Below, one piece after another: positions 1 to 36,652 of a stretch of 36,652 nucleotides of DNA (positions are counted from its first letter, which is position 1; the number at the start of each line of letters is the position of its first letter). Source of the DNA: a virus; IMG/VR virus record IMGVR_UViG_3300013382_000003, positions 1 through 36,652 of that record; one strand, 5' to 3'. The position numbers and the translations under genes are program-made. A model generated the notes under the pieces. The model worked only from the letters and a program-made list of their open reading frames with translations. It was not told the origin of the DNA and did not search any database.

Positions 1-435
<435 letters not shown>

Positions 436-441
436 GAGCCC

Positions 442-480
442 TTAAAGGCGCCATTAAAGGCGCCTAGAAAACGCCTTTAA
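442..480. repeat. Three TTAAAGGCG sites (two tandem direct, one inverted) at the 5' border of the rRNA-like fragment
   Basis: TTAAAGGCGCC at 442-452 and 454-464; the inverted copy AAAACGCCTTTAA lies at about 468-480. AGGCCT-agcaa-AGGCCT follows at 494-510. Confidence 0.6.
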
Positions 481-1012
481 AAAAGACGTTTCAAGGCCTA
501 GCAAAGGCCTATCGAAAAATCTTGTCAAGTGTTTTTCGAAAAAATTTTTTCAGCAACTTTCGAACAGAAAAAAGCCGATAAAATCGGCGTATTTTGCAAA
601 ACGCGAACTTTTCGGTTATGTAAAACGGATATAATTGTGAAAGGGTTTACATTTAGGCCGTTTCCGAAGGATCCCGAAAAATGGCGGGAAGTCCGTTTTG
701 GGGGGTCAGCCCTTTTCTCGGAAGGGCGGAAATTTATTTTTCAGGAAAAAAGAAAGGGCCCCTCCCAGAAAGGCAGGAAGGGGCGTTTGAAAATGCCGTG
801 GGACGGCAGGCAATTCCGTCCGAGAAAGGATAGGCATTCTTCGGAAAGGCCGTGGAAAAAAAGCCAAAAGCGGCCCTCTTCCATTCTACCACGGAAGACT
901 CGCTTCTTCCTTCCTTTCCTGCCTTTTTCCCTTTCCGGCGGCGCTTCCGCATCCAATCGGCAAAGGAAGGGGGTACCCTACCTTCCGGAAACCGCATTTT
1001 TGGGAGAGGGGG

Positions 1013-1165
1013 TCACTCCTTCTTCTTGAACGGATGGAGAAGCTTTCCCAGGAAGCGGAAAATGGCCCATAGGATGACGCAGGCATAGGCGCCGTACTGG
1101 AGCGCCTCCTTGATCCATGGGGTGCCGTTCCACAGCTCCACGAACCGCTTCACGAACTCGCTCAA
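1013..1165 (-). CDS. Small membrane protein (hypothetical, 50 aa, TTG start)
   Basis: Below the ORF-track length cutoff. The TTG start overlaps the upstream TGA (TTGA). The translation SEFVKRFVELWNGTPWIKEALQYGAYACVILWAIFRFLGKLLHPFKKKE contains one hydrophobic helix. The SD is weak. Confidence 0.35.
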   Translation of the reverse strand: MSEFVKRFVELWNGTPWIKEALQYGAYACVILWAIFRFLGKLLHPFKKKE

Positions 1166-1362
1166 ATCGCCACCGCCTTTCCCGGTCTTATCTCCCAGCC
1201 CTCGCCGATGTCGCCCTCCTTGGCGAGGATCGCCTCCATCGCATCGTCCATGTTCTCCATCGCGGAGAGGGGATAGCGTGACTCATAGGTCACGCCTCCC
1301 AGCATTCCCTCGACAAGGGAGGGACGGCATTTCACCAGGGCATAGTCTATATAGAATCTCAT
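1162..1362 (-). CDS. Hypothetical protein (66 aa)
   Basis: ORF 1162..1422 trimmed to the Met at 1362 (MRFYIDYALVK...), which is preceded by GGAGGATGCT. Confidence 0.55.
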   Translation of the reverse strand: MRFYIDYALVKCRPSLVEGMLGGVTYESRYPLSAMENMDDAMEAILAKEGDIGEGWEIRPGKAVAI

Positions 1363-1434
1363 AGCATCCTCCAAGGTTAGGTTAACCCATGGAGGAATCC
1401 AACGTAAAGGAAAAAGGGGCAAACGCCCCTTCCA

Positions 1435-1986
1435 TTATGCGATGGCCGAATATTGGGCCACTTTCGTCTCGGTACCCCACTCATAACTGGTAAAATCGAC
1501 TACGGTCGCCCCGTCGGACGCTTTATTCGGCCAGCGGCGGTATTCCCACAATTTCCCGCTTTTCCAGGAATAGACGAACTCATCATGGGGGCACATCATG
1601 GTGAACAGGGTGAAGCTCGAATAGGGAATCCCTTCCTCGATTTCGCCCGTGGCCGTTCCATCGGTGTCCGAGCCTTCGTAGAAGGGGTAAGTGTCAATGT
1701 CGATGAGGCCGTTGCCGGCTGAAAAGGTCTTGAAGCCTATGAAAAGGGCCTTGCTTCCGTCGGTGAGGGCGACTTCCACGGCGTTCTTCGGATATTCGAG
1801 CTTGCTTGTGACGAAAGAATCCTTTGTTCCCACGGTCTCATCTGCCACGATGTCCTTGAAATTGAAGTACACATAGTCCAGTCTCGCCGTGAACGAACCG
1901 AACGTCCCCTGCTTCTTCCCGCATCCCGCAAGCCTGACAAGCGAGGCGAAAAGCATGGACAGCGCCGTTGTTTTCCTCTTTCCCAT
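1435..1986 (-). CDS. Phage-encoded lipoprotein
   Basis: The N-terminus MGKRKTTALSMLFASLVRLAGCGKK has a basic n-region, a hydrophobic core and an LAGC lipobox. Confidence 0.75.
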   Translation of the reverse strand: MGKRKTTALSMLFASLVRLAGCGKKQGTFGSFTARLDYVYFNFKDIVADETVGTKDSFVTSKLEYPKNAVEVALTDGSKALFIGFKTFSAGNGLIDIDTYPFYEGSDTDGTATGEIEEGIPYSSFTLFTMMCPHDEFVYSWKSGKLWEYRRWPNKASDGATVVDFTSYEWGTETKVAQYSAIA

Positions 1987-2021
1987 CCTGTTTTTTTCCT
2001 TTCCCTAAGATTCTACCACAT

Positions 2022-2480
2022 TCAGAATGTGCCCTTCTCCTTGTTCCCCGCGTCGAGTGCGCGTGCCATCGCACGGTCGTACTCCACGGAGGAGATGAGC
2101 TTCCCCTTCCTTTCGTACAGCCACTGGCAGAGCGTCCACTGGGGAAAGCCGTCCTTGGCGGGAAGCCACCTCTCGAACGTCCCGCGCACCATCATGAGGA
2201 CTTCCTCGTCGCCGTTCGCAAGGACGTTCCAGCGCCTTGTGATCCCGAAGGTCGAATAGAGGAACTCCTCCGCCTGCGTTCTAGTGAACGGACGGTCCTC
2301 CTTCCACGCAAGGCGCCAGGACTGGGGGGAATCGCGCCCGCTCCGCCCCTTCTTCCGCTCCCCCCTTATCTTCCTCGTATGGGCCATCCCCCGCCTTGTG
2401 AAGGCAAGGAACAGCCCGACGGCGAGGAGGACAAGCGATATGCCGAAGAGGACCCAGAACGCGGCTACCATAGCCCCCAT
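2022..2480 (-). CDS. N-terminally membrane-anchored hypothetical protein
   Basis: A hydrophobic helix AAFWVLFGISLVLLAVGLFLAF is followed by a basic stretch. The gene is in series with its neighbours. Confidence 0.6.
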   Translation of the reverse strand: MGAMVAAFWVLFGISLVLLAVGLFLAFTRRGMAHTRKIRGERKKGRSGRDSPQSWRLAWKEDRPFTRTQAEEFLYSTFGITRRWNVLANGDEEVLMMVRGTFERWLPAKDGFPQWTLCQWLYERKGKLISSVEYDRAMARALDAGNKEKGTF

Positions 2481-3256
2481 TCCGCGAACTTCTCGAATCC
2501 GCCCGCCGCCTTCATGTAGTTCCGCGCAAGGGAGACGATTTCGGAATACGGTCTGCCGTCTACCGTGTCGTCCCCGATGGCACAGCAGAGTTCAACCGGC
2601 TTGCCCCTCTTCTGCGCCTTGAGGAACGCATAGATGTTCACGCTTACGTCCGCCTTGGACAGGTCCTTGCCGTGGAGCCCTCCGCCGGTCACGGAGTCCG
2701 CCATGTCCGAGCCGAGCTTACGGTTCGTGGCGCCGGTGTCGACGTCGGTGCCGCCGGTCCAGTATCCGAGGGGGTTGATCTCGGCATCGGGGAATTCCTT
2801 CCGGAGCTCCTTTTCCGTGGCATGGCTCTGGCAGATGATGAGGCGCTTCCCCAGGTCAAGGATGTACTTCCCGTCATAGGGATGCTCCGAATAGATTCCG
2901 CGTGCGATGGCGGACAGGCGCTTCTGTTCGATGGTAAGGGGCATCCCCTTGAAGATGCCGTTGTCCCCGCACCGGAGGCCGTGCGCCTGGTTCTCCGCAA
3001 GCTCGCCGTCCTGCGGGACGGGGACATAGTCCACGCCTCCCGCCCCTATCCCCGAGATTCGTTCCACGGCCCTGCACACGGCATCGGCAGGCACCCTCAC
3101 GGACGATTCCGCTATGATGTGGCACTTCCCGTGGCCTATGAGCACCTCAACGGCGATTCTCGGATCCTTCTCCCTCTTATACGCGAGGTCGACCACCGCC
3201 CCCGCGATTCTGTCCGCCACCTTGTCAGGATGGCTAGGATTCACCTTCTCGATCAT
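2465..3256 (-). CDS. metK: Minimal S-adenosylmethionine synthetase (methionine adenosyltransferase, MetK-like), 263 aa
   Basis: ORF 2465..3400 trimmed to MIEKVNPSHPDKVADRIAG. Its ATG overlaps the upstream stop (ATGA at 3253-3256) and follows GGAAAGGAAAG. MAT motifs present: HPDKVADRI, CGDNGIFKG (cf. GAGDQG), NPLGYWTGGTDVDTGATNRK, and GGGLHGKDLSKADVS (cf. GGGAFSGKDxSKVDRS). Confidence 0.85.
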   Translation of the reverse strand: MIEKVNPSHPDKVADRIAGAVVDLAYKREKDPRIAVEVLIGHGKCHIIAESSVRVPADAVCRAVERISGIGAGGVDYVPVPQDGELAENQAHGLRCGDNGIFKGMPLTIEQKRLSAIARGIYSEHPYDGKYILDLGKRLIICQSHATEKELRKEFPDAEINPLGYWTGGTDVDTGATNRKLGSDMADSVTGGGLHGKDLSKADVSVNIYAFLKAQKRGKPVELCCAIGDDTVDGRPYSEIVSLARNYMKAAGGFEKFAEWGLW

Positions 3257-4068
3257 TCTTCTCTTTCCTTTCCGCGGGGCATGTACTTCCCCGCAAGTTC
3301 CGCCTTCCTTCCCGTCAGCCCTTCCCACCGCTCGACGATCACGGCGCAGTAGCCCTCGTCGAGCTCCATCCTTCTGCATCTTCTTCCCGTCTCCTCGCAC
3401 GCCAGCAGGGTCGATCCCCCTCCCCCGAAGAGGTCGAGTACCGTGTCCCCCTGATAGGTGGTGTTCTCGATGGCCCTCTTCGCCAGCTTCACCGGCTTCT
3501 GGGTCGGATGCCTGTACTGCTCCGGGCTGTCAGGGTATATGTCCCAGACCGCATCGATCCGTCCCCCGGTGAGGCAGTGCCCGCAGTGGCTTACGAGGAT
3601 TAGCTCGTAGGTGTTCTTGAATGTCCGCTTAAGGTCACCGAGCCCCCCGTTCAGCCCGCATTTGTTCCAGACCACCCTGTTGGTCAGTCTGTAGTATCTT
3701 TCGAAATACGGAAGCCACATGTCAAGCACCTTCCACGTGGTGCAGACGAACACGAACCCGTCCACGCATTCCTTTGCGACGGGCAGGAAGTCCAGCAGCG
3801 TATCGTCGTTCTCTATCTTCCGGAAGCGGTGGCATGTCCTACCAGTCGGTGTTTTCCGATTTGCATTGTTCGACTGGTAGGACATGCCGTATGGCGGATC
3901 GGTGAACAGCCTCCCGCATTTCTCCCCCCCCGTCAGGTACCTTACCTGCCCCATGTCGGTCGAGTCCCCGCACATGAGGAGGTGGCTTCCAAGCTTCCAC
4001 AGCTCGCCTCTTTTCGGCTTTGGATGCTCCTCGCGGAACAGCATCCTCTGGCCTTCTTCCCCTCTCAT
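3253..4068 (-). CDS. DNA methyltransferase, beta class (N6-adenine or N4-cytosine)
   Basis: FTDPPYGMSY (motif IV) lies upstream of LDLFGGGGSTLLACEETGR (motif I), with an N-terminal LLMCGDSTD. Start set at 4068, after the upstream stop at 4088; 4044 is also possible. Confidence 0.85.
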   Translation of the reverse strand: MRGEEGQRMLFREEHPKPKRGELWKLGSHLLMCGDSTDMGQVRYLTGGEKCGRLFTDPPYGMSYQSNNANRKTPTGRTCHRFRKIENDDTLLDFLPVAKECVDGFVFVCTTWKVLDMWLPYFERYYRLTNRVVWNKCGLNGGLGDLKRTFKNTYELILVSHCGHCLTGGRIDAVWDIYPDSPEQYRHPTQKPVKLAKRAIENTTYQGDTVLDLFGGGGSTLLACEETGRRCRRMELDEGYCAVIVERWEGLTGRKAELAGKYMPRGKEREE

Positions 4069-4087
4069 TCCCTGCGTTCCCCCATTG

Positions 4088-4324
4088 TCACTCCCACCCC
4101 ATCCGCCAGACCGTGACAACGCCGGAGGCCGTGTCATAGGCACACTGCCACCCGTTAAGGTCGAGGCGGAAATGCTCGGCGACCTTCTTTATGTCCGCGG
4201 CACGCTCCCCGCTCACCTCCCCGGAGAAGCGCCTTCCGCTTCCGTTCCGGGCAAGGAACTCGGAGAGGAAGCCGATGAACTCGACGTCCTTCTTCGAAGT
4301 GTAGTATTTTTTCGGCATTCCCAT
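4088..4324 (-). CDS. Hypothetical protein (78 aa)
   Basis: ORF with a GAAAGGAAAGG SD upstream of the ATG at 4324. Confidence 0.55.
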   Translation of the reverse strand: MGMPKKYYTSKKDVEFIGFLSEFLARNGSGRRFSGEVSGERAADIKKVAEHFRLDLNGWQCAYDTASGVVTVWRMGWE

Positions 4325-4339
4325 GATGTCCTTTCCTTT

Positions 4340-5048
4340 CTAGAACAGCTTCATCTGTTCGTCCTCCCCTTCCGCCGTCTTCCCGATGCGCTCCCTTGAC
4401 GCCTTCCAGAACCGCTCCTCGATCTCGAAGCCGAGGAAGTGCCGTCCGAGCTTCTTCGCGGCGGCGCATGTCGTCCCGCTTCCGGAGAAGGGGTCAAGCA
4501 CGACCCCCCCCCGCATGGGAGGAATTGCGGATGAGGTTCTCTATGATGTCCTGGGGCTTTGCCGTGGGATGGCCCCATTTGTCCTTCTCGAGCATCCCCT
4601 TCTTCAGGTACACGGTTCTCCCTGTCTTGTAGGATATTTCCGGGTTGACCCCGGTCTCCCAGAAGTAGAGGCAGTATTCCTTGTCCTTGAGGTAGTGTCC
4701 ATTGCAGAACGGCGTGGGATTCTCCTTCGCCCATATAATCCTTTCCCAGTTGCATCCCCTTCCCTTCACGAAGTAGGTCAGGTAGTCGTATATCTGTTCC
4801 TTGTTGCACCAGACGTAGATGTTGGTCTTCTTCATCACTCTCACAAGCTCGTCCAGTATCGACATGTCGAAGCCCCGGCATATGTCCTTCATCATGGAGT
4901 ACATCTTCCGCTGTCCGAAGATTCCTGCGTCCTTCAGCACGCTCCCGAACTGATACGGAGGGTCGGTCACGATGAGGTCGACGGACTTGTCTGGCACCTC
5001 CTTGATCAGCCTGTAGGAGTCCCCGAGGACTATCGTGTCAATGTCCAT
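4340..5048 (-). pseudogene. Second beta-class DNA methyltransferase, interrupted by one extra base in a G9 tract (frameshift; possibly phase-variable or a sequencing error)
   Basis: The N-terminal part (from the Met at 5048: VTDPPYQFGS ... [14 protein letters not shown]) ends as HAGGGRA-stop directly after nine G on the coding strand. The adjacent frame continues [32 protein letters not shown] to the stop at 4340-4342. Removing one G gives an intact 235-aa enzyme with motif IV then motif I. Confidence 0.8.
4504..4512 (-). repeat. Homopolymer G9 (C9 on the plus strand) at the methyltransferase frameshift point
   Basis: Counted directly: cgaCCCCCCCCCgcatg. Confidence 0.95.
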
Positions 5049-5358
5049 CGGCCGCCGCCATCCCTTCCTCGACCACCATCTCGGTTTCAACCACGGAGCA
5101 AAGCTCCTGGGCCGTGTCGATGGCGTAAAAAGGTTCGTCCTCGTACCGGTCCGTCTCTATCTCGGACATCGCCTTGAGCACAGGCTTGAGCGCCTTCGGA
5201 CACTCTTCGGCAATAAGGCCGAAAAGGCATGCGTAGAACTCGCTCTGCTTCCTTTCCATGAGGAGCTCGCTGAAGCCCACGTAATCCGGATAGCCTTTCG
5301 CCCTGTTCTTCATCATCGTTCTGAATCTTTCCTGCTTTTCCGCATTGATTTTTGCCAT
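5038..5358 (-). CDS. Hypothetical protein (106 aa, acidic C-terminus)
   Basis: ORF in series in the early operon. Confidence 0.55.
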   Translation of the reverse strand: MAKINAEKQERFRTMMKNRAKGYPDYVGFSELLMERKQSEFYACLFGLIAEECPKALKPVLKAMSEIETDRYEDEPFYAIDTAQELCSVVETEMVVEEGMAAADGH

Positions 5359-5362
5359 TTCC

Positions 5363-5692
5363 CTAATCCCCGTTTACGATTCCGCCCATATCGACCGCGT
5401 ACCTGTCCAACGCGCCGTCCGCCAGTGCCTTACCGTAGAACTTACGGAAACGCATGTCGCAGGCGTCGCACCAGCTCTCCATCCCTATCGACCTTATCTT
5501 CCCTTTGCCGTTTGTACCGACCTCGATGAGGACGGCGTCCGAGCATCTGCCCTCCTCCAGGAAGGAATAGGCGTTGTAGACCACGTAGGCGTTCTCCTTC
5601 GCGTCCGTCCATTCCCCCTTGGTCACGTAGGTGCCGTCCTTCGCCCATAGCCCCATCGAGGCAACGTATTGGAAAATGTCCTCTATTGTCAT
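5363..5692 (-). CDS. Hypothetical protein (109 aa)
   Basis: ORF 5363..6130 trimmed to MTIEDIFQYV, preceded by GGGGGTAAGGAC. The upstream extension is Arg/Gly-rich junk that overlaps the next gene. Confidence 0.6.
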   Translation of the reverse strand: MTIEDIFQYVASMGLWAKDGTYVTKGEWTDAKENAYVVYNAYSFLEEGRCSDAVLIEVGTNGKGKIRSIGMESWCDACDMRFRKFYGKALADGALDRYAVDMGGIVNGD

Positions 5693-5703
5693 GTCCTTAC
5701 CCC

Positions 5704-6030
5704 CTAGATGATGTAGAGCCGTGTCCGGGGCGAGACCTTCCGGAATATGTCCTCGAAGTTCATCTTCGCCGCATCGTCCGCGAATATGCTTTCCGTCACG
5801 GCCATGGCCTCCGGCTTCCTCTCCGCAAGGCGTTCCCTTGCCGCCTCGTCTATCGGCGTCTTCTGGAAGCAGCAGAGAAGCCGGCGCCCGTCGACCATGT
5901 AGTAGGTCGCCCCTGTCTCGCTCCCCGGTATCACCTCGCCCACCGGTATCCCGTCGTCCCCTGTGAACTGGCAGGCATAGTCGGTGCGGACTGCGTTTTC
6001 CGCCCTCTGGGGCTTCGCTTCCCGTTCCAT
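5704..6030 (-). CDS. Hypothetical protein (108 aa)
   Basis: ORF in series. Confidence 0.5.
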   Translation of the reverse strand: MEREAKPQRAENAVRTDYACQFTGDDGIPVGEVIPGSETGATYYMVDGRRLLCCFQKTPIDEAARERLAERKPEAMAVTESIFADDAAKMNFEDIFRKVSPRTRLYII

Positions 6031-6032
6031 GG

Positions 6033-6551
6033 CTATTCCCCCTTCCTTTCCGTCCGATGGGCCGAGGCGGGGTTTTTCGCCCTGTCTCCGCCGTATCTGA
6101 GTTCGATGACGGTCTTAGGTTCACTTCCATAGCGTTTCTCCGCCGAAAGGAGGCACACCTGGCTGTCGTCCAGCCATGCCACGCCGTTGAGGGCGTCCAT
6201 CACCATCTTGCAGAGATTGTCGATGTCGGGCTTCTTCGCCATTGCCTCCTCCCCGGAGAGCTTCCGCCTGCCGGACTTGGACGGCGTGCCGTCCTTCTTG
6301 AAGTCCGACTTCAGGAGGGGGAAGACGAAGGCAAGGGACAGGGACACCGCCCCCGCATACGCCTCCACCTTCCCGCACTGCTTCCGCAGGTAGCTCCGGA
6401 CGTCCGCCTTGTAGCTCGTCTGGAGCTTGTCCTCGAACATCGAGGCGTGTCCGAACCGCACGGTCGCACGCGCCCGCTTCCACGCCATGGGCACGCCCGG
6501 CACCTCGAACGAAATCCGCTTACCGTCCATCGTGCGTGATGCTGTACTCAT
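6033..6551 (-). CDS. rusA: RusA-family Holliday junction resolvase
   Basis: KPDIDNLCKMVMDALNGVAWLDDSQV and the overall size match the RusA family pattern. Confidence 0.8.
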   Translation of the reverse strand: MSTASRTMDGKRISFEVPGVPMAWKRARATVRFGHASMFEDKLQTSYKADVRSYLRKQCGKVEAYAGAVSLSLAFVFPLLKSDFKKDGTPSKSGRRKLSGEEAMAKKPDIDNLCKMVMDALNGVAWLDDSQVCLLSAEKRYGSEPKTVIELRYGGDRAKNPASAHRTERKGE

Positions 6552-6747
6552 ACTCTTCCTGGAGGTCCACCACCTCGTCCACGGCTTCCATCGCCTTGGA
6601 AAGGGCCTCGATGGCCTCCTCCGCCCCCGTTCTCAGGTCGTACGCCTCTTCGTCGTTCTCGTCCCCCGGGGTCTCAGAGAGCTCCTCCAGGATGTCGTAG
6701 ACGTCGTCCAGCCTCTCCCGTGCGTCCTTTGCATCGCCTAAGCACAT
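6520..6747 (-). CDS. Hyper-acidic small protein (75 aa)
   Basis: ORF 6520..6894 trimmed to MCLGDAKD, preceded by AAAGGAGGAAAC. I count 26 D/E and 6 K/R in 75 aa. Confidence 0.6.
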   Translation of the reverse strand: MCLGDAKDARERLDDVYDILEELSETPGDENDEEAYDLRTGAEEAIEALSKAMEAVDEVVDLQEEYEYSITHDGR

Positions 6748-6749
6748 GT

Positions 6750-6911
6750 TCAGTGTTTCCTCCTTTTCCGTGCCTCGCCTCTTAGCCCGTAGGTCTTTTC
6801 CCTGGCCTTGAGGTTCTTCTTCCGCCAGCGTCCCAGCTCCTTCCCGTCCATCATCGACCGGAGCACGTCCTCCGCCAGGAGGTACAGCTCCCAAGCCTCG
6901 GCTGGGTTCAT
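6750..6911 (-). CDS. Small basic protein (53 aa)
   Basis: Below the ORF-track cutoff. The ATG overlaps the upstream stop (ATGA at 6908-6911). Translation: MNPAEAWELYLLAEDVLRSMMDGKELGRWRKKNLKAREKTYGLRGEARKRRKH. Confidence 0.45.
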   Translation of the reverse strand: MNPAEAWELYLLAEDVLRSMMDGKELGRWRKKNLKAREKTYGLRGEARKRRKH

Positions 6912-7330
6912 TCCGTCCCCTCCCCTATCTTCTCAACCGTAAGTTCCATCCTTGCGCCGCGGTATGGCACCATGCCCGGCATGTGGCTGTACGCGTCGAG
7001 CGACTTCTTGTACAGCGCCGGGAGCCCTAGGCCCCCTTCGCCGCACGTCTCGTATATCTCCCGGGGGTTCCGGAACGTGTATTCCTTCCCTTCCCCTCTG
7101 AGCACGATCACGTAGCCCCAGTAGGTGAACTTCCCCGAGAACACTTCCCTGGAGGCAGGCCTGGAAAGGATGTCCGCCCTTTCCCCGCAGGTCGCCCCCG
7201 TCACCTCGGCAAACCGCTTCCAGAACTCCGCCGGACGCGTCTGGCCTCCGGCCACCGCCCCGCGGACGTACCGCATGCCGTATCCCATCGCATCGGCGAG
7301 CCCCGCGAAGTCGTATCCCTTGAGCACCAT
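6908..7330 (-). CDS. Hypothetical protein (140 aa)
   Basis: ORF 6908..7450 trimmed to MVLKGYDFAG; its ATG overlaps the upstream TAA (TAATG). Confidence 0.55.
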   Translation of the reverse strand: MVLKGYDFAGLADAMGYGMRYVRGAVAGGQTRPAEFWKRFAEVTGATCGERADILSRPASREVFSGKFTYWGYVIVLRGEGKEYTFRNPREIYETCGEGGLGLPALYKKSLDAYSHMPGMVPYRGARMELTVEKIGEGTE

Positions 7331-8142
7331 TAGCTTTGCCCTCTTCCCGTATCTTCCTCCCAGGGCGCCTCTTTCAGGTATTCCCTGAGCGTTTCCGGAT
7401 TCTTCTCCGAAACCATGAACCATTTCCTGCATCTGTCGCACTCCTTCCACGTGTGCACCTCCGAATAGAACAGCTCACGGCATTCCTCGGCTTCCGCCTT
7501 CGTGGGCGGATAGTGCGAGGGATAGCGCATGAGCAGGGCTTCGAACCTTCCACGTTTCGACGGCCCGAATTCCCCTCTTGGATCCGTTTCCGTTGCCGTG
7601 TCCGTTTCCGTGTCCGTTTTCGTCCTGCGGGGCGGGACGGGCGCCCCTTCAGGCGCTCCGGATCCGCATCCGCTTTCTTTCTTCTCTTTCTTATCTACCC
7701 TCTCTCTTAAAGAGAGGGGTATATAGGGGGGAACGGATTTATATGGCGTCCTCGCCATATTCTTTATGGCGTCCTCGCCATATTCTTTATGGCGGTTTGG
7801 GGATATGGTATATGGCGCCTTCGCCATATTGTTTATGGCGTATCCGCCATAGTCCCCTTCCACTCTTGATGATTCCGGATTGAACGTAACGGTCTTCTTT
7901 TTTTCGCCTGGATTGGCTATTGCAAGATACTTCTTCGCAACAAGCCTTTTCACCTTCTCCCAGGTGTGTTTGTAATCCCGGTTAAGAGCTCTGGACACGT
8001 CCCTGATGCTCAGCCCTCCGCGGATGCCCTTACCACGTCTTTCGTAGTCCGAGATGTAAAGCGACAGGATAAGCTTTTCCGTGGAGTCGAGGTTCCCATC
8101 CTTAAGGACGGAATCATATAGCTTGACGAACGGTCCATCCAT
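7330..8142 (-). CDS. Replication initiator / replisome organizer with N-terminal winged-helix domain; carries the origin iterons internally
   Basis: N-terminus MDGPFVKLYDSVLKDGNLDSTEKLILSLYIS...SIRDVSRALN...VKRLVAKKYL is HTH-like. The 23-bp iterons lie inside the coding sequence, the arrangement seen in lambda O. Confidence 0.65.
   Translation of the reverse strand: MDGPFVKLYDSVLKDGNLDSTEKLILSLYISDYERRGKGIRGGLSIRDVSRALNRDYKHTWEKVKRLVAKKYLAIANPGEKKKTVTFNPESSRVEGDYGGYAINNMAKAPYTISPNRHKEYGEDAIKNMARTPYKSVPPYIPLSLRERVDKKEKKESGCGSGAPEGAPVPPRRTKTDTETDTATETDPRGEFGPSKRGRFEALLMRYPSHYPPTKAEAEECRELFYSEVHTWKECDRCRKWFMVSEKNPETLREYLKEAPWEEDTGRGQS
7742..7856. repeat. Origin-type iterons: five phased 23-bp units
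   Basis: TATGGCGTCCTCGCCATATTCTT at 7742-7764 and identically at 7765-7787. A degenerate copy lies at 7788-7810, then TATGGCGCCTTCGCCATATTGTT at 7811-7833 and TATGGCGTATCCGCCATAGTCCC at 7834-7856. Each good copy contains ATGGCG-N5-CGCCAT. Confidence 0.8.
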
Positions 8143-8157
8143 AGGGATGCCTCCTTT

Positions 8158-8376
8158 CTATTTGCACTTCTTCAGCTTGTCTTCCCTTATCGTATGCATT
8201 GCCATGAGCATGGTCCCTGCCTTTATCCTCCGAGCCTGTGCCACCATTTTTGCCCCTCCGTCAGGAAGGCCGGAAAGCACCGACTGGACGTCCACGCAGG
8301 CATTCACCGAGTCACGGAGCTCACGTTCGAAATACCGTATTTCGTCCTCCGACATCTGTATCTGTCTGTTAGCCAT
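8158..8376 (-). CDS. Hypothetical protein (72 aa)
   Basis: ORF in series. Confidence 0.5.
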   Translation of the reverse strand: MANRQIQMSEDEIRYFERELRDSVNACVDVQSVLSGLPDGGAKMVAQARRIKAGTMLMAMHTIREDKLKKCK

Positions 8377-8704
8377 TCTTTTCCGCCTTTGTTTTCAAGC
8401 TGGGAAAATCAAGCGTTTTCTTCTCCTGCTCTCTTTTCACCTTTGCCTGCTTTGTTTTTTCAAGTTTCGATTTCCTATACTTGAATGTTGCCTTCTCTGC
8501 CTCCTCGGCCTTGTGCTTCCTTATCTCCTTCCGCTGTTTCTCCGCCTCTTCCTTCAGCTTGACGTTTCTTTCGATTTCCGCATCGAACAGGTAGGAGAGG
8601 CGTGCCGCATCGTACATCGTCCTGTGGTTTTCTTCCATCACATAGGATGGGACGCAGTCCAGTGCCGCCTTCACCACCCGCAGTTCGCCGATTGTGAGTT
8701 TCAT
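8369..8704 (-). CDS. Hypothetical protein (111 aa, Lys/Glu-rich C-terminus)
   Basis: ORF in series, overlapping its neighbours by a few nt. Confidence 0.5.
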   Translation of the reverse strand: MKLTIGELRVVKAALDCVPSYVMEENHRTMYDAARLSYLFDAEIERNVKLKEEAEKQRKEIRKHKAEEAEKATFKYRKSKLEKTKQAKVKREQEKKTLDFPSLKTKAEKNG

Positions 8705-8925
8705 AGGACGGGAATCCTCTTGGCTGATATGACTTCCTGATAGAGGGTGACAGACTCATAACATCCGAGACTCTTTAAGACACGTACCTTGGTGATCATT
8801 GTTGCCAGACCTTCGCCCGCCTTCTGCCAGACCGTGCTCTGTCTCTGCCGATAGGAGTCAGGTCCGTCCTTTCCAGACGCCGTCTCCTTCCATGAGACGA
8901 CGATGAAGTACTTCCCCTTTCTCAT
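8701..8925 (-). CDS. Hypothetical protein (74 aa)
   Basis: ORF in series. Confidence 0.5.
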   Translation of the reverse strand: MRKGKYFIVVSWKETASGKDGPDSYRQRQSTVWQKAGEGLATMITKVRVLKSLGCYESVTLYQEVISAKRIPVL

Positions 8926-8927
8926 TG

Positions 8928-9320
8928 CTAGAACGGAAGGTCGTCATCGGTTGGCAGGGAATTGGTGTCGATCCTCTTTCTCTCCTGTTTCGGCTGGTCG
9001 TCTCTCCGGTTGCCGTAGACGTTCACCGATTCCACGACCACCTCGTTCGCCGTCCGCTGTCTGTTGTCCTTGTCGGTATAGAGCCGTGTGTTCCACCGCC
9101 CGACTATCTCCACTCTGTCGCCTTTGTGGGCATAGGAGGCAAGGTATTCGGCCTTCTTATCGAATGCGGTGAAGTTGATGAAGTCGACTCCGTATTCCCC
9201 GTCCTTGTCCTTGAATTCTCTCTTTACCGCCACGCAGTTGTTTACGACCGCGATTCCGCTCTTAGACCTTTCCTTCTCGACGTCACGGCAGATGTTTCCG
9301 CTTAGGATGACCTTATTCAT
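8928..9320 (-). CDS. ssb: Single-stranded DNA-binding protein
   Basis: Trimmed to MNKVILSGNICRDVE, preceded by GGGAGGGAAAGG. OB-fold-like pattern and the acidic C-terminal tip DDDLPF. Confidence 0.85.
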   Translation of the reverse strand: MNKVILSGNICRDVEKERSKSGIAVVNNCVAVKREFKDKDGEYGVDFINFTAFDKKAEYLASYAHKGDRVEIVGRWNTRLYTDKDNRQRTANEVVVESVNVYGNRRDDQPKQERKRIDTNSLPTDDDLPF

Positions 9321-9357
9321 GGCCTTTCCCTCCCTTTCTTTTCTCTTTCTTCGCCAT

Positions 9358-9693
9358 CTACTTCTCCTCCTCTCCCAGGCACGCCTTACGCAGGATCCCG
9401 TATCCCTGTTCACCGGCTTTGAACGTGGTCATGTAGACCGTTGCCGTATCGCCGATTACGAACAGGTCGAGCTTGCCGATGATTGCCTTATATTCATCGA
9501 GCTGTTTGAGGAGCCCGACGCTTACATTCGCCATCTTCTTTCCGAACTCGGTGGAACTTTCAAGGCATCTTTTCAGTTCCTTGTTTTCCGCCATTATCCG
9601 TCTGTATTCGTCCACGAGGAACTGCTCGGATACCGACTTCCTGCAGTTCCCATCCGTCACTCTGCCGTTGTTCTGCTTCCATTTGTTCGACAT
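9358..9693 (-). CDS. Hypothetical protein (111 aa)
   Basis: ORF in series. Confidence 0.5.
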   Translation of the reverse strand: MSNKWKQNNGRVTDGNCRKSVSEQFLVDEYRRIMAENKELKRCLESSTEFGKKMANVSVGLLKQLDEYKAIIGKLDLFVIGDTATVYMTTFKAGEQGYGILRKACLGEEEK

Positions 9694-9696
9694 GGA

Positions 9697-10572
9697 TCAA
9701 TCCTCCTTTTTCTTGAACGTCACGCGTATGCCGGCTCCGACCTGTGTCGTCTTCCTGAACTTCTCGGCCAAAGAGGGAAGTCCCTTTTTCAGTTTCGCCG
9801 TATCAATCGTCTGTCTTGTCCCCGGTGCGATATAGGTCACCTTTACGCTGTCGTTCTCGAACGAATAGACGCCCTTGTCCTCCATCGCCTTTATCCTTGC
9901 CTGCTTGATTGCCTCGGACTTCTTGGCAATATCCTTCTTCCTATTGTCGTAATAGCGGATGAGGGTCTCGGCCTTGGTAAGCTCCGCGACAAGCTCATCG
10001 CTTGCGGGAACCTTTTCCTGATAGGGGCAGTCCAGCGCATAGGCGGATAGGAGGGACTCGACTTCCTCAATGGGCTTAAGCTTTATTTCGACCACCTTGA
10101 GTTCGCCGCCCTCGAACCAGAACGCCTGTCCGCGCTTAATCCCTCTGTCGCCGTACAGATAGGCGTAAAGGGACAACTGCCATGAGACGGAATCCTTGTG
10201 GAGGCTGGAAGTGGTCTTGACGTCCGCTATCACCTTTTCCCCTTCCTCCTCCATCAACAGGTCTGCCCGTCCTGCGACCAGATCGTTATGGACAAGGAAC
10301 TCGCTTTCGAGGCATTTCCATCCCTTCTCCGCGACCGTTTTCTTGTAGGATTCGAATTCTTCAGTGAATCCCTCCTCGCCGGTCTTGTTGTATGCCTCGA
10401 TTTCGGAATGGATGAGCGTCCCTCTGTCCGCCGATGCCTTAAGCGTGGCTTCGTCCACCGCCCCATAGTCAGGGGAAAGGCCGTATTTCTGGAGAAGCTG
10501 GGTGACGCTGATGAGCTTGTGGCCGTCCAAGGCATAAGTGTGCGTGGATTCGTCGAAGCTGATGCCGTTCAT
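9697..10572 (-). CDS. PD-(D/E)XK (RecB/Cas4-like) recombination exonuclease
   Basis: GTLIHSEIE, GRADLLMEEEGEKVIADVKTT (D...D-x-K) and QLSLYAYL (QxxxY) motifs. The gene sits adjacent to ERF. Confidence 0.75.
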   Translation of the reverse strand: MNGISFDESTHTYALDGHKLISVTQLLQKYGLSPDYGAVDEATLKASADRGTLIHSEIEAYNKTGEEGFTEEFESYKKTVAEKGWKCLESEFLVHNDLVAGRADLLMEEEGEKVIADVKTTSSLHKDSVSWQLSLYAYLYGDRGIKRGQAFWFEGGELKVVEIKLKPIEEVESLLSAYALDCPYQEKVPASDELVAELTKAETLIRYYDNRKKDIAKKSEAIKQARIKAMEDKGVYSFENDSVKVTYIAPGTRQTIDTAKLKKGLPSLAEKFRKTTQVGAGIRVTFKKKED

Positions 10573-10841
10573 AGTAGGTGCTCCTTTTTCTCGGCAAGCC
10601 AGTCGTAGAACGACTTCGAGCTTCCGACATATTCCTTATAAAGGCGGATGTTGTGCTCTAGGTCTCTGATGCGGTCCGCCTGGGCTGTTAGTTCCTTGAA
10701 TTCGCTTAGCCAGCTGAACCACTCGTCATAATGGTTCCGGCCAGACACTTCCTGTTGCCTCTGCTGCCACTTGACTATACGTTCTATGAAGTAGAGCGTC
10801 GTTTCCTGCGGATTGGCTCTGCGTTTTTTCTCTGCTTCCAT
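10569..10841 (-). CDS. Hypothetical protein (90 aa)
   Basis: Trimmed to MEAEKKRRAN; its ATG overlaps the ERF stop (TAATG). Confidence 0.5.
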   Translation of the reverse strand: MEAEKKRRANPQETTLYFIERIVKWQQRQQEVSGRNHYDEWFSWLSEFKELTAQADRIRDLEHNIRLYKEYVGSSKSFYDWLAEKKEHLL

Positions 10842-11500
10842 TATTTCTTTGCCTCCAGTGCCTTCTTCTTCCGTGCGATGCACGATTCCCTTTCCTCCTC
10901 CGTGACTTCCTCAGGCTTCTTCTTTAGGTAGGCGGCGACCTTCTCAAGGCTGATCTTCATCGCCTTCGCCTCGGCCATCGTCTCGACCTTTATGTTCTTG
11001 CTGCAAAGAGGCATTATCTTCGGAGCGGAGATTTCATCAGGCGTTACCTTATCGATATGGATATGGATGGGTGTTGGCTTATCCGCGGTTGCCTTGTCCT
11101 GGGCGTCCGAGTCCTCCGTATCATCGATTGCGAAGAGGCCGTTAAGGGCGTATTTCCGTGCATAGCTTGACGCCGTGCCTGTTATCTGTGCCTCGTCCAT
11201 TCCCTTCTTGTCGGCAGGCTCACGGGCATATGCCGTCACCTTGATGCTGTCATCTCCGGCGAACAGGGATGCCGTTGCCTTGATATAGATCCGTTCCCCT
11301 ACCTGTACGACCTCATCGCTTAGGGTCAGTGCGACCCCGTACTTTGCCAGTATCGGCTTTACGGCTTCCAGAATGTCCTCCTGTGACCGATACTTGTACT
11401 TTCCGAAGCTGTTGTACTGGTTCTTCGGAGCCTTCAGCTCCATCTGGATTCTTTGAAGAACCGCCGTCATCTCCCTCTTCCCTTCCTTCGTCTGTCCCAT
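10841..11500 (-). CDS. erf: ERF-family single-strand annealing recombinase
   Basis: FGKYKYRSQEDILEAVKPILAKYGV and GTASSYARKYALNGLFAIDD match the ERF family pattern. The start could be 11470 or 11443. Confidence 0.75.
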   Translation of the reverse strand: MGQTKEGKREMTAVLQRIQMELKAPKNQYNSFGKYKYRSQEDILEAVKPILAKYGVALTLSDEVVQVGERIYIKATASLFAGDDSIKVTAYAREPADKKGMDEAQITGTASSYARKYALNGLFAIDDTEDSDAQDKATADKPTPIHIHIDKVTPDEISAPKIMPLCSKNIKVETMAEAKAMKISLEKVAAYLKKKPEEVTEEERESCIARKKKALEAKK

Positions 11501-11906
11501 AGACCGAGCCTCCTTTCATGGCCACTTCTATTCCGACTCCGCCGTCCCATCTCTGAGTGATGTCTATTCCGAGGTTCTCGAGCCGGTTGTCCTCGGAATG
11601 GCCGTTGATGTGTATCACCTGTCTGCCTTCGGCCTTCTTACCGAAGAACGCCTTTGCGACAAGCACCGCGACGCCGTACCGTTTCGAACTGATGCTTACA
11701 CGCCTTGTCCCGCAGTTGTTCGTCTGCGGAAGTCTTGTCAGTCCCTCGTTCGTTTCCACCGGACAGCGGTATATTTCGCCGTTGCTGTCCGCATAGACGT
11801 CGTATCCGCCCAACTGCCCTGCATACTTCCTTATCGGGCTTCTTTCGAGCCGGAGGGAGGAGTCGAACACCAGGACGATTCTGTTCCCTATCACCTTCTC
11901 CTTCAT
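11313..11906 (-). CDS. HNH_3-type (homing-like) endonuclease
   Basis: GGYDVYADSNGEIY ... VLVAKAFFG ... VIHINGHSEDNRLENL. The 3' ~190 nt overlap the ERF start in another frame, so the functional end is uncertain. Confidence 0.6.
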   Translation of the reverse strand: MKEKVIGNRIVLVFDSSLRLERSPIRKYAGQLGGYDVYADSNGEIYRCPVETNEGLTRLPQTNNCGTRRVSISSKRYGVAVLVAKAFFGKKAEGRQVIHINGHSEDNRLENLGIDITQRWDGGVGIEVAMKGGSVYGTDEGREEGDDGGSSKNPDGAEGSEEPVQQLRKVQVSVTGGHSGSRKADTGKVRGRTDPKR

Positions 11907-12196
11907 TTGATTCCCTCCGATTCCATGGCCGACCGGATTGCCGTTTTCGTGATTCCGTAGAGCTTCAGCTTCTCAAGGGCAACCGCATTCGGGATCCCGA
12001 GCGTCCCGGGATTGACAAGCCCCCTCGCCTTCAGATAGGTGACATAGTCCTGTTCCATTGATTCGTATACCTTGCAGGCCTGCTCTCTGTTGCCTCCGTA
12101 GATGGTCAGCAGGCGGACGACCATCGGCCGTGTGATGGAGACCGAGTTGATGTCCTTCCATGCCTGGTCCAGGCGCTTAGCAATGTTCCGTTTCAT
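11903..12196 (-). CDS. Hypothetical protein (start uncertain)
   Basis: ORF 11903..12265. The Met at 12196 was chosen for least overlap with the upstream gene (stop at 12177). No clear SD. Confidence 0.45.
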   Translation of the reverse strand: MKRNIAKRLDQAWKDINSVSITRPMVVRLLTIYGGNREQACKVYESMEQDYVTYLKARGLVNPGTLGIPNAVALEKLKLYGITKTAIRSAMESEGIK

Positions 12197-12428
12197 TTTT
12201 GAATGTTGCATTTTGCAATGGGCTGCCAAAAAATAAATCTTTGGCCTCTTCATCTCCGACAACAAGGGCGATTTTAGTCATTTCTTCAATAGTAAAACGC
12301 TTAGGGTCCTTTATTTTCTTAATCAAGGTTGCAGGGGCAATTCCTATTTTTTTCGCCCTCATTTTTTGCGAAATCCCGCTTGATGCAAGAAGCACCTTCC
12401 ATTTCGTCTTCGTAAACGATGTGAACAT
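12177..12428 (-). CDS. Small HTH DNA-binding protein (Cro/Aca-like)
   Basis: Trimmed to MFTSFTKTKW, preceded by AAAAGGAGGAAAAAAGA. The HTH-like segment is ISQKMRAKKIGIAPATLIKKIK. Confidence 0.6.
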   Translation of the reverse strand: MFTSFTKTKWKVLLASSGISQKMRAKKIGIAPATLIKKIKDPKRFTIEEMTKIALVVGDEEAKDLFFGSPLQNATFKNETEHC

Positions 12429-12469
12429 TCTTTTTTCCTCCTTTTCGGTTCTGGCCGTGGCCAGATAGC

Positions 12470-12634
12470 TTAGTCCGCAAACAAAAGTCTCAGTTCTCTG
12501 AAGCATTCTTTCACTTCCCTGCTTGTTTCCTTGCTTATCGGCGCTTCAAGGACCGTGTATGCTCCGAGATCAAATAACCGTCTCGCAATCTTCTCGACCT
12601 GTTCCTGCCTTTCCTGCTTTTCTTTCTTTTTCAT
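12470..12634 (-). CDS. Small hypothetical protein (54 aa)
   Basis: Below the cutoff. ATG at 12634 follows GAAAGGATCC. Translation: MKKKEKQERQEQVEKIARRLFDLGAYTVLEAPISKETSREVKECFRELRLLFAD. Confidence 0.4.
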   Translation of the reverse strand: MKKKEKQERQEQVEKIARRLFDLGAYTVLEAPISKETSREVKECFRELRLLFAD

Positions 12635-12694
12635 AATAAAAGGATCCTTTCTATCCTTCCTTACCGCCCCATCCCGGATTCCTATTTATTTAAA

Positions 12695-12997
12695 CTATCC
12701 CATTCTGGACACTCTCCTTTCCTCCTCGGAGTCGATCTCTTCCTGGGAAACCTCCATCCGTTCATCTTCCTTATAGATTTCCTCAGGCACTTCCCATGAA
12801 ACAAGGGCCACCACTTCGTATCCGTACTTATCGGCGACCGAACAATAATAGTCGTAGGTTTTTTCGGCCTTTGCGTAATCCGTTGTTCCCCAGAACTTCT
12901 CCTTGCCGTCAAGGGGGTTCCCTAGCCTTGGCTTGTTTTCCATCCAGTTCTCGATGCCGGCTTCCACTTTGTACAGTTTGATCTTATTGCTTTTCAT
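12695..12997 (-). CDS. First early-operon protein, acidic, non-HTH (100 aa)
   Basis: Trimmed to MKSNKIKLYKVEAG, preceded by AAAGGATCACGAGT. I count 23 D/E versus 16 K/R, with an acidic C-terminal tail. Confidence 0.6.
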   Translation of the reverse strand: MKSNKIKLYKVEAGIENWMENKPRLGNPLDGKEKFWGTTDYAKAEKTYDYYCSVADKYGYEVVALVSWEVPEEIYKEDERMEVSQEEIDSEEERRVSRMG

Positions 12998-13022
12998 ACT
13001 CGTGATCCTTTCTTTGCCTTCT

Positions 13023-13037
13023 GTTGCATCTTGCAAC
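13023..13037. promoter_or_regulatory. Candidate operator palindrome GTTGCA-tct-TGCAAC
   Basis: Perfect 6-3-6 inverted repeat just downstream of the early -10. Further TTGCAA half-sites coincide with both -35 boxes. Confidence 0.45.
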
Positions 13038-13043
13038 GTTATC

Positions 13044-13072
13044 ATTCTATTACACTTCGTTTCGTTTTGCAA
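13044..13072 (-). promoter_or_regulatory. Early (lytic) promoter
   Basis: On the minus strand: TTGCAA (13072-13067), 17 nt, TAGAAT (13049-13044). Confidence 0.55.
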
Positions 13073-13089
13073 TACTAATATTAAACTTT

Positions 13090-13118
13090 TTGCAATTGTG
13101 AGTTTTCTTTTGTATAAT
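13090..13118 (+). promoter_or_regulatory. Repressor (lysogeny) promoter
   Basis: TTGCAA (13090-13095), 17 nt, TATAAT (13113-13118). GAGGA SD lies before the ATG at 13139. Confidence 0.6.
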
Positions 13119-13138
13119 TGTGCCAGCGAGGATAAAAG

Positions 13139-13486
13139 ATGAACTACAAAACTCTAGGAGAGACAATACACAAGTTCCGCATTGCAAAGGGATTATCCTT
13201 GGACGATCTTGCTGAGGCCTGCCAAGTCAATAGAAGCACGGTATTCAGATGGGAAAAAGGCAACACAAGAAGAATCAGTTACGGAAACATGATGATTCTT
13301 ATTGATAAGATAGGCATTCCCCCAGAATCTTTTATTCTAAACGAAGAGCCTTCCATCGGTCTTCACGAAAGAGAGGTGTCGGACATTCGCTTTAAAATAA
13401 GGAAGACAATATCGGACATTGATGATAAGGATAGCTTAGAGACAATTTTGAATATTATAAGGGCAATTAAGAAACAGAAAAAATGA
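13139..13486 (+). CDS. XRE/CI-like phage repressor
   Basis: N-terminal HTH LGETIHKFRIAKGLSLDDLAEACQVNRSTVFRWEKG. The gene is divergent from the early operon. Confidence 0.8.
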   Translation: MNYKTLGETIHKFRIAKGLSLDDLAEACQVNRSTVFRWEKGNTRRISYGNMMILIDKIGIPPESFILNEEPSIGLHEREVSDIRFKIRKTISDIDDKDSLETILNIIRAIKKQKK

Positions 13487-13500
13487 AAGGACACTGAACC

Positions 13501-13806
13501 ATGAAAGAAAAGCTGAAGAAGGGAAACTACTACATTGCCGACATCGGAACGGACGACATGATCGCTGCAGGATTAGGGGAAAAGTTCCTCGTGCGTTATC
13601 TCGGCCCTGCCCATCCAGGGGCCGAACTCGTTCCCCATCCTCGACGGCTTCCTGACGATTCCGGATTTATCCTTGTGGACGTCTATGTCCCAAGCTACAC
13701 CGGACTGACCGACGGCCACTGGGAAAAGAAGCAGACTATTTACGAAGACGACATCATAGAACCGGTCGAGCTTTCCGATGCTTTAAAGGCAAGGAAGGAT
13801 GATTAG
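13501..13806 (+). CDS. Hypothetical protein (101 aa) in the lysogeny module
   Basis: ORF between the repressor and the integrase, overlapping the integrase start by 8 nt. Confidence 0.55.
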   Translation: MKEKLKKGNYYIADIGTDDMIAAGLGEKFLVRYLGPAHPGAELVPHPRRLPDDSGFILVDVYVPSYTGLTDGHWEKKQTIYEDDIIEPVELSDALKARKDD

Positions 13807-15025
13807 AAAGCGCGACCGCCAGAAGCCTTGGCAGGTCATTGTCGGCACACAAGGAACGGACGGAAAAAGAAAAAGACTGTGCAAGTCCTTTGCCACCTAT
13901 GCCGAGGCAAAGGAAGCAGAGGGAATAAGGCTTGGGACGCGCGATGCGGCCACAGACAGGACAAATACGTCAAAGATAGGCGTTGAAAGTCTTATCAATG
14001 AGTTCTGTACCAAAAGAAACAGCGAAATCCGGATAACCACAATCGATAATTATAAACGGGCCTTCAGACTCTACATCGTACCGTTCTTCCATGGGAGGGA
14101 CAGGCGGAAGTGTGACAAGGCGACCTTTATCAAATGGAAAGAATATATTGAGGCAAGCGGTCTAGGTTTCACATCACGCAAGAACAAATTCAATGCACTG
14201 CACAGCCTTCTTTCCTTTGCCTATAAGGAATTCGGATTGGATTTGTGCAAATACCTCGACATGGCTGGGACGTTCAAAAAGGATCCTAATGCGAGGGAAA
14301 AGGAAGAGGAACTCCATTTCTGGGATCCCTATCAGTTTTCCGCCTTTATCTCCCAGTTCAGAAAGGATTGCGAGAAAATCTCCCCATATTCCTCGAATTA
14401 CATGTCCTACTGGGGATCATATGTAAGGCTGAACATCCTTTTCTTTGCCGGACTGAGAAAAGGCGAGGCAAACGCATTGACGCCGGAGGACTTCTTCCAG
14501 CGCCGAGGAGTCTACTATCTCAATATCACGAAATCATGCTCCCACAAGGTTCAGGGGATGGACTGGGTAACGACCCCTCCGAAGAACAAGACAAGCCGTC
14601 GCTGTGTGCCGATTCCCAAGACCCTTGTGGACATCATAAAGGAACACCTCTATACACGGCTGAACAAGCTAGGAAGCCCTGCCCTGTTCCTATGCGGAGG
14701 ACTTTCCCATATTCCGGACTCGACCCTGATTGCCCTGAAGGACAATGTGGAAAAGGAAAGCGGGGTGCCCCATATCCGGGTGCACGACCTTAGACACTCC
14801 TATGTGTCGGTCCTCATCAATTCAGGGACCCCGGTGACCACGATTTCTAAGCTGGTGGGACATTCGTCAACCGAAATCACCTGGAAGGTCTATTCCCATC
14901 TATACCCTGATACCCTTGCCAGCGCAGTCACGGCGTTCGACAACGAAGTATGCGGAAATTCATTTTCAACAGATTCCCATATTCTGGGCGCCATTTGGGC
15001 GCCAAAAAACAAAAAAGGGATTTAA
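13799..15025 (+). CDS. int: Tyrosine integrase (phage integrase family)
   Basis: C-terminal catalytic pattern GLRKGEANAL ... HDLRHSYVSVLINSG ... LVGHSSTEITWKVYSHL (R...HxxR...H...Y). Confidence 0.9.
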   Translation: MIRKRDRQKPWQVIVGTQGTDGKRKRLCKSFATYAEAKEAEGIRLGTRDAATDRTNTSKIGVESLINEFCTKRNSEIRITTIDNYKRAFRLYIVPFFHGRDRRKCDKATFIKWKEYIEASGLGFTSRKNKFNALHSLLSFAYKEFGLDLCKYLDMAGTFKKDPNAREKEEELHFWDPYQFSAFISQFRKDCEKISPYSSNYMSYWGSYVRLNILFFAGLRKGEANALTPEDFFQRRGVYYLNITKSCSHKVQGMDWVTTPPKNKTSRRCVPIPKTLVDIIKEHLYTRLNKLGSPALFLCGGLSHIPDSTLIALKDNVEKESGVPHIRVHDLRHSYVSVLINSGTPVTTISKLVGHSSTEITWKVYSHLYPDTLASAVTAFDNEVCGNSFSTDSHILGAIWAPKNKKGI

Positions 15026-15211
15026 TCCCCATTTAATGCCTATAACGGCGTTTTCGAAAATATGCCCATAATATAGGGGAAATTCGGAAATCATTGCATC
15101 ATTATAATGGCTTATAAAATGTTGTTTACGCTTCTCATACTCTCGACCAGATTCTTAAAAAAGCCCTAAACTAAGGGCTTTTTTTGATGGCTTGGGCGCC
15201 ATTTGGGCGCC
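14985..15211. other. Candidate attP region flanked by two identical 19-bp repeats
   Basis: TGGGCGCCATTTGGGCGCC occurs at 14985-15003 (inside the last integrase codons) and at 15193-15211. Each is itself TGGGCGCC-ATT-TGGGCGCC. Confidence 0.4.
15157..15185. terminator. Bidirectional intrinsic terminator
   Basis: AAAAAAGCCCT-aaacta-AGGGCTTTTTT lies between the convergent integrase and the 15260..15910 gene. Confidence 0.8.
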
Positions 15212-15259
15212 TTTATTTTCAAAAAATTTCCGTCCTCCAGAGGAAAGGGCGGAAACTGG

Positions 15260-15910
15260 CTACTTATTAAAGAAAGAATTACTTACCGACTGGGTTGCCT
15301 GTGCAGAAGCGGATGCGTTCCCCTTAAGTGCCTCAATCTGTGCATTAAGCTTCGCGATCTTCTCTTCACGCGCCTTCTGCTCGGCTTCGGCCTTGGCAAT
15401 CAGCTTGGCCCGCTGTTCCTCGGCCTTGGCCTTGGCCTCGGCATCCTTCTTTGCCTGCTTGGCGATGTCCTTCTCGGTCACCGCGGATTCGGCAATGATC
15501 TGCTTTGCCTTGGCCACTTCGGCATTGGTGGCATCGGCCGTCTTCTTCCTCTCCTTGCTCAGACTCGCGTTGCGAAAGTCACCGATGATGTTGAAGGCGG
15601 AAACGGATGCGGTCCAACAGGCAAGGGCGAAGACGCATGTGCGTGTCCAGTCGAAGGTGGGAAGGGTGATGGCATTGCCCCAGCCTTCGTTGCCCCATTC
15701 GACAAGCCTGGCGCCGATGAAGCTGATGGCCAGCGGAATAGCGCTGATCCACTTCGTGACGACGGATTTGTCAAGGCCGTTCTTGGTTGCCCATTTCTCG
15801 GCCCATTTCTTGATGGGGAGCTTGATAAGGGCTGTGCCGGCGAAGGCCACGACCACGACCAGAAGGCCGTAGAAGCCGTAGGACTTCAGAAAACTTAAAA
15901 AGCTGTCCAT
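15260..15910 (-). CDS. Membrane protein with three predicted TM helices and an Ala/Lys/Glu coiled-coil tail (holin-like or exclusion protein)
   Basis: Hydrophobic segments GFYGLLVVVVAFAGTALI, WISAIPLAISFIGARLV and CVFALACWTASVSAFNII. SD is GAAAGGAGACC. The gene sits between the tail genes and att. Confidence 0.7.
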   Translation of the reverse strand: MDSFLSFLKSYGFYGLLVVVVAFAGTALIKLPIKKWAEKWATKNGLDKSVVTKWISAIPLAISFIGARLVEWGNEGWGNAITLPTFDWTRTCVFALACWTASVSAFNIIGDFRNASLSKERKKTADATNAEVAKAKQIIAESAVTEKDIAKQAKKDAEAKAKAEEQRAKLIAKAEAEQKAREEKIAKLNAQIEALKGNASASAQATQSVSNSFFNK

Positions 15911-16002
15911 ATATATGGTCTCCTTTCAGAGATTCTTCCCGGAAAGAAACAAGGTCAATATTATTATGTGGCACCATCGTTTTGCATTGAAAGAAAATAA
16001 GG

Positions 16003-16032
16003 CGAAAAAAGCGCCGTGGTTTCCCATGGCGC
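16003..16032 (-). terminator. Intrinsic terminator after the tail module
   Basis: 9-bp stem (16011-16019 / 16024-16032, one G-T pair) with loop tttc, followed on the minus strand by TTTTTT. Confidence 0.65.
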
Positions 16033-16041
16033 CGTTTCCCA

Positions 16042-16446
16042 TTATGCCGTCCCTTCCAGTTCGTTTATCTTCGCACGTGCTTCCTTCCGCTTGGCAAGGA
16101 CGTCCTTGTACTCTCCCATCGCCTTCTGGTATTCCTGTTCATCCTCCAGCTTAAGCTCGGAAAGCTTGGAAACAACATAGTCGGTGGAGTCGAGGTAGGC
16201 TCTATATTCGCATATTTTATTGCGGTTAGTAAAGTCCTTATACTCATCCGAGCCCTGGACTTCGAGATCATCCGCAAGATATGGAACACCATCCTTCACT
16301 TTCCATATCTTTCCGTACTCACAGGAGAGGGTCTCTTCGTATACATCGTCAGCGACATCCAAGTAGTCTTTTTCAACAGACGGATAGAAATGGGGATACC
16401 GTCCGGAAACAGCCATGGTATTTCGGTCAAAGAATATTCTTTTCAT
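16042..16446 (-). CDS. Hypothetical protein downstream of the fibres (possible fibre chaperone)
   Basis: 134-aa ORF. The functional guess rests on position only. Confidence 0.55.
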   Translation of the reverse strand: MKRIFFDRNTMAVSGRYPHFYPSVEKDYLDVADDVYEETLSCEYGKIWKVKDGVPYLADDLEVQGSDEYKDFTNRNKICEYRAYLDSTDYVVSKLSELKLEDEQEYQKAMGEYKDVLAKRKEARAKINELEGTA

Positions 16447-16457
16447 TTATCACCCCG

Positions 16458-18155
16458 CTAGTAAAGGCGTACCATAATCAAATCAACATCATAGGTTCTG
16501 GTCTGGGAATCGGCTGAGGTGGCTCGTCTAAGATAGACGGTCCCTCCGGTCGCACTCGACATGGAATTCAGGTTCATACCAAGGACTAATGTGTTGCAGT
16601 ATCCCCCAGACACTATCGAAGCAGTCACGTACCACTTTCCACTGGCGAAGCTTGAAACATAATCAGAACTGATGGTAAATGAGGTCTGTCCTTCTGAGCC
16701 GACGCTTCCGGCCACTGAAACGGTCACTCTTTGGCAGTATATGCCAGAAATGGAATAGCTGGATCCCTTCTTAAACGAAAGCGTCCGGAGAGTGACGTCC
16801 GAGCCTGATGGCAACGAAGTGGAGATGGTGACATTCCCGCTTCCCAGCAGGGACGTCCCGTTCACTGTCTTGATGTTCGTGCCGGAGACAAGCGTGTCCT
16901 GCTTGTTGGCTAAGTCCTTCTCCGTGGCAAGACGCACCTCGTATTCGGTGGTGCTGTCACCGTTCACGAGATATGCGGAAGGAGAGCTCAGGGCATCCCC
17001 GGTGCTTACATACAGTCCTTTTGACATGTAAACAGCATCGTTGTCCGAACTGTAGTCCCGATTGACCTGTACGAATCCCAGGTAGGTGCCGGCACCCAGC
17101 CGTCCGACCCCATAGAGATAGCTGTAATTATTTGTGACCATTCCGCCCTTGTCCACGGAGTAATAGGAACCTATGAACCCTTCGAGGGTTTTGTATTTCG
17201 TTATGTTACCGCCATAAGTGGGAGTATAGGAAAACACGCCATTCCCGGTGGCCTTGTTAAAGGACTCCAGGGGCGTTCCGTCCAGCTTTCTTCCGAGGGT
17301 CGACTGCAACTCCGCAATATCCGAGATTGCAAGGCTGTGCTGTTCCAGCTTGCCGTCGGAATCGGTGCCGATGACCTTTGCGTCCTTTATGCCGGTCAGG
17401 TTGCCGCTTTCGATGGCGGAGAACTTGATACGGCGTTCGATGATGATCTTTGATTGGGCACCAGTCCCGTTTATCGATGTAATATCGGAAACCCAGCGGT
17501 CAGGGACGCCCGAGTCCTTGATATAGAAGACGTCTCCGACACGGAGCGCGCTTCCCTTTAGGTAATCACTGCTCGTTGTCTGGAAGTAGTAAGGTCCGCT
17601 CGACTGGGACAGCTCTTTGATGGTTATCGTAACCTCGCCCTCGCCGCTGTTCAGCGACTTGTTGGCATAGGCAGGATTGGATACATTGTCAATCCTTGGG
17701 TCAAGGTCTGCAATCACATAGGTCTTGTTCTGTCTTCCTATCTTGCCGTTCACATAGGAAACCATCTGGTCGCCACGGACGGCGGAATAGGTGTATGCGC
17801 CGCCGTCGATCGGAGTCCCAACGCTTCCTGCACCGAGCACGACTTTGCGGTCATAGCTGTCGTTCCCGTCATAGTTTAGGAAAAGGCTGTCCTTGGCGCA
17901 TCCGCCTTTCGCATCAGGGGTGGATATACCGCAGATTCCGCGCGTCGTAAGTCCTGCCGCTGCGGCGGTTCCGCCCATGATAAGGCCGTTAGGGACAAAG
18001 AGCGTCTCCGGGCTTGTCTTGTATACCGTCTTGGAATTGCCTGCGACGGACACGGAGCCCTGGGAGGCATAGCCCACGAAGTGGCCTGTCGTCCACTCCG
18101 TGAGCTTTTCCTTCCTATGCTTCGCGCCGGCGGCGTTCAGATAGTCGTAAGCCAT
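16458..18155 (-). CDS. Tail fibre / receptor-binding protein (565 aa)
   Basis: Ser/Thr/Gly/Asn-rich beta-type sequence with the GTNIKTVNGTSLLGSGNVTIS fibre motif. It shares an N-terminus and a VPDRWVS block with the 18169..19578 product. Confidence 0.7.
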   Translation of the reverse strand: MAYDYLNAAGAKHRKEKLTEWTTGHFVGYASQGSVSVAGNSKTVYKTSPETLFVPNGLIMGGTAAAAGLTTRGICGISTPDAKGGCAKDSLFLNYDGNDSYDRKVVLGAGSVGTPIDGGAYTYSAVRGDQMVSYVNGKIGRQNKTYVIADLDPRIDNVSNPAYANKSLNSGEGEVTITIKELSQSSGPYYFQTTSSDYLKGSALRVGDVFYIKDSGVPDRWVSDITSINGTGAQSKIIIERRIKFSAIESGNLTGIKDAKVIGTDSDGKLEQHSLAISDIAELQSTLGRKLDGTPLESFNKATGNGVFSYTPTYGGNITKYKTLEGFIGSYYSVDKGGMVTNNYSYLYGVGRLGAGTYLGFVQVNRDYSSDNDAVYMSKGLYVSTGDALSSPSAYLVNGDSTTEYEVRLATEKDLANKQDTLVSGTNIKTVNGTSLLGSGNVTISTSLPSGSDVTLRTLSFKKGSSYSISGIYCQRVTVSVAGSVGSEGQTSFTISSDYVSSFASGKWYVTASIVSGGYCNTLVLGMNLNSMSSATGGTVYLRRATSADSQTRTYDVDLIMVRLY

Positions 18156-18168
18156 TTTTCATCCCCGG

Positions 18169-19578
18169 TCAGAACCAGGTGTCGATGGTGTCGTTCGGAA
18201 TGGCCGACATCTGCCCGCTGGTGACGACATCCCCTCCCGTCGACTTGAAGGTGAATTCCTCGCCGGTATCGGCATTCTTGTAGAAGAATGTTCCCGGCGC
18301 CTGGATGCGGTTATCACGGTATAAGGTTCCGCTGACGTTAAGCTGGTTATATTCCAAGGTGGCAGAATATGCACCGAGGACTCCGGTCGCCTTGGCGCTT
18401 GAGACCATGAGATACCCCGGCTTCAGAGCGAAGTCCGTGGCCGTTGGCGTCAGCGATCCGTCGCTTTTACGGGTCCCCGAGTAAATGCCGTTGCTTCCAA
18501 GGTAGACGTCCTTTGTCGCCCCGTCATAAGGGACCATATTGGCAACCGACGTCTTAAGGCCGGCAATGTCGGTCTTGTTCGTGTTTGCGGTGCTGGTAAC
18601 CGAGGTGACGGATGAGGCCGTGGCATAGTAGCTTGCCGCCTGACCGCCGAGCTTCGTGGAATTGTCCGCCGTTTCCGCATACTTGACCTTGTCCTGGTTC
18701 CCTGATACGCAATGGGCGTAGATGTTCCTGTTGTCCGTCTCGAGGCGTGAAAGGGTGAGTTCGTACGTGTTTGTTTTTGTAGGATCCTTAGTGACTGCAG
18801 AGACCCAGCGGTCAGGAACATTTTCTTCTTTGATTAAGACAGTGTCTCCAACCTTGAGGCTCGCCAAATTTTCAGCTGTACCATCAGTCAGTTTAAGCAA
18901 GTAAGGTCCATTACTATCAGTTGGATTGACATAAGTAATGGTAATATCCGATTCCGTTGAGTTGAAAGAAGCGTTCTTTGTCGGATATGTGGCAATCTGC
19001 GGTTTTCCATCAATCGTTCCTACGTTGACTTCCACTGAAGTATCGTTTATGGAGATTGCATAGGCCAATGCGGTATTAGAGACGATGTTTGCTATCTTCT
19101 TATCGAGTTCATTGTAGAGTGCGTTTGCTCCTTTGGCGGTAAAGTAGCTCGAAGAGACGGCACTCCAGATGTCCGTTTGTGGTTCATTGACGACCGACCC
19201 GAGCCCGATGTCCGCCTTTGTGATTTCCACGTCCGCAGAACCGTTGTACTTCTTGCTTCCTGCCGTCAGGGAATGCGCCACGCTTCCCGCACTTCCCGTA
19301 ATGGAAATGGCCCATCCTGATGTGGGAAGGGTGATGGTGTTGTTCACCGCGGAATAGGACGTGGCCCATTTCGCGCTCGAACTGAACGAGATCGACTTGG
19401 CGAACTTGTCCTTCGTTGCCCCAAGGATTGCCGAATCCGTCGGCAGAGGCAGTGAAATAAGCTGGTTGCTCTGTGTGTAGGTCGTACCGCCGAAGCTGAT
19501 GGAAATCCCGTCGGAGTACCCTTTGAGTTTTCCGGCAAGGTACTTTGCGCCGGTTTTATCTAAATATTCATAAGACAT
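18169..19578 (-). CDS. Tail fibre protein, paralogue (469 aa)
   Basis: MSYEYLDKTGAKYLAGKL versus MAYDYLNAAGAKHRKEKL, and GPYLLKL...VGDTVLIKEENVPDRWVS versus GPYYFQT...VGDVFYIKDSGVPDRWVS. Confidence 0.7.
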   Translation of the reverse strand: MSYEYLDKTGAKYLAGKLKGYSDGISISFGGTTYTQSNQLISLPLPTDSAILGATKDKFAKSISFSSSAKWATSYSAVNNTITLPTSGWAISITGSAGSVAHSLTAGSKKYNGSADVEITKADIGLGSVVNEPQTDIWSAVSSSYFTAKGANALYNELDKKIANIVSNTALAYAISINDTSVEVNVGTIDGKPQIATYPTKNASFNSTESDITITYVNPTDSNGPYLLKLTDGTAENLASLKVGDTVLIKEENVPDRWVSAVTKDPTKTNTYELTLSRLETDNRNIYAHCVSGNQDKVKYAETADNSTKLGGQAASYYATASSVTSVTSTANTNKTDIAGLKTSVANMVPYDGATKDVYLGSNGIYSGTRKSDGSLTPTATDFALKPGYLMVSSAKATGVLGAYSATLEYNQLNVSGTLYRDNRIQAPGTFFYKNADTGEEFTFKSTGGDVVTSGQMSAIPNDTIDTWF

Positions 19579-19599
19579 GCTTTGTTCCCTCCCTGTCTT

Positions 19600-20085
19600 T
19601 TAGAACCATCCGTCGATGTCCGAGGTCTTCACCTTCATCTCGTCGTCTATGTTCCCCACGATTGTCTGGAAGTCGGTGACCTCGCTCCCCGACTTCTTGA
19701 ACTTCGCAATCGCACGGCATACCATTCCGCTTTTCCCGCTTTCGATGTCCGTATCCTTCTGGAAGTAATCGGGATAGCAGGAGAACGAGTAGGAAGAGTC
19801 CATTTGTGCCCTGTCGTAGGTTATGTTGAGGACAAGCCAGTTCCATCCAAGATAAGCGGTGTTGTATTCCCCAGGCGCATCCGTGATAGCCTCCCCGTCC
19901 TCATACACCTCAAGGCGGAATCCGTGGATCCTGAGCGTTCCTGCCGTTGCAGTGACGATTCCGTTCGTACCGCACGACCTCTTGAACCCTGACAGGATTC
20001 CGTCGTTGCTGAGGGCAGATAGGTAGTTCCTCCGTGCCCCGTCATGGACGTTGATGGGGACACCCTTTGCCTCTAGTAGTTTCAT
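19600..20085 (-). CDS. Tail/baseplate-associated protein (161 aa)
   Basis: Position in the tail module. Its C-terminus SDIDGWF resembles the DTIDTWF end of the next fibre. Confidence 0.55.
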   Translation of the reverse strand: MKLLEAKGVPINVHDGARRNYLSALSNDGILSGFKRSCGTNGIVTATAGTLRIHGFRLEVYEDGEAITDAPGEYNTAYLGWNWLVLNITYDRAQMDSSYSFSCYPDYFQKDTDIESGKSGMVCRAIAKFKKSGSEVTDFQTIVGNIDDEMKVKTSDIDGWF

Positions 20086-20086
20086 G

Positions 20087-21553
20087 TCATGGTTCCTCCG
20101 CCTGTGGCACCGGATAGAAATGGTTCAGATAAAACATGGCTATACTACTCGCAGTGAGTGTGGCATTGTTTCCGGTGCCATCAGTCTGAGTAGGATCGTT
20201 TATCATTCTCCCCTTCCCATATAAATCAGGATCAAGGATCATTTCAGTCGGCGCACTCCCATAATAGTCTTTGACCTTAAGTCCAAATCTCTTAAAAAGC
20301 CTACGGTTGAACGTCAGTCTCATTTCGAAAACAGGAAATAGCAATGTCTTCGTTGTCCCACTTGAGCCGAGATCGATGAGTTTTTCAGGGTCATTCACTG
20401 GCCTTCCTGTCTTTTGCCGAACCTCGGCATAGGCATCAGGATAGGCATCGCCATGCTTTTTCGCCCATCCGAGATACTGGACTGTCCGAGTATATAATTG
20501 CGGATGGCTATATCCGTTAACGGTAAGCTCGCCGGAAGCAATAAGGCCTATCGTGACTCCGTCGTAATATTCGTCCGGAGTTGATGTAAACGTAAAGCCA
20601 TGTTCTAGACAGAAACCCTTTCGCCTTTGCATTCCATCAGAGCAGTCATAAGGATCTCCGTTGTATTTTATATTTCCGCCGTTGACGATGATTCGATATA
20701 TCCCACGGGGGACAAGAATCCCTGCTCCCATGTCCACTCTGCTCTCCTTTCCGATTTCTGCCGTAAGGATATTTTGAACCGAGGAAAGGAGTAAGGATTT
20801 GCTTCGGCATACCCAAAATTTGATGTCATTGATGGGCGTTGACGATTCATCGTCTCCGAAAGCAAGGCAGGTTTCGGATTTCACGGCATTGTTCGGATAA
20901 AGTTTAGGGTCTGTTCCCAGGAACTGGGAAATTATATCGTCTGCCTTGCTACTGCCCACCATGTCAACATGGGAAGAAAGCTCCTTTTCGGCTGGCACAA
21001 TGGTTTTTATATAGTATGTAACCTTTGTAAACATAGAAGCCGTATCAGCTGCCTGTGGATCATAAAGGAAGGAGGCAACAGGGACATCATAAACGCCTGT
21101 TCCGGCGGTATGAAGATCGTCCTCGTTTTCCTGTTCAGGATAGGGGGCATCGATGTCGCCTTTTGTTTTCACGAATGAATATATTGGCTTTGCACGTTCG
21201 TCTCCGACGTCGTCAAGGTCGACGCGGATGAATACATAAACATAACATTTTGAATAGAAATCCAAATAGACCTTGGAAATGTCATCGATTACAGATGTTT
21301 CTTCGGAAATCTCAATACAATGGCCATAAACCGAGAATAATCCAGGGGCAATAGTTATGCTTCCTGCTTCGTTCCCGAAGGACAGTCTGAGTGGATAGTT
21401 ATATTCCGGTGAATCGATAATGAAATATGGGCATTCCAAAGGAAGGGAACCAGTATTGCCGAATAGTTGATTGCCGGTTCCCTGAAAATAGCGCCGGGAG
21501 TCGTCGGTGGCCTTAATGGGTCTTCCTTTCTTTGTAAGAAACTCGATGCTCAT
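20087..21553 (-). CDS. Baseplate/tail structural protein (488 aa)
   Basis: Large ORF in the tail module, coupled to its neighbours. Confidence 0.6.
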   Translation of the reverse strand: MSIEFLTKKGRPIKATDDSRRYFQGTGNQLFGNTGSLPLECPYFIIDSPEYNYPLRLSFGNEAGSITIAPGLFSVYGHCIEISEETSVIDDISKVYLDFYSKCYVYVFIRVDLDDVGDERAKPIYSFVKTKGDIDAPYPEQENEDDLHTAGTGVYDVPVASFLYDPQAADTASMFTKVTYYIKTIVPAEKELSSHVDMVGSSKADDIISQFLGTDPKLYPNNAVKSETCLAFGDDESSTPINDIKFWVCRSKSLLLSSVQNILTAEIGKESRVDMGAGILVPRGIYRIIVNGGNIKYNGDPYDCSDGMQRRKGFCLEHGFTFTSTPDEYYDGVTIGLIASGELTVNGYSHPQLYTRTVQYLGWAKKHGDAYPDAYAEVRQKTGRPVNDPEKLIDLGSSGTTKTLLFPVFEMRLTFNRRLFKRFGLKVKDYYGSAPTEMILDPDLYGKGRMINDPTQTDGTGNNATLTASSIAMFYLNHFYPVPQAEEP

Positions 21554-22524
21554 TTCACTGTCCCCACGAGATAGACATAGACATGGCCAAGTGCCTCAGG
21601 GCTGGAATCCTTGTTCCACCGATAATACCTAGTGGCAAGATTATCGGCTTTTTTAAATGCAATCTCCAAGCCTGTGAAAAAAGTCACGGTCCCGCCTTCA
21701 AGTATGCTCAGCGCGGCATCTGAGAAGCCACATTCCTCGTCTGATTTCACCATCACATAGAAAGCATTGTCGAAGGATGAGAATGTTTCCAGGTCTATAC
21801 TGATCTTTTTGCTGGACGAATCGGAGAAAATATCCGCACTTGAAGACGTCTTTTGGGCGGGGATTGACAACACGGTCGCCACCTGCTTTTCAACAAGCCT
21901 CCGTACGTTGGTTGTCCCCCCAAAGTTCATCGATAAGCCGGAGGCCACGTTTACATTCATGTCACCGATGCGGAGAGAGCTTGCGACATCAGAATATGCA
22001 CAATGCTGAACCTGTTTAAAGTCGGTTATTCTGCCCATATCGTCTATAACGAACAAATCGCCGAGGCTCGTCTTACCAAGATACCCCGATGGGGAAAGAG
22101 CACGGGCTTTCGATGCTTCCCCTGGCTTTCTTGTATCAAGTGCAGGCTGTCCGTTCGTATAAAGGGGAATCTCATATATCTTCCCGCTTTCAAGGAACAC
22201 GCTACTTCCTACCTCAATGCCTTCAATATCATCAAAGGAATCGGAAAGATAAGCGGCCTCTTTGCCTTCCTCACGGAGGTCGACGATAAAATAAACCGTC
22301 TGGGAAGAGGAGGCGAGCTTTTCTTCGGCATCTACGGAAATAAGTCGCCCACCAAGGCAGGCCATCCCTCTTCCTATGGTCAAGCTATCCGAACCGCTGG
22401 TTAACGCAAGCTCCTTACCGATTCCGCCGAAAATACATGTACCGAAAAGGACATAATTGACTTTTGCATCGTCCTCGGCAGTGACGTTGTCGCTACCGTT
22501 CTTCTGAATAATTCTGATAGCCAT
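21550..22524 (-). CDS. Baseplate/tail structural protein (324 aa)
   Basis: ORF in the tail module, overlapping the next gene by 4 nt. Confidence 0.6.
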   Translation of the reverse strand: MAIRIIQKNGSDNVTAEDDAKVNYVLFGTCIFGGIGKELALTSGSDSLTIGRGMACLGGRLISVDAEEKLASSSQTVYFIVDLREEGKEAAYLSDSFDDIEGIEVGSSVFLESGKIYEIPLYTNGQPALDTRKPGEASKARALSPSGYLGKTSLGDLFVIDDMGRITDFKQVQHCAYSDVASSLRIGDMNVNVASGLSMNFGGTTNVRRLVEKQVATVLSIPAQKTSSSADIFSDSSSKKISIDLETFSSFDNAFYVMVKSDEECGFSDAALSILEGGTVTFFTGLEIAFKKADNLATRYYRWNKDSSPEALGHVYVYLVGTVK

Positions 22525-22536
22525 TTCTGTCTCCTC

Positions 22537-23727
22537 CTATTCCATGAACCAGTATTCCGAGAGGCGTCCGAACTCTGCCTTTTTCGTACCGCTGGAGTCG
22601 GTCTCGATTGCGGATACTGGGAGATACTTGTCCTCGTTGTTTTCGCCATCTGCTGAATAGTATCCGACAAGCAGACCCCTGTCAGACAGGTCTATGCCAT
22701 CCAGCATCTTTCCGTATTTCGAATTTAGGTCTATGGTCACTCTGTCCTTTGAGACGGACTCGATGAGTGTCTGAACTGCTTCCTCGCAAGCTTCCTGCTC
22801 GTTTTCCTTCGTCGTGGACTCATCCGCCGATTCGGAGCTGTCGGAAGCCTCTGCGGCAAAGGCCTGCGACCGGATCGGATAACAACATTTCTCAGAAAAA
22901 TATCTTGTTATATAGGTAAACTTGTAGCTTGTATAGCCCCCTGCCTGCCTTTTTTCGACCATAGGCTGTTTAAGGAGAAAGAATTCGGCGATTACCCAAG
23001 TCAACGTACTGTCCCAGACTCTAACATGGTTGACAACATTCTGATTGAGGGTGCGATTGACGTTGAAATCCTTAAGTCGGATGGTATAAACGTTCAGAAC
23101 CGGTTTCACCTTGAAAGTAAGGCTATAAAAGTTTGTCTTCCGGTCGTTCTTCCATTCGGCGACAAGGACGCAGGAAAAGTTTGCGTTGCATGCCTGAATC
23201 TGTTCCCATATATTCCGGATCTTCTTCGACGGTGAAATGAGTTCACTGCTATCGCTTAAATATTGCGAGATTCTTTCCCCTGAAGCATTGTTCAGGTCAT
23301 AGCCATAAGGCACACCGCTGTAGCTTACTCCTGAGGCTATATTTACCATTGAATCCCCAAGCAGTACTTTATAGATATCTGATGCGCTTGTCTTCCCATC
23401 TCTCCCGAAGGCCTGCGAATAGTCTACCGGTATTTCCTGATTGAACACTTGTCGGACGTCAATGCCGTTTACCGTCGTAAGGTCGTCCTTGGTTGTCGGT
23501 ATTCCGGAAAGGCACATATAAATGAGCCGTCCATCGTTCTCGAAAAGGCCCGCATAGACTGCGTTCTGAGAGTCCTTATACCCTTTGCACACTGCCTTGA
23601 ATTCATCGAACTCAAACGATTTTCGTTTAAGGCTCCAGCTTTTGCATACGTGGACAGTAGAAATCTCGCCTTCGGATGGTGATCCCAAAGGAACGAAATT
23701 CTTGTCGAACAATACAAGGTATGCCAT
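22537..23727 (-). CDS. Tail-associated protein (Tal-like, N-terminal hub domain)
   Basis: Lies directly after Dit. The N-terminus MAYLVLFDKNFVPLG is typical of siphovirus Tal proteins. Confidence 0.55.
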   Translation of the reverse strand: MAYLVLFDKNFVPLGSPSEGEISTVHVCKSWSLKRKSFEFDEFKAVCKGYKDSQNAVYAGLFENDGRLIYMCLSGIPTTKDDLTTVNGIDVRQVFNQEIPVDYSQAFGRDGKTSASDIYKVLLGDSMVNIASGVSYSGVPYGYDLNNASGERISQYLSDSSELISPSKKIRNIWEQIQACNANFSCVLVAEWKNDRKTNFYSLTFKVKPVLNVYTIRLKDFNVNRTLNQNVVNHVRVWDSTLTWVIAEFFLLKQPMVEKRQAGGYTSYKFTYITRYFSEKCCYPIRSQAFAAEASDSSESADESTTKENEQEACEEAVQTLIESVSKDRVTIDLNSKYGKMLDGIDLSDRGLLVGYYSADGENNEDKYLPVSAIETDSSGTKKAEFGRLSEYWFME

Positions 23728-23744
23728 ATTAGAATCCCCACCTC

Positions 23745-24764
23745 CTAGAAGACGTATCTTACCGACTCGACCTGTAGCTTGCCTCCGTTTAAGTTCGAAC
23801 TTACCTTGGTCTTGCCCTGTTTGGCAAACAGAAACGCCTGATGGGATTTACTTGTCGCATAGTAAAGATCAGTGTAATACTCCCGCTTTTGTCCGTTTGT
23901 TAGAGTCTTTTCAGTCACCCTATAGACCCGAGAGGTAAAGGCATCAATCACAATCTTTTCCCCGGCGGAAAGAACACCCAGCCCTGGGAAGGCCACCTTA
24001 GCGTATTGCTCAGTCGTCAATCCATCGTCAGATACTGAATAGAGTGCGACATAAGGCCTTTCCGAGGTGGGCCCGACTATCGTGACTTTGAGCGGGATTT
24101 CCTTAAGGTAGTCGTTGTTGATGTAGTTCGCGGAATCATAGGCCCCACCGCCATAGCGGTAAGGATAGCCGTAAGGATATATCTTTCCGGTGTTCTTTTC
24201 CGATGTGATGGTGAATTCCGTGAAGACCTCCTCATACCAAGGGGAAAGAGGACGCCTGGTAATCTTTTCCGTGACCTGCTGGTTGCTTCTTACGGTTGGA
24301 CTCCCTGCCGTGATCACGAAGTCGATATAACGGCGGAAGTAATCCTTCTTCTGGGAGTCCGTGAGTTTGTCCAGAGTCTCCTGGTCAAGTCCGGCATCCT
24401 TATCGACGTCAAGATAGTCAGAAGGGATATAACTGAATCTGGTGATATATCTGTCGTGGTCTGCATACCGCCCCCAGAAGGCGTTGAAACGGTATAGTTT
24501 CTCATAGGCATCCGCACCGAGGAACACGGCTTCAAAGGAAACGCTGTTCTTTTCGATCGTCTGCTTGAGAAGATAGTCGATCGTATCTCCTTCCACAATG
24601 TCAAGCGTCTGGGCAAAGCCTAAGCCGGAAAGGTTCTGCACAAAATCATAGGACGGAGCCACAGGCTTCCCGTCCGTTCCCAGAACCTTCTCCCGTGTGT
24701 CGGAGGTAAGGACATCGAATCGGAATGTATCGATGATGCCATCCCAGTTAGCATATTTTCCCAT
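23745..24764 (-). CDS. Distal tail protein (Dit-like)
   Basis: Lies immediately downstream of the tape measure; the size is consistent. Confidence 0.55.
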   Translation of the reverse strand: MGKYANWDGIIDTFRFDVLTSDTREKVLGTDGKPVAPSYDFVQNLSGLGFAQTLDIVEGDTIDYLLKQTIEKNSVSFEAVFLGADAYEKLYRFNAFWGRYADHDRYITRFSYIPSDYLDVDKDAGLDQETLDKLTDSQKKDYFRRYIDFVITAGSPTVRSNQQVTEKITRRPLSPWYEEVFTEFTITSEKNTGKIYPYGYPYRYGGGAYDSANYINNDYLKEIPLKVTIVGPTSERPYVALYSVSDDGLTTEQYAKVAFPGLGVLSAGEKIVIDAFTSRVYRVTEKTLTNGQKREYYTDLYYATSKSHQAFLFAKQGKTKVSSNLNGGKLQVESVRYVF

Positions 24765-24768
24765 GCGC

Positions 24769-26211
24769 CTATCCTCCTATCGTTCTCCGCTTATTCGAAA
24801 TCTCCTCGATGACGGCATCGGCATCGACATCCTTCGTAATGTTATAATTGTTCACAGAATTGTCGGTATAAGATACATTCTTGGTGTTTGTCGTATTGGT
24901 ACTGCTACTGCTTCCGGTAGAGGCCATGTCGGCAATGTCTGTTCCTATGCTGGCATAATTTGACTGGGTACCTATTGTGGATATTCCACCAAAAATTGCT
25001 CCAAGAGCGGTGGCACCTAAGGCAATGGCGGTCATTGTGAGCATCACCCGCTTCCATTGCCCTGTCGAAGCGTTAAGCGCCATCATGGCGAGGATGAGCT
25101 TAGGAAGGACGGAAAGGACGGCGAGGAACCCTGCGACCGCAAGCTGGCCGGCCGGGCCTATCGAGGCAAGGAAGCTTGCCACGCCCTGGATCATGGGGGA
25201 AAGGGCCGTAAGGGTGTTCGCAAGGCTTGTGAGGAGAGGTGAGAAGGCCTCCCCAAGCTCTGCCACAAGGGCCTGCCTCTTTGACTTCATCAGGGCAAGC
25301 GAATCGGCCACCTTCTTTCCGTTCGCCACCTGCTGGTTGGAAAGCATTCCGTTCTCGGTAAGTTCCTGATTGTACTGCTTGATGGTGTCGGCACAAGTCT
25401 GGACCATTTCGTTGACATAGGTTCCGGCATTGGAACCGAAGAGTGCCACCGCAATGGAGGCGACATCGGCCGTATCGCCCATCTCACGCCTTCGCTCGGT
25501 GATGATGGAGAGGACTTCGTCCGTGCCCTTTCCCTTTAGGTCGGCAAGCGTGAGTCCGAGATTGCCTAAATCGGTAACGACCTTCTGGTTTCCGGTCGAT
25601 ATACGGCCCTGCAATGCGATGACGGAATCCCTGACGCTCGTATAGGCGTTTGCGTCCCCTGTGACACGCTGGTATGCGTTGGAAAGAAGCTGGAATTCCT
25701 CCGCGCTCTGGTTGTATTTCTTCGCATAGTTGTAGATTGTCTCAGACGAAGACGCAAACTCCGTCACGACCTCTTTGACCATGCTGACTAGCTTCTTAAG
25801 GGTGTCAACGGCAGTGGAAACGAAGTCCTTGAGGTTGCTCACGGAAAGAAGCTGGCCGGACGAACTCATGGACTTGAGCTGGGTGATGTTCGCCTTTGTC
25901 TTTTCCAGCTCGCTGTTGAGCTTCTTCCACTGCTCGGTGTTGGTTACGTCCTTGCCCTCGTTCTGCTGTTTCCTCTTTTCCCTTGCTTCGTTGATGAGGG
26001 CAAGCTTCTTCTTGCTGTTCTCAAGCTGGGTATTGAGGGAGGCATAATAGGACGTTGTAAGCTTTATGTTCCCAGGAGAAACCTTCAACGCCTCCCGAAG
26101 GGCGTTGGCGGTCGTCTTAGCGATGTTGATTTCCCGGCTCCTGTCCTTGATCTCGGTGGTGATTGTCTTGAGCGATCGGGTTATCTTCGTTCCCGGACTA
26201 GATGTTGCCAT
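24769..26211 (-). CDS. Tape measure protein (480 aa)
   Basis: Long helical, low-complexity sequence with a hydrophobic block (SPMIQGVASFLASIGPAGQLAVAGFLAVLSVLPKLILAMMAL). Its position is canonical. Confidence 0.8.
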   Translation of the reverse strand: MATSSPGTKITRSLKTITTEIKDRSREINIAKTTANALREALKVSPGNIKLTTSYYASLNTQLENSKKKLALINEAREKRKQQNEGKDVTNTEQWKKLNSELEKTKANITQLKSMSSSGQLLSVSNLKDFVSTAVDTLKKLVSMVKEVVTEFASSSETIYNYAKKYNQSAEEFQLLSNAYQRVTGDANAYTSVRDSVIALQGRISTGNQKVVTDLGNLGLTLADLKGKGTDEVLSIITERRREMGDTADVASIAVALFGSNAGTYVNEMVQTCADTIKQYNQELTENGMLSNQQVANGKKVADSLALMKSKRQALVAELGEAFSPLLTSLANTLTALSPMIQGVASFLASIGPAGQLAVAGFLAVLSVLPKLILAMMALNASTGQWKRVMLTMTAIALGATALGAIFGGISTIGTQSNYASIGTDIADMASTGSSSSTNTTNTKNVSYTDNSVNNYNITKDVDADAVIEEISNKRRTIGG

Positions 26212-26220
26212 TATGGCCTC

Positions 26221-26748
26221 CTAGATGGTTATGCTTCTGCACTCCTGATTGAACTGCTTTGTTATCTCCTCGTCCATGTTGACAAGCTTATATAAAGCCT
26301 TGTCGATGAATCCCCTGCAGGATGTCACATATTTTCCGTTCCAGTTAGGGATGTTGGAAGCAATGAAGAAGCCTGCGTTAAGGGAATTCGCGATCTTCTG
26401 ATAGGCCACCTGTCTTACCCCTGACGTCCCCTGGCGCTTTCCGCTGTTGGAATGGTAGGTGTAATATCCGTCGAACACGACCTCGTATCCGATGACCTCC
26501 GCGCTCAGTCTGCTCATGCCGTCAACGGGATTGATGGTCAGATGGTATTTAAGGTCGTTCACCGGCCATAGTCCGCTGTCGGCAGTCGGCTGCCATCTGT
26601 CGATTCTCGGTGTGTTGTCGGAAATGATTCTTTCGACTTCCTTGGCCTTCTTGTAGGTCACCTTCTTGACGGCATTCCGTGCCGCCTGCTTAAGCTCGTC
26701 AGGAAGCCGTTCAAGGTACTTCCATGCCTCGGTGTACTCGTCCGCCAT
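26221..26748 (-). CDS. Hypothetical protein inserted between the chaperone and the tape measure (N-terminus weakly HK97-gp10-like)
   Basis: 175-aa ORF. LERLPDELKQAARNAVKKVTYKKAKEVERIISDNTP resembles the gp10-family opening. Confidence 0.5.
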   Translation of the reverse strand: MADEYTEAWKYLERLPDELKQAARNAVKKVTYKKAKEVERIISDNTPRIDRWQPTADSGLWPVNDLKYHLTINPVDGMSRLSAEVIGYEVVFDGYYTYHSNSGKRQGTSGVRQVAYQKIANSLNAGFFIASNIPNWNGKYVTSCRGFIDKALYKLVNMDEEITKQFNQECRSITI

Positions 26749-26758
26749 GGTATGCCTC

Positions 26759-27285
26759 CTATCTGAACAGGCTACCCCTGTCCTTGTCGCTGAAGGACTT
26801 CCCCTTCTTCTTTCCGGACCGCATGGCGTTCACCCCCATGATATAGGAAGAGAGATCGTCAAGGTTCCACTCGCACATCCTGTCTTCCGGGATCCCTAAT
26901 TCGGCAAAGGCGTATACGACGGAGAAACGGAGCTCCTTGAAGCCCCCGCCTATTCCTCCGCCGCTGCTTTTTTTGGCTGTTTCTCTGCCTGTGCCATCTT
27001 GTTGATGGCATCGGTAAGGGGCTGGAAGTCCGTCCTGTCCAGTTCTCCGACAAGTTCGTCGTAGACTGCCCCATAGCCTTCCGCTCTCACCTTTGCGCCC
27101 CATTTCGATTCTCCGGCGCAGACCATCGCACAATACATCGAGAGGACGACATCGAAGGCCTTTGACTGGTCGCCCATGTCGTTCTGCGCATTGATAAGGT
27201 CCTTTCCGTAGAAGCCGGGGAAGTACTTGACCGCATAGAGGAGGTTGTCGGAAAGAACGTGGTTCTTGAATGTAATCTGATGCAT
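26759..27285 (-). CDS. Tail assembly chaperone frameshift product (GT-like, via -1 PRF)
   Basis: The -1 frame is open from the slippery site (KKSSGGGIGGGFKELRF...) to the stop at 26759. The frame arithmetic fits a -1 shift. Confidence 0.6.
26950..27285 (-). CDS. Tail assembly chaperone (G-like)
   Basis: 111-aa ORF between the major tail and tape measure genes, ending just after an A7 slippery run. Confidence 0.7.
   Translation of the reverse strand: MHQITFKNHVLSDNLLYAVKYFPGFYGKDLINAQNDMGDQSKAFDVVLSMYCAMVCAGESKWGAKVRAEGYGAVYDELVGELDRTDFQPLTDAINKMAQAEKQPKKAAAEE
26968..26974 (-). promoter_or_regulatory. Slippery heptamer A-AAA-AAA for -1 programmed frameshifting
   Basis: T7 on the plus strand; the 0-frame reads CCA AAA AAA GCA. 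Confidence 0.6.
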
Positions 27286-27288
27286 CGC

Positions 27289-27876
27289 CTATTTTGCCAA
27301 TACCGCGGCGACCTTCGCCGAATCCGGCTCGGTAGACTGGGCAAGGAAGTCGGCCTCCCCGCTGTAGCTGAGGCGTCCGAGGGTGGCCTTTCCGTTCACG
27401 ACAAGGGCCGAGGCATAACCGCTGATGCTTGTCTCCTCGGCAGAGTCCCCGTCCTGCTGGGCATTCGGAAGAAGGGTGTTGATGGTGACGTCCTGAAGGT
27501 AGCAGGTGTATTCCGTCCCATTCGTCTGTTTTCCGTTGAAGACCATGGCAAAGTGCTTCTGTTCGCCGGTGTTGACGACCATGTTGAGTCCGTCTTCACC
27601 TTTCTCGAATCCGGTAAGGGCGCTGAGGGCGGTCTCGTCCACTCCATAGGCTGTAAGGGTGATGTTTGCCCCTTTGACCGTTTCCGTGGTTTTCTTGCGG
27701 TTGTCCGCCTCGAGGGAGACGGAGGAGCTGTCCAGTTCGAGGGAAATGGAACGGTTGTTGATTTCCTGCTCGGTCGCACCGGGGGTGTAGAGCTTGATCG
27801 CGGTCTTGTCCAGGGTCGGTGCGCCCGTGACTGCATCATATCCCGTAATCTTGAAGAAACGTACTCTTGCAAACAT
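27289..27876 (-). CDS. Major tail protein
   Basis: 195-aa ORF directly upstream of the chaperone pair; the sequence is beta-rich. Confidence 0.7.
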   Translation of the reverse strand: MFARVRFFKITGYDAVTGAPTLDKTAIKLYTPGATEQEINNRSISLELDSSSVSLEADNRKKTTETVKGANITLTAYGVDETALSALTGFEKGEDGLNMVVNTGEQKHFAMVFNGKQTNGTEYTCYLQDVTINTLLPNAQQDGDSAEETSISGYASALVVNGKATLGRLSYSGEADFLAQSTEPDSAKVAAVLAK

Positions 27877-27890
27877 GTTTCTGTCCTCCT

Positions 27891-28328
27891 TTACATGACA
27901 GTCTTAGTTAACCGGTATGAGATGATGGTTATTCTTCTTACCAGGTCGAACGAATCGGAAGCCTGTAGGTTGACCTCGTATCCCAGCTTCTCCGCCTCGG
28001 CTTCCATTTTCCCAAGGACTTCCTGGACGGTGCCGGATGTCCTGTCCTGCTCGGTGTAGAAGCTAATCTGCATGGCTATATACCGCATGGCGGTCCGATT
28101 GTCCGCCTTGCCAGTCCCGGTTATGGATGTGATGTCCCATAACGCCAGGAGGCTTGTGCCGTCCTTCCTGTTGGTGTCGCTTCTCGTATAGTAGTAGCAT
28201 GGCTTGTTCCCGACATCCACCCCGGTCGAGGCGAGATAGTCGTCATCGACTCCGTCCTTGAACCCTGAGGCCTCCAGTATCTTCCTGCCTTCCTCAGTGG
28301 CAAGCGCCGTTGCCTTGGTGAGCGTCAT
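27891..28328 (-). CDS. Tail terminator / head-tail joining protein
   Basis: Trimmed to MTLTKATAL; the ATG overlaps the upstream stop (ATGA at 28325-28328). Assignment is positional. Confidence 0.55.
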   Translation of the reverse strand: MTLTKATALATEEGRKILEASGFKDGVDDDYLASTGVDVGNKPCYYYTRSDTNRKDGTSLLALWDITSITGTGKADNRTAMRYIAMQISFYTEQDRTSGTVQEVLGKMEAEAEKLGYEVNLQASDSFDLVRRITIISYRLTKTVM

Positions 28329-28696
28329 ATCACTCCCCACCTTTCCTCGTCATAATGGGGCGCAGGAACCGTTTCCCCCACTATCCGCCTTTCCGTATGC
28401 CGGTAGTCCAGCTCGTCCTTGCCGATTACCTTATAGGTCTTCCCGTAATAGTCGATGAACATTCCTATGTCCACGTTTCTGTGCCAGTTCACGTTGAACG
28501 ACGTGCGATTGACAGGGACTGGGATACGGCTTTCGTTGCTTTCGGCAACCGTGTCGACGATGCACGCCTTCCTGTATACCCCTTTCGGATAGTAGTGCTT
28601 CTTCACATAGACCTTGTTATTCTTTTCGTCCTTATGGACGACGATGGAATAGAGGTCTATCCGCTTGTCCTTGTTTGGATATTTATAGGGAATCAT
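28325..28696 (-). CDS. Head closure / head-tail adaptor protein
   Basis: 123-aa ORF, ATGA-coupled to the connector gene. Assignment is positional. Confidence 0.55.
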   Translation of the reverse strand: MIPYKYPNKDKRIDLYSIVVHKDEKNNKVYVKKHYYPKGVYRKACIVDTVAESNESRIPVPVNRTSFNVNWHRNVDIGMFIDYYGKTYKVIGKDELDYRHTERRIVGETVPAPHYDEERWGVI

Positions 28697-29004
28697 GGCT
28701 GCCTCTCCTTTGCCATCAGCTGGAGGGTATACCTGTCCGCGCTGATTCCGATATGGTAGTCGTAATCGGCGGAGAACGTCGTCCCTTCATACCACCGCTG
28801 TTTGCAGAACATGATGCAGACGTCCACGGCCAGAGGATCTATGTCCTTGTCCTCGGAATAGTCGTGCCCTGTTCCGTTTTTAATAAAAGAGGAGGCCGAA
28901 AGAAGAAGCCGCCGCAGTTTGGCGAGGTTCTCCTCGCTTGTGCAGTAGTCTTCGTCAAGGTTCAGCTCGATGGCAAGTTCCTTTTCCGTGATTATCGGTT
29001 TCAT
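28693..29004 (-). CDS. gp6-like head-tail connector protein
   Basis: Trimmed to MKPIITEKELAIELNLDEDY, preceded by AAAGGAGG. This opening is typical of the family. Confidence 0.6.
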   Translation of the reverse strand: MKPIITEKELAIELNLDEDYCTSEENLAKLRRLLLSASSFIKNGTGHDYSEDKDIDPLAVDVCIMFCKQRWYEGTTFSADYDYHIGISADRYTLQLMAKERQP

Positions 29005-29025
29005 TCTTCCGGCCTCCTTTATGGT

Positions 29026-29058
29026 AAGCCCCATCCGAAATGGCGACGGACGGGGCTT
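29026..29058 (-). promoter_or_regulatory. Stem-loop immediately downstream of the capsid gene
   Basis: AAGCCCC...GGGGCTT plus an inner TCCG/CGGA pairing. There is no U-run, so it is more likely a stabiliser or attenuator than a full terminator. Confidence 0.4.
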
Positions 29059-29078
29059 ATTCTTATCTTATCGGCAGT

Positions 29079-30251
29079 TTAGCCACCTACAGAGGCATCG
29101 GCAGGGGCTTTGAGACGCCTCAGTCCGCAATAGGCGGTCGGTGCGCCTCCGCAAAGCACGTTGGCCTTGATGGCAATCATGCCCTGCTTGAACTTGTAGT
29201 CCGTGGAGCGCCTGATTTCGACATCGCTGTAGACGGCGACGGAATAGTTGGCGATGTTCCCATAGAATCCGAAGTATTTCTTTCCGGAATAGAGCGGGAC
29301 ATCCGCGGATACCCTGTAAGGGACAAGGTCGATCGTGTGGTTCTTGGAGTCGAGCTGGTAGGCGAAGGACTTGTCGGTCTTTTCGACAAGGCCGAGGGTG
29401 CGTAGGTCGGTCTTGTTGAGGACAAGGGTCTCTGCGCCTTCGGTGTCCTCGGTGGAACCGTAGGAAAGGATGATGTTACGGAGCGTCTTGTTGTCCAGCG
29501 CATCGATCTGAAGGTCGGTGTCGGCAGGGATGACATCCGCACCGGTCTTGGCATCGAGGACTCCGACAAAGCCGTCTGTGTCGCCGTTGATGACACGTTT
29601 CACGATTGCGCGCTGTAAGGCACGTGTGACCTCTTTCCTGACGAACGCCTCATAGTCGGCATCGGACAGCTTGAGGACTTCCTCGGTGATCTCGCAATAG
29701 ACCGTGATCTTCTCCTTGCCGATCTTCTGGTATCCGAACACCGGCTCGGACTGGTTGTAGTCGCTTCCCTCGGCAGTGGTTCCGGCAGTCGCATATCCCT
29801 TCAGGTAAGGATAGGTGAAGGATTCGCCGCCGTTGAGGTTGATGAAGTTGAGGTTCTCGTATAAGCGGGAAACGGTGATGAACGGAGCTTCCCCGATCAC
29901 GTTGGAAGTATGTGCGGGGAGGACTGCCTGGGCGGAAGTGATGGCGGCACGCTTGTACCTGTCGTTCCTCTTCCTGCGGATAGGAACATTGCTCTTACGC
30001 AATGCGGCGCCACGGTTCTCGGCATCGCTGTTGACGGAAACGGAGATGGGGGCGCTGAAGTCCCTCTTCCTGTCGCCGATTTCCTTCTGGCGGATACCGA
30101 ACAGACGTCCCTTCTCGGTGTTGATTTCGTCCCTGCGGGCGCTGATCTTGTTAAGCTCGTCAGTGCCTTTGGCCTCAAGAGCGGAACGCTTCAGTCCGTC
30201 GTACTCGTTCTTAAGGTCGGTAATCTTATCGTTGAATTCTTTCTCAGTCAT
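29079..30251 (-). CDS. Major capsid protein, HK97 fold family
   Basis: 390 aa with an N-terminal coiled delta-like region. It lies downstream of the prohead protease. Confidence 0.85.
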   Translation of the reverse strand: MTEKEFNDKITDLKNEYDGLKRSALEAKGTDELNKISARRDEINTEKGRLFGIRQKEIGDRKRDFSAPISVSVNSDAENRGAALRKSNVPIRRKRNDRYKRAAITSAQAVLPAHTSNVIGEAPFITVSRLYENLNFINLNGGESFTYPYLKGYATAGTTAEGSDYNQSEPVFGYQKIGKEKITVYCEITEEVLKLSDADYEAFVRKEVTRALQRAIVKRVINGDTDGFVGVLDAKTGADVIPADTDLQIDALDNKTLRNIILSYGSTEDTEGAETLVLNKTDLRTLGLVEKTDKSFAYQLDSKNHTIDLVPYRVSADVPLYSGKKYFGFYGNIANYSVAVYSDVEIRRSTDYKFKQGMIAIKANVLCGGAPTAYCGLRRLKAPADASVGG

Positions 30252-30269
30252 TCTGTTGACCTCCTTTTT

Positions 30270-30902
30270 TTAGAATCTTCTCGCCACGATCGTCTTCCGT
30301 AGTTGCTCGGTCTTGTCGCTCTCCAGCTTTGCCTTGAACTTCTCCAAGTCCTCGGCAAACCGTGCACCAACGTTCGTATTGTTATAAGCAGGGAATGTGA
30401 CCGCGCTGACGTCCATCACCTTGCTGATAGCCTTGACACGGCAGTGTAAGCCGTCATCCTTCTGTTCCCGGGAATACCCGTTGTCCCAGTCGTCAATGTA
30501 GAAGGCGAACGAGCAACGGTCCCTCAGCCCTTCCTTGATTTCCTCATAGAGCTGCATGGCCTGCGGGTTGTTCCGGTTAAGCTTTGCCTTGTAATAAAGG
30601 CCGTCGTTCCGTACCTCAAGCTCGAGCGTCTTGTTCCGCGTCCGCGCTAGAGGGCCCGATCCCTCGAAGTCGTGGTTCTTGTCGAATACGACATCGGTCA
30701 TGTCGGCATTGTCGAACGCATGGGGATCGATGCTCTCATAGACGTTTCCGAAGTCCGCGTCCTTGAAGAGGACCGTCTCATCATCGAAAGGCGTTGCCTT
30801 TCCCTCGACCACAACATACTGCTTGTCTTCCTCTTCCCCTTCGGGAAGCGAACGCACCTGCAATGTGCCGTACAGCGTGCATTTCTTGTTAAGTTCACTC
30901 AT
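30270..30902 (-). CDS. Prohead serine protease (HK97/S78 family)
   Basis: Trimmed to MSELNKK, preceded by AAGGAGGG. Motifs GKATPFD, KNHD, DGLYYKAKL, CSFAFYI and DVSAVTFPAY. Confidence 0.8.
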   Translation of the reverse strand: MSELNKKCTLYGTLQVRSLPEGEEEDKQYVVVEGKATPFDDETVLFKDADFGNVYESIDPHAFDNADMTDVVFDKNHDFEGSGPLARTRNKTLELEVRNDGLYYKAKLNRNNPQAMQLYEEIKEGLRDRCSFAFYIDDWDNGYSREQKDDGLHCRVKAISKVMDVSAVTFPAYNNTNVGARFAEDLEKFKAKLESDKTEQLRKTIVARRF

Positions 30903-32130
30903 CTGAGTCACCCTCCTTGTTTTCATCGGCCGTTTCAGGCCTGTCCGCATCAGGGGCAGTGTCTTCGCCCTCAGGTTCATCCGCGTCCGTCTCCGCGTCG
31001 GTAAGCGCCTTGTTCACGAAGGTGAGGTTCTGGACGGGCTTGTCTCCGCCGTCGATGGGCTCCTGATATAACAATTTCATAACATCGTTAGGACGGTACG
31101 AGGCGCATGCCTGAAGCGTGCTCGCAAGCTTTATACGGGTGTTCAGGGATGCCGTCTGAAGCGGGTCGGTCATGATCTCCACCCGGTTTCCGTATCCGAT
31201 TTCCTTCCGCGTGAGAAGCTTATAGGTCATCTCCTGGGTAAGGTCGTTGATGAACGGCTCGATGGCATTCTCGTACACCGACTGGAACTGATCCTCGGTG
31301 AAGTTGCCCCTTGCAAAGCTCCGGCTGAATCCGAAGTATGAATAGATTTCGTTGAGGAAGTCGTCAAGCTCCGCTGAACGTGCGTATACGGCCTGACTCT
31401 GGTTGACAGGCTGTAGGTTCGCAAGGGCCGGAAGCTGTATGATCCCGGAGGCGGATGCCTCGAGCTGTTCCTCGATGTCCTTTGCGACCAGCGGACGGCC
31501 GGTCGGATTGGACATTGTGCAGATATACTTGATCGCGTGCGACTTGATCGCCGCCTTTGCAAACGATTCGTTGGAGGCGTTGATCGCATTGAGGATCTGG
31601 TCAAGCGAATGGTCCGTGACCAGAAGCGGGTTCTCGGAATTGCTCTTCTTGATGAGGCAGATGAAGTTGTCAAGGTAGTCCGTAATCTGCGTCCCATCGA
31701 TGGAGAACGCCTTTATGATCCTCTGGCTGCGGTTGTCCTTGTACATCCTTATGCTGGATGAATTCACCGGGATAAGGGCTGACAGCTGCCATGTGGACTG
31801 GTCTCTCTCGATGTGTGCCAGGGCGAGTCCGTTGCAGTAGTCGGCGGCAAGCGTTCTGTAGAACTCGGAAGCCGTCTGTGCGGGATTCGGACGCAGGCCG
31901 ATGATATAGTTCATCGTGGCACGGCGGTCCATCTCCTCGCCGTTGAGAAGCACTCTAGGCTTGATCTTGGACACATGGCGTGCGAAGCAGTCGACGCAGT
32001 TCATATAGGTTGAGTTGATGGTCTTCTGGTTTTTGTTGAAAAAGGAAAGACCCCCACCGACGGAAAGGATGGTGGCATTCTGGGTGCTCTTGTTCTTCCC
32101 TTTGCGGAAGATGTCAAAGAATTTACTCAT
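30895..32130 (-). CDS. Portal protein (HK97 family)
   Basis: Trimmed to MSKFFDIFRK. Lies between TerL and the protease and has an acidic C-terminal tail. Confidence 0.85.
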   Translation of the reverse strand: MSKFFDIFRKGKNKSTQNATILSVGGGLSFFNKNQKTINSTYMNCVDCFARHVSKIKPRVLLNGEEMDRRATMNYIIGLRPNPAQTASEFYRTLAADYCNGLALAHIERDQSTWQLSALIPVNSSSIRMYKDNRSQRIIKAFSIDGTQITDYLDNFICLIKKSNSENPLLVTDHSLDQILNAINASNESFAKAAIKSHAIKYICTMSNPTGRPLVAKDIEEQLEASASGIIQLPALANLQPVNQSQAVYARSAELDDFLNEIYSYFGFSRSFARGNFTEDQFQSVYENAIEPFINDLTQEMTYKLLTRKEIGYGNRVEIMTDPLQTASLNTRIKLASTLQACASYRPNDVMKLLYQEPIDGGDKPVQNLTFVNKALTDAETDADEPEGEDTAPDADRPETADENKEGDSDE

Positions 32131-34036
32131 TGATGTTTCCTTCCCGGCTTTCAACGTCCTTGGCAAGGGCGCCTAAGCCGCCTTCGAAGATGCCAGGTGC
32201 AAGCCTGTCCTTATTCTTTACAAGCACGGCAAGTGCGTCAAGGATTGCCCTGCCGCCGTCTATCTTATAGGGTATCCCTGAGTCGATTCTGTCAGGCCTC
32301 CTGTTGCCGTTGTGGTCGTTGATTATCTTCCTGTTTGAAAGCATCCACTTGACGACAGGATTGTCCATGAAGTCCAGGCGTTTCGCCTTGAGAAGGCCGT
32401 ACCTCCACGAGCATGCCTCGGTAAGCCCCTTATACCCCTGCTCCACTCGTGTAAGACACGCCAGTTCCTTTTGGCTGTTGGAGAGTTGGTTCTCCGAAAG
32501 AAAGCCCATGTCAACGAACTTTTTGCACACTTCATCCGCATGCCATGCATCATACCCTATTTTCTGGTAAGACCACCTGTGCTTCTTGAACTCCTCCCTT
32601 ACGTAATCGGGAATGAAATCCGCATTGTTGAGGAAGTGCTGTCCGCCTATCCGCACAAGCCCCCGTTCTATCCACGAACGCCACGGCACGCCGCTTCTGG
32701 ATGCCGTCTCGGTCTCGAGGAAATCCTGGGAAACCCATATCCTGACCTTGCATAAAATTTTCTTTTCCTCTGCCATGGGGATGAGCGTGGCAAATGCCGT
32801 TGTGTCGTGCTTGACGGCTAGATCGAATCCACCGACGACTGAAAGGTAGTTTGTCTTGGTAAGGCTCTCCTCATTCGGATAGTCCGTTCCGACGTCGATG
32901 TCCTTCGCCGTGAGCCATGCCGAATTGTCCACTCCGAGCCTGTTGAAGTCCTTTGTCTTGATTGTGTTCCATGCGTTTGGATCCACGGCAGTCTGCGTTA
33001 TCTCGTCTCGGATGAATTGTATCTTCTTTGTAATCCCCAGTGCAGGGTTCGCCTTCACCCATTTCGACTCCTCGCGGGGATCGTCGTCTTTGTCCAGTTC
33101 GTAGATAAGGGGAAGGAAGTTCTGTGCGCCTCCCTCGTTGTTGAGGATCCTTTCCGACGCCTTGTACATCTGGTCGAAAAGCCCTCCTCTGAGGAAGCCG
33201 GAGGTCGTGATCATGGAGAGGATGGGAGAGACACGGGCAGACCTTCCCTGCTTGAGGACGTCATATATCTCACGGGGAAGGGCGTGGCCCTCGTCGATGA
33301 TTGCCCTTGAAGGGTTCAGGCCGTCCATCCGCTTGTGTGCGCTTGAGAGGGCATAGAAGTGGCTTAGCCCTCCCTTAGCCTGATAGTAAATCTCAGGGCG
33401 TGGGTTAAGGCGCTTCTTGAACACCTTGGAAAGGATGGGGCTCGCCTGGATCATCGACAGGGCGCCGTCCCACGTTCTCCGCGCTATCTGGAACGTTGTC
33501 GCCGTGACATAGACCTCTGCCCCAGGCTCCATAAGCCTTCCATAGATTGCCTCGGCCTGTTCAAGCGTTGTCTTTCCGTTCTTCCGTCCCACAACGAGGA
33601 ACGTTTCCTCGAACCGTCTTTTATTGTCCTTCTCCGGACTCGGCCCTCTGCCCTTCCGCCATTTTATGCCGTACTTGACAAGCACATATGCCTTCTGATA
33701 CGGCGCAAGGATCATGGGCATGCCTGCCCATTGGTCCTTGTCCAGCTTCAGCCTTCCTGCAAAGAAGCCCTGATTGTACATCTGGTAGAAATTGAGCTTA
33801 TCCAAAGGACGGCTCCCGGGGCAGTCGGCAAGCCGTGCGTTCAAATCCGCCTGGTCCTTTATATCGCCCTGGCAGAACCGTATGAACTTCATGCCGGGGT
33901 TAGGATCGTAATAGAAGTCCTGGTCCTTGCCTTCGACAATCGGCTTTATCATGCCTATATAGGCACGCTTGATCTTGTCGCAGTAGGAATCAGGGTGTTT
34001 CCTTATGTCGCCGATGTATTCCTCTAATGGATCCAT
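32123..34036 (-). CDS. terL: Terminase large subunit
   Basis: 637 aa. Walker A-like VVGRKNGKTT, IIDEGH (Walker B) and a C-terminal nuclease region. Confidence 0.9.
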   Translation of the reverse strand: MDPLEEYIGDIRKHPDSYCDKIKRAYIGMIKPIVEGKDQDFYYDPNPGMKFIRFCQGDIKDQADLNARLADCPGSRPLDKLNFYQMYNQGFFAGRLKLDKDQWAGMPMILAPYQKAYVLVKYGIKWRKGRGPSPEKDNKRRFEETFLVVGRKNGKTTLEQAEAIYGRLMEPGAEVYVTATTFQIARRTWDGALSMIQASPILSKVFKKRLNPRPEIYYQAKGGLSHFYALSSAHKRMDGLNPSRAIIDEGHALPREIYDVLKQGRSARVSPILSMITTSGFLRGGLFDQMYKASERILNNEGGAQNFLPLIYELDKDDDPREESKWVKANPALGITKKIQFIRDEITQTAVDPNAWNTIKTKDFNRLGVDNSAWLTAKDIDVGTDYPNEESLTKTNYLSVVGGFDLAVKHDTTAFATLIPMAEEKKILCKVRIWVSQDFLETETASRSGVPWRSWIERGLVRIGGQHFLNNADFIPDYVREEFKKHRWSYQKIGYDAWHADEVCKKFVDMGFLSENQLSNSQKELACLTRVEQGYKGLTEACSWRYGLLKAKRLDFMDNPVVKWMLSNRKIINDHNGNRRPDRIDSGIPYKIDGGRAILDALAVLVKNKDRLAPGIFEGGLGALAKDVESREGNINE

Positions 34037-34039
34037 CCG

Positions 34040-34720
34040 CTAATCCCCCATGCTCTCAAGGAAGCTCATCGCATTCTCGGTGCTCTGGTCAGGCTTCTTC
34101 GTCAACGCCTTTGCAAGAAGCATTCCGGCCTTTGCACGCCCCGAAGGCGTCAGGGCAAGGTCAGGCGCAAGCTTCTGCATGTTCGTGAACTCGGTGTCCC
34201 TTACCTTGATAAGGCGGTCAAGGATAGCCTGTTCGTCCTTGGTCTCTCCGATTACCTCGCATTTGTAATCGATCGTCCATTTCCGGTATGCACGCCTATA
34301 CCGGCTCTTTGCCTCGCAGAAGAGGCGGAGCATCGAGGTGTCCAGTGTCGAGAGGAATTCCCCTTCCTGTGCGGAATAGCACGCCATAAGGAAGTTCCAT
34401 TCGTTCCGTGCGTCACGGTCAAGGTCGTCAGGGCATCGGATATAGTTCCCGAGCTTGAACATCCCTTCCACCCCTTCGCGTATCATCCGCTGGAACTTCA
34501 CCTTTTCCTTCACGGTCGGTGCAAGCTGGTTCACGTTCCTTGCGCCTGTCGCACCGACGTTGGTGTCCTTCACCACGAATTCGGGAATCCCTTTGCGTGG
34601 TCCGGGGACGATGTCGCTTTCCTTTATCCCCTTCTTGCTCTTTCTCCCCGCACCTACTCTTTTCCCGCCCCACGTCTTGCCGCTGATGTTGGCTATGAGC
34701 TTGTCTTTTTTCTTGTCCAT
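34040..34720 (-). CDS. terS: Terminase small subunit (P27-like)
   Basis: Trimmed to MDKKKDKLIAN, preceded by AAGAGGGT. Lies between the HNH and TerL genes. Confidence 0.7.
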   Translation of the reverse strand: MDKKKDKLIANISGKTWGGKRVGAGRKSKKGIKESDIVPGPRKGIPEFVVKDTNVGATGARNVNQLAPTVKEKVKFQRMIREGVEGMFKLGNYIRCPDDLDRDARNEWNFLMACYSAQEGEFLSTLDTSMLRLFCEAKSRYRRAYRKWTIDYKCEVIGETKDEQAILDRLIKVRDTEFTNMQKLAPDLALTPSGRAKAGMLLAKALTKKPDQSTENAMSFLESMGD

Positions 34721-34900
34721 GGATACCCTCTTTTTAATAAGTCCGCATTGTTTGATAAAAAAGGAAGAACATGATTTCAATTGGAGGTATAAGAAAGCCA
34801 CTAGAAAGGTCTCGATTGTGCTTAATCTTGTTGGCTTGGAAGGCACAACGCGGAAAGCCTTCCTCCGCCCCTGGGAGTCTCCTCCCCTGGATTTTATTAG

Positions 34901-35224
34901 CTACTTAGGTTTGTCCTTGATACGGACGTCTCCGTTCTCGGAAAAGGTCGTCCACGTGGGCTTGTCCTTCAGGCCTGAATCGATTTCCCCGTGAAGCTTG
35001 TTATGGCATTCACGGCAAAGGAGCATCATGTTGTCTGGGTTAAGGGAAATCTCAGGATTGTCCACATTGGACTCGTCCAACGGTATCTTATGGTGCAAAA
35101 GGAAGCCTCTTTTTCCGCATAATTCACATACGCCTTTCTTGTATATCACCATCTGTTCACGGAACTTCTTCCATCTGTACGACTTATAGAACTTCTCGAC
35201 CTTCGGTCCGTGTGCTGACGGCAT
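34901..35224 (-). CDS. HNH endonuclease associated with the packaging module
   Basis: Trimmed to MPSAHGPKVE, preceded by GAAGGAGGCG. Motifs CELCGKRG...HHKIPL...NMMLLCRECHNKLH. Confidence 0.85.
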   Translation of the reverse strand: MPSAHGPKVEKFYKSYRWKKFREQMVIYKKGVCELCGKRGFLLHHKIPLDESNVDNPEISLNPDNMMLLCRECHNKLHGEIDSGLKDKPTWTTFSENGDVRIKDKPK

Positions 35225-35233
35225 GCGGTTTTC

Positions 35234-35260
35234 GCCTCCTTCTTCGGACATTAAGGAGGC
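35234..35260 (-). promoter_or_regulatory. Hairpin able to sequester the SD of the first late gene
   Basis: The minus strand reads GCCTCCTT-aatgtccgaag-AAGGAGGC. This is a perfect 8-bp stem whose 3' arm is the HNH SD. Confidence 0.4.
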
Positions 35261-35333
35261 TGGTACTCCGCCTCTGTCGTTTCCCAGCCCTTGCCTTGTT
35301 TCCACAGGAGACAGACCTGTCCCCTGCGCGATC

Positions 35334-35364
35334 AAGATAGCAAAACATTCAAGTTTATTGTCAA
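35334..35364 (-). promoter_or_regulatory. Candidate late-operon promoter
   Basis: On the minus strand: TTGACA (35364-35359), 19 nt, TGcTATCTT extended -10 (35342-35334). Confidence 0.35.
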
Positions 35365-35692
35365 CATTTTTTTCAAAAATATCGGAAAAAGCCCAGAACC
35401 ATCGGAAAATTTGAAACCTTTGAAAGGCATGCGATTCACCCCATCACCAGATTCCGGCAGACCGCTGTTCATGGCCGTTGAATTCGCCAGAATTTTACTA
35501 ACGGTTGCACAAACGCAAACGGATGGAAAAATCGTCCTATGTGTTTTGAAACTTCCGGGGCGCTCGTTGTTGTCACGTTTTTTACCCCCTCATACCGCCC
35601 CCCTTCCTGAACGTGTAAGCGTTTCCATTTGCTATTTTACGATATGTTTTTAATTTTTTTCCTGAGAAACAACCTAGTTTCTTCCTTTTGTT

Positions 35693-35721
35693 TTGATATG
35701 TTCGTTTGCATTTTCTGAAAT
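35693..35721 (+). promoter_or_regulatory. Candidate promoter for the plus-strand orphan ORF
   Basis: TTGATA (35693-35698), 17 nt, TGAAAT (35716-35721), in an AT-rich stretch. Confidence 0.3.
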
Positions 35722-35755
35722 AAAAAAATAAAAGCCGTGATAGGATGTTCACGGC
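35715..35755 (-). terminator. Intrinsic terminator on the minus strand, separating the island from the late promoter
   Basis: Stem GCCGTGA (35734-35740) / TCACGGC (35749-35755) with an 8-nt loop, followed on the minus strand by TTTTATTTTTTTATTT. Confidence 0.65.
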
Positions 35756-35806
35756 CGAAGAAAGGACGGCCAGGCCGGTGATGATCGCCGGCCAAAGGAC
35801 AGAAAG

Positions 35807-36451
35807 ATGGGAAGGGATAGGAATAAAGGCTATCGGGGATGGAGAAGGTCGGCAAGAGCGGCCGAGGCCAGGGACAATGGGGAGGCTCCGTTGTCCCATT
35901 GGACCAAGGCGGCCATCATCGCCGCCATCGCCGACGCCTTCGGCGACGACGTCGCCGGCCAGGCGTCGCTGGCCAATAGGTCCAGCCTCCGCCGTTGGAG
36001 GCTCGAAAAATCAAGCTGGCATCACAGGGGATCCTATTGCCGGCCGGTCGACTTCTACCGGCTGGCCGAGGTAGACCAGCCGGAGGCTGTCAGCCTGATC
36101 GGCCAGGCCATCGCCGAGACGGCCGCCGATAAGAAAAACAAAGAAAAGGAAGAAAAGGAGAAGGCAAGGGTCACCTATTGGCGGATCGCCGCCAACGAAT
36201 GGCAGGGATCGCGGCGTAACGGCCGTTATGTTTCGCGTACTTATTTCGGAATCACGGTAGGCCTCTGGTCGACGAAGGCGGCCATCGTCGCCGGTGACGG
36301 CGATAGGACCGTTAAAGACCTATCAGGCCGCCATTGCCAGGGGATAATGATCCCGACCAGATCGGCCTTCGTCCAAGAGGTCAAAAAGTTCTTAAAAATC
36401 GATAAAATAGGCAATTTTTCTAAAAAAATCGATGAAATTCTTAAAAAATAG
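35807..36451 (+). CDS. Orphan plus-strand ORF with strong GC3 codon bias (hypothetical; probable true start TTG at 35891)
   Basis: Clear 3-base periodicity (GCC ATC ATC GCC GCC ATC GCC GAC GCC TTC GGC GAC GAC GTC...). GGGGAGG lies 5 nt before the TTG at 35891. No family recognised. Confidence 0.6.
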   Translation: MGRDRNKGYRGWRRSARAAEARDNGEAPLSHWTKAAIIAAIADAFGDDVAGQASLANRSSLRRWRLEKSSWHHRGSYCRPVDFYRLAEVDQPEAVSLIGQAIAETAADKKNKEKEEKEKARVTYWRIAANEWQGSRRNGRYVSRTYFGITVGLWSTKAAIVAGDGDRTVKDLSGRHCQGIMIPTRSAFVQEVKKFLKIDKIGNFSKKIDEILKK

Positions 36452-36480
36452 GAGAAAATCAAAATGAAAAACCGAGACCC

Positions 36481-36652
36481 GCCAGGCCGGGCTTAGCCCC
36501 GGTAAATTTTCGGCGCGGAGACGCTTGACCAGTGAGCTGTTACGCATTCTTTGAATGATGGCTGCCTCTGAGCCAACATCCTGGCTGTCTTAGCGTTTCC
36601 ACATCCTTACACACTCAGCGTGGACTTAGGGACCTTTGTCGGCGGTCTGGGC
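36481..36652 (-). rRNA. 3' end of the same 23S rRNA-like fragment (duplicate copy across the junction)
   Basis: Repeat copy of 1-162 plus about 10 nt. rRNA similarity stops just after GGGGCTAAGC, and the conserved ACCGAAGC that follows in real 23S is absent. On the minus strand a GGTTTTTCATTTT tract follows. Confidence 0.8.
36491..36652. repeat. Terminal direct repeat, right copy
   Basis: Identical to 1-162; this is either an assembly overlap of a circular molecule or a true DTR. Confidence 0.97.

Follow-up and report, generated by a model that had tools for sequence, protein, structure and literature searches.

A trimmed, apparently catalytically complete SAM synthetase encoded beside a DNA methyltransferase in a temperate gut phage

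Why would a phage carry a shortened S-adenosylmethionine (SAM) synthetase directly beside a DNA methyltransferase gene, and could so short a protein be an active enzyme? The question is raised by the window analysed here, a stretch of 36,652 nucleotides (IMG/VR record IMGVR_UViG_3300013382_000003, positions 1 to 36,652) from a temperate gut phage, which carries a gene for a trimmed SAM synthetase (methionine adenosyltransferase, MAT) of 263 residues. The initial annotation described a self-methylation module in which this protein is coupled to two DNA methyltransferases. When phage genomes were searched at the nucleotide level, the MAT gene alone gave a match (74% identity), so there is no close reference phage. 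The features of the locus are collected in Table 1.

Table 1. Features of the MAT–methyltransferase locus (window positions; all on the minus strand).
Feature	Position	Strand	Details
Terminator-like hairpin and T run	1411–1433	-	Likely end of the transcription unit with the methyltransferases and MAT
Final ORF of the operon, 183 aa	1435–1986	-	No family match
149-aa ORF	2022–2471	-	N-terminal hydrophobic helix; no family match; ATG 2471 overlaps MAT stop (ATGGTAG)
Short MAT-like SAM synthetase gene	2465–3256	-	263-aa ORF, begins MIEKVNPSHPDK; stop TAG 2467–2465
Methyltransferase 1, beta-class N6/N4, intact	3253–4068	-	271 aa (start ATG 4068) or 263 aa (start ATG 4044)
Inverted repeat in methyltransferase 1	3831–3888	-	Perfect 18-bp arms, 22-bp spacer 3849–3870, just after DPPY
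G8 tract in methyltransferase 1	3924–3931	-	Codons ~38–46; length 7/8/9 among near-identical contigs
78-aa ORF between the methyltransferases	4088–4324	-	Conserved across sibling contigs; matches no family
Methyltransferase 2, C-terminal fragment	4340–4516	-	58 aa, other frame, FSGSGTT motif I; PF01555 profile positions 182–219
G9 tract breaking methyltransferase 2	4504–4512	-	Plus-strand C9; 8 or 9 G on sibling contigs
Methyltransferase 2, N-terminal fragment	4494–5048	-	184 aa, has DPPY; PF01555 profile positions 1–182

The MAT motifs HPDK, CGDNG, DGK, GG..D.G.TNRK and GGGLHGKDLSKAD were read in the translated protein, as the initial annotation had stated, and its estimate of about two-thirds of the length of bacterial MetK is accurate (263 residues against 384 in Escherichia coli MetK, 68%). 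The claimed overlap with the upstream beta-class methyltransferase gene was also confirmed in the sequence: the MAT start codon (ATG, 3256–3254) and the stop codon of methyltransferase 1 (TGA, 3255–3253) share the string ATGA.

The fold was examined by profile and structure searches. Among the three Pfam MAT profiles proposed in the initial annotation, that of the N-terminal domain (PF00438) was matched above threshold over residues 3–71 (42.2 bits, cut-off 33.1) and was found in 23 of 23 family members. The C-terminal profile (PF02773) scored below threshold (11.4 bits, cut-off 25) and was matched by 11 of the 23 members (best E 2.1e-10), and the central profile (PF02772) was unmatched in the window protein and all 23 members even at E ≤ 10; the strands and helices corresponding to this central domain are nevertheless seen in the AlphaFold2 monomer model (pLDDT 95.1, pTM 0.93). 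This model is predicted to contain three beta-alpha-beta-beta-alpha-beta units in an element order that matches the pseudo-threefold repeats of MATs. The NCBIfam metK equivalog (TIGR01034) gave 48.5 bits, below its cut-off of 309.4. Alignment of the family with a canonical MAT profile of six sequences using hhalign gave a probability of 99.4 (E 2.4e-21), and searches of the PDB with the protein by phmmer and by profile returned MATs only. The top 50 Foldseek matches in the PDB were likewise all MATs, the best being E. coli 7loo (E 1.6e-19, TMq 0.72). Together with the model, these searches support a MAT fold; the initial annotation had named a lack of such support from profile searches as grounds for abandoning its reading. 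A fold search of BFVD gave no match at E ≤ 0.001, and viral structural relatives could therefore not be used for comparison.

Alignment with E. coli MetK showed that all three MAT domains are retained in trimmed form, with loops and hairpins shortened in each and a C-terminal tail of ~38 residues absent; the protein has ~120 residues fewer than the E. coli enzyme. The shortened active-site loops include the region matching the E. coli 98–108 gating loop. Loss of ~120 residues including the C-terminal tail could affect oligomerization or activity. Catalytic residues, the absence of which on alignment had been raised as a second objection, all align with E. coli MetK. In mature E. coli numbering, the published catalytic and ligand-binding residues of MetK pair with the window protein as follows: H9 with H14, D11 with D16, K12 with K17, E50 with E55, Q82 with Q98, D98 with D118, D128 and K130 with D163 and K165, W166 with F230, D173 with D238, R179 and K180 with R244 and K245, K197 with K265, K201 with K269 and D203 with D271. 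The pairing was taken from hhalign against the canonical profile, and the assignment of D163/K165 depended on the richer six-sequence profile, which placed DGK on PDAK. The equation of DGK with E. coli DDGK (174–176), as given by MAFFT, by BLASTP and by hhalign against E. coli alone, was rejected on topology. Each aligned position is kept in 34–41 of 41 diverse family representatives; the replacement of F230 by Trp is invariant across the family. The median dN/dS is 0.14. From the fold, the residues and this purifying selection, the protein is apparently a catalytically complete MAT in shortened form, and it would be expected to synthesize SAM.

Methyltransferase 1 was confirmed as a beta-class DNA methyltransferase. 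Its intact ORF matches PF01555 (N6_N4_Mtase, 77.6 bits) and has DPPY (motif IV) before FGGGGST (motif I), the beta-class order; PADLOC assigned it to MTase_II (E 1.8e-37), and on sibling contigs it is called as 263 or 271 residues. The claim of a second beta-class methyltransferase gene two genes upstream is correct in that a PF01555 gene begins at 5048 with a 78-aa ORF in between; it does not form a single ORF, being frameshifted at the G9 tract, after which the N-terminal fragment stops prematurely. Removal of one G from this tract in silico restored an intact methyltransferase 2 of 236 residues. None of the eight related contigs examined carries it intact: it is either G9-frameshifted or 5′-truncated without DPPY. 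The description of MAT as coupled to two methyltransferases is therefore not sustained. Methyltransferase 2 was also considered as a simple on/off gene, and this was dropped; decay is at least as likely as switching, because the G8 siblings are 5′-truncated by recombination.

Within the unit that contains MAT and the methyltransferases, no internal terminator was found; the one terminator-like hairpin lies downstream of the 183-aa ORF. An Rfam scan detected no riboswitch, SAM riboswitches included.

The protein belongs to a family of constant length (~260 residues) with more than 8000 protein clusters, found on at least 541 viral contigs and in at least 361 species genomes. It matches PHROG 1569 (`unknown function') over the full length of the profile (residues 1–262, E 9.6e-67, 226.8 bits). 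Nearly all of 25 annotated phage records at least 55% identical to it list the protein as hypothetical; that of Gardnerella phage vB_Gva_AB1 alone names a SAM synthetase. A DNA methyltransferase gene adjoins the MAT gene or lies within ~0.6 kb of it in ~79 of 83 viral loci (~95%), almost always immediately downstream and in the same orientation. These methyltransferases are mostly ParB-fused N6/N4 enzymes, often followed by a C5 methyltransferase. At three viral loci the MAT gene lies inside a tail module with no methyltransferase gene within 5 kb. In species genomes the methyltransferase gene is adjacent in 53 of 80 loci and within 3 kb in six more (59 of 80). Among 16 genome loci without a methyltransferase by BLAST seeds, a radical-SAM/SPASM enzyme stands beside MAT in five; other neighbours there include a class-I SAM methyltransferase, C5 methylases and the radical-SAM activase NrdG, so that the non-methyltransferase neighbours are mostly other SAM consumers. 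The linkage to methyltransferases, or to a radical-SAM enzyme in their place, therefore supports a dedicated SAM supply for enzymes that consume SAM. The MAT–methyltransferase pair is not unusual: among phages that infect gut Bacillota, few pairs of accessory genes are as common. Fusions of MAT to a methyltransferase were sought among the longer family hits (Rosetta-stone approach) and none was found; the extra length of these hits came either from insertions or from fusions with terS or capsid genes, the latter probably gene-calling artefacts.

Bacterial MetK (7loo, 1xra, 7ll3) has the same three-domain fold and the same catalytic and ligand residues as the window protein, which differs in being only ~20% identical to the E. 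coli enzyme and phage-borne, with no riboswitch. Every solved MAT found has at least 368 aligned residues. The closest relatives in named phages, Gardnerella phage vB_Gva_AB1 ORF19, Streptococcus phage Javan105_0035 and Terrisporobacter phage TPDSL_ph1 CDS0062, are of the same length and 64–68% identical, and their genes directly adjoin a DNA methyltransferase gene, as in the window. In these three phages the order is terS–MAT–ParB-methyltransferase (–C5 methyltransferase) near the packaging genes, whereas in the window it is methyltransferase–MAT at the end of an early/replication operon and the methyltransferases have no ParB domain. Longer phage SAM synthetases (~345–350 residues) form a separate kind, found in 139 phage records; all three Pfam MAT domains are recognized in them, and they share ~47% identity with E. 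coli MetK. They occupy the same genomic niche, beside HNH and methyltransferase genes. One of them, encoded by Streptococcus pyogenes prophage Phi1207.3 as Orf29, has a ParB-fused DNA methylase and a C5 methylase as near neighbours and was proposed in 2014 to supply the methyl donor (PMC4260502). The idea of SAM supply is thus not new, and metK ranks among the leading auxiliary genes of phages. Phrase searches for a phage-borne MetK or a MAT of viruses gave no papers; other searches yielded only virome surveys, the Phi1207.3 annotation paper and an irrelevant report of Helicobacter pylori prophage integration beside the host metK, and activity data were found there for no member of the ~260-residue family.

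We assign a probability of about 0.6 to the reading that the gene encodes a trimmed, catalytically complete MAT giving the phage control of a SAM supply for its orphan beta-class methyltransferase. The protein would most likely dimerize as other MATs do, with active sites formed where the subunits meet, convert ATP and methionine to SAM and then hydrolyse the tripolyphosphate. With the two genes in what appears to be one transcription unit with overlapping start and stop codons, the supply would be free of the riboswitch feedback that acts on the host metK, and newly replicated phage DNA could be fully methylated before packaging. If the protein is active, it is a very small MAT, useful for enzyme engineering and for establishing which parts of MetK are dispensable; most members of the family are listed as hypothetical proteins, so an assay would give thousands of genes a new annotation. 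If the reading is true, metK, which catalogues of gut phages report as often as almost any other auxiliary gene, gains a mechanistic interpretation: it would be the part of a phage methylation module that provides SAM, not part of general host metabolism.

The gene may instead serve as a general metabolic booster that provides SAM to the whole infected cell (polyamines, radical-SAM enzymes, RNA and protein methylation), its position beside methyltransferases reflecting a shared accessory-gene slot. Virome surveys do class metK among generic auxiliary metabolic genes (PMC12180181), and some family members stand beside radical-SAM enzymes, a PAPS reductase or an amidoligase, or in tail modules lacking a methyltransferase. 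The same-strand adjacency in ~95% of viral loci, often with overlapping genes, and the codon overlap in the window argue against this, as does the preponderance of SAM consumers among the remaining neighbours; we regard it as unlikely, though deserving of serious consideration. That the protein is a functionless, decaying remnant of a captured metK is very unlikely. It is one-third shorter than MetK and falls under the curated equivalog threshold, and decay is plain in methyltransferase 2 nearby; against this stand the size and constant length of the family, the low dN/dS, the compact fold predicted with high confidence and the occurrence of an identical protein on 18 contigs from independent samples.

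Two further readings give the protein another target or another product. Manipulation of SAM and MetK by phages has precedent: the SAM lyase (SAMase) of phage T3 cleaves SAM and inhibits MetK (10.1101/2023.02.27.530186), and PDB entry 8bb1 is among the Foldseek matches. Like the window MAT, it is a phage protein acting on the host SAM pool, in its case in the context of restriction-modification and BREX. Since two subunits contribute to each MAT active site, mixed oligomers are conceivable, and the window protein might join or titrate host MetK, or refill SAM removed by a defence, and so alter SAM-dependent immunity (type I/III restriction, BREX). The T3 enzyme, however, has an unrelated fold and the opposite logic, destroying SAM to disarm the host's SAM-dependent defence, whereas the window phage appears to make SAM for its own methyltransferase. 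An inhibitor would not need the catalytic residues, all of which are conserved, and loss of SAM would harm the consumers to which the gene is linked. PADLOC gave no match for MAT or the small neighbouring ORFs, and the literature search found no SAM-depleting defence; the suggestion in the initial annotation that such host defences are countered found no support, and we consider it improbable. Slightly less probable again is an altered chemistry, in which the trimmed enzyme would make a SAM analogue, or take another nucleotide or amino acid as substrate, for a non-methyl DNA modification. The trimmed gating-loop region and the invariant Trp would fit this, and E. coli MetK crystallizes with non-cognate nucleotides (7lo2, 7ll3, 7lnn), but every residue that binds methionine or phosphate is conserved and the partners are ordinary N6/N4 and C5 methyltransferases.

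A broader version of the SAM-supply reading was also considered, in which the ~260-residue family would be a minimal MAT without riboswitch or feedback control, serving mobile elements as a private SAM supply for any SAM consumer that they carry. Here its translation would be tied through ATGA to a methyltransferase that switches by poly-G slippage and in-frame inversion of a hairpin loop; as MAT translation would depend on the switching gene, both activities, the making of SAM and the methylation of DNA, would be switched as one epigenetic module. This combined proposal is speculative and, in our estimate, doubtful to a somewhat greater degree than the metabolic booster. The window contains only two homopolymers of at least seven bases, one in each methyltransferase gene, and tract lengths of 7, 8 or 9 across eight assembled contigs (~99% identical) may reflect switching within the population or assembly error. 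The 22-bp spacer at 3849–3870 is flipped in three of eight sibling contigs, and the reading frame is kept in either orientation.

The 263-aa protein of the window was assigned as a methionine adenosyltransferase (MAT; SAM synthetase, MetK) from profile searches and a predicted structure. A PF00438-type MAT N-terminal domain (42.2 bits) was the sole Pfam domain above threshold; PF02773 was sub-threshold, PF02772 was absent, and TIGR01034 (metK), at 48.5 bits, did not reach its cut-off of 309. All phmmer matches in the PDB were MATs, covering two stretches (the HPDK motif and GG..D.G.T.RK...GG..GKD.SK.D), and a family profile widened the match to residues 2-233. The AlphaFold2 model, calculated from an alignment of 23 diverse relatives (pLDDT 95.1, pTM 0.93), contains three beta-alpha-beta-beta-alpha-beta units. 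The best 50 Foldseek matches in the PDB were MATs without exception (E. coli 7loo: E 1.6e-19, TMq 0.72, TMt 0.52); no matched chain has fewer than 368 aligned residues, so no short MAT is among the solved structures. Compared with E. coli MetK (384 aa), all three domains are retained, with no whole-domain loss, whereas loops and hairpin tips are trimmed throughout and the final ~38 residues are gone. The MAT fold, the shortened architecture and the gene coordinates proposed in the initial annotation were thus confirmed.

Catalytic residues were mapped with hhalign by aligning the MAT family to a profile of E. coli MetK and five full-length MATs from phage records (prob 99.4, E 2.4e-21). Window residues H9, D11, K12, E50, Q82, D98, D128/K130, W166, D173, R179/K180, K197, K201 and D203 align, in this order, with H14, D16, K17, E55, Q98, D118, D163/K165, F230, D238, R244/K245, K265, K269 and D271 of E. 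coli MetK (mature numbering), which are the catalytic and ligand residues of the published MetK literature. Each mapped catalytic position is kept in 34-41 of the 41 full-length representatives of 50%-identity clusters. In simpler alignments the window DGK fell on E. coli DDGK(174-176); D163/K165 is the placement favoured both by the richer profile and by the order of strands in the model. The median pairwise dN/dS of the family is 0.14; it is an enzyme under selection and probably active.

Every gene of the MAT/methyltransferase (MTase) region lies on the minus strand, and from methyltransferase 2 (MTase2) to a 183-aa ORF the genes are separated by overlaps or short gaps only. The MAT ATG (3256-3254) shares bases with the TGA (3255-3253) of methyltransferase 1 (MTase1), giving the ATGA overlap already described, and a purine-rich stretch (GGAAAGGAAAGAG) lies immediately upstream of it. 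An Rfam scan found no SAM riboswitch. Host metK and methionine genes of Firmicutes are typically controlled by S-box riboswitches; a phage copy lacking this kind of leader would not be subject to the feedback. The MAT stop overlaps the next ORF start as ATGGTAG. This 149-aa ORF has a hydrophobic helix at its N-terminus, is conserved across all sibling contigs (~99% identical, from other samples) and gave zero matches in Pfam, PHROGs and PADLOC.

Coordinates of features in the window
Feature	Position	Strand	Remarks
Terminal direct repeat, 162 bp	1-162 = 36491-36652		exact
Mosaic 23S rRNA-like sequence, ~500 nt	1-419 and 36408-36652	-	
Terminator-like hairpin	1433-1411		first in sense direction of MTase-MAT operon
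149-aa ORF	2022-2471	-	
MAT gene, 263 aa	3256..2465	-	ORF reading; protein start MIEKVNPSHPDKVADRIAG
MTase1	3253..4068 or 4044	-	PF01555 N6_N4_Mtase, 77.6 bits
Inverted-repeat arms, 18 bp	3871-3888 + 3831-3848		perfect
Spacer, 22 bp	3849-3870		
G8 tract, MTase1	3924-3931	-	
MTase2	5048..4494 + 4516..4340	-	PF01555; start 5048; two frames; two genes upstream, past 78-aa ORF
G9 tract, MTase2	4504-4512	-	
Integrase	13799-15025	+	

A DNA MTase adjoins MAT or lies within ~0.6 kb at ~79 of 83 viral loci, almost always immediately downstream and on the same strand; at one seeming exception a C5 methylase is upstream. MAT sits within a tail module at three of the 83. The typical viral partner is a ~417-aa ParB-fused N6/N4 enzyme, often followed by a C5 methylase. 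Unlike this common phage layout (terS - MAT - ParB-MTase), the window has the MTase before MAT, its MTases carry no ParB domain, and the module is located at the end of the early/replication operon. Among 80 species genomes, an MTase was adjacent to MAT in 53 and within 3 kb in six more, and was not detected by BLAST seeds at 16 further loci, where genes beside MAT include one for a radical-SAM/SPASM enzyme (five loci), as well as a class-I SAM methyltransferase, two C5 methylases and the radical-SAM activase NrdG. The radical-SAM/SPASM enzyme (~460-480 aa), in place of a DNA MTase, is directly downstream of the short MAT in five bacterial species genomes (contigs L101, L102, L124, L128 and L130); in a further genome contig (L161) the short MAT comes after NrdD/NrdG. 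These arrangements suggest that the short MAT family also serves non-phage SAM-dependent operons.

Linkage to several unrelated SAM-consumer classes is the strongest contextual argument that MAT makes SAM for its neighbours. On this comparative evidence, it is reasonable to regard the phage MAT as a putative SAM supply for phage methylation. The initial annotation had proposed such a supply in a module with two DNA methyltransferases; the neighbours and the conserved residues back it, but one of the two MTases is broken. It had also considered the countering of SAM-dependent or SAM-depleting host defence: a role in which MAT poisons MetK or restores depleted SAM has no support, as PADLOC gave no match, literature searches found no SAM-depleting defence and the complete conserved catalytic set points to catalysis. 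Altered chemistry in the trimmed enzyme is possible, with shortened loops near the active site and Trp at the F230 position, although all residues that bind methionine and phosphate are retained and the enzymes it is partnered with are normal methylases. Conservation across the family rules out a dead remnant.

SAM supply for phage MTases is not a new idea: Orf29 of prophage Phi1207.3, annotated as a SAM synthetase, was suggested as the methyl-donor source for a nearby methylase (Iannelli et al., 2014; PMC4260502). In a 2025 gut-phage study (PMC12180181) metK made up 8.6% of all auxiliary metabolic genes, with only dcm higher. A 2026 preprint claimed that SAM synthetase was unreported in viruses, a sign of the scant attention paid to the gene. 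Literature searches found no biochemical or structural work on phage MATs, long or short.

The window MAT is typical of its phage family, which is very common and under-annotated. Matches to the family comprise more than 8000 clusters at 90% identity, nearly all of 260-275 aa; at 50% identity the counts are 1364 clusters (E <= 0.001) and 213 clusters (E <= 1e-30). Relatives were found on at least 541 IMG/VR contigs and in at least 361 species-representative genomes; most of these genomes belong to Bacillota (Oscillospiraceae, Lachnospiraceae, Enterococcus, Erysipelotrichaceae). The exact window protein was found on 18 contigs from independent samples. It matches PHROG 1569 ('unknown function'). 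Short MATs in 29 phage records are nearly always labelled 'hypothetical protein'; Gardnerella phage vB_Gva_AB1 names its copy S-adenosylmethionine synthetase. Longer MATs (~345-350 aa; 139 phage records, 90 of them Streptococcus prophages) are mostly annotated as SAM synthetase. Full-length genes (~349 aa) in Clostridium phage NatCom_42228 (L176, 2998-4047), PV036445 and PV036448 are labelled 'peptidase', probably a mis-annotation.

The MTase observations and an rRNA-like insert may be more unusual than the MAT itself. MTase1 is beta-class by motif order (DPPY then FGGGGST). Only two homopolymers of at least seven bases occur in the 36.6-kb window, one per MTase gene. Tract lengths were compared on eight sibling contigs: for MTase1 they were 8, 8, 9, 7, 8, 8 and 8, the eighth contig (L091) ending before the tract; for MTase2 they were 9, 9, 8, 9, 9 and 8, while one more contig breaks off within the tract after at least 8 G and another stops short of it. 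The differences shift the reading frames of both genes and may reflect either phase variation or errors in assembling homopolymers. The MTase2 frame is broken at the nine-G run, and removal of one G gives a 236-aa enzyme. The window and L089 carry the full-length gene, yet G9 puts it out of frame; in L085, L086, L088 and L090 a recombination breakpoint near window 4762 has swapped the DPPY-bearing 5' part for an unrelated 136-aa ORF, and a 163-aa remnant remains. No intact MTase2 was found among the contigs examined, and the gene looks to be decaying. Of the two MTases first described, the one joined to MAT stands; the other is present but frameshifted in the window.

Just after DPPY, MTase1 contains inverted repeats whose spacer is exactly inverted in three of the eight sibling contigs (L085, L086, L088). 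Both orientations are in frame and exchange eight residues (NNANRKTP versus VFSDLHCS); this in-coding hairpin-loop flip might alter MTase1 activity or specificity.

Given the terminal direct repeat, the window is a contig that closes into a circle of 36,490 bp. The phage is temperate and siphovirus-like (integrase, Erf, exonuclease, SSB, RusA, HNH-terS-TerL), and no close phage record was found at the nucleotide level. The 23S rRNA-like sequence is flanked by phage genes, lies within a ~1.4-kb stretch (about 1-1430) without a convincing ORF and recurs on independent contigs (L085, 9086-9280; L087, 4709-4903; L091, 3530-4486). It may be a fragment captured from a host, or an rRNA mimic. Conservation is highest in the part that matches bacterial LSU positions ~1029-1235, the H42-H44 / L11-binding GTPase-associated centre.
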